Counted from the whole stretch's first letter, positions 1 through 63,724 are shown. The stretch is DNA of 63,724 nt, filler included, from Octopus bimaculoides (GCF_001194135.2; 5 parts of 5 records of this genome joined end to end with filler, not necessarily neighbours in it), one strand, 5' to 3'. Notes: generated from the letters alone by a model not told the origin. Numbers and translations are program-made.

Positions 1-1759
1 TATATATATATATATATATATGCATACATATATACATATATATGTACATAGCGCAATTGAATAATAGGTATGAGTGGGGATAAAACAGAAATTTACCCAG
101 AATTTATAAGGCAAATGAGAAAATGGAGAGGTTAATCAGTCAACAAACATCAGCCAGTAAACATTCATTTGGATCTACTTATTTATTAATTACAATCATA
201 TGTATAAGTACTCAAAATAAATAAGCAAATAAACAAGTAAATAAATAAAAATAAATAAATGAATAAGAATAAATGAGTGTAAAATACTAAACCCTTACAG
301 CTGTTTCTATTTTGGGGTGTCTAACTTGACAAGGTTTCCATATCATACCAGTAATATACAGGGACTCTACAAAGGCTGAACAAACATTGGACAGGGGTTG
401 GACAATAATAGAGCCCCAAAGCTTCATCACAGTGACATAATGTTAAGAATCTAACATGTGAGGAAGTAAGATAAAATAATAAGATAAAATAATAAATAAA
501 ATAATAAAAAATAGTAAGGAATGGTAAAAAAGTCATTTCCAAGGTAATATCCATAAGCTATGGGATTACATCTTATGGTAAAGAAAGTGACTTTATGTAT
601 GTATATATATATATGCACACTCACATATACATATATANNNNNNNNNNNNNNNNNNNNNNNNNNNNNNNNNNNNNNNNNNNNNNNNNNNNNNNNNNNNNNN
701 NNNNNNNNNNNNNNNNNNNNNNNNNNNNNNNNNNNNNNNNNNNNNNNNNNNNNNNNNNNNNNNNNNNNNNNNNNNNNNNNNNNNNNNNNNNNNNNNNNNN
801 NNNNNNNNNNNNNNNNNNNNNNNNNNNNNNNNNNNNNNNNNNNNNNNNNNNNNNNNNNNNNNNNNNNNNNNNNNNNNNNNNNNNNNNNNNNNNNNNNNNN
901 NNNNNNNNNNNNNNNNNNNNNNNNNNNNNNNNNNNNNNNNNNNNNNNNNNNNNNNNNNNNNNNNNNNNNNNNNNNNNNNNNNNNNNNNNNNNNNNNNNNN
1001 NNNNNNNNNNNNNNNNNNNNNNNNNNNNNNNNNNNNNNNNNNNNNNNNNNNNNNNNNNNNNNNNNNNNNNNNNNNNNNNNNNNNNNNNNNNNNNNNNNNN
1101 NNNNNNNNNNNNNNNNNNNNNNNNNNNNNNNNNNNNNNNNNNNNNNNNNNNNNNNNNNNNNNNTATATATATAAATATATAAATTAAAAACGTAAAATTA
1201 AAACAGAACACAAAGGATTCTGCGGTACACGTGTTTCAAGCTTTATACACAAACAGTCGTTGCATCATTATATGGGTATATAATTGATAGACAGGATGGT
1301 ATAAAGCTATCTTCAGCTTCAAATATATTCTTTCCCAATTCTAGGTTGAAGTTTATTTACTTAATATGTTATTGTCACATGGAAAGGCATATATCTCACA
1401 ACTTCCTATGTTTTCCATTCTCCTTGCTTCTCCTATGCAGAATTTATTTCATTTTCTTTGTTGTGTTTTGTCATAATTTAGCAGCTTAATGGTTTTAACC
1501 ATCCATGTAGTGATTTAAGATCTTGCCAAACTAGATTGTGCCTTTCATCCAGTTTAGCATTCATTATGTCTTTATGTTGCTGATACAACTTTACATAATG
1601 TATATGGAAAAAAGCATGAGTATCACAACATATTTGTCACCACTTCCCTTATAATATAAAAGACTGAGAAAGCATCTACCTGTGGAACTTAAGCATACTT
1701 TGTCTCTTTCAACAGCAGAAAGACATAATCACAGCATATAGGAAGACAACATTATTGTG

Positions 1760-2330
1760 CCTTCCCTCTCACTAACCATGAACAGCATCCAACTAGAACC
1801 ATCATATTCAGTTCAAACACAAGGCCTAAGTCTCACCATCACTGAAGATGTCTTGTGGAAAATGCATAACCTTAACATATCATAACTTACTCACAAAACT
1901 GACTTTCCTCTTCAAATGCAAAAGGTACTGCAACCCCCCAATAAGTCATAGCCATATGCATAGAAACAGCTGATGCTAAAAATTACAGACCTATCTTTCT
2001 TAATTTTAGATATCAGCAAGGTGTACTTAAAAAGAAATTCATTGCATTTCACAGAGGAGAATGACTTGCCAAGTGATACTCAGAACAGTTAGAAGCTGCT
2101 TTAGGCAGTCTCTGCAACATTATAGCTAGATACTGAGGTAGTTGTTGAACCAATTAAACATAAAGTGGTATGCCACTACTTTGTGAATGATTTTGATAAA
2201 TTTGATCCCAGGGTATGTTGCAAACTAAGTGATCTTGACTGAGTTGAAAATGTAGGAGAGTGGCTGTAGGATTTTCCTTTTTGAGAAATTGAAGTCAAGT
2301 GAAGTTAGAAAACAGTACATTAAAAAAAAA
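1760..2330 (+). pseudogene. Highly decayed CR1/L2-like LINE reverse-transcriptase fragment
   Basis: Translates to ADAKNYRPIF at about 1968-1997 (NYRPISL motif) and a degenerate DF-DK-D-G...W...FL..R.Q block near 2190-2300; many stops and frameshifts; boundaries approximate. Confidence 0.4.
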
Positions 2331-2813
2331 TGATCTAAATTCTGCATGGAATATATCAAAGAAAAGAAAGATACAAAATAATCTACATCTGAAAGCTCTC
2401 AGAAGGGCTATCACAAAACTTTGGTACTTGAAGCAGTACATTTCCTCAGTCTTTCCTAGTTGTCACTGAAAAAGCATAGGATTCAAAGAAATTATAGATC
2501 TTCAATATCATCCCACAAAATATAAGTAATCTGCATGGAGTAGTAATCAACATATTCAAATAAAACTTGGACTTTCTAGTATTTAAAATTGAAAATAGTC
2601 CTACATTATGGTATATCCAAAAATGTATATACACCATGTGAAAGTGTACTGCTGTGGTTTTTGTTTGGTAAGGTCTCTTTGTGGATGGTGTCATCGCAGA
2701 GGTGGGTTGTGGGAATGTTGGATGTATTTCACCCTTCTTGGGGCTTGTCAGTGGAATGTACCCATTTGTCATATGCTTGAATGTAAGAAACAGTGAATAA
2801 TATATTGATATTG

Positions 2814-2867
<54 letters not shown>

Positions 2868-3179
2868 TACATTATACAATATCTCCCTTTTTGAAATTGG
2901 AGTTTTTTAAGGGACATTTCACTGCTGTTTCTAGAGGATTGAGTGACCACATAGAGACTCACTAGTTGGTTTAAGTAGAGTTTTATTAATTGATGTCATG
3001 AAATTTGTTTAGATAGTGTCACTTAACAAGCCCTTCAAAATCACCAATTGCTGACAGCACCTGTCATAGCTATATATGTAATTCAAACAAACTTCAAGGT
3101 TTAGCATGCTAGAAATAGCAGTGATCACATAGTTATTATTGTAAGGCTTATAGTGTTCCAAATGGCCATACCAAGAAAA

Positions 3180-3720
3180 TCACTTAAATCTTTTAAAATG
3201 TTTCAGCTTCAAAGCTGCGGTCATGCTGGGGCACCACCATTGACTGGGCTACATCTTTATTTGAAATCACCTCTGATATGTGGCATTTGGTCAATGAAGG
3301 AGTTGCATGCCCCTGCCTTCATCTATGTTTCCTGCCGTGAGGTAGGCTTGTCTGGAACACTTAACAGGAAGAGATCCAGTTTTGTTTTAAAGACACTTAC
3401 ATCCATGCCATGCAGGTTTTTCAGGTATTTTGGAAGTATATTGAAGAGCTGTCAGCTCTTGAAATCCAAGCTGTTGCAATATCTGGTCCTGTACTTTGAT
3501 GGCAATGTTGAGATCTTTGGCACTACATAGTGGCACCCAGTTCTGCTGTTTGAGTAACTTTCAATGTCAAAGCTTGTTACAAGGCCTTCCAGGATTTTCC
3601 AGATGTATATTCCTGCATATCTTTCCTGCCTTTGTTCTAGGGAAAAGAGTTTTAATTCTTCCAGTCTTTTCCAGTAGCTGATATGTTGCATTGAGATGAT
3701 TTTGACATATTTTAATTGAG
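3180..3720 (-). mobile_element. CR1/L2-group LINE 3' fragment (ORF2 C-terminus plus 3' UTR)
   Basis: ORF 3452-3691: YWKRLEELKLFSLEQRQERYAGIYIWKILEGLV, typical of the post-RT C-terminus; homologous to 44430-45120. Confidence 0.7.
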
Positions 3721-4017
3721 GGGAGCAAAGAAGTTTTTTAGTGGGTTGATATATTTTTTAAAGTTCTGAGTCACTTGACACGTTTTAGCAATTCATTTTG
3801 ATTACTTATTTTTAGTCAATTGTATATACCTTTTCTTGATAGGACGTTCTATATAGTTTGTATTTTTATGTGCATATGTATTTTTACCTTCTGTGCTTTT
3901 ATGTATGTATTCCTTTTGTATATTGAAGGCCATGGTAATGATTTTATATGATCAAATGTATGGAAGTGTGATGTTATATAAAGCCGTTGACTTGAATTTG
4001 ATGTTTGTTCTCTAATC

Positions 4018-4116
<99 letters not shown>

Positions 4117-5224
4117 CATACATATATATATATGTGTGTGTGTATGCATGTGCGTGTGTATCAACATTCTGCTTCTTGTTCTCATATCTATTATCATCAC
4201 TGCCACAACCATCCCTGGCCCCCACCCCAGCCCCACAATCATTGTCATCATCATTGTTGTCATATGACTTAATTAATACTTGATCAAACAGTGGTAGCTA
4301 TGGAGATGCGAATGGTGGGGAAAAATGACAGAGACATCAACTTAGAGTAAAACCAAACTAAATAATAACTAACATGCAATTTAGTGATTTATAGTGCAGA
4401 GATTAAACATTCTCAGGAGAGTTAGAAGTAAGTAGGGTTGATTGATTGGTGATGTATACAACAACTCTTCTCTACCATGTTGTTAAATTGATATTTTTTT
4501 CTGAGCTGGGAAGAATGGAAGTGAGTTAAGGTATCTAATCTTAATGTAGATTTTCTCTTAGATTCTATAGCTTTCTATATTTAACAGGCAATTCAACAAA
4601 TGGTATAGCAGTGGATGATTTAGGTGTGTGAGATGGCTGTTGCATGCCAGCCATTTCATGCAGTTGGTAATCAGAACCAGAGTTTGGTTTCAATGGAAGT
4701 TAGCTATATTGATCTCACTTGTCTTTGAGCACCTGCAAAACTTTGAAGTTAGCACCATTCTACAGAACAAACCAATAAAAGAAAAACAATAAATAAATAA
4801 TTAAGACAGTTATTGGATTCTGAAACGGATTGATCTGTGACATCTGTTTGTTGTTGATTAGTCTTAAATCAGTCCTGATCAAACAGATCTATAATCAATG
4901 TCATCCTAGGTATGACCATAATGTCTTCTTTTTTCTGGCATTATATATCCAGGACTGTCCTTTTTCTAAGAGTGGAGGGAAATTTGACTGTAAATCTAGT
5001 AGCTTGTGTGACTATGAAGGGGCATTGTCATTGTTTCACGCTTACTATACCAGATAGGTAAAGAGAGACAACATAAAGTGTTCTACTCAGCAGCAGATCT
5101 GAACTCATGACCCTATGTTAAAGTTGATCTTCTATAGTATCTTTAACATACTGTGATATAGCAACCAGACAACTTTATATGATTTACACATATATGCAAA
5201 AAAATCATCACTACACTACACTAC

Positions 5225-5336
5225 TATCAAATCCACTCACAAGGCTTGCCTGAGGTTATTGTAGAAGAACCCGGAACCATGAGGCTGATAAGCAAGCTAC
5301 TTACTACACAGCCACACAGCTACTCCTGCACCTATA
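5225..5336 (-). mobile_element. tRNA-derived SINE family A, 5' fragment
   Basis: Reverse complement reads aggtgcaggagtagctgtgtgg...gtaagtagcttgc...ggttccgggtt (A/B-box head); matches other family A heads. Confidence 0.75.
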
Positions 5337-5847
5337 ATAGCTATAGTTAAAAATATATATGTTAAAAATCATACAGATAATTCTCAAAGATTATAAAATA
5401 TATAAAATATATTGTTGCAATGGAAATGTGTATTTTCTTTTCATGGTTTAGGGAAAGGAAGAGCAATACTCATGACATTTGCAAAAAGGTTCTGAGGTTA
5501 GCTGGAAAAAGAAAGATGTTCAAATTAGAGACTTGGTTTGAATCACTGCAATAAAGTGGACCCTGACAGTTCAATGGCAGGTGCAGTCCATATGACAAGT
5601 CTCTAGACAGTTTTCATCGATCAAATTTCCTGAGACTTGGGTCAGTGTGAGACTATGATAGAAGGGCACTTACCCAATATATCAAGGAGTAGTTATTGAT
5701 TGGAAACCACATGATAGCAAAATGGTCATATGAATAAACAAAAACTTTATGACATTACACAAAACAGAGCTAAAGGTATAGAATCAAAAGATATGTTTTG
5801 TCAAAGTAATTATTAAAAGCATTAATATAAATAAAAATGATTTTATT

Positions 5848-5995
5848 ATATAGGTGCAGGAGTAGCTGTGTGGCTGTGTAGTAAGTAGCTTGCTTATCAG
5901 CCACATGGTTCTGGGTTCTTCTACAATAGCCTCAGGCAAGCCTTGTGAGTGGATTTGATAGATGGAAACTGAAAGAAGCCTGTCGTATATATATG
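5848..5995 (+). mobile_element. tRNA-derived SINE family A, 5' fragment
   Basis: Same head and body as 41887+ (ccttgtgagtggatttg.tagatggaaactgaaagaagcc); runs into a gap. Confidence 0.8.
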
Positions 5996-7689
5996 TATAT
6001 ATATGNNNNNNNNNNNNNNNNNNNNNNNNNNNNNNNNNNNNNNNNNNNNNNNNNNNNNNNNNNNNNNNNNNNNNNNNNNNNNNNNNNNNNNNNNNNNNNN
6101 NNNNNNNNNNNNNNNNNNNNNNNNNNNNNNNNNNNNNNNNNNNNNNNNNNNNNNNNNNNNNNNNNNNNNNNNNNNNNNNNNNNNNNNNNNNNNNNNNNNN
6201 NNNNNNNNNNNNNNNNNNNNNNNNNNNNNNNNNNNNNNNNNNNNNNNNNNNNNNNNNNNNNNNNNNNNNNNNNNNNNNNNNNNNNNNNNNNNNNNNNNNN
6301 NNNNNNNNNNNNNNNNNNNNNNNNNNNNNNNNNNNNNNNNNNNNNNNNNNNNNNNNNNNNNNNNNNNNNNNNNNNNNNNNNNNNNNNNNNNNNNNTATTT
6401 TGGGTATTTTTGTGTCTAGCATTGCTTTTACAAGGTATCTGTAGCTAAGAAATGTTTTTCTGGTTCCAAGAAGATCATGTCCTTATTCAGAATACAATCT
6501 GATAATTGGGAAAAGTACCTGAAAACCATGAGAACTGGTGGTAAACATGTAGAGAAAGAGCCATGTCTGAAGTAAAAAGGGGGGGGGGAGAAAGAAAGAA
6601 AGAAAGAAAGGTAAGAGCTCAACAATGATTTCTGGGACCAGAACTATCACTGCAGCTTCAATGTTGATTCTGTGACCAATGGTTCATTTCAAAATATCAG
6701 AAGGCATTGTAATGAAAAATGAAAACAATAACATCAGTGAATGGACCTTGGAAACACTAAAAAAAAAAACAAAAAAAAAATGAGGTAACAGTGGGAGGAG
6801 ATGAAAGAGAATAAATACAGTCAGTTCAAGACTGTTAAAAGCTACTATTGTAGCATATAAGCATAAGTACTCTCAATACAAGATGTGAATAACAGGATAA
6901 TATATGATAATGATACACTGTACATTCATTGATAGGTTTGATATACTTGATATATCTAACATGAAGTATTGTGATATTTATTTGATACACTTTGATATAC
7001 TTGATATTCTTCAATGTACTCGATATACTGTGATATATTTGACGCATCCAATAGTAGTTAAAGTGTGTCGAACTAAATATTGGATATATTAAGTATTATA
7101 TTAATAACTTGTACATACAACAATAAGTGAATCACATACATGTACATATATATGGAATAAAGACCATTATATCAATTACCCTAATTGACAGAAAATAATT
7201 CTGTAAGATAATTATTAAACAAATAACTATGTAAAATAAATTCCAAGCATTAATTTTTCCAGAAATTAAAAACTATGTGAAGTCATCTACTACTACTATT
7301 ACTACTACTGCTACTGCTGCTGCTGCTGCTGCTGCTGCTACTACTACACACAGACACGGATATATACAGACACAAGCATACACACACACATCACATATAC
7401 ACACATGCAAACACAGCTACACACACAGATACACAAGCATACAGACACACATGCATTTACATGCATATATGCATATGTTCACACACATGCATACACATAC
7501 ATAAGTGAGATGATTTACTTGAGGCAGGTGATGAGTCAGCTGACTTTTATAGCTGGATGTTCATTCTTTCGCTAACTACTCAGCCATGAAATAAACTGAA
7601 TGAAGGACAGTTGCTTTTCTTTTTTTTCTCTTTTTACCAAGATGTTCCTTTTTATTTTTTTACTTTGGCAAACTGGATCAAAAAGAAGA

Positions 7690-8460
7690 GTTCTATAAGT
7701 TTAATTGTCTCTTGGTTGAGAATAACAAGTTTTATGATGCTGTTTTAGCCAAACTGGGCTCTGTGGCTATGTCCCAAAATGGAAGGATGCTTGTGCCACT
7801 GCACAATGTGTCATCAGGATTGTTCAAAATGATTGGTGGCTCAAAAAGCAAAAGAAATTTAACATTTTGCAGACAGGAACAAAACTTATCAATTCTATGA
7901 CTTGATTAAGAGCATCTTTGACCCATGCAGAAAGGTGACTGCTCTGGTGAGATCATCCAGTGGCACCATACTGAAAGAAAAAAAAAAACCTGTGAAACTT
8001 TACAGGTGGGCTGAACAGTTTCGAGAATTTTTGAATCAGGTCAACCCAACAGAACTTGCAGCACTTGAAGAGATTCCAGATCTTCCTATCCTGACAGAGT
8101 TTGACAACTCCCAACACCTAGTGAGTCATCTGTAGCCTCAAGAATGAGAAGTCTCCCGACAATAATGAAATCCCAGATGAGATCTACAAGTATGGTGGGC
8201 TTCACCTCACATCCTATCTTCACTCTTTGTTTCTTCTTGGTGGAAACTCTCCAATATTGTCACAATCTACTGACACAAAGGAGACTGCAGAGTGTAGCAA
8301 CAGCAGGGGAATCTCTCTTCTGGATAACACCAGCATGATCCTCTCACATAATCTCCTCTGACATCTTCTACTTCATGTTATCAACCTGGTTATGACTGAG
8401 TTCCAATGTGAATTTATGGTGATGCTTGAATCTTGCTTATATCATGTGATTTTTCTTGCA
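7690..8460 (+). pseudogene. RTE-clade (BovB-like) LINE ORF fragment, EN-RT linker to RT start
   Basis: RWAEQFREFLNQ (ORF 7902-8135) and AECSNSRGISLL near 8285-8320 (CxNYRGISLL motif); frameshifted. Confidence 0.6.
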
Positions 8461-8868
8461 AACATGACATGTGTACAAGTGTAAGAGTTTTGTCTTGCTT
8501 TAATGTGTTCTGTGTCACCATTTTGGTGAATATTAGATATGTGAGTGAAACCTTATATACTTATGCATAGCTTGCTCCACATTCCATACAAACAGGATAC
8601 TTAATTTGTTTTTACATTAATTAATGCACGCATGACTAAATCAGGTCTCACCCACATTTATAAAATTTACCACTAATAATGACACGAAACATATCCAAAC
8701 AGAGCAAAAGCAATACAATTTGGTCATGTTTATATGTGTGTGTGTGTGGTGGGGGTGAAAGTGTGTATATGCATAAAACATAGATTTCTGAACATACATT
8801 TTTGGGGTGTGTGTTTTATATTTATAGAAATATGTGTCATACCCTTCTAAGAGCACTGGTATATTTCT

Positions 8869-9114
8869 TATTTCTTTATTGCCCACAAGGGGCTAAACAG
8901 AGAGGGGACAAACAAGGACAGACAAAGGGATTAAGTCGATTACATCAACCCCAGTTCTCGACTGGTACTTAATTTATCGACCCCGAAAGGATGAAAGGCA
9001 AAGTCGATCTCGGTAGAGTTTGAATGACCTCGGCGGAATTTGAACATAAAGACAGACGAAATAATGCTAAGCATTTCGCCCGGCGTGCTAACGTTTCTGC
9101 CAGCTCACCGCCTT
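8869..9114 (-). mobile_element. tRNA-SINE family B (tail type 2)
   Basis: Minus strand: ggcggtgagctggcagaaacgttagcacgccgggcgaaatg head and gcctttcatcctttcggggtcgataaattaagtacc core; candidate TSD tatatttct at 8860-8868 and 9116-9124. Confidence 0.85.
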
Positions 9115-9984
9115 TTATATTTCTATAAATTTTTATATTTCTCGCTGCACTGGTATATTTCTATAAATGTAAACATATTTTCTCTTCGCATATGGGTCTT
9201 TACATATTTGTGCAAGTTTTATGTATGTTTATATATAAAATGTGGGTCTATGAATGTTACGAATGAATGAATATATCTATGAATGAATATATATGTGTGT
9301 GCATATATATGGTTTAAGTAGGTTTTTGTAGATGCACCACCGCTATCACCATTACCACTCCCACCACCAATGTCACTACCATCACCATACAGCCACATTA
9401 CCACATTGCTACTGTTTCTGCTATTACCATCTATCATCATCATCATTATCATCATCATTTAAAAGCCACTTTTCCATGCCAGTGAAAATTGCAATTTGTT
9501 GAGGTGGATTTTCTATGGTCAGATGCCTTTCCTGTCACCAAGCCTCATTTCCAAACAAAGCCAGGCACGATTTTGCAGAAGACTGGAAATGAAGGTCAAC
9601 AACACTTACAACTACTTACAGCTGTAGTATGTTGGCTACACTACAGGCGACCACAACAGGCCAAGCAAAACTCAGTATATGTAGTGAGGTATCTTATTTA
9701 TATTAAACACTTAACAAAGTTCAGCCTGCATTGATGGACGCAATACAGCTAGCTGTACAATATCACACCCATAAGGGACAGATGCAGGATAGGTAAAAAA
9801 ACAATTGCTGTGTTGAATACAGATTCTTGCTAAAGCTATTTTCTACTTCCCTCAACTGGATGACATCAGGTAGCCTAAATGGTGAAAGTACTCTAATCAG
9901 CATACTACTAGACTTATACCCAAAGTCCAAATAATTACATGCACACACACATATGCACATATCTATATATATAAAAATGAGAAT

Positions 9985-10297
9985 GTGTGTGTGTGTGTCT
10001 GTCTGTCTGTCTGTCTGTGTGAATCCCTAAAACTCGAGAACTACGCAATCAATTTCATTCAAATTTTACACATGCCTTACTTAGGGTTCCAGTTGTGTTT
10101 TAGTCAAAAAGAATTATTAACTTCTTGCAGAGTTCGAGCACAAGGCAACATAATATCTCCTCCACTATTTAAGTATTACGTGTCAAAAGTGAAACAAAAA
10201 CACTCATGTCAAATACTTTCACTTTAAAAATGAAACTATTCCACTAACTGAAACAATCACATTTCGATACTGTAGTGACAAATACTTTCACACAGAG
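9985..10297 (+). mobile_element. Possible DINE-1/Helentron-like non-autonomous fragment
   Basis: (GTCT)n microsatellite followed by ctcgagaactac...caatttcattcaaatttt, resembling the DINE-1/HINE core; truncated by a gap. Confidence 0.35.
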
Positions 10298-10397
10298 NNN
10301 NNNNNNNNNNNNNNNNNNNNNNNNNNNNNNNNNNNNNNNNNTTAATTAATTAANNNNNNNNNNNNNNNNNNNNNNNNNNNNNNNNNNNNNNNNNNNN

Positions 10398-10467
<70 letters not shown>

Positions 10468-12357
10468 GTGTATATATAAAAGGAAAATAACTCAAGTGTT
10501 TTTACATATACATACATACACACACCCATATACATACATCCACATAAAAATATAAGTAAACATTTAGATGTTTATGTATGTGTAAATATAAATGTGTGTA
10601 TATGATTGTGTATACAAGTTTTTGTGAGTGTGCGTGTCCACATGTGTATGTGTGTGTATATACACATATATATATATATGTATATATGTGTGTATATGGG
10701 TATATAGGTGTGTGGATGACTGTATCTGTGTGTATGTATGTATACATGTATACCTGTGTGGGGGGGGTGTATGTATGTTTGTAAGTGTATATATATATAT
10801 GTGTGTGTATATGTGTACAAATCTACGTATATGTAAGCATGTATAATTGTGTATGTATTTGTATAAAACCATATATATGCGTTATTAGGTTCTGTATGTA
10901 AGTACATATTTCTATATGTATGTGTGTGTATGTATATATGTATGTATGCGTGTATGTGTGTTTATGTATGTATATAAATATATATGTGTACATGTGTGTA
11001 TGTGTATATATGTGTATGTGTGTGTACGAAAAAATATATATATGTATATGTGTGTGTGTGTATGTGTATATGTATATGTATGCATGCACACACACACACA
11101 CATATATGGATATGTGGATNNNNNNNNNNNNNNNNNNNNNNNNNNNNNNNNNNNNNNNNNNNNNNNNNNNNNNNNNNNNNNNNNNNNNNNNNNNNNNNNN
11201 NNNNNNNNNNNNNNNNNNNNNNNNNNNNNNNNNNNNNNNNNNNNNNNNNNNNNNNNNNNNNNNNNNNNNNNNNNNNNNNNNNNNNNNNNNNNNNNNNNNN
11301 NNNNNNNNNNNNNNNNNNNNNNNNNNNNNNNNNNNNNNNNNNNNNNNNNNNNNNNNNNNNNNNNNNNNNNNNNNNNNNNNNNNNNNNNNNNNNNNNNNNN
11401 NNNNNNNNNNNNNNNNNNNNNNNNNNNNNNNNNNNNNNNNNNNNNNNNNNNNNNNNNNNNNNNNNNNNNNNNNNNNNNNNNNNNNNNNNNNNNNNNNNNN
11501 NNNNNNNNNNNNNNNNNNNNNNNNNNNNNNNNNNNNNNNNNNNNNNNNNNNNNNNNNNNNNNNNNNNNNNNNNNNNNNNNNNNNNNNNNNNNTATGGATC
11601 ACACAGGTTGTAATCCTTTGAAACATATGTAGGAATAAAGTATGCAATTATAACATGTGTTTTCTCCAATCCTTAAATTCTTAAATATACTCAAATACCC
11701 AAAATTTCAAGGAGTTCCTGCCTTAAAAACAGGAACTAAACCACAGTTATTTTGTGTTCTTTGCTACATTGGTTTCTATTAACCCATTTATTCTATCAGA
11801 AGAATTTTTATTCATTAAGATAGAAGAAATACACATAATTATATATAAGACTTTCCGTATTCCCGAGCGTCATACTAATATATACTTTTGTTATTTACAC
11901 CACCTGTCCTCGTCTGTTGTTATTATTTGTATATTCTCCCATATATATATATATATATATGTATGTATATATATATTATTTACTGGCAGCTTAAAGCTGA
12001 TGAACAAGACTACGTTTGAGAGTGAAAGCATAGACAAAACCAAAGAGTTTTATTCAGAGAGAGACGGCAATCAAAGACAGGGTAGGCCGGTGTGTTCAAC
12101 AAAGTTCCTCCACTTAAAAAATTGGCCAGGAGTAGGGAAGCAATTGAAAAGAACAAAAACGAAAAGAGATAAGAAACAAAGATGAATATATGAAGGAGAC
12201 AAATATGAATTAATCCAGGCACATACATTTATACACAATACATACACCACATACGACACACATGTGCACATACCCACACACACATACATAAGGGTGCATG
12301 TGTAAGGGATGGATACAAACATAAAAAATAATAAAGGAGCACACATTCTCAACAAAA

Positions 12358-12394
<37 letters not shown>

Positions 12395-12424
12395 TTCCAT
12401 ATACATAAATATATACATACATAT

Positions 12425-12455
<31 letters not shown>

Positions 12456-12529
12456 CACACCGAGAAGATAAACATACACTAAATACCTGAGAAAAAAGGG
12501 GGGAGGAGGAGCTAATCAATAAAACTATT

Positions 12530-13964
12530 TAATGTTAATGAAGAGGAATTTGTACATATGCTTACAAGAAAAAACTCTTTCATCTCTTGAATTTAAGATA
12601 GAACCGTTCATTTTCATAATTATATAAGACTCCTCTAGGCAGAGCAGACAAGTTCTATTTCTAATCCTATATGAAGGGGCAGAGGAAACAATGTTGTGAT
12701 TTAAAAGGGGTCTATGTGCAACATATATAATGGAACCTAGAGAGATCATGTGTAGTAATAGTGGCTTTATATACATTTTTCATTTTACAATTGCTTTTAA
12801 CCTCACAGGTGTTAGGGTTTCTATGGCTATAATTGCCACTAATATTAGACGCACTGTTGCTATGCATATATGTATTGGTAGAGATAGAGTTTGCGTGGGT
12901 ATGGAAATCGTTGGTGAAGGGTATAGAGCTATTTGAGTAAATGGGGTTAGTATTAGTAGTATGGGAGGTTAAATTATTGTAGTAAAGATTTAGTTTTCTA
13001 TTGTTAAAGGAAGAAATAATCCTCAATAAATATGGAGAATCAGAAAAGCCAAATCTAATCATTCTGTTACTGAATATCCCAGCATACCTAGATTTACTAA
13101 AATTAGATTTAATAATAGAATGAATAGACTTTATAAAGTTAGACTTCAAATGTTTATCAAAAGGGAATATAATCCAAATTATGTTATTATTGTGTTTCTT
13201 GTTGGTATGGTGGTTTTTGTTATACAGGTCACCCATTCAAATATATGGCATAGGTTTCTTTTTACCTCTCCTATAATCACTACCATTGAGTGGAGGCGCA
13301 GTGGCCCAGTGGTTAGGGCAGCAGACTCGCGGTCATAGGATCGTGGTTTCGATTCCCAGACCGGGCGTTGTGAGTGTTTATTGAGCGCAAACACCTAAAG
13401 CTCCACGAGGCTCTGGCAGATGATGGTGGTGAACCCTGCTGTACTCTTCCACCACAACTTTCCCTCACTCTTTCTTCCTGTTTCTGTTGTACCTGTATTT
13501 CAAAGGGCCAGCCTTGTCACACTGTGTCACGCTGAATATCCCCAAGAACTACGTTAAGGGTACACGTGTCTGTGGATTGCTCAGCCACTTGCATGTTAAT
13601 TTCACGAGCAGGCTGTTCCATTGATTGGATCAACTGGAACCCTCAACGTTGTAAGCGATGGAGTGCCAACAACAATCACTACCATTACTAATATTATTCT
13701 TATTATTATTGTTGTTATAATTATTATTTTTTAATTTTTTTATTATTATAATTACCACTATTATTAATATTATTGTTATTGAAGTATTGAACATCATTAA
13801 AATGGGTTATGCAGTTGTGTGGGAAATTAAGATTATGCAAGGAAATGAGAGGAGTTTTTTTTTTGTGAAAAGACATTGTTTCGTGTTACTATTTCCAGCT
13901 ATGTTAATGTTTTTCCTGTAATGACTGCCTGTACCATTACAATTGTTTATATTATTATTGTTAA

Positions 13965-13996
<32 letters not shown>

Positions 13997-14175
13997 GAAG
14001 TGTTGGTATTGATAAGAATCTGGTTAGTAAAAGTCTTATTAAGTGGTTTAAAGTTGTTGAGAATTTTTTTCCTATATTTGGTGGAGTTATCTTTACAAAT
14101 ATTAATAGAAAATTTTGAAGACGATCTTTGGAGCTTACTACGCAATATTAAGTGTAAGAAAAATATCCTAAAGAA
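12530..14175 (-). mobile_element. Penelope-like element 3' half (thumb/linker plus GIY-YIG endonuclease), pseudogenised, SINE-interrupted
   Basis: NIIWIIFPFDKHLKSNF (IIWFNPPF-like), NCKMKNVYKATITT..HYICCT (GIY..YIG) and PSYRIRNRTCLLCLEESYII...LNSRDERVFSCKHMYKF (CxLCLxE...LNxRxE..CRH). Confidence 0.85.
13288..13673 (+). mobile_element. tRNA-SINE family C, full length, with 13-bp TSD
   Basis: gtggaggcgcagtggcccagtggttaggg...ggtttcgattccc head, (AAC)n tail; TSD aatcactaccatt at 13275-13287 and 13674-13686. Confidence 0.9.
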
Positions 14176-14179
14176 CAAT

Positions 14180-14842
14180 CACCTTAATTCTTGAGGAATA
14201 AGGTCAACCAGCTTCAACTAGCACAAGGTATTATTGTCCAATCAGATAAAACAGGAAACCTATATAATGTTGATATTGACTTATAGAACAAACTTCTACA
14301 TAGAGAGATAACTAGCAAATATAAAGTCATCAGCAAAGATGTTCTTAAAAACAACAACTCAACAGCCAAGAGGATAATGAGTGACTACAAAATCGACGAT
14401 GTCACTGAAATATACAAACCTTCCAGACCCAGGATTACCCTGAAGGACCATAAACCAAATTTTCATTCAGATCCGAAGGTGCAGCTTATCTGTCCTTGTA
14501 AGTCAGACATTGGGAAATTTAGTAAACTTATCCTGAATAAATACCTTAATGTCCTTATATCAAAAATTAAATTCCACCTATGGTTAAACACACTGGAAAC
14601 TATAAGATGGTTTCAATGCTTAAATGGCAAGAAGAAATCAAAATTCATCTAATTTGACATTGATAGTTATTACCAATCGTTTAGTCCCATCCTACTTAAT
14701 AAGGCCCTTATTTTTGCAAGGAATAGGACTGACCTATCAATGAAGGAAGTAAAAGTTATACTTGAGGTGAGGAAGACCATAATTCATCACCGAGGAAAAT
14801 TTTGGACCAGAAAGGACACACCAAACTGCTTTGATATACCAT
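14180..14842 (+). mobile_element. Penelope-like RT N-terminal half, inverted relative to 12530-14175
   Basis: IVQSDKTGNLY, RITLKDHKPNF...QLICPCKSDIGKFSKLIL, KFI*FDIDSYY and FDIP at 14830-14842 are Penelope RT motifs. Confidence 0.85.
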
Positions 14843-17800
14843 AAGAGACATAACCACCAAAGTGGCGGAGGGTAAACATATTATAAGCCCGACTGCCACA
14901 CCCAGGAAAAGCCCAGCAGCAACACCTAATAAAGAAAAGGATGGGGAGGTAAGTGAATTTGTACAGCTCTCCCCAAACTGAAAATGTGAGTAATCTCTTT
15001 CCTTTTATTTTTCAAAAATGATTAAGTTAGAGTGCATAAATGTGCATGGACTGGGGTCGAAATGGAAACAGGCTTGTTTCCCGGACAACCTCAGGACATG
15101 TGATATAGATGTAGCAGTCGCAACTGAGTCCAAGATGAGTGGATCACAAGCATTCTCTCCTCTTCTGAATGATTATGAAAAATTCATTTCTCCTAGCCAA
15201 CGAGGAGTGGGGGGGGGGGCGTGGTGATCTTATTTAGGAAGAACTTGGACTTGCAGGTAAGTACTGTCTTTCTGGACCCAGAAGCTAGGTTGGTCGTCCT
15301 GGATGTAACTCACGAAAGTAAACAGTCCTTCAGGTTGGTAGCTGTCTACGCTCCTAACGAGCATGGGCAGTCGGGTTTTTTGCGAGACCTGGAGCATTTT
15401 CTAGTGATGTCTAAAATGGTAGTTCTGTTAGGAGACTTTAACACTATCCTCGATGCACAGGTGGATAGTGTTGGCTTGACTGATAGGAAAGAAAATCCTG
15501 GCCTCAAGGGTCTACTAGAGAACTATAATCTAGTAGACCATTACAGACTGGATGAGCCATTCATTCCACAGTGGACATGGAGTAATAACAACGGCTCATG
15601 CAGATCTTATATAGATAGGGTATTCGTTAGAGATAGAGATAAGGATACTTTTAGTTGTCCACAATTTGATATAGTACCTACACGGATCACAAATTTGTGA
15701 CATGTAAGGTACACTTAGATAAATGTCATAGACAGGGACCCAGGTACTGGAAGATGAACAAGTCTATTTCGACTTGTAAAGCCTTCTGTGCCTGGATTAA
15801 GGAGTTAGTACAGAGGGCACTATGTGGTGCCATCATTAATAATAGATGGTGGCATGCCCTCAAGAGAGCCATTGATTTAGAGTCTATTAGAGTTAGCAAT
15901 CAGCTAAGTTTAGATAGATCTAGAATAGAGGGTATCTTAGTTAAGAACTTAGACGAGGCATTGGAATCTGGCTCTGCATCTAGATTGCTGGCGGTGAGAA
16001 CAGTTTTGTACCGTCACCTCAACGCCAAGTATGAAGGCTGCTGCAGAGTTAGAGCTAAGCTACGTGCAGTGGGATGAGAAGGTATTAACATTGCCGGATG
16101 GGCACATTGTGTGGAGAGTCATAGGGATAAAAAAGCCTCTATAAAGTCTTTAACAGATGAACGAGGGTGCAAGATCTATAGACAGGATGAGACGCAAAAG
16201 GCCTTGCATCAGCATTTCGCACAGTTGTTCGGGTAGGGTAGTGCGCTAGAGCAGGAGGCAAGGTGCTGTGAAGGGTCGATTACAGCTACGGAGGTCAAAG
16301 AGGTGTTGGCCAAGTGTGCCGGGAAAAGTTGCCGGGGTTGGATGGTCTACCCTATGAGTTTTATTGTAGCATGCCGGACTTGTTCAGGGACTTGCTGGCC
16401 AGCTTCTACACAAACTGGCAACAGAATGGGAGAATTCCCAGAGTTGGGGAGTGGTGACGCTGATCCAGAAGGACCCGAGCAAGGGGGATATTATAAGTAA
16501 TTACAAGCCTATAACTCTACTCAATGTAGAGTTAAAGATTTTGGCCAAGGTTGACGCGTGTCGTGGAGAATCTTCACCTTATTCATTATACCTTAGACAG
16601 GTTGGGTAAATTAACTGGCAAAAGTGAAGCACTGGTCCATTTAGACCAAAGTAAAGTGTTTGATAGAGTAGACCATCAGTACCTGGCAGCAGTCCTCGAA
16701 GCGGTTGGGCTGGGCCCAGACTTCCGTAGTTGGATCTCCACTATGTATAGTGGCATCAAATCAACAGTCCAGATAAACGGCTACCTGTTGGAGACATTCT
16801 CGATCAAGTGTTCAGTTCATCAAGGGTGTTCCCTGTCTCCACTTCTGTACATGTTGGCTCTTGAGCCATTATTGTGGAAGTTGGAGAATTTGGGGGGGAG
16901 GCGCCCCCCAATGAAATTGGTTGTGCTAGTCGGTCTCTGCTTACGTGGATGATATCACCATCATCGTGTCCAATGAGGCTCAGCTACCTTGTGTAGAGGA
17001 AGCTATCAGGAGATACGAGGCAGTGGCAGGGGCAAAAATTAACAAGAACAAGTCCATCGGCTTGTGCCTTGGCACCTGGAGGAGCAAGTTGATATCGTCC
17101 AGTGCCGTGGGTCACTGGACAGATGGTTCTGTTAAGTTGCTTAGAGTTTGGTTTGAACTGGACTCCCAGATGGAGAAGAATTGGAACAAGGTGGCAGACA
17201 GGGTGGAGGCCCTAGTCTGGACCTGGTCCAGAAGGTCTCTGTCCCTGAAAGGAAGGGCGGAGGTGGTACAGGTGTTTATTGCATCTGTAATCACCTACCG
17301 TCTGACCATTGTCCCTTGTCCCGACTCGTGGATGAACAAGTTGGAGCAACTCCTCTTCTGCATATTGTGGAAGGGAGGAAAGCCATTTGTGAGGCACTTT
17401 GTTGACTGCCAGGAACCACTAAAGGGTGGGTTAAGGATGCCTTGGTTGATGATGTGCAGACATGCGTTAAGGCTGAGGCATCTCTGGTGCTACCTGGAGG
17501 GTGATAAGGTGTGGAATCAGTTAGCAGAGGAATTCTTTCTGCGACCAGCCTCTTTGGAGTGATTTAAACCCGGTTTCATTAATAGACATAATCTGACTGA
17601 ATGGCAAAAGGAGTGTCGACAGGCATTCGTGCTGATCCACAAGACAGGCAAGGCCGGCAGTGAGAATACCACCTCAGTTTTGTACAGAGGGCTGGTGGAG
17701 TATAAAAACGATGACGCCCTAGGGACTCTGGGGTTCGATGAAAATCAACTTACCAACCTGTTCAAAAAAACTTTCAGGTCAGGGTATTTGGATAATAACC

Positions 17801-18510
17801 AAAAATCCCTGACCTGGCAGCGTTACAGGAATGCTTTATCTGTTCGAGATAAGTTATCCAGGCACAGAATATTGGTGCCAATGACATGTCCAAGATGTGG
17901 GCTGGATGACGAAACCATCCAGCACACTTTTGTACATTGTCGGGAGCTATCAGGCTTGATAATTTACGTCAAACATGTGTTGTTGCATCTGGGAAGAGTT
18001 CAGCTATCGGCTGGCTGAGTCTATAAGAAAGATTGTACCGCCAACTGGACTCTCATAGGAAGGTGAGGTATGTTTTTTCTGTACAGTTGCTGTGCTGAAA
18101 GAATGTGTGTGGAAGACTAGGATGCAAGGATTCATGACAGGGTCCTTTATTTCTGGCTCTGGTTTGCTACAATACTTCAGATATCATCTGAAGAGCAAGA
18201 TAGGGCTGGAGAGAAGGACCCTGTCGAGAAATGTGTTTGAAGAAAGATGGAAAGCAGTGTTAAGAAAGGTGGGTGCAAGGAACCTGGCTTAATCGGCTTT
18301 GGAAAAAAGGAGGAAATGAAAGGAAGGAGATAGCTGCTGGGCCTTTGAGGCAATAGGGCATATCTCTTACTCATATAGAAAAAGACTATTTATTTTATCA
18401 TCAAAATTTTTAAATAATAGGTATAATTCAAACACATCACAACATTTTTTGTATGTATTGTCCTGTGCTGTCCCATCTATGTATTGATCTTTATGGTCGT
18501 AATAAAAAAA
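14843..18510 (+). mobile_element. 5'-truncated Tx1/L1-clade LINE (ORF1 end, APE endonuclease, RT, C-terminal CCHC, 3' UTR, short poly-A)
   Basis: INVHGL, VAVYAPN, LLGDFN, SYIDRVF (APE); YKPITLLNVELKILAK, LDQSKVFDRVDH, HQGCSLSP, (Y)VDDIT (RT); CPRCGLDDETIQHTFVHC; aataaaaaaa at 18501-18510; many frameshifts. Confidence 0.92.
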
Positions 18511-18737
18511 TTCAGCTAGCAAGCCATACTTCTCCAGACTGATGATGAGCAATGACTCTGAAACTAGTCTCTGGATGCTGGCTTTGCTGGGTGGAGGTGC
18601 TTATCTCCCCTTTGAAAACATAAGGGCACAGAAAATGTGTCATGGCCAGCTGGAAATGGTGTTTCCTGGGGTTAAATAGCAGCAGCATTCTTCCCTTTCA
18701 TGGGACTGTCACATTAAGTTAACAACATACCATCACT
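18511..18737 (+). mobile_element. Penelope-type terminal repeat (pLTR-like) carrying a hammerhead motif
   Basis: Clearly homologous to 29969-30141; contains the CTGATGA..GAAAC core. Confidence 0.6.
18533..18575 (+). ncRNA. Minimal type I hammerhead ribozyme motif
   Basis: Stem I tccaga/tctgga; CTGATGA 18539-18545; stem II gag/ctc; GAAA 18560-18563; palindromic ACTAGT in place of stem III; GTC cleavage triplet ending at 18569. Confidence 0.65.
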
Positions 18738-18778
<41 letters not shown>

Positions 18779-19055
18779 TACACATATACATACATATANN
18801 NNNNNNNNNNNNNNNNNNNNNNNNNNNNNNNNNNNNNNNNNNNNNNNNNNNNNNNNNNNNNNNNNNNNNNNNNNNNNNNNNNNNNNNNNNNNNNNNNNNN
18901 NNNNNNNNNNNNNNNNNNNNNNNNNNNNNNNNNNNNNNNNNNNNNNNNNNNNNNNNNNNNNNNNNNNNNNNNNNNNNNNNNNNNNNNNNNNNNNNNNNNN
19001 NNNNNNNNNNNNNNNNNNNNNNNNNNNNNNNNNNNNNNNNNNNNNNNNNNNNNNN

Positions 19056-19980
19056 GATGATTGCACTGGTATGGTCATGTGGCGAGAATGGATGAGGATA
19101 GCTGTATGAAAAAGTGCCACACCCTAGCAGTTGAGGGAACCTGTGGAAGAGGTAGACCCAGGAAGACCTGACATGAGGTGGTGAAGCACGACCTTCGAAC
19201 ATTAGGCCTCACCAAGGCAATGACTTGTGACCAAGACCTTTGGAAATATGCAGTGCGTGAGAAGACCCAGCAAGCCAAGTGAGACCGTAATCCGAGGCCT
19301 CTGCCAGGGGTGTAGCCAGCCCACTTATGCGTACCTTTCCTTCATTGGACACTAAACTCTGTTTGAGAAGACCTGTTGAAGCAAATGAAATCAATCCAAA
19401 TTCAACGACTGGCACCCATGCCAACCTTCCTTCATTGGACACTAAACTCGGCTTGCAAAGACTTGTTGGGGCAAGTGAAATCGAAATGGTGATTGAACCA
19501 AATTCGATGACTGGCACCTGTGCCAGTGGAGTGTTAACAGCACCATCCAAGCGTGATCATTACCAGAGCAGCTGTCTGGCTTCTGTGCCAGTAGCACGTA
19601 AATAGCACCATTTGAGTGTGATCATTACCAGCGTTGCCTTTCTGGCACTTGTGCCGGTGGCACGTGAAAAAACATTCAAGTGAGGTTGTTGCCAGTGCCG
19701 CTAGACTGGCTCCTGTGCAGGTGGCACATAAAAAACACCATTTTGAGTGTGGCCGTTGCCAGTACCGCCTGACTGGCCCTCGTGTCGATGGCACGTAAAA
19801 GCACCCACTACACTCTCGGAGTGGTTGGTGTTAGGAAGGGCATCCAGCTGTAGAAACTCTGTCAGATCAGATTGGAGCCTGGTGCATCCTTCTAGTTCGC
19901 CAGTCCTCAGTCAAATCATCAAACCCATGCTAGTATGGAAGGCAGACGTTAAATGATGATGATGATGATGATGATGATGA
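19056..19980 (+). mobile_element. RTE-clade LINE 3' end with long repetitive 3' UTR and (GAT)n tail
   Basis: LHWYGHVARMDEDS..KKC...VEGTCGRGRPRKT; (GAT)n at 19953-19980. Confidence 0.85.
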
Positions 19981-20125
19981 TATATATATATATATATATA
20001 GTAATCCTCATGATTCACTTATCATGGTTTATTATTAAGTTCACATTGATTCCTCCATGGTGTTGTTTTGCATTTATAAAAAAATAAATATATACAAATT
20101 ACAAAAATGAAAAAATATATATATA

Positions 20126-20447
20126 CATGGCTCCGGGTTTAGTCCCACTTCAACTATAGCCTCAGGCTGACCAAAGCCTTGTGAGTGGATTTGAAAGAAG
20201 CTGAAAGAAGTCTGTCGTATATGTGTGTGTGCATGTTTGGGTGTCTGTATTTGACCCCACCCCACCATCGCTTGACAACCAATGCTGGTGTTTGTATGTC
20301 CCTGTAACTCAGTGGTTCGGCAAAACAGACCGATAGAATAAGTACTAGGCTTTTGCAGAATAAGTCCTGGGGAGGATTTGTTTGACTAAAGGCAGTGCTC
20401 CAGCATGGCCGCAATCAAATAACTGAAACAAATAAAAGAGCAAAAGA
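20126..20447 (+). mobile_element. tRNA-SINE family A (internally deleted)
   Basis: Head remnant plus cgcttgacaacc..tgctggtg..gtaactcagtggttcggcaaaa..gaccgatagaataagtactaggc body and ccagcatggccgca tail. Confidence 0.85.
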
Positions 20448-21087
20448 GTAAAAGAGTACAGTACTGTTTCTACTTCGCAGATTTTCATCTATCGTGGGTG
20501 GGGTTTGGAACGTAACAACCCCAATAGTCATGGGATTACTGTATACATACATACATACATACATATATANNNNNNNNNNCATATATATACATGTATACAT
20601 ATATATATATACATGCATATATATATGTAAATATATACACATGTATATATATATATATATATATACGGCAATAAGATAATGGAGGGGACCAAGAGGTGGT
20701 ATTCATCAACTTTTAGACATTATATTATGTCTATTTATTTATTTAAAAAGAAAAACAATTATGACAATATACATACATGTATAACATATGTTTTACATGT
20801 ATAAAAATACCAGTAATTATTAAAATATATAATGTAGAACATAGAAAGCAGAATATTTTCTTACAGCTGTTTCAGCCAAGAGGTCATAGTACCCTACTTT
20901 ACTCCCATACCTTCAGTGAACTGAAGTATTTGGTAGATAAGATTAAAGTACTTGGGTGTGCCTCTGGGCTTCGTCAGAAAGTTCATAGTTCGTAGAAAGT
21001 TCCTAAGGTTAAGTTATAAATATAAATACATACATATATACACACTTTTACATATGCATACATATACATAAATACACATCTATACAT

Positions 21088-21120
<33 letters not shown>

Positions 21121-21123
21121 TAC

Positions 21124-21246
<123 letters not shown>

Positions 21247-21897
21247 TATATNNNNNNNNNNNNNNNNNNNNNNNNNNNNNNNNNNNNNNNNNNNNNNNNN
21301 NNNNNNNNNNNNNNNNNNNNNNNNNNNNNNNNNNNNNNNNNNNNNNNNNNNNNNNNNNNNNNNNNNNNNNNNNNNNNNNNNNNNNNNNNNNNNNNNNNNN
21401 NNNNNNNNNNNNNNNNNNNNNNNNNNNNNNNNNNNNNNNNNNNNNNNNNNNNNNNNNNNNNNNNNNNNNNNNNNNNNNNNNNNNNNNNNNNNNNNNNNNN
21501 NNNNNNNNNNNNNNNNNNNNNNNNNNNNNNNNNNNNNNNNNNNNNNNNNNNNNNNNNNNNNNNNNNNNNNNNNNNNNNNNNNNNNNNNNNNNNNNNNNNN
21601 NNNNNNNNNNNNNNNNNNNNNNNNNNNNNNNNNNNNNNNNNNNNNNNNNNNNNNNNNNNNNNNNNNNNNNNNNNNNNNNNNNNNNNNNNNNNNNNNNNNN
21701 NNNNNNNNNNNNNNNNNNNNNNNNNNNNNNNNNNNNNNNNNNNNNNNNNNNNNNNNNNNNNNNNNNNNNNNNNNNNNNNNNNNNNNNNNNNNNNNNNNNN
21801 NNNNNNNNNNNNNNNNNNNNNNNNNNNNNNNNNNNNNNNNNNNNNNNNNNNNNNNNNNNNNNNNNNNNNNNNNNNNNNNNNNNNNNNNNNNNNNNNN

Positions 21898-22273
21898 AAT
21901 AGCACCATTAAAGCGTAATCGTTACCAGCATTGCTTCCTAGCACTTATGATGGTGGCACGTTTAGAAAATCATTCGAGCGAGGTTGTTGCCAGTGCCGCT
22001 GGACTGGCTCCCATGCAGGTGGCACGTAAAAAACACCTTTTTGAGCGTGGCCATTGCCAGTACCGTGTGACTGGCCCTCATGCTGGTGGCACGTAAAAGT
22101 ACCCACTACACTCTCAGAGTGGTTGGCGTTAGGAAGGGCATCCAGCTGTAGAAACTCTGCCAGATCAGATTGGAGCCTGGTGCAGCCTTCTGGCTTGCCA
22201 GTCCTCAGTCAAATCGTCCAACCCATTCTAGCATGGAAAGTGGACGTTAAACGGTGATGATGATGATGATGAT
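21898..22273 (+). mobile_element. Second copy of the RTE 3' UTR seen at 19600-19980
   Basis: Near-colinear match, ending in (GAT)n. Confidence 0.85.
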
Positions 22274-22692
22274 ACATATAAACATGCAATATGTTTTCTA
22301 TTGAGGGCTTGAGATAAAGGTCCATAATAAGTGGGTTAGAGTTTATATTAATACCTGTGATATTAGTCGGTACTAAAAGTAATAAATTTCCAGGCATTAA
22401 TCAAGATACTTAATTATTTTCCGTTACTTTTTGTTTATCGAGTTGCTGAAATCATGCGGGAAGGGGGAAGGGGGATATGGTCAGTCCTGTAATCTAATTG
22501 GTCATCTATTGTTTTGAAAGGCCATGACTTTATTATGGCTGGTTAATGGATAACCGATAACATAAACAACAAAGTAGGCAAAAATATATAAATGTATTCA
22601 AATAAAAAACAAATAATCCAAGGTTAACTATTAGTAGGTAGGATAGTAAAAGTCAATAAAGAAATTAATATAGAGACTTGACACTATTATAT

Positions 22693-23535
22693 TGTTACGA
22701 ACGCCCGCACGCGAAGCACCTCCCTAACACCGAATAGGGGACTCGCGCGCGCGCGTGAACGCTCATACGCTCAGTGAGCTAGCAACTCGTCTGTCGGTAC
22801 AATCCTGACCGATAATAAAGCCCCGGCTGGAGCACGTAACGAAGAACAACACAGGCAAAAGGAGGGGAGGAAGAAACAACACGAAGACCATGCGTTGGGT
22901 AACCTTTTCTTTTTCTTTACATAACATCACAGAATACATTTAAAACATTAGAATAGAGCATTACATAATAACAATTCCAATACATGGCATGACAGTTCAA
23001 TAACGTTGACAAAGTTTCCAAACAATTACAAGCNNNNNNNNNNNNNNNNNNNNNNNNNNNNNNNNNNNNNNNNNNNNNNNNNNNNNNNNNNNNNNNNNNN
23101 NNNNNNNNNNNNNNNNNNNNNNNNNNNNNNNNNNNNNNNNNNNNNNNNNNNNNNNNNNNNNNNNNNNNNNNNNNNNNNNNNNNNNNNNNNNNNNNNNNNN
23201 NNNNNNNNNNNNNNNNNNNNNNNNNNNNNNNNNNNNNNNNNNNNNNNNNNNNNNNNNNNNNNNNNNNNNNNNNNNNNNNNNNNNNNNNNNNNNNNNNNGC
23301 TGCCAGAACTAACTGGCCAAAATTCTCTGCTCACTGCTTCGGCCGACTGCTTCCCGCCAATTCCTGTCCTGCTGAACTTTCGGTGACCGGAAAGGGGGCA
23401 GCTACGTTAAAAATAGCTGTGGTTGCCGACGAGACAAAGGAAATACCATTGTCCCCAACTGACCAGAGTACGGGTTCAAAACCCAGCCCGGGAGATAGGG
23501 ATATAATGCTAATCGCATCCTCGGTGGCCGCATCA
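22693..23535 (-). repeat. 3' LTR (gapped)
   Basis: Bounded by tg...ca; the polypurine tract abuts one end; the first 4 nt are repeated at 26095. Confidence 0.7.
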
Positions 23536-23549
23536 CTACCCCTTCCCTA
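23536..23549 (-). promoter_or_regulatory. Polypurine tract
   Basis: Minus strand TAGGGAAGGGGTAG immediately before the TG of the LTR. Confidence 0.65.
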
Positions 23550-23622
23550 GCTCTTTGTCGTCCCGACGAAAACAAACAACATCTCTAACTCCTAAATTGA
23601 TTCTTTTCTCTCTCAGACTTTC

Positions 23623-24890
23623 TTAGCAAGTGGATCCAACCCCTGCTGGTGTGCTCCAGCTGAACTGTCCAGAGCCATGGTACTTCCACAGACAGTTTCC
23701 GTATACAATTTTCGGAGAAGTTCTCCTGCCTCCTCGAATCCGGTATGTCACCTCGGACAGGCGATCCATTACTGTATAAGGCCCTTCCCATGGACTCTGC
23801 AACTTCGGTGACTGTCCTCTTTTCCGCCTGGGGTTATGAAACCACACTTCATCACCCTCCTTAAAGTTGGCTTCACTAGCCCGGGTGTCATGTCGACGCT
23901 TCATTACTTCACCTGAAAACTTCAGGGCTTCTCTAACTTGCTGGTGTACCTCAGTCAGACTTTCCTGCAGATACCTCACATAGCTGGAGGTTTCCCTGGG
24001 CAGTTCCTCCCCCAGTGGTCTTCCTGATCCCTGCTGCAGCCACTCTACCACTGGCCCTAAGTCGGCATCTTCCATCTGCCTCTGTTGCACTTCTCCGGTA
24101 GCCACTGATCCAGTCAACTTGGCACGTTTGCACTTTTTAATGTGCTCCTTTCTTCCTGCACAATGCAACTGACTTTGCCACTGGTCCACTGCCTGGCACA
24201 GTCCCTTGATTTGCCCTTTACAAATCTTCTGTGCCATTGTAGAAGAATTGGCTGCTACATCCAGCACCCTATCAGCTCCTGCTTCCAGGGTTCGTCTGAC
24301 CCTCACCCTAGCTTTCAACTTGCCTCGTCTGTCAGGATCCACCGGCCCCAGACAGCCATCAGTCGGATTGCTCACACGACACTGGAGCAGCTTTTCCGAC
24401 CGCGGTGGTACCACCATCATCCGTAGCGCTCTTACTTCGCTACTGGGTGTGGTTCGCTTTACCACCTCAACAGGGACCAATCTTCCCTGTACCGAAAGCT
24501 TCTTCAATCGCAAGTCCAGCTGACAATCCATGGACGTTAAATAGTCCAGTCCCAAAATGTACGAATCCTCCATTTCAACTACGTAAACTGGAAGCACAAC
24601 TTCCAATCCGGCAACATCAATCCGGACATGAACTGGCCCTCTCAGCTCAGTGCAATGTCCGGTCACACCAAACAACTGCTGCGATGTCTCTGTCAGTTCT
24701 AGGTCCTGCAACACATCGGACCTCACAAAAGTCTGTCCCGAGGCCGAATCAATCACCAGAGAACACGTCCGGCCGTTGACCTTTCCATTCAGTCGTAGGC
24801 TGTCAATCACAGACCCTGCACGCCGTCTCAAGTGTGGGGCTCCTTTGGAACGTCTGGCTGGTGGTTGCCCCTTAACACCAGCTCCTTCTA
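23623..24890 (-). CDS. Truncated pol: aspartic protease plus linker fused in frame to the integrase C-terminus
   Basis: GKVNGRTCSLVIDSAS (DTG-like), ILGLDYL; KLQSPWEGPYTV (GPY/F); no RT or D,D35E core; frame open from the gag stop region. Confidence 0.8.
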
Positions 24891-26057
24891 GTTTACCGAC
24901 TCATTTCTTGTTGGGCAGTCACAACTCCTGTGTCCCTGCCTCTTACAACACCAACACTCGGCCTTGAAAACAGATCCTGCCCCATCGTTCTGTTTCCTCT
25001 CTCGCCGCCAACTGTAGCAGTCTCGCCGCCTGTGTCCGCTTTTCCCACAGTGCCAACACACACCAGTCATCTCCTCATTCTGCCTACCAAGTCCTCGACT
25101 ATCTCCAAGTCCTTCAACTTCACGGACTTTTACTCTTCTTGCCCCGAATCTGGAGCTTCCACTCACCCGGAAATTTCCGGTGCTGGACTTCACATAGGAC
25201 TCGAACTCCAGAGCCCTAGCCAGCGCCTCCTGCATCGTACCTGGCCGCGTCTGCTTCACCTGGACCTTCAGCTCTACACTGTCCAGTGCATCTATAAACT
25301 GCTCCCTCAGAAGAAGAGACAATAGGTCGGGGGTCGCTGTCGGGTAAGCCTTGTGCACCGTGCTTTCCAAATCCTGGGCAAGCTGCTGTAGAGGCTCCCC
25401 TCGAGCTCTAACACAGGTGCGGATACGTGCCCTGTACATTTCACTCTGGCACATAGTTCCATATCACCTCTCGAGTATTTCCACTAGCGCCGAGTATCGA
25501 CCCCTGTCTGCTTTCGACAGCTGGCCCAACACCTCCAGTGCAGGACCCTTCAGACTAGTAGCAAGCTGAACAGCTCTTTGCCCTTCGTCCCAGTCGTTTT
25601 GGTCCGCTAGCATCTCGAACTGGATTCTATAGGACTCCCACGACACCTTGCCATCAAACTCCTGTGGCTTCTTCCTAACCGGGACCACACTGCTACTTTC
25701 AACTCCAGGAGATCCGCATCCAGACGTCAGAGCATCACGAGATGACGCAGCAACAGCAACCACCTCAGGTTTAGTAACCTCAGGCTCGGCAGCACAAAAG
25801 TTCTCCACGCGCTCCGTCCTCTCGTTAGGCCTTTCGATCTGCTGCTTACACCATGCGGTATCGCTACTCAGTCCGCGGAACTCCTCCCTAAATTGTCGGT
25901 GATCCTCCCGCATCTGCTGTTGCTCTTTTCTGAGTTCAGCGAAGCCCTCCTTCTGCTCTTCCAGCATCTTCACAACCAAGGCCAGGGATACTTCCTCCCT
26001 CCTAGCCTGACACTTCGCACGCGCACCCTCTGAAGCCATGACGAACAACCAACTCAC
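24888..26057 (-). pseudogene. gag with one in-frame TGA (25464-25466) and two CCHC knuckles
   Basis: KPQEFDGKVSWESY; CWHCGKSGHRRRDC and CWCCKRQGHRSCDC; ORFs 25464-26057 and 24888-25454 share a frame. Confidence 0.85.
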
Positions 26058-26072
26058 TGCAGCAATTTATAG

Positions 26073-26090
26073 ATCCCACTTCTGACACCA
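26073..26090 (-). promoter_or_regulatory. Primer-binding site, probably tRNA-Leu(CAA)
   Basis: TGGTGTCAGAAGTGGGAT is complementary to the ATCCCACTTCTGACA-CCA 3' end of metazoan Leu-CAA (from recalled sequence). Confidence 0.8.
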
Positions 26091-26617
26091 ATTTTGTTNN
26101 NNNNNNNNNNNNNNNNNNNNNNNNNNNNNNNNNNNNNNNNNNTTAATTAATTAANNNNNNNNNNNNNNNNNNNNNNNNNNNNNNNNNNNNNNNNNNNNGC
26201 TATAAAATGTATTAGAATATAAAGGTTTCACTGGTCAGAGTAGTATCAGGTCATTTTACTACTATCAAAATGTTGAGGAATTAAAACCCTAGGTATATGG
26301 GTCAAATAGGTTTTTTTCTCTTGGTCCGAATAGAGTAACAGTATAGTGGTACAGATAACAATAATACTTTAACCAATATTTTCACAATAAGAGGTATATT
26401 AATAAAATAAATAAAATGAGATGTAATTATTTTCCACAAAAATCATGAAATAATGTCAGTATTGAATTCAGGGGCTCTGGATAGGGTGTAAAGTTTAAGG
26501 ATATTAAGTATATTGGGTTCATGAAAACTATTTTGAATTATCTTAAAAAATTATTTAGCCTGCACCTGTGGATAAGCTCAATAGAGAGACAGCAGCATTA
26601 ACACCCAAATGAAATTA

Positions 26618-26669
<52 letters not shown>

Positions 26670-29130
26670 GTATGTATATATGTATTTATGTGAGGGATTA
26701 CTGAAAAGTTCCTGAACAGCAGCATGTGTATGTATGTGTGTGTAAGCTTGTCAGCATGTGTGTCTTTGGATTCTGTTCTGAAAATAACTTGAGGTTTAAC
26801 TACGACCATAGCGGATAATGGCTAGTTGCAGTCCTGACGAATTAGGTCATACTACTATTCACTGTGAATGGAATTTAGATTGTTTTTTTAGAGGCTGGCT
26901 GCCATTCTTCTCTCTACTCACTTGTCAAAAGAAAAAAAAATAATATACAAAAAATATATTTTAGTAAGTATCCAAATCTATTTATTTATTTAACTTCTAC
27001 TTATTTAATCGTGAGAATTTCAATTTTTAGTATTAGTATAAATCTTTATTTTATTTATTTAGATAATTAGACTTATTCATTAATAGTTTGGGTTATTATA
27101 TATATTTTGTTAAATTAATTTGTCTATATAATAAAGGGGGCACGATTCGCCATGTATCATGGAAGTCAAACATTTTAAGATCCATTTTTTTGTTTCTCTT
27201 ATTCATTTTTAATGTAATCTTTGACTATATGTTTCTGTTAATGTAGGTGCACTCACATATAAAAGATAGTATTTGGCTACGTACTTCATCAATAACTTTA
27301 ATTCCACACGCTCGCCTTACATTCTCACATACACATTTTCACACAACCCATTCAACAATTACACATACACCAATATACTTCACCCCACTAACCGACACCA
27401 GTATAGTTCAACATATTTATACACAAAGGTAAAGAATAGCAAACGTTCTAACAAATACTACGGCTCATTATATGTGAAACAATTCTAACATATACATGAA
27501 CACATTATGCTTGCTTCCAGAAAAGAAAAACATGGATATCCTCCCTTTTTACTTTTTTCCCCTCCCTTATACACTCAGCACTTCTCTTGTACCTCTCACG
27601 AAGATTCTCATATTTTCTTTCTTTTCTTCTGATGAACGGATAACACCCGAAAGGTTAAGGTGTTTTTTTCATCAAATGAAAGCTTTGAACTAATAGCTAA
27701 TCCGTCAGAAATTGCTTACTAGTTTTCTTTTTTAAATATTTATTGTGCCTACGTATGCGTGTGTGTGTACATAATATATATATGTGTGTGCGTGTGTGTG
27801 TGTGTATGTGTTAGTGTATATTTAATTTTTTTAATTATATATATAATTAAAAACTATCCTACTCAAATCTTGAAATGTAGAGAAGACTGCACCAATATTC
27901 GTGTCCGTCAGATCTAAGTATCGAAACCACAGACTTAATGATCCTGTGTCCAACGACTAAGCCACATGCCATCATACATAGTAATATGCATAACTATAAA
28001 TTATGAATAACGTGAAATATCAAACAGAAGCGACATTTTTTTCATATAAGATCTCATTTTACATAATTCACAACAAATATTAATTAATTTGAGTTTATTT
28101 GTCTTATTTTCTTTCATATAAAATAATATTTATTTGAAGACGGTTTTGTATAAAATTGTTTCATTGCTTTCGCCTCTCGACGGATGTCAAGGACGTCTCT
28201 TTTGTTCCTATTCGACATCTTTGCTTGTAATTGTGTGTGTGTATGTGCGCGTGTGAGTTTGTGCGTGTGTGTTTATACTTGTTTAAATATATGTATATAT
28301 AAGATATGTAGTAATATGTATATGTATATATAAGATATGTAGTAATATGTATATGTATATATATATGTAGTAATGNNNNNNNNNNNNNNNNNNNNNNNNN
28401 NNNNNNNNNNNNNNNNNNNNNNNNNNNNNNNNNNNNNNNNNNNNNNNNNNNNNNNNNNNNNNNNNNNNNNNNNNNNNNNNNNNNNNNNNNNNNNNNNNNN
28501 NNNNNNNNNNNNNNNNNNNNNNNNNNNNNNNNNNNNNNNNNNNNNNNNNNNNNNNNNNNNNNNNNNNNNNNNNNNNNNNNNNNNNNNNNNNNNNNNNNNN
28601 NNNNNNNNNNNNNNNNNNNNNNNNNNNNNNNNNNNNNNNNNNNNNNNNNNNNNNNNNNNNNNNNNNNNNNNNNNNNNNNNNNNNNNNNNNNNNNNNNNNN
28701 NNNNNNNNNNNNNTGATATATATATATATGATTGAATCCAGACAAGTATAACGTTATCAATAAAAAATACCAGAGTTATAGTAATGAAATTAAAACAAGC
28801 CGAACATATAGAATGATTAACCATGCTTGAAACATAAATCACAACGAGAACTTCACGTCCATTCCAAATGAAGATTAATTAACGCAGCCAAGTAAAATCT
28901 GATAAAATAGTAAACATATCTTGAACATTATAAATGTCAAAATCAAGAGTGCCAAAAAGAACAAGCAATGGAATATCGGCAACGATGTAGTCATGTGATT
29001 CAGCAGTACTGGAAACAAAATTAATGGTAGCTTTATCCAATGTAATGTTTTTGGTTAGAATTCTTCCATCTTGACTTCCTTATTCACCATGACTTAATAT
29101 TTTCCCAGAAATATTGCACTATAAAAGATA

Positions 29131-30600
29131 TATTAGATTGGAAATAAAGTGTTGTCGAATTTATGAAATGATTCCATTGAGAATACTTTTTCAATATTAA
29201 TGATAAAAAAAAGCATTAACCTTCACTTTCTAGTGTTTTCTTCCTTTGCACATTACTTTATATTGGTTAAATGCGCTTCGATTTTACTCCCTTAAAATGA
29301 GTTTAGATCAGACCCACATCAGACACTTCCTCTGTATGAATTCAAAATGGGCTTTTCAGTATTAAAAGCAGCAAGAAATATGTATCTGGACATGCCAACG
29401 ATCGTTTCACTAGTTTCGTTCGTGAAATTTTTCTTCCTCAAATATTTTCATCCTAGGCTACGAAGATCAGGCAATGTTGAGCTTCTGAAAATCGTAGTTG
29501 AGGAAAATCCGAAGCTTCATGAGAATTAACAAAACCGTTTAGTTCAAAATATACTTTAACGAACTAGGAAAAATGTCTAAGCTTGGCTAGAGGATTTCTG
29601 AAATTCTCTGCTCATCATTGACAAGTAAACTTGTCACCAAACCTTTCCTGAGCAGAATTATGACAAGTGATGAAACATGGGTTCTCTATAATCATATCAA
29701 ACGAAAGCAACAACTGTTTGTAGCCAATAGAAAAAGGTGGAATTCATCTGCAAACCAGGACTAGACGTGAAAAATGTTATGCTCTGTGTTTGTTGGTATA
29801 AGATAAGCGTCGTCTTTCATGAAGTGTTAAACGAAAACGAAACTGAAATAATATATTTCTAAATCTTTCAAAGAGATTTATGCAGTAGCAGTACGATAGA
29901 GTGATAGTATGTTGTCAACTTAATGTGACAATCCCATAATAGGGAAGAATGCTACTGGAGTAGCGTGGCTGATGATGAGCAATGACTCTGGAACTAGTCT
30001 CTGGATGCTGGCTTTGCTGGGTGAAGGTGCTTGTCTCCACTTTGAAAACATAAGGACACAGGAAATGTATCAAGTCCAACAGGAAACGGTGTTTCCTAGG
30101 GTTAAATAACAGTAGCATTCTTCCCTTTTATGGGACTGTCAAAACGAAACAGTTAATGCGGAGAAGTATTGACGTTGCTTGAAAACATTGCACAAAATTT
30201 GTAGAAAAAAGCATACATCGTGGGTCAGTATTAAAGGGGTGTAACTCTCACACAATAAAGTCAGACCAGAAATTGTTCACCCAGGAGAATATTTCGGCAC
30301 AAAATATAAAAATTTTGTCTTATCCTCCCTATTCTCCTGATTTTATTCTATGTAACTATTAATTTTTTAAATCATTGCAACGTTATTTAGAGATGCAGAG
30401 AATAAAAAAGATACCACGTCTTTAATTGCTTTAAAAACTGATGACATTTATACTCGAGAATCAAAATTTGCATAATTTATGGGACAGTATTATCAAGAAT
30501 GAGGTGAAATATTATCTAGAATAAATATATGAATTTAGACCAAAAGAGAATTTGCTTTTTGTCCAACCTAAAATGGGACCGAATTTTTTCAACATAATAC
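29131..30600 (+). mobile_element. Decayed mariner transposon
   Basis: RIMTSDETWVLY, VMLCV.W, NETVNAEKY, YPPYSPD; TIRs only weakly recognisable; contains a pLTR insertion. Confidence 0.75.
29844..30140. mobile_element. Short Penelope-type insertion with inverted 5' part and 10-bp TSD
   Basis: 29907-29956 is the reverse complement of the 3' end at 30111-30141/18681-18730; aaaacgaaac at 29834-29843 and 30141-30150. Confidence 0.7.
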
Positions 30601-30714
30601 GTAGACTAAGAATGGACATTACATTTTTATTATTTTATTCCACCCAAGATGTAGCTTATGAAAACATAAACATGAACGGTTTTCTACATAGTGAAATGTA
30701 CAAATATTCTTTTC

Positions 30715-31072
30715 TACTCTAGGCACAAGGTCCGAAATTTTTGAGAAGAGGGCCAGTCGATTAGATCGACTCCAGTACGGCAGTGGTACAAAGTCGATCT
30801 CGGCAGAATTTGAACTCAGAACGTAAAGACACGAAATACCTATTTCTTTACTGCCCACAAGGGGCTACACACAGAGGGGACAAACAAGGACAGACAAACG
30901 GATTAAGTCGATTATATCGACCTCAGTGCGTAACTGGTACTTAATTTATCGATCCCGAAAGGATGAAAGGCAAAGTCGACCTCAGCGGAATTTGAACTCA
31001 GAACGTAACGGCAAACGAAATACCGTTAAGGATTTCGCCCGGCGTGCTAACGTTTCTGCCAGCTCACCACCT
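30715..31072 (-). mobile_element. Two stacked family B SINEs
   Basis: Two copies of the cgacc..gaaaggatgaaaggcaaagtcgacctc core with different tails. Confidence 0.85.
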
Positions 31073-31184
31073 TTGAAATGTACAATTATTAATACCTTCA
31101 GTATCTACTGTTATACATACATAACAATATTAATAATAAATCCGCCCTTTTAAAGCCTCATGGGCCCGGTTTCCCGGTTTCAAT

Positions 31185-31378
31185 GGCATATGTATTCCCC
31201 AGCTGGATGGGACGTCAGTCCATCGCAACGTTACTCATTTTTGCTAGCTGAGTGGACTAGAGCAACGTGAAATGAAGTGTTTTCTTCAAGAATATAACGC
31301 GTCGACCGGTCCAGGAATCGAAACCACAATCTTACGATCATGGTACCGACACACTAACCACTAAGCCACGCGCCTCCA
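31185..31378 (-). mobile_element. tRNA-SINE (family C-like head, different body)
   Basis: Minus strand tggaggcgcgtggcttagtggttag...ggtttcgattcc head. Confidence 0.7.
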
Positions 31379-31405
31379 CACATACATACATACATACATA
31401 CATGC

Positions 31406-31456
<51 letters not shown>

Positions 31457-32121
31457 CACAAATATTTACAAATTATGAAAGCGAATTAAGAGAGAGGCCT
31501 TGGTGGTAATGTTCTTATGGATGAAGGGAAGAAAAATTGTTATAAGGAAATGTTCTTTTAGCTCGACTTGTATTTAGCGTGATCGAACGGACATCCCGTT
31601 GCGTTTTACTAAAACATACAGTATTACATAACTTTATTTAGCAATACACTATATTATGTAAAAATATAAAGTCGATGATGTTTCTTCAGAATTTGATGAC
31701 AAAAGTAATTGTGGTCCCCGCAACACATCAATGGATTTCTTCAGCTGACTCTACCGTAGCAGAATAACAAGTCAAATGTTATATTGAAAATATATAGACG
31801 TCCTGTTGCGCTGATATATCACATCTCTGTGTAATTGTATCAAATTCCTCACAAATATTACATGCTGCGAAAGTCATAGACTTTTTGCTACGACTTTCAT
31901 ATGTTTATTTGAAGTTATGAAATAAATGTTGAGGATTTAAAGAATAAAATTAAAACTATATCCGACATTTTAAAAATTTTTATAGAAATATTGAAGAAAT
32001 AGAAACAAGAGATTACCAATTGAAAAGAGCAAACAGCAGGGTGTTAGATATCAACTTATTTGATGTAACATATCTCGTATATCTGGTTATAAATAAGTTT
32101 TGAAAGAAATTTTCAAAACAG

Positions 32122-32280
32122 GCTAGGCTGTGTGGTTAAGATGTTTGCTTCACAAGCTCGTAGTTTCGGGTTCAATCCCACTACGCCTAAGTATGCGGTT
32201 CCATGGGCAAATGTTTTCTACTATACCTCCGAGGCAACCGATGGCTTGTGAGTGAATTTTGTAGATGGAATGAAATTTGT
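32122..32280 (+). mobile_element. Family A SINE 5' part
   Basis: ggctgtgtggttaagatgtttgcttc...gggttcaatcccact...cttgtgagtgaattt. Confidence 0.7.
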
Positions 32281-32981
32281 GTAGAACCTAATAGTGTGTG
32301 TGTGTGTATATATGAAAACACTTGAGTTCTTTTTCTTTTATATATATGTATTTGTATGTATGTATGTATGTATGTATGTGCATATGTGTGTTTACGTATN
32401 NNNNNNNNNNNNNNNNNNNNNNNNNNNNNNNNNNNNNNNNNNNNNNNNNNNNNNNNNNNNNNNNNNNNNNNNNNNNNNNNNNNNNNNNNNNNNNNNNNNN
32501 NNNNNNNNNNNNNNNNNNNNNNNNNNNNNNNNNNNNNNNNNNNNNNNNNNNNNNNNNNNNNNNNNNNNNNNNNNNNNNNNNNNNNNNNNNNNNNNNNNNN
32601 NNNNNNNNNNNNNNNNNNNNNNNNNNNNNNNNNNNNNNNNNNNNNNNNNNNNNNNNNNNNNNNNNNNNNNNNNNNNNNNNNNNNNNNNNNNNNNNNNNNN
32701 NNNNNNNNNNNNNNNNNNNNNNNNNNNNNNNNNNTATACATATAACAAAACGATTAGCAGTTCAAAGAATCCAGCAGCTCCCGAGTGCTGGAAGATTTAG
32801 CATCACTGATGTAAGTAGACACTGGTTATGAAACAGCTGTCAATAAATTCTCTAGGATGTCGAGTGGTTTAGCAAATATGTTCATCTCTAATTCCCACTG
32901 AATTTTTTGTGGATTATATATATATATATATAATTTACACAGGTAGCTCGGTAAAAGCTGAACACTTCGACGGGAGAATCC

Positions 32982-33033
<52 letters not shown>

Positions 33034-34396
33034 TGCACACACGATGGGCTCCCAATAAGTATATACCGAATTTTCATTAACAAGTTTCTTATATACTATG
33101 TCTCTCTCTTGCCTTCGTTCTTTCCCATTATTTTTCTCTCTCCCTCTCACTTCTATTCTAACCTTTTTTACCTACTCCTTTTCTCTCACTCTCCCTCTAG
33201 TATTCCTAGCCTTTCTCGTTCCCCTTTTATCCCCCTCCCTTTTTTTCTCTGTTATTCCTTTCCCTGCTGTCCTTTTCCTCTGCCTGCTGCTATCACGTGA
33301 CCAGCTGCCAGTTCCCGCTTTTCTTCCTTTCTTACACTGGTCGCCCAGCTGACTAGTCGCAAATTCTGTCACACCCTTCTTCATCCTACAAGACACTTTC
33401 TAAGCCTTAACCCACTATTCCCGTCTCCTTGGCGCCAAGGCCGTATCTTCTTCGATTGGTCGTCCTCATCCACCATCCTAAGTCACATTCTGTGCCGTTT
33501 ATTTTTTGTTTGCTCTTGTCCCTAATTCTCCGCAAGACAACTTTTTTTGCGGGTACCATCAATTGGAAATCACTCAATCTTATCGTTAAAGGTGCGAAAC
33601 AGAATATTACCAATTGGTCGATAACTGATGAAGAATTACGGACCTTCTGTTTGTCTCCCGTTCGTTTTTAAACTAAGTATGCGTTATGTTGTTTTTTTTA
33701 TACATTTTTCATATATATATATATATATATAGCGTTTGGCCGTACGGCTTTTGAATGTTGTTTTCACTGTCCATTTTTTCCTGTCTTGGTTTGTGTTTGC
33801 CACCTTGGAATCCTCTGTGTAGTGGGTTGATCCACTACTCAGGAAGAGACTATTCTAGAGTACGTTCTGTCTTGTCTTCGAAACGTCTAGATAGAATAGA
33901 GACAGCTGATGAAGGGATATTCCAAGTGGCTTTCCGTTTTCCTATGTGTTCGTTCCGTTGTCTGTAGTTTATTGTTCTAACGTCCTGTACCCTGATATGC
34001 ATGTATATACACATGTAGATGTAAGTATGTACATATATGTGTGTATACATGTATATATATTCTTTGTATTATTATATATATATATATATATATATACGTG
34101 TGTGTATGCGTCTGTATATGTGCATGTTGTTGTATTTGTCTTCTTCATTGTTTGATAACTGGTATTGGTTTGTTTATGTTGGCGAACATTAGCGCCTGGG
34201 TAAAATTAATGTTAAAATAAATTCCAAACAGTAAAATTTGCACTTAGGTCGGTTTGGTCGACGCAACCCTTCAAGATATTGCCCCAACATGACCGCGTTC
34301 CTATGACTAAAACTACAGAAAAAATAAAACAATAAGGACACTCTGTAAATAAAATTTCCGCGTGCATATCACGTGTTTTTTTCTTTTCTGCTCTAT

Positions 34397-35036
34397 GGAA
34401 CAAGACCCGAAATTTTTGGGTAGGGGGTCAGTCGATTAGATCGACCCCAGTACGCAATTGCTACTTAATTCATCGACCCCGAAAGGATGAAACGCAAAGT
34501 CGACCACGGCTGAATTTGAACTCAGAACGTAAAGACAGACAAAATACTTCTAAGCATTTCGCCCGGCGTGCTAACGTTTCTGCCAGCTCGTCGCCTTCCG
34601 CTATTTGAAATATTATTTTTTACACTAGGAACAAGGCCCGAAATTTTTGGGGAGGGGCCCACTCGATTAGATCGACCCCAGAACTCAACTGGTACTTAAT
34701 TTATCGACCCCGAAAGGATGACAGGCAAAGTGGATCTCGGCAGAATTTGAACTGAGAACGTAAAGTCATAGGAAATACCGCTAAGCATTTCGCCCGGCGT
34801 GCTAACGTTTCTTATTTCTTTATTGCCTACAAGGGGCCAAACATACAGGGGACAAACAAAGGGATTAAGTCGATTACATCGACCTCAGTGCGTAAGTGGT
34901 ACTTAATTTATCGACCCCGAAGGGATGAAAGCCAAAGTCGACCTCGGCGGAATTTGAACTTAGAACGTAACGGCAGACGAAATACCGCTAAGGATTTCGC
35001 CCGGCGTGCTAACCTTTCTGCCAGCTCGCGGCCTTA
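34397..35036 (-). mobile_element. Three stacked family B SINEs
   Basis: Three consecutive cores; two tail types. Confidence 0.88.
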
Positions 35037-36307
35037 GACACATATACACATATTGTTCATTAATGACTTATGTGAGTAGCTTCAAGACGTTAATTCTGAG
35101 GTTAGGGTTGTATATCACGTTTGTATGATTTGTAAGAACTAATGCACAATGTTAGAAATTATACCTCATATTAACACCATATCAAGAAGAGATAATAATT
35201 TCTCACTCAATTAACGTAGCATATAATGGAAAAAAGCCGTACATCTCTTTGTGAGTGCGCTTAGCGCAATGGCGGATTTAGAAATTCTATGCAAACATTT
35301 CTAAGATAACAAACCGACATGTTTTTACGTACGACTCACTGAACCCTTTAACTTAGTTAAGACGCTCTGTTTGACACCATTGAAATTTAATGAAAGCAAG
35401 ACATTGTAAAGAAATTAGTATTTCGTTTACTTTATTCCATGCAGAACGATCCTGTAACATGTTATCGTCCTAAGGGAAAATTGCGTAACGTTAATTTGGT
35501 CTTTCTTTGACGTTTGTATTCATTTTTATTCGTAATTATTTTCCTCATATTTTTTTTTCTTTACAGCGATGTACTTGTAAACATTTTGATAGAAAGAATA
35601 TTTCGATAAAACGTCTGGAGGCAATGTTGTGAGATAATATTAACCAATATTCCATTGTACCCTAAGGGAAGAAAATTACATGAAGATGGATTATAACGAA
35701 TCAAACCATAGCTTAAAGACATCAGTTTGCTCTTTTACGCTTGAGATAAAAATAAATAAATAAATAAACGAACATTTCTACTGAGTTATTTGTTTTTCGA
35801 AAGGCAAACATCATTAAAAATTTATTGGAATTCCAAATGATAAATCAATCTTACTCCATTAATATCCCGCCATATTTTTCAGAGATTCCATCCAAATGTT
35901 TTAAAGAACTCATTACTACTCTAAAGAGTCTCATGCCCATTTTTAATCGTTTGTAATTTGTCTTCATGGAGACCTAAAAAGATATAAATTAATTTATGGA
36001 GAAGCGAATGAGTTCATCGTTATAATTTTCCCGTGACCCCTAATTTTATAAGGTTGATAACTCGCTGCGTCCTCGTTAATTGTTTTATTTTGTGTTCGCT
36101 GAGCAAACTTTATTTCATTAATTAGTGAAATGAAATTGGTCGCATCATTTTAAAATTTCATCAGGTTATAATTTTCTGTTTAGATGTATAAATGGATTTG
36201 TAACAAATGTGCGTGCATCCGTTGAATTTTACATTTCCTTGTAATTAAACCCAAAATTTCTAAAGGAAAACTTTTTAGCAGACAACTTAACGCCGTCAGC
36301 GCCTTAC

Positions 36308-36434
36308 CAGATGTCACACTTCAAAACTGACCTCTGGTTATAACATAGCGTAATTGAAGGGGTAGATTCTGTATTAGCCGCTGTGATACGAGGGACAAAC
36401 AGTATTACAAGCAACATTCTTATAATCTTCAGCT
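36308..36434 (-). CDS. Candidate host exon encoding a signal-peptide-like N-terminus (MLLVILFVPRITAA...SVLKCDI)
   Basis: Acceptor ctgcttctttgttgCAG at 36435-36437, ATG at 36417, donor GTAAGG at 36307; a perfect CAG|GTGAGT donor lies upstream at 36972. Confidence 0.35.
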
Positions 36435-36791
36435 CTGCAACAAAGAAGCAGAACACGCGACATTGCTTATGAAAATAAAAACACGACCAGAAAATAGCAA
36501 TATTCCAGTCTATCATAACATAAAAAAGAGATTAAAATCAGATAATAGCTAAATATATTTTGAGCGATATGGCTATTGATATCGCCTTCAAAACAAAATA
36601 TTGTGTCGAGCTGCTTCAGAATATCAGCAAAACGTTCATAAATATATAATAGTAATTGTTCGGTTGAGAACAATCGAGTGTAAAGGTTAAAACATTAAAT
36701 ATATATATATATATATGTGTGTGTGTGCGTGTGTAGGTATATATATNNNNNNNNNNNNNNNNNNNNNNNNNNNNNNNNNNNNNNNNNNATA

Positions 36792-36825
<34 letters not shown>

Positions 36826-37465
36826 CATGCATACATATACATATTTATGTTTACGTTTAAATTTTCTACAATGGTGTAGATGACAGAGACAAGCAGAGTG
36901 ACTGACAGGAAGCAATTACTGGATTTAATGTCATCCTCCACATTTCAAGTTTTAAAATTTCATCAGACTCACCTGTGACACTTTTAACGCCAAAGTCAAA
37001 ATTATAAAGAATAATAATATTCAATATATTATTATTCCTAATAATTTTAACTTAGAAATGATGAACTGTGACCTATATCCATTACAAATATTAGATGTTT
37101 CTTCATCTGTAATAGATAAGAACATTTGTTACATCACAATTTCCTTTTTAAATATGTAACAGTTACGTAATACACCTTTATCGCGATTTTCTAATAAATT
37201 CGGCATGACACTGTTCATGACTACCTGACAAGGTGTGTGTAGCGAAGGGCTTTTCAATTACAGATGGAGTCAATCCGGCCGGTTTACACATAGATCCCAT
37301 GTATCAAATTTTGCTGTAAAGTCTTGGGTTCATTCGAAATAATTACCAAATTACCAAATGTGCTACAATGTGGCATCAAAGTAGAAACCTAATGGTTGTA
37401 AAACGATATTTCTTAACCATTCTGTTATGGACACACCAACGTACACACACACACACACGCACGTG

Positions 37466-37805
37466 TGCAGAGCTCCTCTCACGCTGGGACTCTGTCAATT
37501 ACGACAAGGGTTCCAGTTGATTTTTTCAATGAAACATCCAGCTCGTGAAATTAATATGCAAGTGGCTGAGCGCTCCGCAGATGCGCGTAACCTTAAAATA
37601 GTTTCTCTGCGAGATTCAGCGTGAAAAAGAATGCGACAAAGCTGGCCCTTTAAAACACAGGTACAACTCATTTTTGCCAGCTGAATGGACTGGAACCAAG
37701 TGAAATAAAATGTCTTGTTCAAGGACATAAGCGCCGCTGGTAATCGAACTCACGACCATACACTCGTTAACCAAATACCCTAACCACTAAGCCACGCACC
37801 TTCAC
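37466..37805 (-). mobile_element. Family C-related SINE
   Basis: Reverse complement matches ctcagccacttgca.attaatttcacgagc...actggaaccct. Confidence 0.8.
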
Positions 37806-38124
37806 CACACACACACATACATACACGTCAACCATTCGAACTATTATTTTTCTAAATGACTTGACACAAAACAACTTGTATATTTTTTTCCATTACTCTC
37901 AATTTTTCCTTCCTTCTTCTCCACTTCTTCATTTTGTTATCTCTTTAACTTTCCAAAGATCTCAAACCGAAAACGCCAAAAACACTTAAAGCTTTCGTCA
38001 TCTTTCGTTGAGTGTTAAGCGAGTAATTACGCTTTATTTTCACTGTTTTTTTATTTTCGTCGTAAATTTTTTAAACACCTCCAACCCACCGCGCACAAAA
38101 ACGCACATAAACACATGTACCCAC

Positions 38125-38171
<47 letters not shown>

Positions 38172-38299
38172 CCAAACAGACACATACACATATATTAGCG
38201 TGTCTCTGTGTGCGTTTTTCTTTTGTGTGTGTGTGTGTTGGTGCACAAACACGGGAGTTGGACTGGAAGCAATGAAAAGGTAGACCTTACGTTTGTTTA

Positions 38300-39420
38300 T
38301 TTACCCCCTCATGTTGTTTAACTGGTATATATTAAGTAGAGTAACTCATTCGCTCTAGCAACCCTGACTCTTCCGCCTGTTCTTTTTTAATTGCAGCAAA
38401 GTAAGCGCTTCCAATAAGAAGCAATGTGCTATCATTGACCTTTTGAAGAAGGAGCAGCGCAAGCTGTTCGATGTCTGCAGAAATCTGTGGGTTGTTTACA
38501 GAGATGACGTTAAGGACAAGAATAATGTGCATAAATCCATAGAAAGGTTTAAAGGAGGAGAAATCAGAATGAAGGTTAACCACGCCGTAGGAGACCACCA
38601 ATAGCAACCAGCGTTATTGAGCACTAGCGATTTGACAGACTGATTAGAGGGGATCGATTTTACAAACCATGAGCTTGTTGCACGACTGGACTCCGGTTAC
38701 AATGCATTACAGAAGACGGTGGAAAACATTGGGCTTCGGAAGATGGTTGCAATTCAAGTGGGCAATTCAAATGGTGACGTTCGATTTGATGGAGACAGTG
38801 CTGGAAGTCTGTTGTAGCCTACTGGAAGCATTTGAGGCTTATGAAAATTATATATATATATTTTCTATCTGGAAAGAGGGGATGAAATATGAGCACATTT
38901 TTTTGATCCGGAAACGGAGGATCAGTTCATAAACTGACGTCACAGATCTTCTCCAGCATCTAAGAAGTTTAAGAGTCAGCGATGTGCACAAAATGTAATA
39001 ATGAATGCTCTGATGACATTTAATGATGACAAAGACGTTATTCTCCATGGTTTTCAGGAACTTGCTTGTACAATGAGCAGCGAACGTTAAGACAACCAAA
39101 ACGCTCAGAGAAGCTATTAGAAGGAAGAAACTGAGTAAAAATCTGAAAGCGATCCTCATTTACCATGACAAAGCACAACCACAGACACTTGTGACAATCG
39201 ATCAGGCAACTGACAACATCACCTTTTCTGGTCCACAATCCTCCGTACGGATTTGATCTGGTCATCACCGACATCAAGCTATTTAAGTACCCGGGAACAA
39301 AAAATTGATGCAACAGACTACATGAACGGGAGTACAGTAATACACGCCTACGCTTCTTTCAAATAGGATTCAAAAAATGGTTTCAACGATGGCTGAGATG
39401 AATCACTTGTGATTGAAACT
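38300..39420 (+). mobile_element. Second decayed mariner transposon
   Basis: FFDPETEDQF..*RHRSSPASKKFKSQR, IYHDKAQP (HDNARPH), HNPPYGFDLVITDIKLF (HPPYSPDLAPSDFHLF); boundaries approximate. Confidence 0.75.
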
Positions 39421-39770
39421 ACATTGAATTGCAGCTTTCTATAGACGAAGGAGTACTCAACCAGCATGCCTACATTTACATTACGTTCGGTGTAAGCACC
39501 GTGTGTAAGGGTGTGTCTACATACATATATTCATGCATACATACATGCATACATACATGCATGCATACATGCATACATATATACAAGTATGTGTTTAGAA
39601 GTAGCAGTGAACTGTAGTGTTAAAGCCGAAGCATCTTTTCGAATTTTACACTTTGATATGTCTCTTTAGGCGAAGCTTTGAAGGCAATATCATCTTTAAA
39701 GAAAAGTAAAGCTGTAGACAAAAGAAATACATACATGTATTAATATACATGAATATAAATATATGTGTGC

Positions 39771-39801
<31 letters not shown>

Positions 39802-39898
39802 CGTGCACGCGAGTGTGTATACATGCATACTTACACAGAGACAATCACACACACACACATATTCACATACACACACAAACATATTTTTGTGCACATAT

Positions 39899-39932
<34 letters not shown>

Positions 39933-40221
39933 GAACACAAAAATGCAAAAGATATGCGCACAACACAAACATATATACATGTATGTATGTATATTTATCT
40001 ATATATATGCATATACATGCACATAGCTATATTTCTTTCGCTTAGATTCGATATTGACTTCAAAGTTTCGCCGAAGATGGCTTATCTAACTGGAAATTTT
40101 GAAACAAATTTCAGATTCATTGCTTTGAAGCAAATGCTAACATACACATATGCATACACACAAGCGCGCACACACACGCATGTATATCTGTATTTGTGTA
40201 TGCGAGTGTGTACGTATACAT

Positions 40222-40282
<61 letters not shown>

Positions 40283-40364
40283 TAAATACTAGTAAAATTC
40301 AGATATACATACATACATTTATATATATATATGCATACATACCGACATACATATATGTGTGTGT

Positions 40365-40404
<40 letters not shown>

Positions 40405-41292
40405 ATTTACCCTGTCGTCTTGGCTGTCATTGAACTGAAGAAGATTAGCTGCATTGAGTTATGTGAACTGGAGAGGGAAACAGAAAATATTTCACCATAG
40501 ATATGGCAGAGGCATCTAAGAAGAACATGAAAGGAGCCGAGAACAAAGAATATAACGGAGCGATTATATTAGGAAAATGGCGGCTGCATGTTTTATGATG
40601 TTAAAATTGCACTCAGTTTAGTACGATAGAACGAAAGAAGACGAAAAACGTGTTACAGTTTGACTTAAAAGAACCTCGCCTTTCCTTGTAGCATCAACAA
40701 ACCCGGGAGAGAACCGGTGTGTGGAGTGGTAGATGAGCAATATTTCGGTATATTTCGGTATATTTCGGACATTTGCTATACGAGAAGCTCGTATAGCAAA
40801 TGTCCAGGTGAAAGAAGCGAGTGGGAGGGAAAATTGAGTTTATGTATTTGTAGACATCACCATTTGGAATGGAGTTTGAGGAGAGCGTATCGCCTGGCCA
40901 TTAGAAAATGATCGTAGTTTGGAGTTCAGAAATTTGTGCCCCAGAGAGAAATGCAATGCGTAATTTGTAAGAGGTGACACATGAGATTTAAGGTAAATTG
41001 ATGACAAGGGATGTTCGAGAAGAGGAGAAAAAATGACCAGAGAATTTTGTTCTTTGTTTTGACATCTTAGGGAAGTGTAAAGGGTGGTGTCGAGTAGTTA
41101 AGAGTCGGTAAACCCTGCCCGAACTCCGTCTGAATGCTTGTATAACAGAGCAAACATCACAACGGACACTCATCGGTTAAATGGTGATGGTAAAACGGCT
41201 GTTGCTATGTGTGTGTGTTACCAAGTCATAGAGAACTAATGCGCCATATTTAACAGGAATGCGTCAGAGTCGTAGCAGTACAAGTTGTGGCA

Positions 41293-41357
<65 letters not shown>

Positions 41358-41581
41358 CAAACGAACAAACACGACTGAAAACAATAACTCCGCCGTCGCT
41401 AATGCGGAGACAATAATACTAATTTTTCTCTATCAGATGACTTTGTAAATGAACAATCTGGTATGTATATTTTAATGGCCCACCAATGTAATGAGTACTT
41501 TTATCTGCGCTAGGTGTCAGGAAGACACTCGGCAAGAAATAGAAATGGTATTGAAAGAAGATGATAATGAAAATAATAATA

Positions 41582-42455
41582 ATAAGAGCACTCAGAGAGC
41601 GCAAATCTCCGTCAAGGCAGCACCAACGTCCTCTTAGCGATTAGCCAGAGATGATTTTTAAAATGAGAATATCTGAAATAATCTCGACTAGTCGCACAAG
41701 CGACAATACTAAAATGAAACCGACCACTCTCAAAAATGAAGTAAAAAAATACAGGAAAAATAATCCAGAATCCTTGTCCGGTACGGGGTCGATCCCAAAA
41801 TCTAAGTAGTTCGTGCCAATCATGAGGCCAAACATTCCTGAATGTTTCCTCTGAATCCATCCAGCGGTTCTTGAGTTATCTTGTCCGTGGCGATGTGGTA
41901 AGTAGCTTGATTACCAACCACATGATCTCGGGTTCATTCCCACTGCGTGGCACCTCGGGCAAGTTTCTTCTACTATAGTCTCGGGCCGACCAAAGCATAT
42001 ATGCGACGGGCTTCTTTCAGTTTCCGTCTACCAAATCCACTCACAAGGCTTTGGTCGACGGAAACNNNNNNNNNNNNNNNNNNNNNNNNNNNNNNNNNNN
42101 NNNNNNNNNNNNNNNNNNNNNNNNNNNNNNNNNNNNNNNNNNNNNNNNNNNNNNNNNNNNNNNNNNNNNNNNNNNNNNNNNNNNNNNNNNNNNNNNNNNN
42201 NNNNNNNNNNNNNNNNNNNNNNNNNNNNNNNNNNNNNNNNNNNNNNNNNNNNNNNNNNNNNNNNNNNNNNNNNNNNNNNNNNNNNNNNNNNNNNNNNNNN
42301 NNNNNNNNNNNNNNNNNNNNNNNNNNNNNNNNNNNNNNNNNNNNNNNNNNNNNNNNNNNNNNNNNNNNNNNNNNNNNNNNNNNNNNNNNNNNNNNNNNNN
42401 NNNNNNNNNNNNNNNNNNNNNNNNNNNNNNNNNNNNNNNNNNNNNNNNNNNNNNN

Positions 42456-42500
<45 letters not shown>

Positions 42501-42783
42501 ATATGTTTGTGTGTCTATGTTTGTCCCTTGTCCCCCCAACATCGCTTGACAACCGATGCTGGTGTGTTCACGTCCCCGTAGCTTAGCGGTTCGGCAAAAG
42601 AGACCGATAGAATAAGTACTAGGCTTACAAAGAATAAGTCCTGGGGTCGATTTGCTCCACTAAAGGCGGTGCTCCAGCATGGCCGCAGTCAAATGATGAA
42701 ACAAGTAAAAGAGTAAGGACAAACAAACAAACAAACAAACGCAACTGAAAAAATACCTCTACCTTCGCCAAGGCGGAGGTAAT
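41582..42783 (+). mobile_element. Helentron-associated/DINE-1-like non-autonomous element interrupted by a SINE
   Basis: 5' sub-terminal ctccgtcaaggc, (ACAA)n, 3' hairpin accttcgcc-aa-ggcggaggt at 42761-42780. Confidence 0.55.
41887..42716 (+). mobile_element. Family A SINE, near full length (gapped microsatellite)
   Basis: Complete head, body and tail. Confidence 0.9.
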
Positions 42784-42846
42784 AACTCCAAACAACAGTA
42801 AAAGAAGAATTAAAAGAAAGACGAGGAGGCGAAGAAGAAAGAACAA

Positions 42847-42917
<71 letters not shown>

Positions 42918-44429
42918 ATAGTAGTAGCAGCAGCAGAGAAAGAAGACGGAGAAGGATGGGGAGGAAAACTAGAGAAAATAGAAGACGCGGAAGAAAGAAG
43001 GAGAAGAAAAAAGAAGGAGGAGGAGGAGGAGGAGGAGAAAAAGAAGAAGAATGAATGAAATTCTGCTATTAGTTTAGCAAGTGAAAGAGATAATAGAATG
43101 ATCGCGGAGGAGAGAGTACAATGAGTCATTAGTTAACAGAGGTCACAACACTAGTTTTGAATTCCAAGTTGTTGTTGTTGCTGTTGTTGTTGTTGTTGTT
43201 CTAGTTGCTGCTTTTGTTGTTGTTGTTGATTCAGTTATTTTAGTTGTTCGTTCGTAGGATGCTGTATTTTACATTAAACAATATGTAATTACTCGAACAC
43301 CGAAAATAATAACAAAATTGTATAAACCATTCTATTCTATTCCATTATATTTAAAAGAGGAAAAAAAAAAAAGACATAAAGATATTTTGTGCGAATGATG
43401 AAAAATAAAAACACTGCCTACACACACACACACACACANNNNNNNNNNNNNNNNNNNNNNNNNNNNNNNNNNNNNNNNNNNNNNNNNNNNNNNNNNNNNN
43501 NNNNNNNNNNNNNNNNNNNNNNNNNNNNNNNNNNNNNNNNNNNNNNNNNNNNNNNNNNNNNNNNNNNNNNNNNNNNNNNNNNNNNNNNNNNNNNNNNNNN
43601 NNNNNNNNNNNNNNNNNNNNNNNNNNNNNNNNNNNNNNNNNNNNNNNNNNNNNNNNNNNNNNNNNNNNNNNNNNNNNNNNNNNNNNNNNNNNNNNNNNNN
43701 NNNNNNNNNNNNNNNNNNNNNNNNNNNNNNNNNNNNNNNNNNNNNNNNNNNNNNNNNNNNNNNNNNNNNNNNNNNNNNNNNNNNNNNNNNNNNNNNNNNN
43801 NNNNNNNNNNNNNNNNNNNNNNNNNNNNNNNNNNNNNNNNNNNNNNNNNNNNNNNNNNNNNNNNNNNNNNNNNNNNNNNNNNNNNNNNNNNNNNNNNNNN
43901 NNNNNNNNNNNNNNNNNNNNNNNNNNNNNNNNNNNNNNNNNNNNNNNNNNNNNNNNNNNNNNNNNNNNNNNNNNNNNNNNNNNNNNNNNNNNNNNNNNNN
44001 NNNNNNNNNNNNNNNNNNNNNNNNNNNNNNNNNNNNNNNNNNNNNNNNNNNNNNNNNNNNNNNNNNNNNNNTGTGTGTGTGTGTGTGTGTGTGTGTTTAT
44101 AAGGAACGAACACAATAACATCACACTTGTGAACGACTATTTTCTTTTAATAGTTAAACGCTGTTAGTACAGCACCGATGGTTTCATATAAATACAATTC
44201 GTAATTATTCAACAATAGTTTGAATAATTCTAGCAAAACGGAAATTCTTGTTAGAATGAATGCATTGAGGTACCTTAGTAACCGCAAAAAGCTACTAAAA
44301 AACGTATGTATGTATGTATATAAATTATATATATATATATATATGTATACATGTGTATACATATATGTATATATATGTATATGCGCGCACACAGACAGAC
44401 AGACACACACACTCACATTTTTATAAATT

Positions 44430-45120
44430 ATATGAGTAATGGATGCATCTTTTCAGGTGTATATTACTAACTTGGCAATAAAATGCATACGGCTGGACGG
44501 ATGGATCCTTAGAACATTCAGAACGAGAGAACAGGAAACCATGATGGACTTTTGGAGGACATTTGTCCTGAGCCGTTTAGATCACTGCTCCCACCTGTGG
44601 TCACTGCACTGTATAAAATTAACGACGGAACTTGAAACAAGCCAGCGAATCTACATAAAGAACATGGTCGCAATGCGTCACGTCAACTACAAGGAGGAAT
44701 TGAAAAACGAAATACTTTATTCGCTTGAACGAATGTGGAAAAGACACGCAGCGATAAACATTTGGAAAATCTTAGAAGAATTTGTACCAAACCTTGGTAT
44801 AGAAAGTTATACAAAAAACAGAACTGTGTGCCACTGCACAGTGCTGAAAACGCGATATTGTCATCAGGATTCAGGACTAAATACTGAAATAGGTTGGGCT
44901 TAAAAAGCCACAGATCTTCAGTATTATCCCACAAAGTCTGAGAGACCTACATGGGGTGGATGTAGGCATCTTCAAAGCAAAAATGGATCTCCTTCTGTCA
45001 AGAGAGCTCCAGCTGAACTTAGCTCGCGGCAAAAAAACACACAGATGAGGGCAGCAGCCTGAAACATATTCATTCACCAAATGCCACATGTCAGAGAAGG
45101 TTTAGTGAAACTTTAGCCAA
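44430..45120 (+). mobile_element. CR1/L2-group LINE 3' fragment
   Basis: GWILRTFRTR...LSRLDHCSHLWS...LYSLER...IWKILEEFVPN. Confidence 0.8.
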
Positions 45121-46731
45121 GCTAACGGAGGGAGAAGAATATCCGTCCTACCAGCACCCAGCTAGAACGACACATGTAATTCAGTCTTTTGAGCCTTTGC
45201 AAGGGTCTCTACTCGCAGCTATCCTCATTCTCGGGCGTAAATTTTCACTTTCGATGAAGGCTACAAGGAATAACCTATATCGATGTTGCGAAAAGCCGAC
45301 AGGCTGAAGATAAATTCGGTTTACTTAATTGAGGCATTGATAAATTAAAATAAGCAACTGTATACCATACTTAATGAATGTATACACTGTTGATAGGCCT
45401 GTTGCTTCGCTATTTTCCTGAGATGACATCTCCTATGCACGTGCTGTGATGAAAATACATAAATATTGGAGCGAGAAGAAAATACGCCCCAGTAGAAGCC
45501 AACGAGAATGTTGGATACATTTCACCATCTGTATCAATGGAAGTCAAAAACAACTCTTTTATATCTAAAACATAGGAAGGGCAACTTCTACAGCATCTAG
45601 ATGAAAAATCAGCTGCCAGCCCTCTGCATTAGGCCATTATTGAAAATAGATAGAGCTCTGTAAAGGGTAGTTTTCCTGCACGAATCCATGTATTTTATGT
45701 CAAACAAATCCACGATAGTTTTGACAGGTATAACGCTCAAATCAAGTAGCTGATTACAGAGAAAACGATCAGCTTTTCTAACCTTCTAAAATGACAAGAT
45801 TAATGAGCAAAGGTTACAAAGAAGAAACAAATACGCGCAAAGGAGAATAATTAGGGGCAGTTCACACACTGCTTGAAATGCAAGGCAGACGTTTTCGCAA
45901 TTAAATAAATCTGCTGTTGCAATAAAGAATGTTAAAATTGCTCAAATCCATACACGGTTCCATATATAAAGGAACACGCAACTATCATCGACTGTTGAGA
46001 AGAACATTACACTAAACTTTTTATAACGAGGCTTCAAAGTTAGATCTTACAATTGAAATATAATGCCGAAGAGAACATTTTGAACTGAAAGAAACAGAAT
46101 TTATATAAATGGTAACAGGAGAAGTGGGACCTGTAAATCAAAAACGAATTTCATACTTGATAATTTCTTGTAGGGAGGAACTTACTTAAACATCAAGAGG
46201 AGTACGTTCATCAGCTACCCCCACCTCAATAAGTATATTTTATGATTTTAGTCACTATCGTAGCGATAATGCTACCATTTTTGCTTGCAATATTGCACAG
46301 GGCATTGTTATCCCTCCGCTTCTCCAACCCTTCCTAATGTTGCTAAATTTGGCATCATATCTTCATACATCCACACCGCCCCTTTTCATCGCGTTCACAA
46401 TTTGTAATCCCAAATTTCTATGTTATCTGTGCAGACCAATATTTCGAAATTTTCAATTTATTTCTCATTTATTATCAATGAGTATTATTTTATCTTGTAT
46501 TATACATTTTATCAATTTCTCTTAATTAAAAAAAAAACATTTTCAATAATTTTATAGAGTATTTTTATCAATTATTATTTTTATGAATTTTTTTATCAAT
46601 TACTTTTTATGAATATTTTAATTTTTTTCTTTAATATTTTCTCATTTAAAAAAGAAATCATTAATTTGTTATTCCAATAATTTAAAAAATTATTTCATCC
46701 CACCAATTTTAATTTTCGCTTATGCTTTCAG

Positions 46732-46782
46732 TGGATTCTCAATTAACCTTGCCTGACAATTTCTTTTCAACTGTACTTTACT
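46732..46782 (+). CDS. Candidate 51-nt symmetric micro-exon (DSQLTLPDNFFSTVLY)
   Basis: Acceptor ttttcgcttatgctttCAG, donor GTAAGT at 46783; one open frame. Confidence 0.25.
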
Positions 46783-46835
46783 GTAAGTATAAATGTTTTA
46801 ACGTTTAGTAAACGTTTTTCCAGAAAACAATTCGT

Positions 46836-46875
46836 ACTTCCGCCATGTGTAGAGTTGTTGGCGCCATGCGCAGAG
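46836..46875 (-). promoter_or_regulatory. YY1/ETS-like TSS signature
   Basis: Minus strand gcgcATGGCGcc...acATGGCGGAAGta; CpG-rich patch in AT-rich DNA. Confidence 0.3.
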
Positions 46876-47003
46876 ATTGTATGGAATTGAATCAATTCTA
46901 GTCGAATTTTTCTTTGTATTTATGTGGAGCTCGGGGCAACTTGGTTTGATAGTGATTCCAAACTGTAAATTATATATTGCGTATTGACGCCCCCGTTATT
47001 TTA

Positions 47004-47047
<44 letters not shown>

Positions 47048-47404
47048 CATCCATCCATCTATCTATCTATTTATCTATCTATCTGTATGTCTAAATGGGA
47101 ACTTTGGGTTAGTTAAAATGTTTGTCATATGTTTTATCTTCTAAAGGCAAATTCACTGCAGTTACTATGGAGAAAATATTCTCTCTCGTGGTAAAAGATG
47201 TCAAACTCCATATCTGCTCAATGCTTCTCGCTTTCCGATTCTCAGTCAGCTATTTCTGACTCTTTATCCTTCCTCAATGGAAAATAACGAAGAGAGGTAA
47301 ATCTGGTCAGATTCAAAGACGTTTATTTTTGGCCGTCACAAAAAAGAATACTCAGTATATTGATACATATATATACATATGTATATGTAAGTATATATAT
47401 GTGT

Positions 47405-47602
47405 GTGTGTGGTTGTGTGTCTGTGTTCGTTCACCCAACATAGCTTGACAACTGATGCTGGTGTGTTTACGTCTCCGTAACTTAGCGGTTCGGCAAAAAA
47501 CCCAATAGAATAAGTACTAGGCTTACAAAGAATAAGTCTTGGGGTCGATTTACTGGTGCTCCAGCATAGCCGCAGTCAAATGACTGAAACAATTAAAAGA
47601 GT
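47405..47602 (+). mobile_element. Family A SINE 3' half
   Basis: gcttgacaactgatgctggtgtgtttacgtc...gactgaaacaattaaaagag. Confidence 0.85.
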
Positions 47603-47609
47603 ATACATG

Positions 47610-48250
47610 CCCAAGCCAAGTCCCCATTTATTTTAAGAGGGGGGGGACACAACAAGATACGCACCAGGCATTCCATTCATTTCCCAGCTTAAAGAAGCGA
47701 GCCCCGTCCTGTGCTCGGGTCAAGGCATAGAACGCAACCCTCAATATCAGCAGCGGGGCCCGATAGCATATCGAGTTTAGACCCGCCGCATCATGCTGGT
47801 TGCGTTCCCCATTGAGCAACATCAGATATCAGCAGTGGAGCCTGATCGTATATCGAGTTTACCCCCGCTGCATCATGCTGGTTGCATACCCCTTTGAACA
47901 ACATCAAATATCAGCAGCGGGGCCCGATAGCGTATCGGGTTTACCGCCGCCGCATCATGCTGGTTCTGTACTCCTTTGAGAAACATCAAATTCACTCATC
48001 CGTCCGCAAACACTCTCCAAGCTTTCCTATCATTTATAAACTCTCTTGCCTCTCTCACTCCAACACCTCTAACCACCAAAGCTTTCCTCACTCCATCCAT
48101 CCACACAAACCGAGGTCTGCCTTTGGTTCTGCTGCAACGCACTTCTGCCTTCCTCACCCTCCTCACCATCAGCTCCTCATCCATACTCTCCATGTGGTCA
48201 AACCGCCTCGGCATTCTATTTTGGTCGAGTCAGTCCGTTGCTAGTCTGAG
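47610..48250 (-). mobile_element. RTE-clade LINE 3' end with structured 3' UTR
   Basis: RFDHMESMDEELMVRRV..EV...R.KGRPRFVWMDGV...DRKAWR then TGA at 47996-47998. Confidence 0.8.
47730..47989 (-). repeat. Three 82-nt tandem stem-loops with SECIS/K-turn geometry
   Basis: ATGA at 47958, 47876 and 47794; AAA 12 nt later; mini-stem; TGAT partner strand. Confidence 0.7.
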
Positions 48251-48829
48251 CGTCTCAGGCAAACCTCAGAATAACAAGAGAGTGACACAATCAAAATTAA
48301 TTAAACACACACACACAGTTGAAAATTATAGAAAAACAAAAGACAAAGACAGGTGTATAAACAACAGGCTAGAGTATTAGTTTCACGCTCGGGAAAAATC
48401 AAAAGTCTTTTACGTTTCGAGCCTATGCTCTTCAGCGGAAAAGAATAAGAGGAAATAAACAGAGGGAGAATGAAAAAAGCGTGTAGATTTCAGCGGTCTA
48501 GCATGGCTAATATATATATATATATATATTCATAAGAGTAGTACAACAAGGTACCGATATTTACTGGACAATAACAATCGATATAAATACGACGCTATTG
48601 TATAGCTAATATATATATATATATATATTNNNNNNNNNNNNNNNNNNNNNNNNNNNNNNNNNNNNNNNNNNNNTTAATTAATTAANNNNNNNNNNNNNNN
48701 NNNNNNNNNNNNNNNNNNNNNNNNNNNNNTATATATATATATTTACTTATCTATATATATATGTATATAAGTATGTATGTATGTGTGTGTGTGTGTACGT
48801 GCGTACGTACGCGCGCGCGTATTCTTCGT

Positions 48830-49010
48830 CACTGCTTCTCAACTGGTGTTGGTGTGTTTATGACCTCATAACTTAGTGTTTCGGCACAAAAGACCGATCG
48901 AATAGATATCAGGCTTTAAAAAATGAGTTCGAGGGCGGGCGACTCATTCGACTAACAATCCTTCAATTTGAAGCCCCAGTACGGCCACCGTTATTCTGAC
49001 TAAAACAAGG
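48830..49010 (+). mobile_element. Diverged family A-like SINE 3' half
   Basis: tgttggtgtgtttatgacctcataacttagtgtttcggcac..gaccgat. Confidence 0.65.
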
Positions 49011-49018
49011 AAAACATA

Positions 49019-49110
49019 CGTCCGCTGAGGGTCTCGAACCCGCAACCCTCAGATTACCTCTTGGGTTAATTGATAAAAGTCTGATGCTCTACCGACTGGG
49101 CTATGCGTGC
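49019..49110 (-). pseudogene. Intron-containing tRNA-Lys(UUU) pseudogene (copy A)
   Basis: Three acceptor-stem mismatches; diverged 19-nt intron; anticodon TTT retained. Confidence 0.85.
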
Positions 49111-50083
49111 GAACAACTCTTTCTCAAACGATCTATAAAAGAAAGATTGATGAAGCTTTGCAATGAAAATTCATTGATCGTTTATTGTTTATGACGAACT
49201 AAATAGAAAATACACACTATATAATGTTTGACAGTATTTTATGCTCCGCTGATTAATCTCTCCACTTCGATAGGTTAGCTTTTTAACAAAAAAAAAAGTG
49301 TCATTTAGTATGGAGGTAAAGCCGGAGCCCATGAACTCTCACAGGATCTCGGAAATTCGTGAGCGAGAGGAACTGAGGAAAACCGAGCCGGTTTGCAAAG
49401 GAGTGGATACACAATGTATGTGATGGTAATTAAATCGCGTAATGGGCTAAGTCAACCAGCCTTGTTCGACATAGCGCGATTTGAACTCAGAAAAAAGAAA
49501 ACATGCTAACAACAGTTCATGATTTGAATGAATGACGAAATATGCACATGGTAGTTTGTCCTTATCAAGGATCTTTTCTGTTTGGTTGCCAATTTTCAAT
49601 CTCTTCAATTTCTGTTCAAATTAATTTCATATTCGGTGTAATGATATAGTTTTATATGCTAACCAATGCTTTGAAATTCATTTTAACCATTAATCAATAT
49701 AAACAAAGAGTTAATAGCTTTTAGAGTTTCCAAATTTTGCATAATTTTAGCCAATTGTAAGCCACAGACATAGTCATGCATATTTCCATAGTAACAAGCC
49801 AAGCATGAGAACTCTTTTGTCTGCGAGAAAGCACGTGTTGACAAATATATTCTACTCATTGAATCCGGGATTGGAGCCCTGGTATGGGAGTTTCAGGATT
49901 ATGAGTAATGTGGACCACCTCTGAGCTACTATCGTTCCTTGATCTACTCTGACCCGGAGTACTAGCACCTGACAGAGTGGTGGGTTCAAGTACTTCTGCA
50001 GGCGTATATTATAGTTGTAGCGAACAGGTATACTATTCAATAAAGTAAAAAGAATACTCATTAAATGAAGTGAAAAATATATA

Positions 50084-50176
50084 CGCCCAGAGAAGGAATC
50101 GAACCCGCAACACTCAGATAACTTCGAAGGTTGACCTATAAAAATGTTTACGCTCTAACGACTGAGCTATGCAAGA
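50084..50176 (-). pseudogene. Intron-containing tRNA-Lys(UUU) pseudogene (copy B)
   Basis: Acceptor and anticodon stems disrupted; intron nearly intact. Confidence 0.85.
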
Positions 50177-50960
50177 AGACAGCCGAAAAGCTTCTTACAT
50201 CTACAAGGAGCCCACTGATTTAATTCCTTGGTTTGACAGATTAGCTTCAATTTAAAAAAAAAATCTTTTAGTAAAAGGAAAACGGCAGTGCCAATAACCT
50301 GTAACAAGGTCCCCGAAACTCGAGGGTTTGATAGCGGGAGGGAGGAAGGTACTCTCCGATCAAGAGCTGTGTGACAAGCTAACCCTATAATTCAAGTAAG
50401 ATAAAGCAGTATTTGAACTCAAGAATGCCACGAATCGGTACATATAATGCCGCAGAGGATGCTGTCCGACTCTCTAATAACCCTACCATTTCGCACCAAA
50501 GTAGATGAGAGAAAAAAAAATAATAATAAAAGGGAAGAGAAAGAAAAAGAAACAGAAGACACTTTTTAATGGTAGCTTGTCGTTGGCGTACCTACAGAAT
50601 TGTGGCCCCACCCCTCAACGATTTTGTTTTGTTATAATTTTCAGAGAAGTAAGCATTTTTGCATGAAATTTTCTACAAATACCTTTCAGATGGTGTAAAT
50701 TATGATAATATCAAAATTTAATGTGAAATAAAATAAAAACTTATTCAGTTTCATTTTGTCGGCAATATATATATTCCTAAACATGTCAATAAACTAAAAA
50801 CTTATCAACATAACAGGACCAACATAGTTTCTCCATTCAAAAGCACAAACAAGATATACACAATAAAAAAAGAAAATAAACAAATATCGACTCAGTGTAT
50901 AACTTCAGATTATATTATAACAGGTAAACAATTCAATAGCACAAAAAAAAAAAAATCATA

Positions 50961-51052
50961 CACCCACAGAGGGACTCGAACCCGCGACCCGCAGATTACT
51001 TCTAAGGTTGACCTATAAAAATCTGATGCTCTACCGACTGAGCTATGCGGGC
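50961..51052 (-). pseudogene. Intron-containing tRNA-Lys(UUU), copy C (4 changes; possibly pseudogene)
   Basis: C32T, A43C, C68T and C72T versus copy E; long poly-T terminator 5 nt downstream. Confidence 0.75.
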
Positions 51053-52006
51053 AGACACATGATGGTGGAATATATTGTCTATTAAACCAAGAGTGATAAA
51101 AGGTGTTTGTGTATTGTAATGTAATGACAGTTCATTCATACAATCTGTTGTTGATGACAAACTGAAATACAAAATACACATGGCATAAATTACGGTTGTA
51201 TTTCATGCACCACCACCAATTCCTCCACTTAGATATGTTAGCCTTTTTTTAAAGGAAACATCCGTTTGGTAAGAATGTGAAGCAGAGCCGATAACTTCTC
51301 ACATGATCTCCGAGATTCGTGGAAGAGAGGAAATGGGGAAAACCGAAAACGTGACCCGAATTCTAGCAATAGAGTGGGCTCCAGTAAACACCATGCAGAG
51401 TACGTGATGGTGATATTAAGCGGTTAAATTTACCGCATAGCGGGATTTGAATGCAGAGTGCAAACAATCAGAATGTATCCTGCAAAGCATTCTGTCTGAC
51501 GTTCTAATGACATATTTCACAGTGCTACTGAAACAAAATAAATAAGGATCTTTACATTTTTGTCTGTTACTTTTCAATTTCTTCAATTTTTGTTCCAATT
51601 GATTTCATATTTGATGTGTTGATGTAGTTTTGTATGGTAATCATTGACAGGAACTTCCTTTTCGCCATAAATCAATAAATACATATCCTATACATGGGAC
51701 CGGCCTCTCCGTCTCCTTCGTCATCAGAGGAGCCAACCAAACCCCCGAACGTTCATGGTATGTGTGTACTTATATATCTCCATGTATGTATGCATTGCCT
51801 TGGGTATAACTTTGTACTGTACTCGATACAAGAGACTTGGTTCAGGAGATCCCGGTTTACAAGGATTATCACGGATATGAGAAAGAGGGAGGAGTAGACA
51901 CAATGCAACACTTTTTCATTTTAAACAAAGTCACCGCATAAGTCATCAGCCATCTATAAGAATGACTAGATGGTCCTCATCGCTCCAACAGATGACTCTG
52001 ATATAT

Positions 52007-52176
<170 letters not shown>

Positions 52177-52198
52177 TTAGAGAATGTTAGTTGTAGCC

Positions 52199-52419
52199 GG
52201 TACAATCAGTAACCCAGGGTTCCGCGTCCATAAAGCGCTTACCTTTATATACGTCTCGTCAGGCCCTGACGGCCGGTGGCCTCTAGCTTCTCTTCAAGGT
52301 GAGGTTATAGACTACCGGCCATTACAGAGAAGTTATAAGCTACCGTCCATTAGGGTTCACGAGACGTGTGTAAAGCTTTGCGCTTTATTGACGCAAAACC
52401 CTGGGTAACCCTGTGAACC
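52199..52419. mobile_element. Foldback/MITE-like imperfect palindrome
   Basis: taacccagggttccgcgtccataaagcgc versus gcgctttattgacgcaaaaccctgggtaa; partial copies at 54948-54977 and 58520-58676. Confidence 0.65.
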
Positions 52420-52588
52420 TGCCCTAACTAAGATTCTCTGAATAGTTTACTAGTCTATAAGTTAGTGGGCTTCCATTTCGGATTTATGATTTACTGACTA
52501 TATCTCCTCTTCTGTGTGTGTGTGTGTGTGTGTGGTGTATGTAACTGTGAGTGTGTATGCATACATGCATACATACATACATACGTAC

Positions 52589-52668
<80 letters not shown>

Positions 52669-52898
52669 ATATAAAGACGACCACTAGGTGGAGTGTTAAT
52701 GTGCTACACATACATATTCCTAAACACGACAATAAACTAAGATCGACATGAGCTCTCACTCAAAAGAACATAAGCAATATACAAACAATAAGAAAAAAAA
52801 ATCCAATAAACAGACATGAATGAGTCCATCGTAAAACTTCAGACGAAATTATAGCCTCACAGAAGCGATAAATGACTCAATAAAGTAAAGACAGATTA

Positions 52899-52990
52899 CG
52901 CCCGCAGAGGAACTCGAACCCGCGACCCTCAGATTACTTCTAAGGTTGACCTATAAAAGTCTGATGCTCTACCGACTGAGATATGCGGGC
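52899..52990 (-). pseudogene. Intron-containing tRNA-Lys(UUU), copy D (G10T, C61T)
   Basis: Two changes versus copy E, hitting the D-stem/A-box and the B-box; no T4 run close downstream. Confidence 0.75.

Positions 52991-63724: not shown

What the first reader, a model, noticed from the sequence alone, without database searches (positions are those of the whole stretch)
47730..47998. Triple SECIS-like (or K-turn) hairpin array in the 3' UTR of an RTE retrotransposon, downstream of a UGA stop
Seen: on the minus strand three units at an exact 82-nt period read ATGA-T-GCRGCGG(G/C)(G/T)-(GT/CT)-AAA-CYCGATA-nnn-(T/G)ATC(G/A)GG-CYCC(G/A)CTGC-TGAT. This gives tandem G.A/A.G pairs flanked by U.U, about 8-9 bp of helix II, AAA exactly 12 nt after AUGA, and a 7-bp apical mini-stem. 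The distal unit also has a perfect 10-bp lower helix (GAACGCAACC at 47807-47798 with GGTTGCGTTC at 47739-47730). Unit differences are often structure-neutral (G.U versus A-U; U.G versus C-G). The AUGA cores lie about 37, 119 and 201 nt after the ORF's TGA. Established: this is the layout of eukaryotic form-2 SECIS elements, and the same core is a box C/D-type K-turn. Inference: a LINE that recruits SBP2/L30 or L7Ae-family proteins, for Sec insertion, UGA read-through, NMD evasion or RNP assembly. I know of no described example.
Basis: partly seen in the sequence, partly recalled or inferred. Interest (0 to 1): 0.85.

Follow-up and report, generated by a model that had tools for sequence, protein, structure and literature searches.

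The report
Triple SECIS-like hairpin in LINE tail
The dead 3' end of an RTE-type LINE carries three tandem copies of an RNA hairpin that resembles the selenocysteine-insertion signal. Intact relatives with the same hairpin have in-frame UGA codons exactly where other relatives have cysteine, so this LINE lineage probably encodes a selenoprotein, which has so far been described only for Penelope-like retroelements.

Summary
On the minus strand, 47746-47991 holds three 82-nt tandem units. Each folds into AUGA / 8-bp helix / AAA at +12 / mini-stem / UGAU, 37 nt after the TGA stop of a 72-codon remnant of an RTE-like ORF.

The window alone proves little. A simple SECIS descriptor hits about 1.2 times per shuffled 22-kb piece. 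Rfam SECIS_1 gives 14.9, 23.0 and 23.0 bits, below the gathering score of 35.

The comparative evidence is what counts:
- Other copies of the same family carry one homologous hairpin, so the triplication is specific to this copy.
- Three other RTE families from unrelated samples carry the same hairpin. Helix II covaries: 7 of 9 pairs show double changes, and 0 of 500 shuffles reach the observed score.
- Two of those families have otherwise intact ORFs with in-frame TGA at codons that are Cys in homologues, including human L1 ORF2p. dN/dS is about 0.12-0.15 on both sides of the TGA.
- A full-length Cys-type relative with no in-frame TGA has no hairpin.

Best reading (confidence about 0.65): this is a genuine SECIS of a selenoprotein-encoding RTE lineage, seen here in a dead, 5'-truncated copy. 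Selenoprotein-encoding transposons are known only from Naiad Penelope-like elements, so this is a new variant of a known kind. Whether the window's own family encodes Sec could not be tested.

The parts
47996..48214 (-). Remnant of the LINE ORF: the last 72 codons plus the TGA stop (47998-47996). The element is 5'-truncated just upstream, with an in-frame stop and no RT similarity beyond about 48215.
   Evidence: ORF list. phmmer gives 288 RTE C-terminal relatives. tblastn places it at residues 881-944 of the full-length RTE ORF of L016. Pfam finds nothing in 72 aa.
47746..47991 (-). Tandem triplication of an 82-nt segment of the 3' UTR. Each unit is spacer, 5' strand of helix I and the hairpin up to UGAU.
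   Evidence: TRF: period 82, 3.0 copies. Alignment A1. Pairwise unit divergence 15-18%. Other family copies have a single unit.
47901..47966 (-). Hairpin 1 (proximal). AUGA 47958-47955, AAA 47942-47940, UGAU 47913-47910. Helix I is only about 4 bp, and the MFE prefers a shifted register of the GCG-repeat helix.
   Evidence: SECIS_1 14.9 bits, full model length. Fold -31.9 kcal/mol, z = -4.3. R1 84.4 bits.
47816..47885 (-). Hairpin 2 (middle). AUGA 47876-47873, AAA 47860-47858, UGAU 47831-47828. It has a C.A mismatch in helix II and a weakened mini-stem. Helix I (GCAAC/GUUGC) borrows the start of unit 3.
   Evidence: SECIS_1 23.0 bits, E = 0.077 in an 801-nt search. Fold z = -2.4.
47730..47807 (-). 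Hairpin 3 (distal), the only unit with the original 10-bp helix I. AUGA 47794-47791, AAA 47778-47776, UGAU 47749-47746, an 8-bp helix II and a 7-bp mini-stem.
   Evidence: SECIS_1 23.0 bits, E = 0.0087 in a 94-nt search. Fold -41.5 kcal/mol, z = -5.2, with the core as an internal loop. R1 87.4 bits.
47602..47729 (-). Conserved 3'-terminal tail of the element (tatgccttgacccgag ... aaatggggacttggcttgggcatgtata). This is the likely site of reverse-transcriptase recognition and priming. The element ends at about 47602.
   Evidence: The same tail follows the single hairpin in L004, L005, L009 and L010, and its start is visible in L011, whose contig ends there. The terminal motif (C-run ... TGG ... 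GGC.TGGGTATATG, then a microsatellite in L015, L016 and L019) is shared even by RTE families without the hairpin, L015 and L022.

Best explanation
The window holds the dead, 5'-truncated 3' end of an RTE-clade LINE. Its 3' UTR contains a form-2 SECIS element, the RNA hairpin that recruits SBP2/eEFSec so that an upstream in-frame UGA is read as selenocysteine.

In active members of this group of RTE families, the single ORF (APE endonuclease plus reverse transcriptase) carries UGA in place of conserved Cys codons. One is the Cys after the RQG of the RT motif, equivalent to the Cys of human L1 ORF2p ...TRQGCPLSP.... The terminal UGA, only 37-73 nt before the SECIS core, acts as the stop.

In this copy an 82-nt segment holding the hairpin was triplicated in tandem, by slippage or template switching. 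Only the distal unit keeps the original lower helix. Nothing indicates that the triplication is functional.

Shown: the anatomy, homology of the hairpin across families, covariation, and UGA at Cys positions in intact relatives. Inferred: that the hairpin binds the Sec machinery, and that the window's own family used it.
For: 1. Layout. All three units have AUGA, 12 nt, AAA, a mini-stem and UGAU, and align over the full SECIS_1 model. By the tool's E-value definition (times 4227 families), a 23-bit hit in 94 nt is about 2e-6 for SECIS_1 alone. This is my arithmetic.

2. The hairpin is ancestral. Single homologous hairpins lie between the stop and the tail in independent copies L004, L009, L010 and L011.

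3. Other families. The same hairpin occurs 71-80 nt after the stop in three other RTE families from unrelated samples: L016 (13.7 bits), L019 (27.5 bits, E = 0.0016) and L020 (GUGA core). Back-translation of three reading frames gives AUGA-N12-AAA and a matching CUGA in a fourth, very large family.

4. Covariation on A3. 84% of cells are paired against 71 +/- 2% in shuffles. 11 of 14 pairs show double changes, 7 of 9 in helix II. 0 of 500 shuffles reach the observed score. Slid controls give 35-66% paired.

5. L016. Its 952-codon ORF is intact except for two in-frame TGA codons. Both align to Cys in L020, L022 and L023. The second also aligns to Cys in the L017 fragment and in human L1 ORF2p.

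6. L019. This family is 68% identical in amino acids and comes from a different sample. It has its only in-frame TGA at the same RQG-x codon. L018, from another sequencing run, repeats the L016 TGA.

7. Selection. For L016 against L019, pS is 0.67-0.76 (saturated) and pN 0.15-0.21, so dN/dS is about 0.12-0.15 on both sides of the shared TGA. The Pfam RVT_1 profile runs 5-122 before the TGA and 125-203 after it.

8. Chance. Only 4.7% of possible nonsense substitutions fall on Cys codons. Two of two is about 0.002, and the same codon again in L019 is about 1/218.

9. Negative case. L022, a Cys-type ORF of more than 1100 codons with no in-frame TGA, has no hairpin. Its stop abuts the terminal tail.

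10. Precedent. Naiad Penelope-like elements encode selenoproteins with a SECIS just after the stop (PMC8557442).
Against: - No hairpin reaches the Rfam SECIS_1 gathering score: 13.7-27.5 bits against 35. L020's GUGA version gets no hit at E <= 10.
- SECISearch3 could not be run.
- The window family's RT region is not in any retrievable contig, so its Sec or Cys state is unknown.
- Cys-type relatives also keep the hairpin: L020, and a decayed remnant in L023. The hairpin may therefore have another or additional role.
- L020's single in-frame TGA aligns to Ser, not Cys.
- The hosts of L016, L019 and L020 are unidentified, so the presence of Sec machinery is assumed.
- Seven of the ten aligned hairpins come from one family, which inflates the shuffle statistics.
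- The fourth-family hairpin is reconstructed from protein translations, not read from DNA.
- A minimal descriptor occurs by chance about once per 22 kb.
Confidence: 0.65

Rival explanations
1. The hairpin is a structural element of the RTE 3' UTR used by the element itself. It would be recognised by the reverse transcriptase or serve RNP assembly, possibly as a K-turn bound by another L7Ae-family protein. Its resemblance to SECIS is then convergent or incidental, and the in-frame UGAs are decoded or tolerated by other means.
For: 'Stringent' LINEs are known to need a 3' UTR stem-loop for their own RT (established knowledge, e.g. eel UnaL2). The hairpin is conserved with covariation. It persists in the Cys-type elements L020 and L023. 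All SECIS_1 scores are below the gathering score.
Against: The terminal tail, not the hairpin, is what all these RTE families share. L015 and the intact L022 lack the hairpin but keep the tail. The invariant single-stranded features (AUGA/GA, AAA at +12) are exactly the SECIS determinants. This reading does not explain UGA at Cys codons under purifying selection.
Confidence: 0.18
2. The in-frame UGAs are leaky stops read through by near-cognate tRNAs (Cys, Trp or Arg). This would attenuate RT production, with the 3' UTR hairpin irrelevant or acting only as a general stimulator.
For: UGA is the leakiest stop and can be read by tRNA-Cys (established knowledge). A UGA at a Cys codon would restore the ancestral residue. 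Retroelements commonly use read-through to set protein ratios.
Against: Known read-through stimulators lie immediately 3' of the stop, not about 1-1.5 kb away. The SECIS-type hairpin co-occurs with the UGA-bearing ORFs and is absent from the UGA-free L022. Two UGAs in series (L016) would make the yield very low without a dedicated mechanism.
Confidence: 0.08
3. The resemblance is chance. This is an ordinary GC-rich stem-loop repeat in a decayed LINE tail, and the TGAs in relatives are inactivating mutations.
For: A minimal SECIS descriptor hits about 1.2 times per shuffled 22-kb piece. The three units are one event. The window copy is dead. Decayed family copies show random loss of the core: AAGA, AUGG, CUAAU.
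Against: The hairpin is conserved with compensatory changes across four families. TGA falls at the same Cys codon in two lineages separated by saturated synonymous divergence, with dN/dS of about 0.12-0.15. ORFs of 443-952 codons have no other disruption.
Confidence: 0.04
4. The triple array is itself adaptive: a subfamily with three SECIS elements, analogous to the two SECIS of SelenoP, to boost decoding of several UGAs.
For: L016 shows that relatives can have more than one Sec codon. All three units keep AUGA, AAA and UGAU.
Against: Every other copy of the family has one unit. Units 1 and 2 lack the original lower helix, and unit 2 has a helix II mismatch. Variable positions are no rarer in the hairpin (11 of 52 columns) than in the spacer (9 of 30). 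Only this single dead copy is known.
Confidence: 0.05

Closest known systems
Selenoprotein-encoding Naiad Penelope-like elements (Craig et al. 2021, PMC8557442)
   Same: A retroelement ORF with in-frame UGA at conserved Cys positions, and a SECIS in the short 3' UTR just after the true stop. There are multiple Sec codons per ORF, the elements were found in invertebrates, and a terminal UGA close to the SECIS acts as the stop.
   Different: Naiads are Penelope-like elements (GIY-YIG endonuclease, telomerase-like RT) with type I SECIS graded 'A' by SECISearch3, and their Sec replaces zinc-finger cysteines. Here the elements are non-LTR RTE LINEs (APE endonuclease plus RT) and the hairpin is form 2. 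One Sec site lies in the RT motif RQG-x, and the SECIS call rests on sub-threshold Rfam scores plus comparative evidence.
Eukaryotic form-2 SECIS element (Rfam RF00031)
   Same: Helix I, internal loop, AUGA/GA non-Watson-Crick quartet, helix II, unpaired AAA 12 nt after the core, and an apical mini-stem. It lies in the 3' UTR.
   Different: Bit scores are 13.7-27.5, below the gathering score of 35. The elements are carried by a transposon and are in tandem triplicate here. Activity is untested.
SELENOP mRNA with two SECIS elements
   Same: More than one SECIS in one 3' UTR, serving several UGA codons.
   Different: In SELENOP the two elements are distinct, conserved and functionally specialised. 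Here the three units are a copy-specific duplication with degraded lower helices.
3' UTR stem-loops of 'stringent' LINEs recognised by their own reverse transcriptase (e.g. UnaL2 and its partner SINEs)
   Same: A conserved hairpin in a LINE 3' UTR upstream of a short terminal repeat.
   Different: Those hairpins sit at the very 3' end and are defined by loop and stem recognition by the RT. Here the very end is a separate conserved tail shared with hairpin-less relatives, and the hairpin carries the SECIS determinants.
Box C/D K-turn (snoRNA, U4 5' stem-loop)
   Same: Tandem sheared G.A/A.G flanked by U.U. AUGAUGC and CUGA resemble the C and D boxes.
   Different: There are no guide regions or C'/D' boxes, and the interior is a closed hairpin. 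The internal loop is 4 + 7 nt rather than a 3-nt bulge. There is no meaningful Rfam snoRNA match: 12 bits or less against gathering scores of 38-55.

Membership tests
Eukaryotic SECIS element (form 2) | Non-Watson-Crick quartet: (A/G)UGA on the 5' strand opposite GA on the 3' strand | tested here: met
   AUGA and UGAU are present and in register in all three units. In the 10-sequence alignment the G of AUGA and the A of the 3' GA are invariant. L020 has GUGA.
Eukaryotic SECIS element (form 2) | Unpaired AA(R) in the apical loop or bulge at a fixed distance (about 11-12 nt) from the core, followed by a mini-stem | tested here: met
   AAA lies exactly 12 nt after AUGA in the three units, L009, L016, L019 and L020 and in the back-translated fourth family (11 nt in L004, which has a 1-nt deletion; 13 nt in L010, which has a 1-nt insertion and an AAGA core; AAA is mutated in L011). 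Mini-stems of 3-7 bp are present.
Eukaryotic SECIS element (form 2) | Helix II (about 8-10 bp) and helix I maintained as structure | tested here: met
   Helix II has 9 pairs, 7 of them with compensatory double changes, and 86% of cells are paired. 0 of 500 shuffles reach this, and slid controls give 35-66%. Helix I is weak in units 1-2 and in L019.
Eukaryotic SECIS element (form 2) | Score at or above the Rfam RF00031 gathering threshold (35 bits) | tested here: not met
   14.9, 23.0 and 23.0 bits for the window units, 13.7 for L016, 27.5 for L019, and no hit for L020.
Eukaryotic SECIS element (form 2) | Lies in the 3' UTR of an mRNA whose ORF has an in-frame UGA aligned to Cys or Sec in homologues | tested here: inconclusive
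   Met for relatives L016 (two UGA) and L019 (one UGA). The window copy keeps only 72 codons, and no retrievable contig of its family reaches the sites.
Eukaryotic SECIS element (form 2) | Binds SBP2 and directs Sec insertion | not testable with these tools
   Needs reporter, binding or 75Se experiments.
RTE-clade non-LTR retrotransposon | Single long ORF with an N-terminal APE-type endonuclease and a reverse transcriptase | tested here: met
   The L016 ORF has Exo_endo_phos (weak, 20 bits) plus RVT_1, and 2e-19 to human L1 ORF2p structures. The window ORF tail aligns to its residues 881-944. The window itself holds only the tail.
RTE-clade non-LTR retrotransposon | Short 3' UTR ending in short tandem repeats instead of poly(A); phylogenetic placement in RTE | tested here: inconclusive
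L016 and L019 end in (TATG)n and L015 in (TAGA)n. The window copy ends ...gcatgtata next to another repeat. No phylogeny was made.
Box C/D snoRNA / canonical K-turn | C box RUGAUGA and D box CUGA next to a terminal stem with a 3-nt bulge, plus guide regions and C'/D' boxes | tested here: not met
   AUGAUGC and CUGA are present, but the interior is a closed hairpin and the internal loop is 4 + 7 nt. The best snoRNA matches are 8.7-11.9 bits against gathering scores of 38-55.
Selenoprotein-encoding transposable elements (as defined by the Naiad case) | Intact TE ORF with UGA at conserved Cys codons plus a SECIS directly downstream of the real stop | tested here: met
   Met for L016/L017/L018 and L019. 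The element class differs (LINE, not PLE), and the window family is untested.

The most novel reading that the evidence does not exclude
Several RTE-clade LINE families of invertebrates are selenoproteins. A conserved cysteine next to the RQG of the reverse-transcriptase motif, equivalent to the Cys of human L1 ORF2p ...TRQGC..., is replaced by selenocysteine, as is at least one further Cys. Decoding goes through a form-2 SECIS in the LINE's 3' UTR. LINE insertions are usually 5'-truncated, so such families scatter ready-made SECIS elements through the genome (here three in tandem). That is a plausible raw material for new selenoprotein genes.
Probability: 0.55. Interest if true: 0.85.

Novelty: new variant of a known kind. 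Interest (0 to 1): 0.75.

Why it matters
If confirmed, this would extend selenoprotein-encoding transposons from one reported case (Naiad Penelope-like elements) to the far more widespread non-LTR LINEs. It would also place a Sec residue beside the nucleotide-binding RQG motif of a reverse transcriptase.

Three practical consequences follow:
- TE annotation pipelines that treat TGA as a stop would misclassify active elements as dead.
- LINE translation in these hosts would be tied to selenium supply and the Sec machinery.
- 5'-truncated LINE tails would be a concrete, testable route for spreading SECIS elements into host 3' UTRs. How new selenoprotein genes acquire a SECIS is an open question.

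Tried and rejected
- A word-indexed protein search with the 72-aa ORF found nothing.
- DNA pattern scans of viral contigs for the hairpin found nothing.
- The single metagenome scan returned only three chance hits inside bacterial genes.
- A genome contigs pattern scan was empty. A later protein-based scan of that collection did yield eukaryotic contaminant contigs, L021-L029.
- A viral contigs protein scan gave no relatives.
- DNA of the very large second family (3778 proteins, ENA sample ERZ27297570) could not be fetched because the file is too large. Its hairpin is known only by back-translating three frames.
- No contig of the window's own family reaches the RT sites.
- The in-frame TGAs in L004 were rejected as Sec. 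One is a TGG-to-TGA decay at a Trp codon, and the copy is decayed throughout and was called with a TGA-sense genetic code.
- The published octopus RTE-2_OV is a different family with a microsatellite 3' UTR.
- The snoRNA / C-D reading was rejected (see the membership test).
- Host identification failed. No paper mentions the run or project accessions or the flanking-repeat sequence, and ARAGORN finds no tRNA-like head. 'Octopus' rests only on my memory of the flanking SINE.
- Literature searches found no Sec-encoding LINE.

Full report
**1. The observation**

Tandem Repeats Finder reports one array at 47743-47991 with period 82, 3.0 copies, 82% matches and no indels. Read on the minus strand, the units are 47991-47910, 47909-47828 and 47827-47746. 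62 of 82 columns are invariant, and the units differ pairwise by 15-18%.

- ATGA at 47958-47955, 47876-47873 and 47794-47791.
- AAA exactly 12 nt downstream of each core.
- TGAT at 47913-47910, 47831-47828 and 47749-47746.
- A 7-bp mini-stem, weakened to 5 of 7 pairs in unit 2.
- A perfect 10-bp lower helix (47807-47798 with 47739-47730) in the distal unit only.

The ORF 47996-48214 (72 aa, TGA stop) ends 37 nt before the first core. The whole array folds into three separate hairpins (-108.1 kcal/mol, z = -2.9). The single units have z = -4.3, -2.4 and -5.2.

**2. Is the window alone beyond chance? No.**

All three units align end to end with Rfam SECIS_1, but at 14.9, 23.0 and 23.0 bits against a gathering score of 35. 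Nothing in the piece passes any gathering score.

My own minimal descriptor (AUGA, AA at +11 to +13, 3' GA, at least 7 of 8 bp) hits 1.2 times per shuffled copy of the 22-kb piece. The three units are copies of one event. The question therefore had to be settled with related sequences.

**3. What the element is**

The 72-aa ORF has 288 phmmer relatives, all C-terminal tails of LINE reverse-transcriptase ORFs. It aligns to residues 881-944 of a full-length ORF carrying APE-endonuclease and RVT_1 domains. There is no coding similarity upstream of about 48215, so the copy is 5'-truncated and dead.

Five independent loci of the same family come from Logan assemblies of runs SRR118693xx:
- L004, L009, L010 and L011 each have one hairpin unit. 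In L004, L009 and L010 it lies between the stop and a conserved tail (tatgccttgacccgag ... aaatgggga..ggcttgggtatatg); the L011 contig ends at the start of that tail.
- L005-L008 has a half-deleted unit followed by the same tail.

The triplication is therefore peculiar to the window copy. It duplicated the spacer, the 5' strand of helix I and the hairpin, which is why only the distal unit keeps the full lower helix.

These copies are neutrally decaying: AAGA and CUAAU in L010, AUGG and GAAC in L011, CUAAU in L009. Their majority state is still AUGA / UAAAC / CUGAU, so the motif is ancestral to the family.

The element ends at about 47602 and abuts another repeat. From memory I recognise that repeat as the abundant octopus SINE. 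I could not verify this.

**4. The hairpin is older than the family**

A homologous hairpin lies 71-80 nt after the TGA stop of three other RTE families, which are 47-68% identical in protein and come from unrelated samples:
- L016/L017/L018: SECIS_1 13.7 bits.
- L019: 27.5 bits, E = 0.0016.
- L020: GUGA core, no SECIS_1 hit.

A very large further family has 3778 ORF fragments in one ENA sample. ORF calls read into its 3' UTR in all three frames. Together they fix the DNA as ...TTACATGATGCGGTTGGGATAAACTGTAAAAAGGG.GCAACTACTGAA..., again AUGA-N12-AAA with a CUGA in register. This is an inference, because no DNA could be fetched.

On the 10-sequence alignment A3:
- 84% of cells pair, against 71 +/- 2% in shuffles.
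- 11 of 14 pairs show double changes, 7 of 9 in helix II.
- 0 of 500 shuffles reach the observed score.
- Sliding the partner by 1-3 columns drops pairing to 35-66%.

The G of AUGA, the AA of the AAA motif with the C that follows it, and the A of the 3' GA are among the invariant columns. A SECIS-type fold with the core as an internal loop is the MFE for L004 and L016. It lies within 1.7-2.5 kcal/mol of the MFE for units 2 and 3 and for L019.

**5. The decisive lead: in-frame UGA at cysteine codons**

L016 carries a 952-codon ORF (452-3307) with no frameshift and only two internal stops. Both are TGA, at 1922-1924 and 2405-2407.

- The first (LLNV-*-F) aligns to Cys in L020, L022 and L023.
- The second (GLRQG-*-VMSPWLF) aligns to Cys in L020, L022, L023 and a neighbouring RTE fragment in L017.
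- The second also aligns to the Cys of human L1 ORF2p in ...TRQGCPLSP... (PDB 8sxt).

The Pfam RVT_1 profile runs 5-122 before this TGA and 125-203 after it. L018, from a different sequencing run, repeats the TGA.

L019 is a different family (68% amino-acid identity) from a different sample. Its only internal stop, a TGA, sits at the same RQG-x codon in an otherwise open 443-codon frame.

Between L016 and L019, synonymous sites are saturated (pS 0.67-0.76) while pN is 0.15-0.21. dN/dS is therefore about 0.12-0.15 both upstream and downstream of the shared TGA. The region after the TGA has been translated throughout a long divergence.

Only 4.7% of possible nonsense substitutions fall on Cys codons. 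Two of two on conserved Cys codons, plus the same codon in a second lineage, is very unlikely as random inactivation.

All four families end their ORF with TGA at the conserved C-terminus, so UGA is not a general sense codon in these hosts.

**6. A natural negative control**

L022 is a Cys-type relative with an ORF of more than 1100 codons and no internal stop. It has no hairpin, and its stop codon abuts the terminal tail TGGGTATGTATG. L015 also lacks the hairpin but shares the tail.

The tail, not the hairpin, is what these RTE elements have in common. This argues against the hairpin being the general RT-recognition element.

**7. Complications**

- L020 is Cys-type at both sites yet keeps the hairpin with a GUGA core. 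Its single in-frame TGA aligns to Ser. That could be a different Sec site, a recent inactivation, or a relic SECIS after Sec-to-Cys reversion.
- L023 is Cys-type, decayed and partial. It keeps a weak remnant, AUGA-N12-AAAC at 8.6 bits.
- Three of the four protein clusters that reach the RQG site start exactly at MSPWLF. This is suggestive only.
- The window family's own RT region could not be obtained.

**8. Comparison with what is known**

The only selenoprotein-encoding transposons in the searched literature are the Naiad Penelope-like elements of spiders and clams. They have 3-4 UGA at conserved Cys positions and a type I SECIS just after the stop. Their authors predicted that further examples might be overlooked because of apparent stop codons (PMC8557442).

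Searches for Sec with non-LTR, RTE or LINE elements found nothing else. The published octopus RTE-2_OV has a microsatellite 3' UTR and is a different family.

The present case works like the Naiad case but belongs to another element class (APE + RT LINE). It uses a form-2 hairpin and places Sec in the RT motif.

**9. Verdict**

The hairpin is most likely a genuine SECIS of a selenoprotein-encoding RTE lineage (confidence about 0.65), seen here in a dead copy where it happens to be triplicated. The triplication itself has no evidence of function.

Novelty: a new variant of a known kind. Interest: 0.75.

Noticed in passing
window 47400-47601 (minus strand): Directly after the LINE end lies another interspersed repeat (ctcttttaattgtttcagtcatttgactgcggctatgctggagcacc ... 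ccgaaccgctaagttacggagacgtaaacacacc ...) running into a (CA)n tract. From memory it matches the abundant tRNA-derived SINE of Octopus, which would make the host a cephalopod. ARAGORN finds no tRNA-like head and no paper holds the sequence.
   Followed up: partly
L020:424-426: The Cys-type full-length relative (ORF 70-3114) has one in-frame TGA in the endonuclease region (WKEV*SRM), aligned to Ser (TCG) in L016. It is either a recent inactivation or a Sec at a non-Cys site.
   Followed up: partly
L016:3305-3560, L019:1392-1680, L015:6396-6665, L022:3370-3395, window 47602-47729: RTE families that otherwise differ in their 3' UTR share a terminal motif: a C-run, then TGG..GGC.TGGGTATATG, followed by a (TATG)n or (TAGA)n microsatellite in L015, L016 and L019. 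In L022 the ORF stop lies inside this motif. It is the likely RT priming and recognition site.
   Followed up: partly
L016:245-452: The L016 reading frame is open for about 68 codons upstream of the called ATG and already encodes the first endonuclease motif (VVGQLNVCGC), but contains no ATG. Translation must start unconventionally, or this copy lost its start codon.
   Followed up: no
L016:3620-3695: The end of the contig is a reverse-complement copy of the first about 70 nt of the same element's 3' UTR. This is a second copy in inverted orientation or an assembly artefact.
   Followed up: no
proteins P0005, P0169, P0225-P0342 (ENA sample ERZ27297570): One ENA 'metagenome' holds at least 3778 ORF fragments of a single RTE family, evidently host genome rather than microbes. 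Its natural stop is TAA/TAG, inferred from the Q/K/Y/S/E/L substitutions at that codon. The 98-aa fragments are called as bacterial genes.
   Followed up: partly
L004, L015: The stored proteins do not match a table-11 translation. The gene caller used a code in which TGA is sense, reading through TGA codons of decayed eukaryotic repeats. This is a caveat for any ORF taken from these collections.
   Followed up: partly
L021-L029 (genome contigs): RTE and other LINE fragments sit in assemblies labelled as bacteria or archaea (Xanthobacter, Acinetobacter MAG, Oceanicella, Micrarchaeota MAG and others). The short contigs are most likely eukaryotic contamination. L024 (contig 406 kb) and L027 (contig 71 kb) lie in long contigs and deserve a look.
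   Followed up: no
window 44439-44903 (+): A 154-aa ORF resembling the C-terminal part of another non-LTR reverse transcriptase (...LDHCSHLWS...LE.SQR...). It has no Pfam hit and is probably a decayed LINE of a different clade.
   Followed up: partly
window 34397-34812: A 231-nt unit is repeated 1.8 times at 87% identity. It is an unrelated interspersed or tandem repeat.
   Followed up: no
window 28.4, 32.4, 36.7, 42.1 and 43.4-44.1 kb: Runs of N (assembly gaps) and a very high density of microsatellites (92 TRF rows in 22 kb). The piece is a draft scaffold of an SSR-rich animal genome.
   Followed up: no
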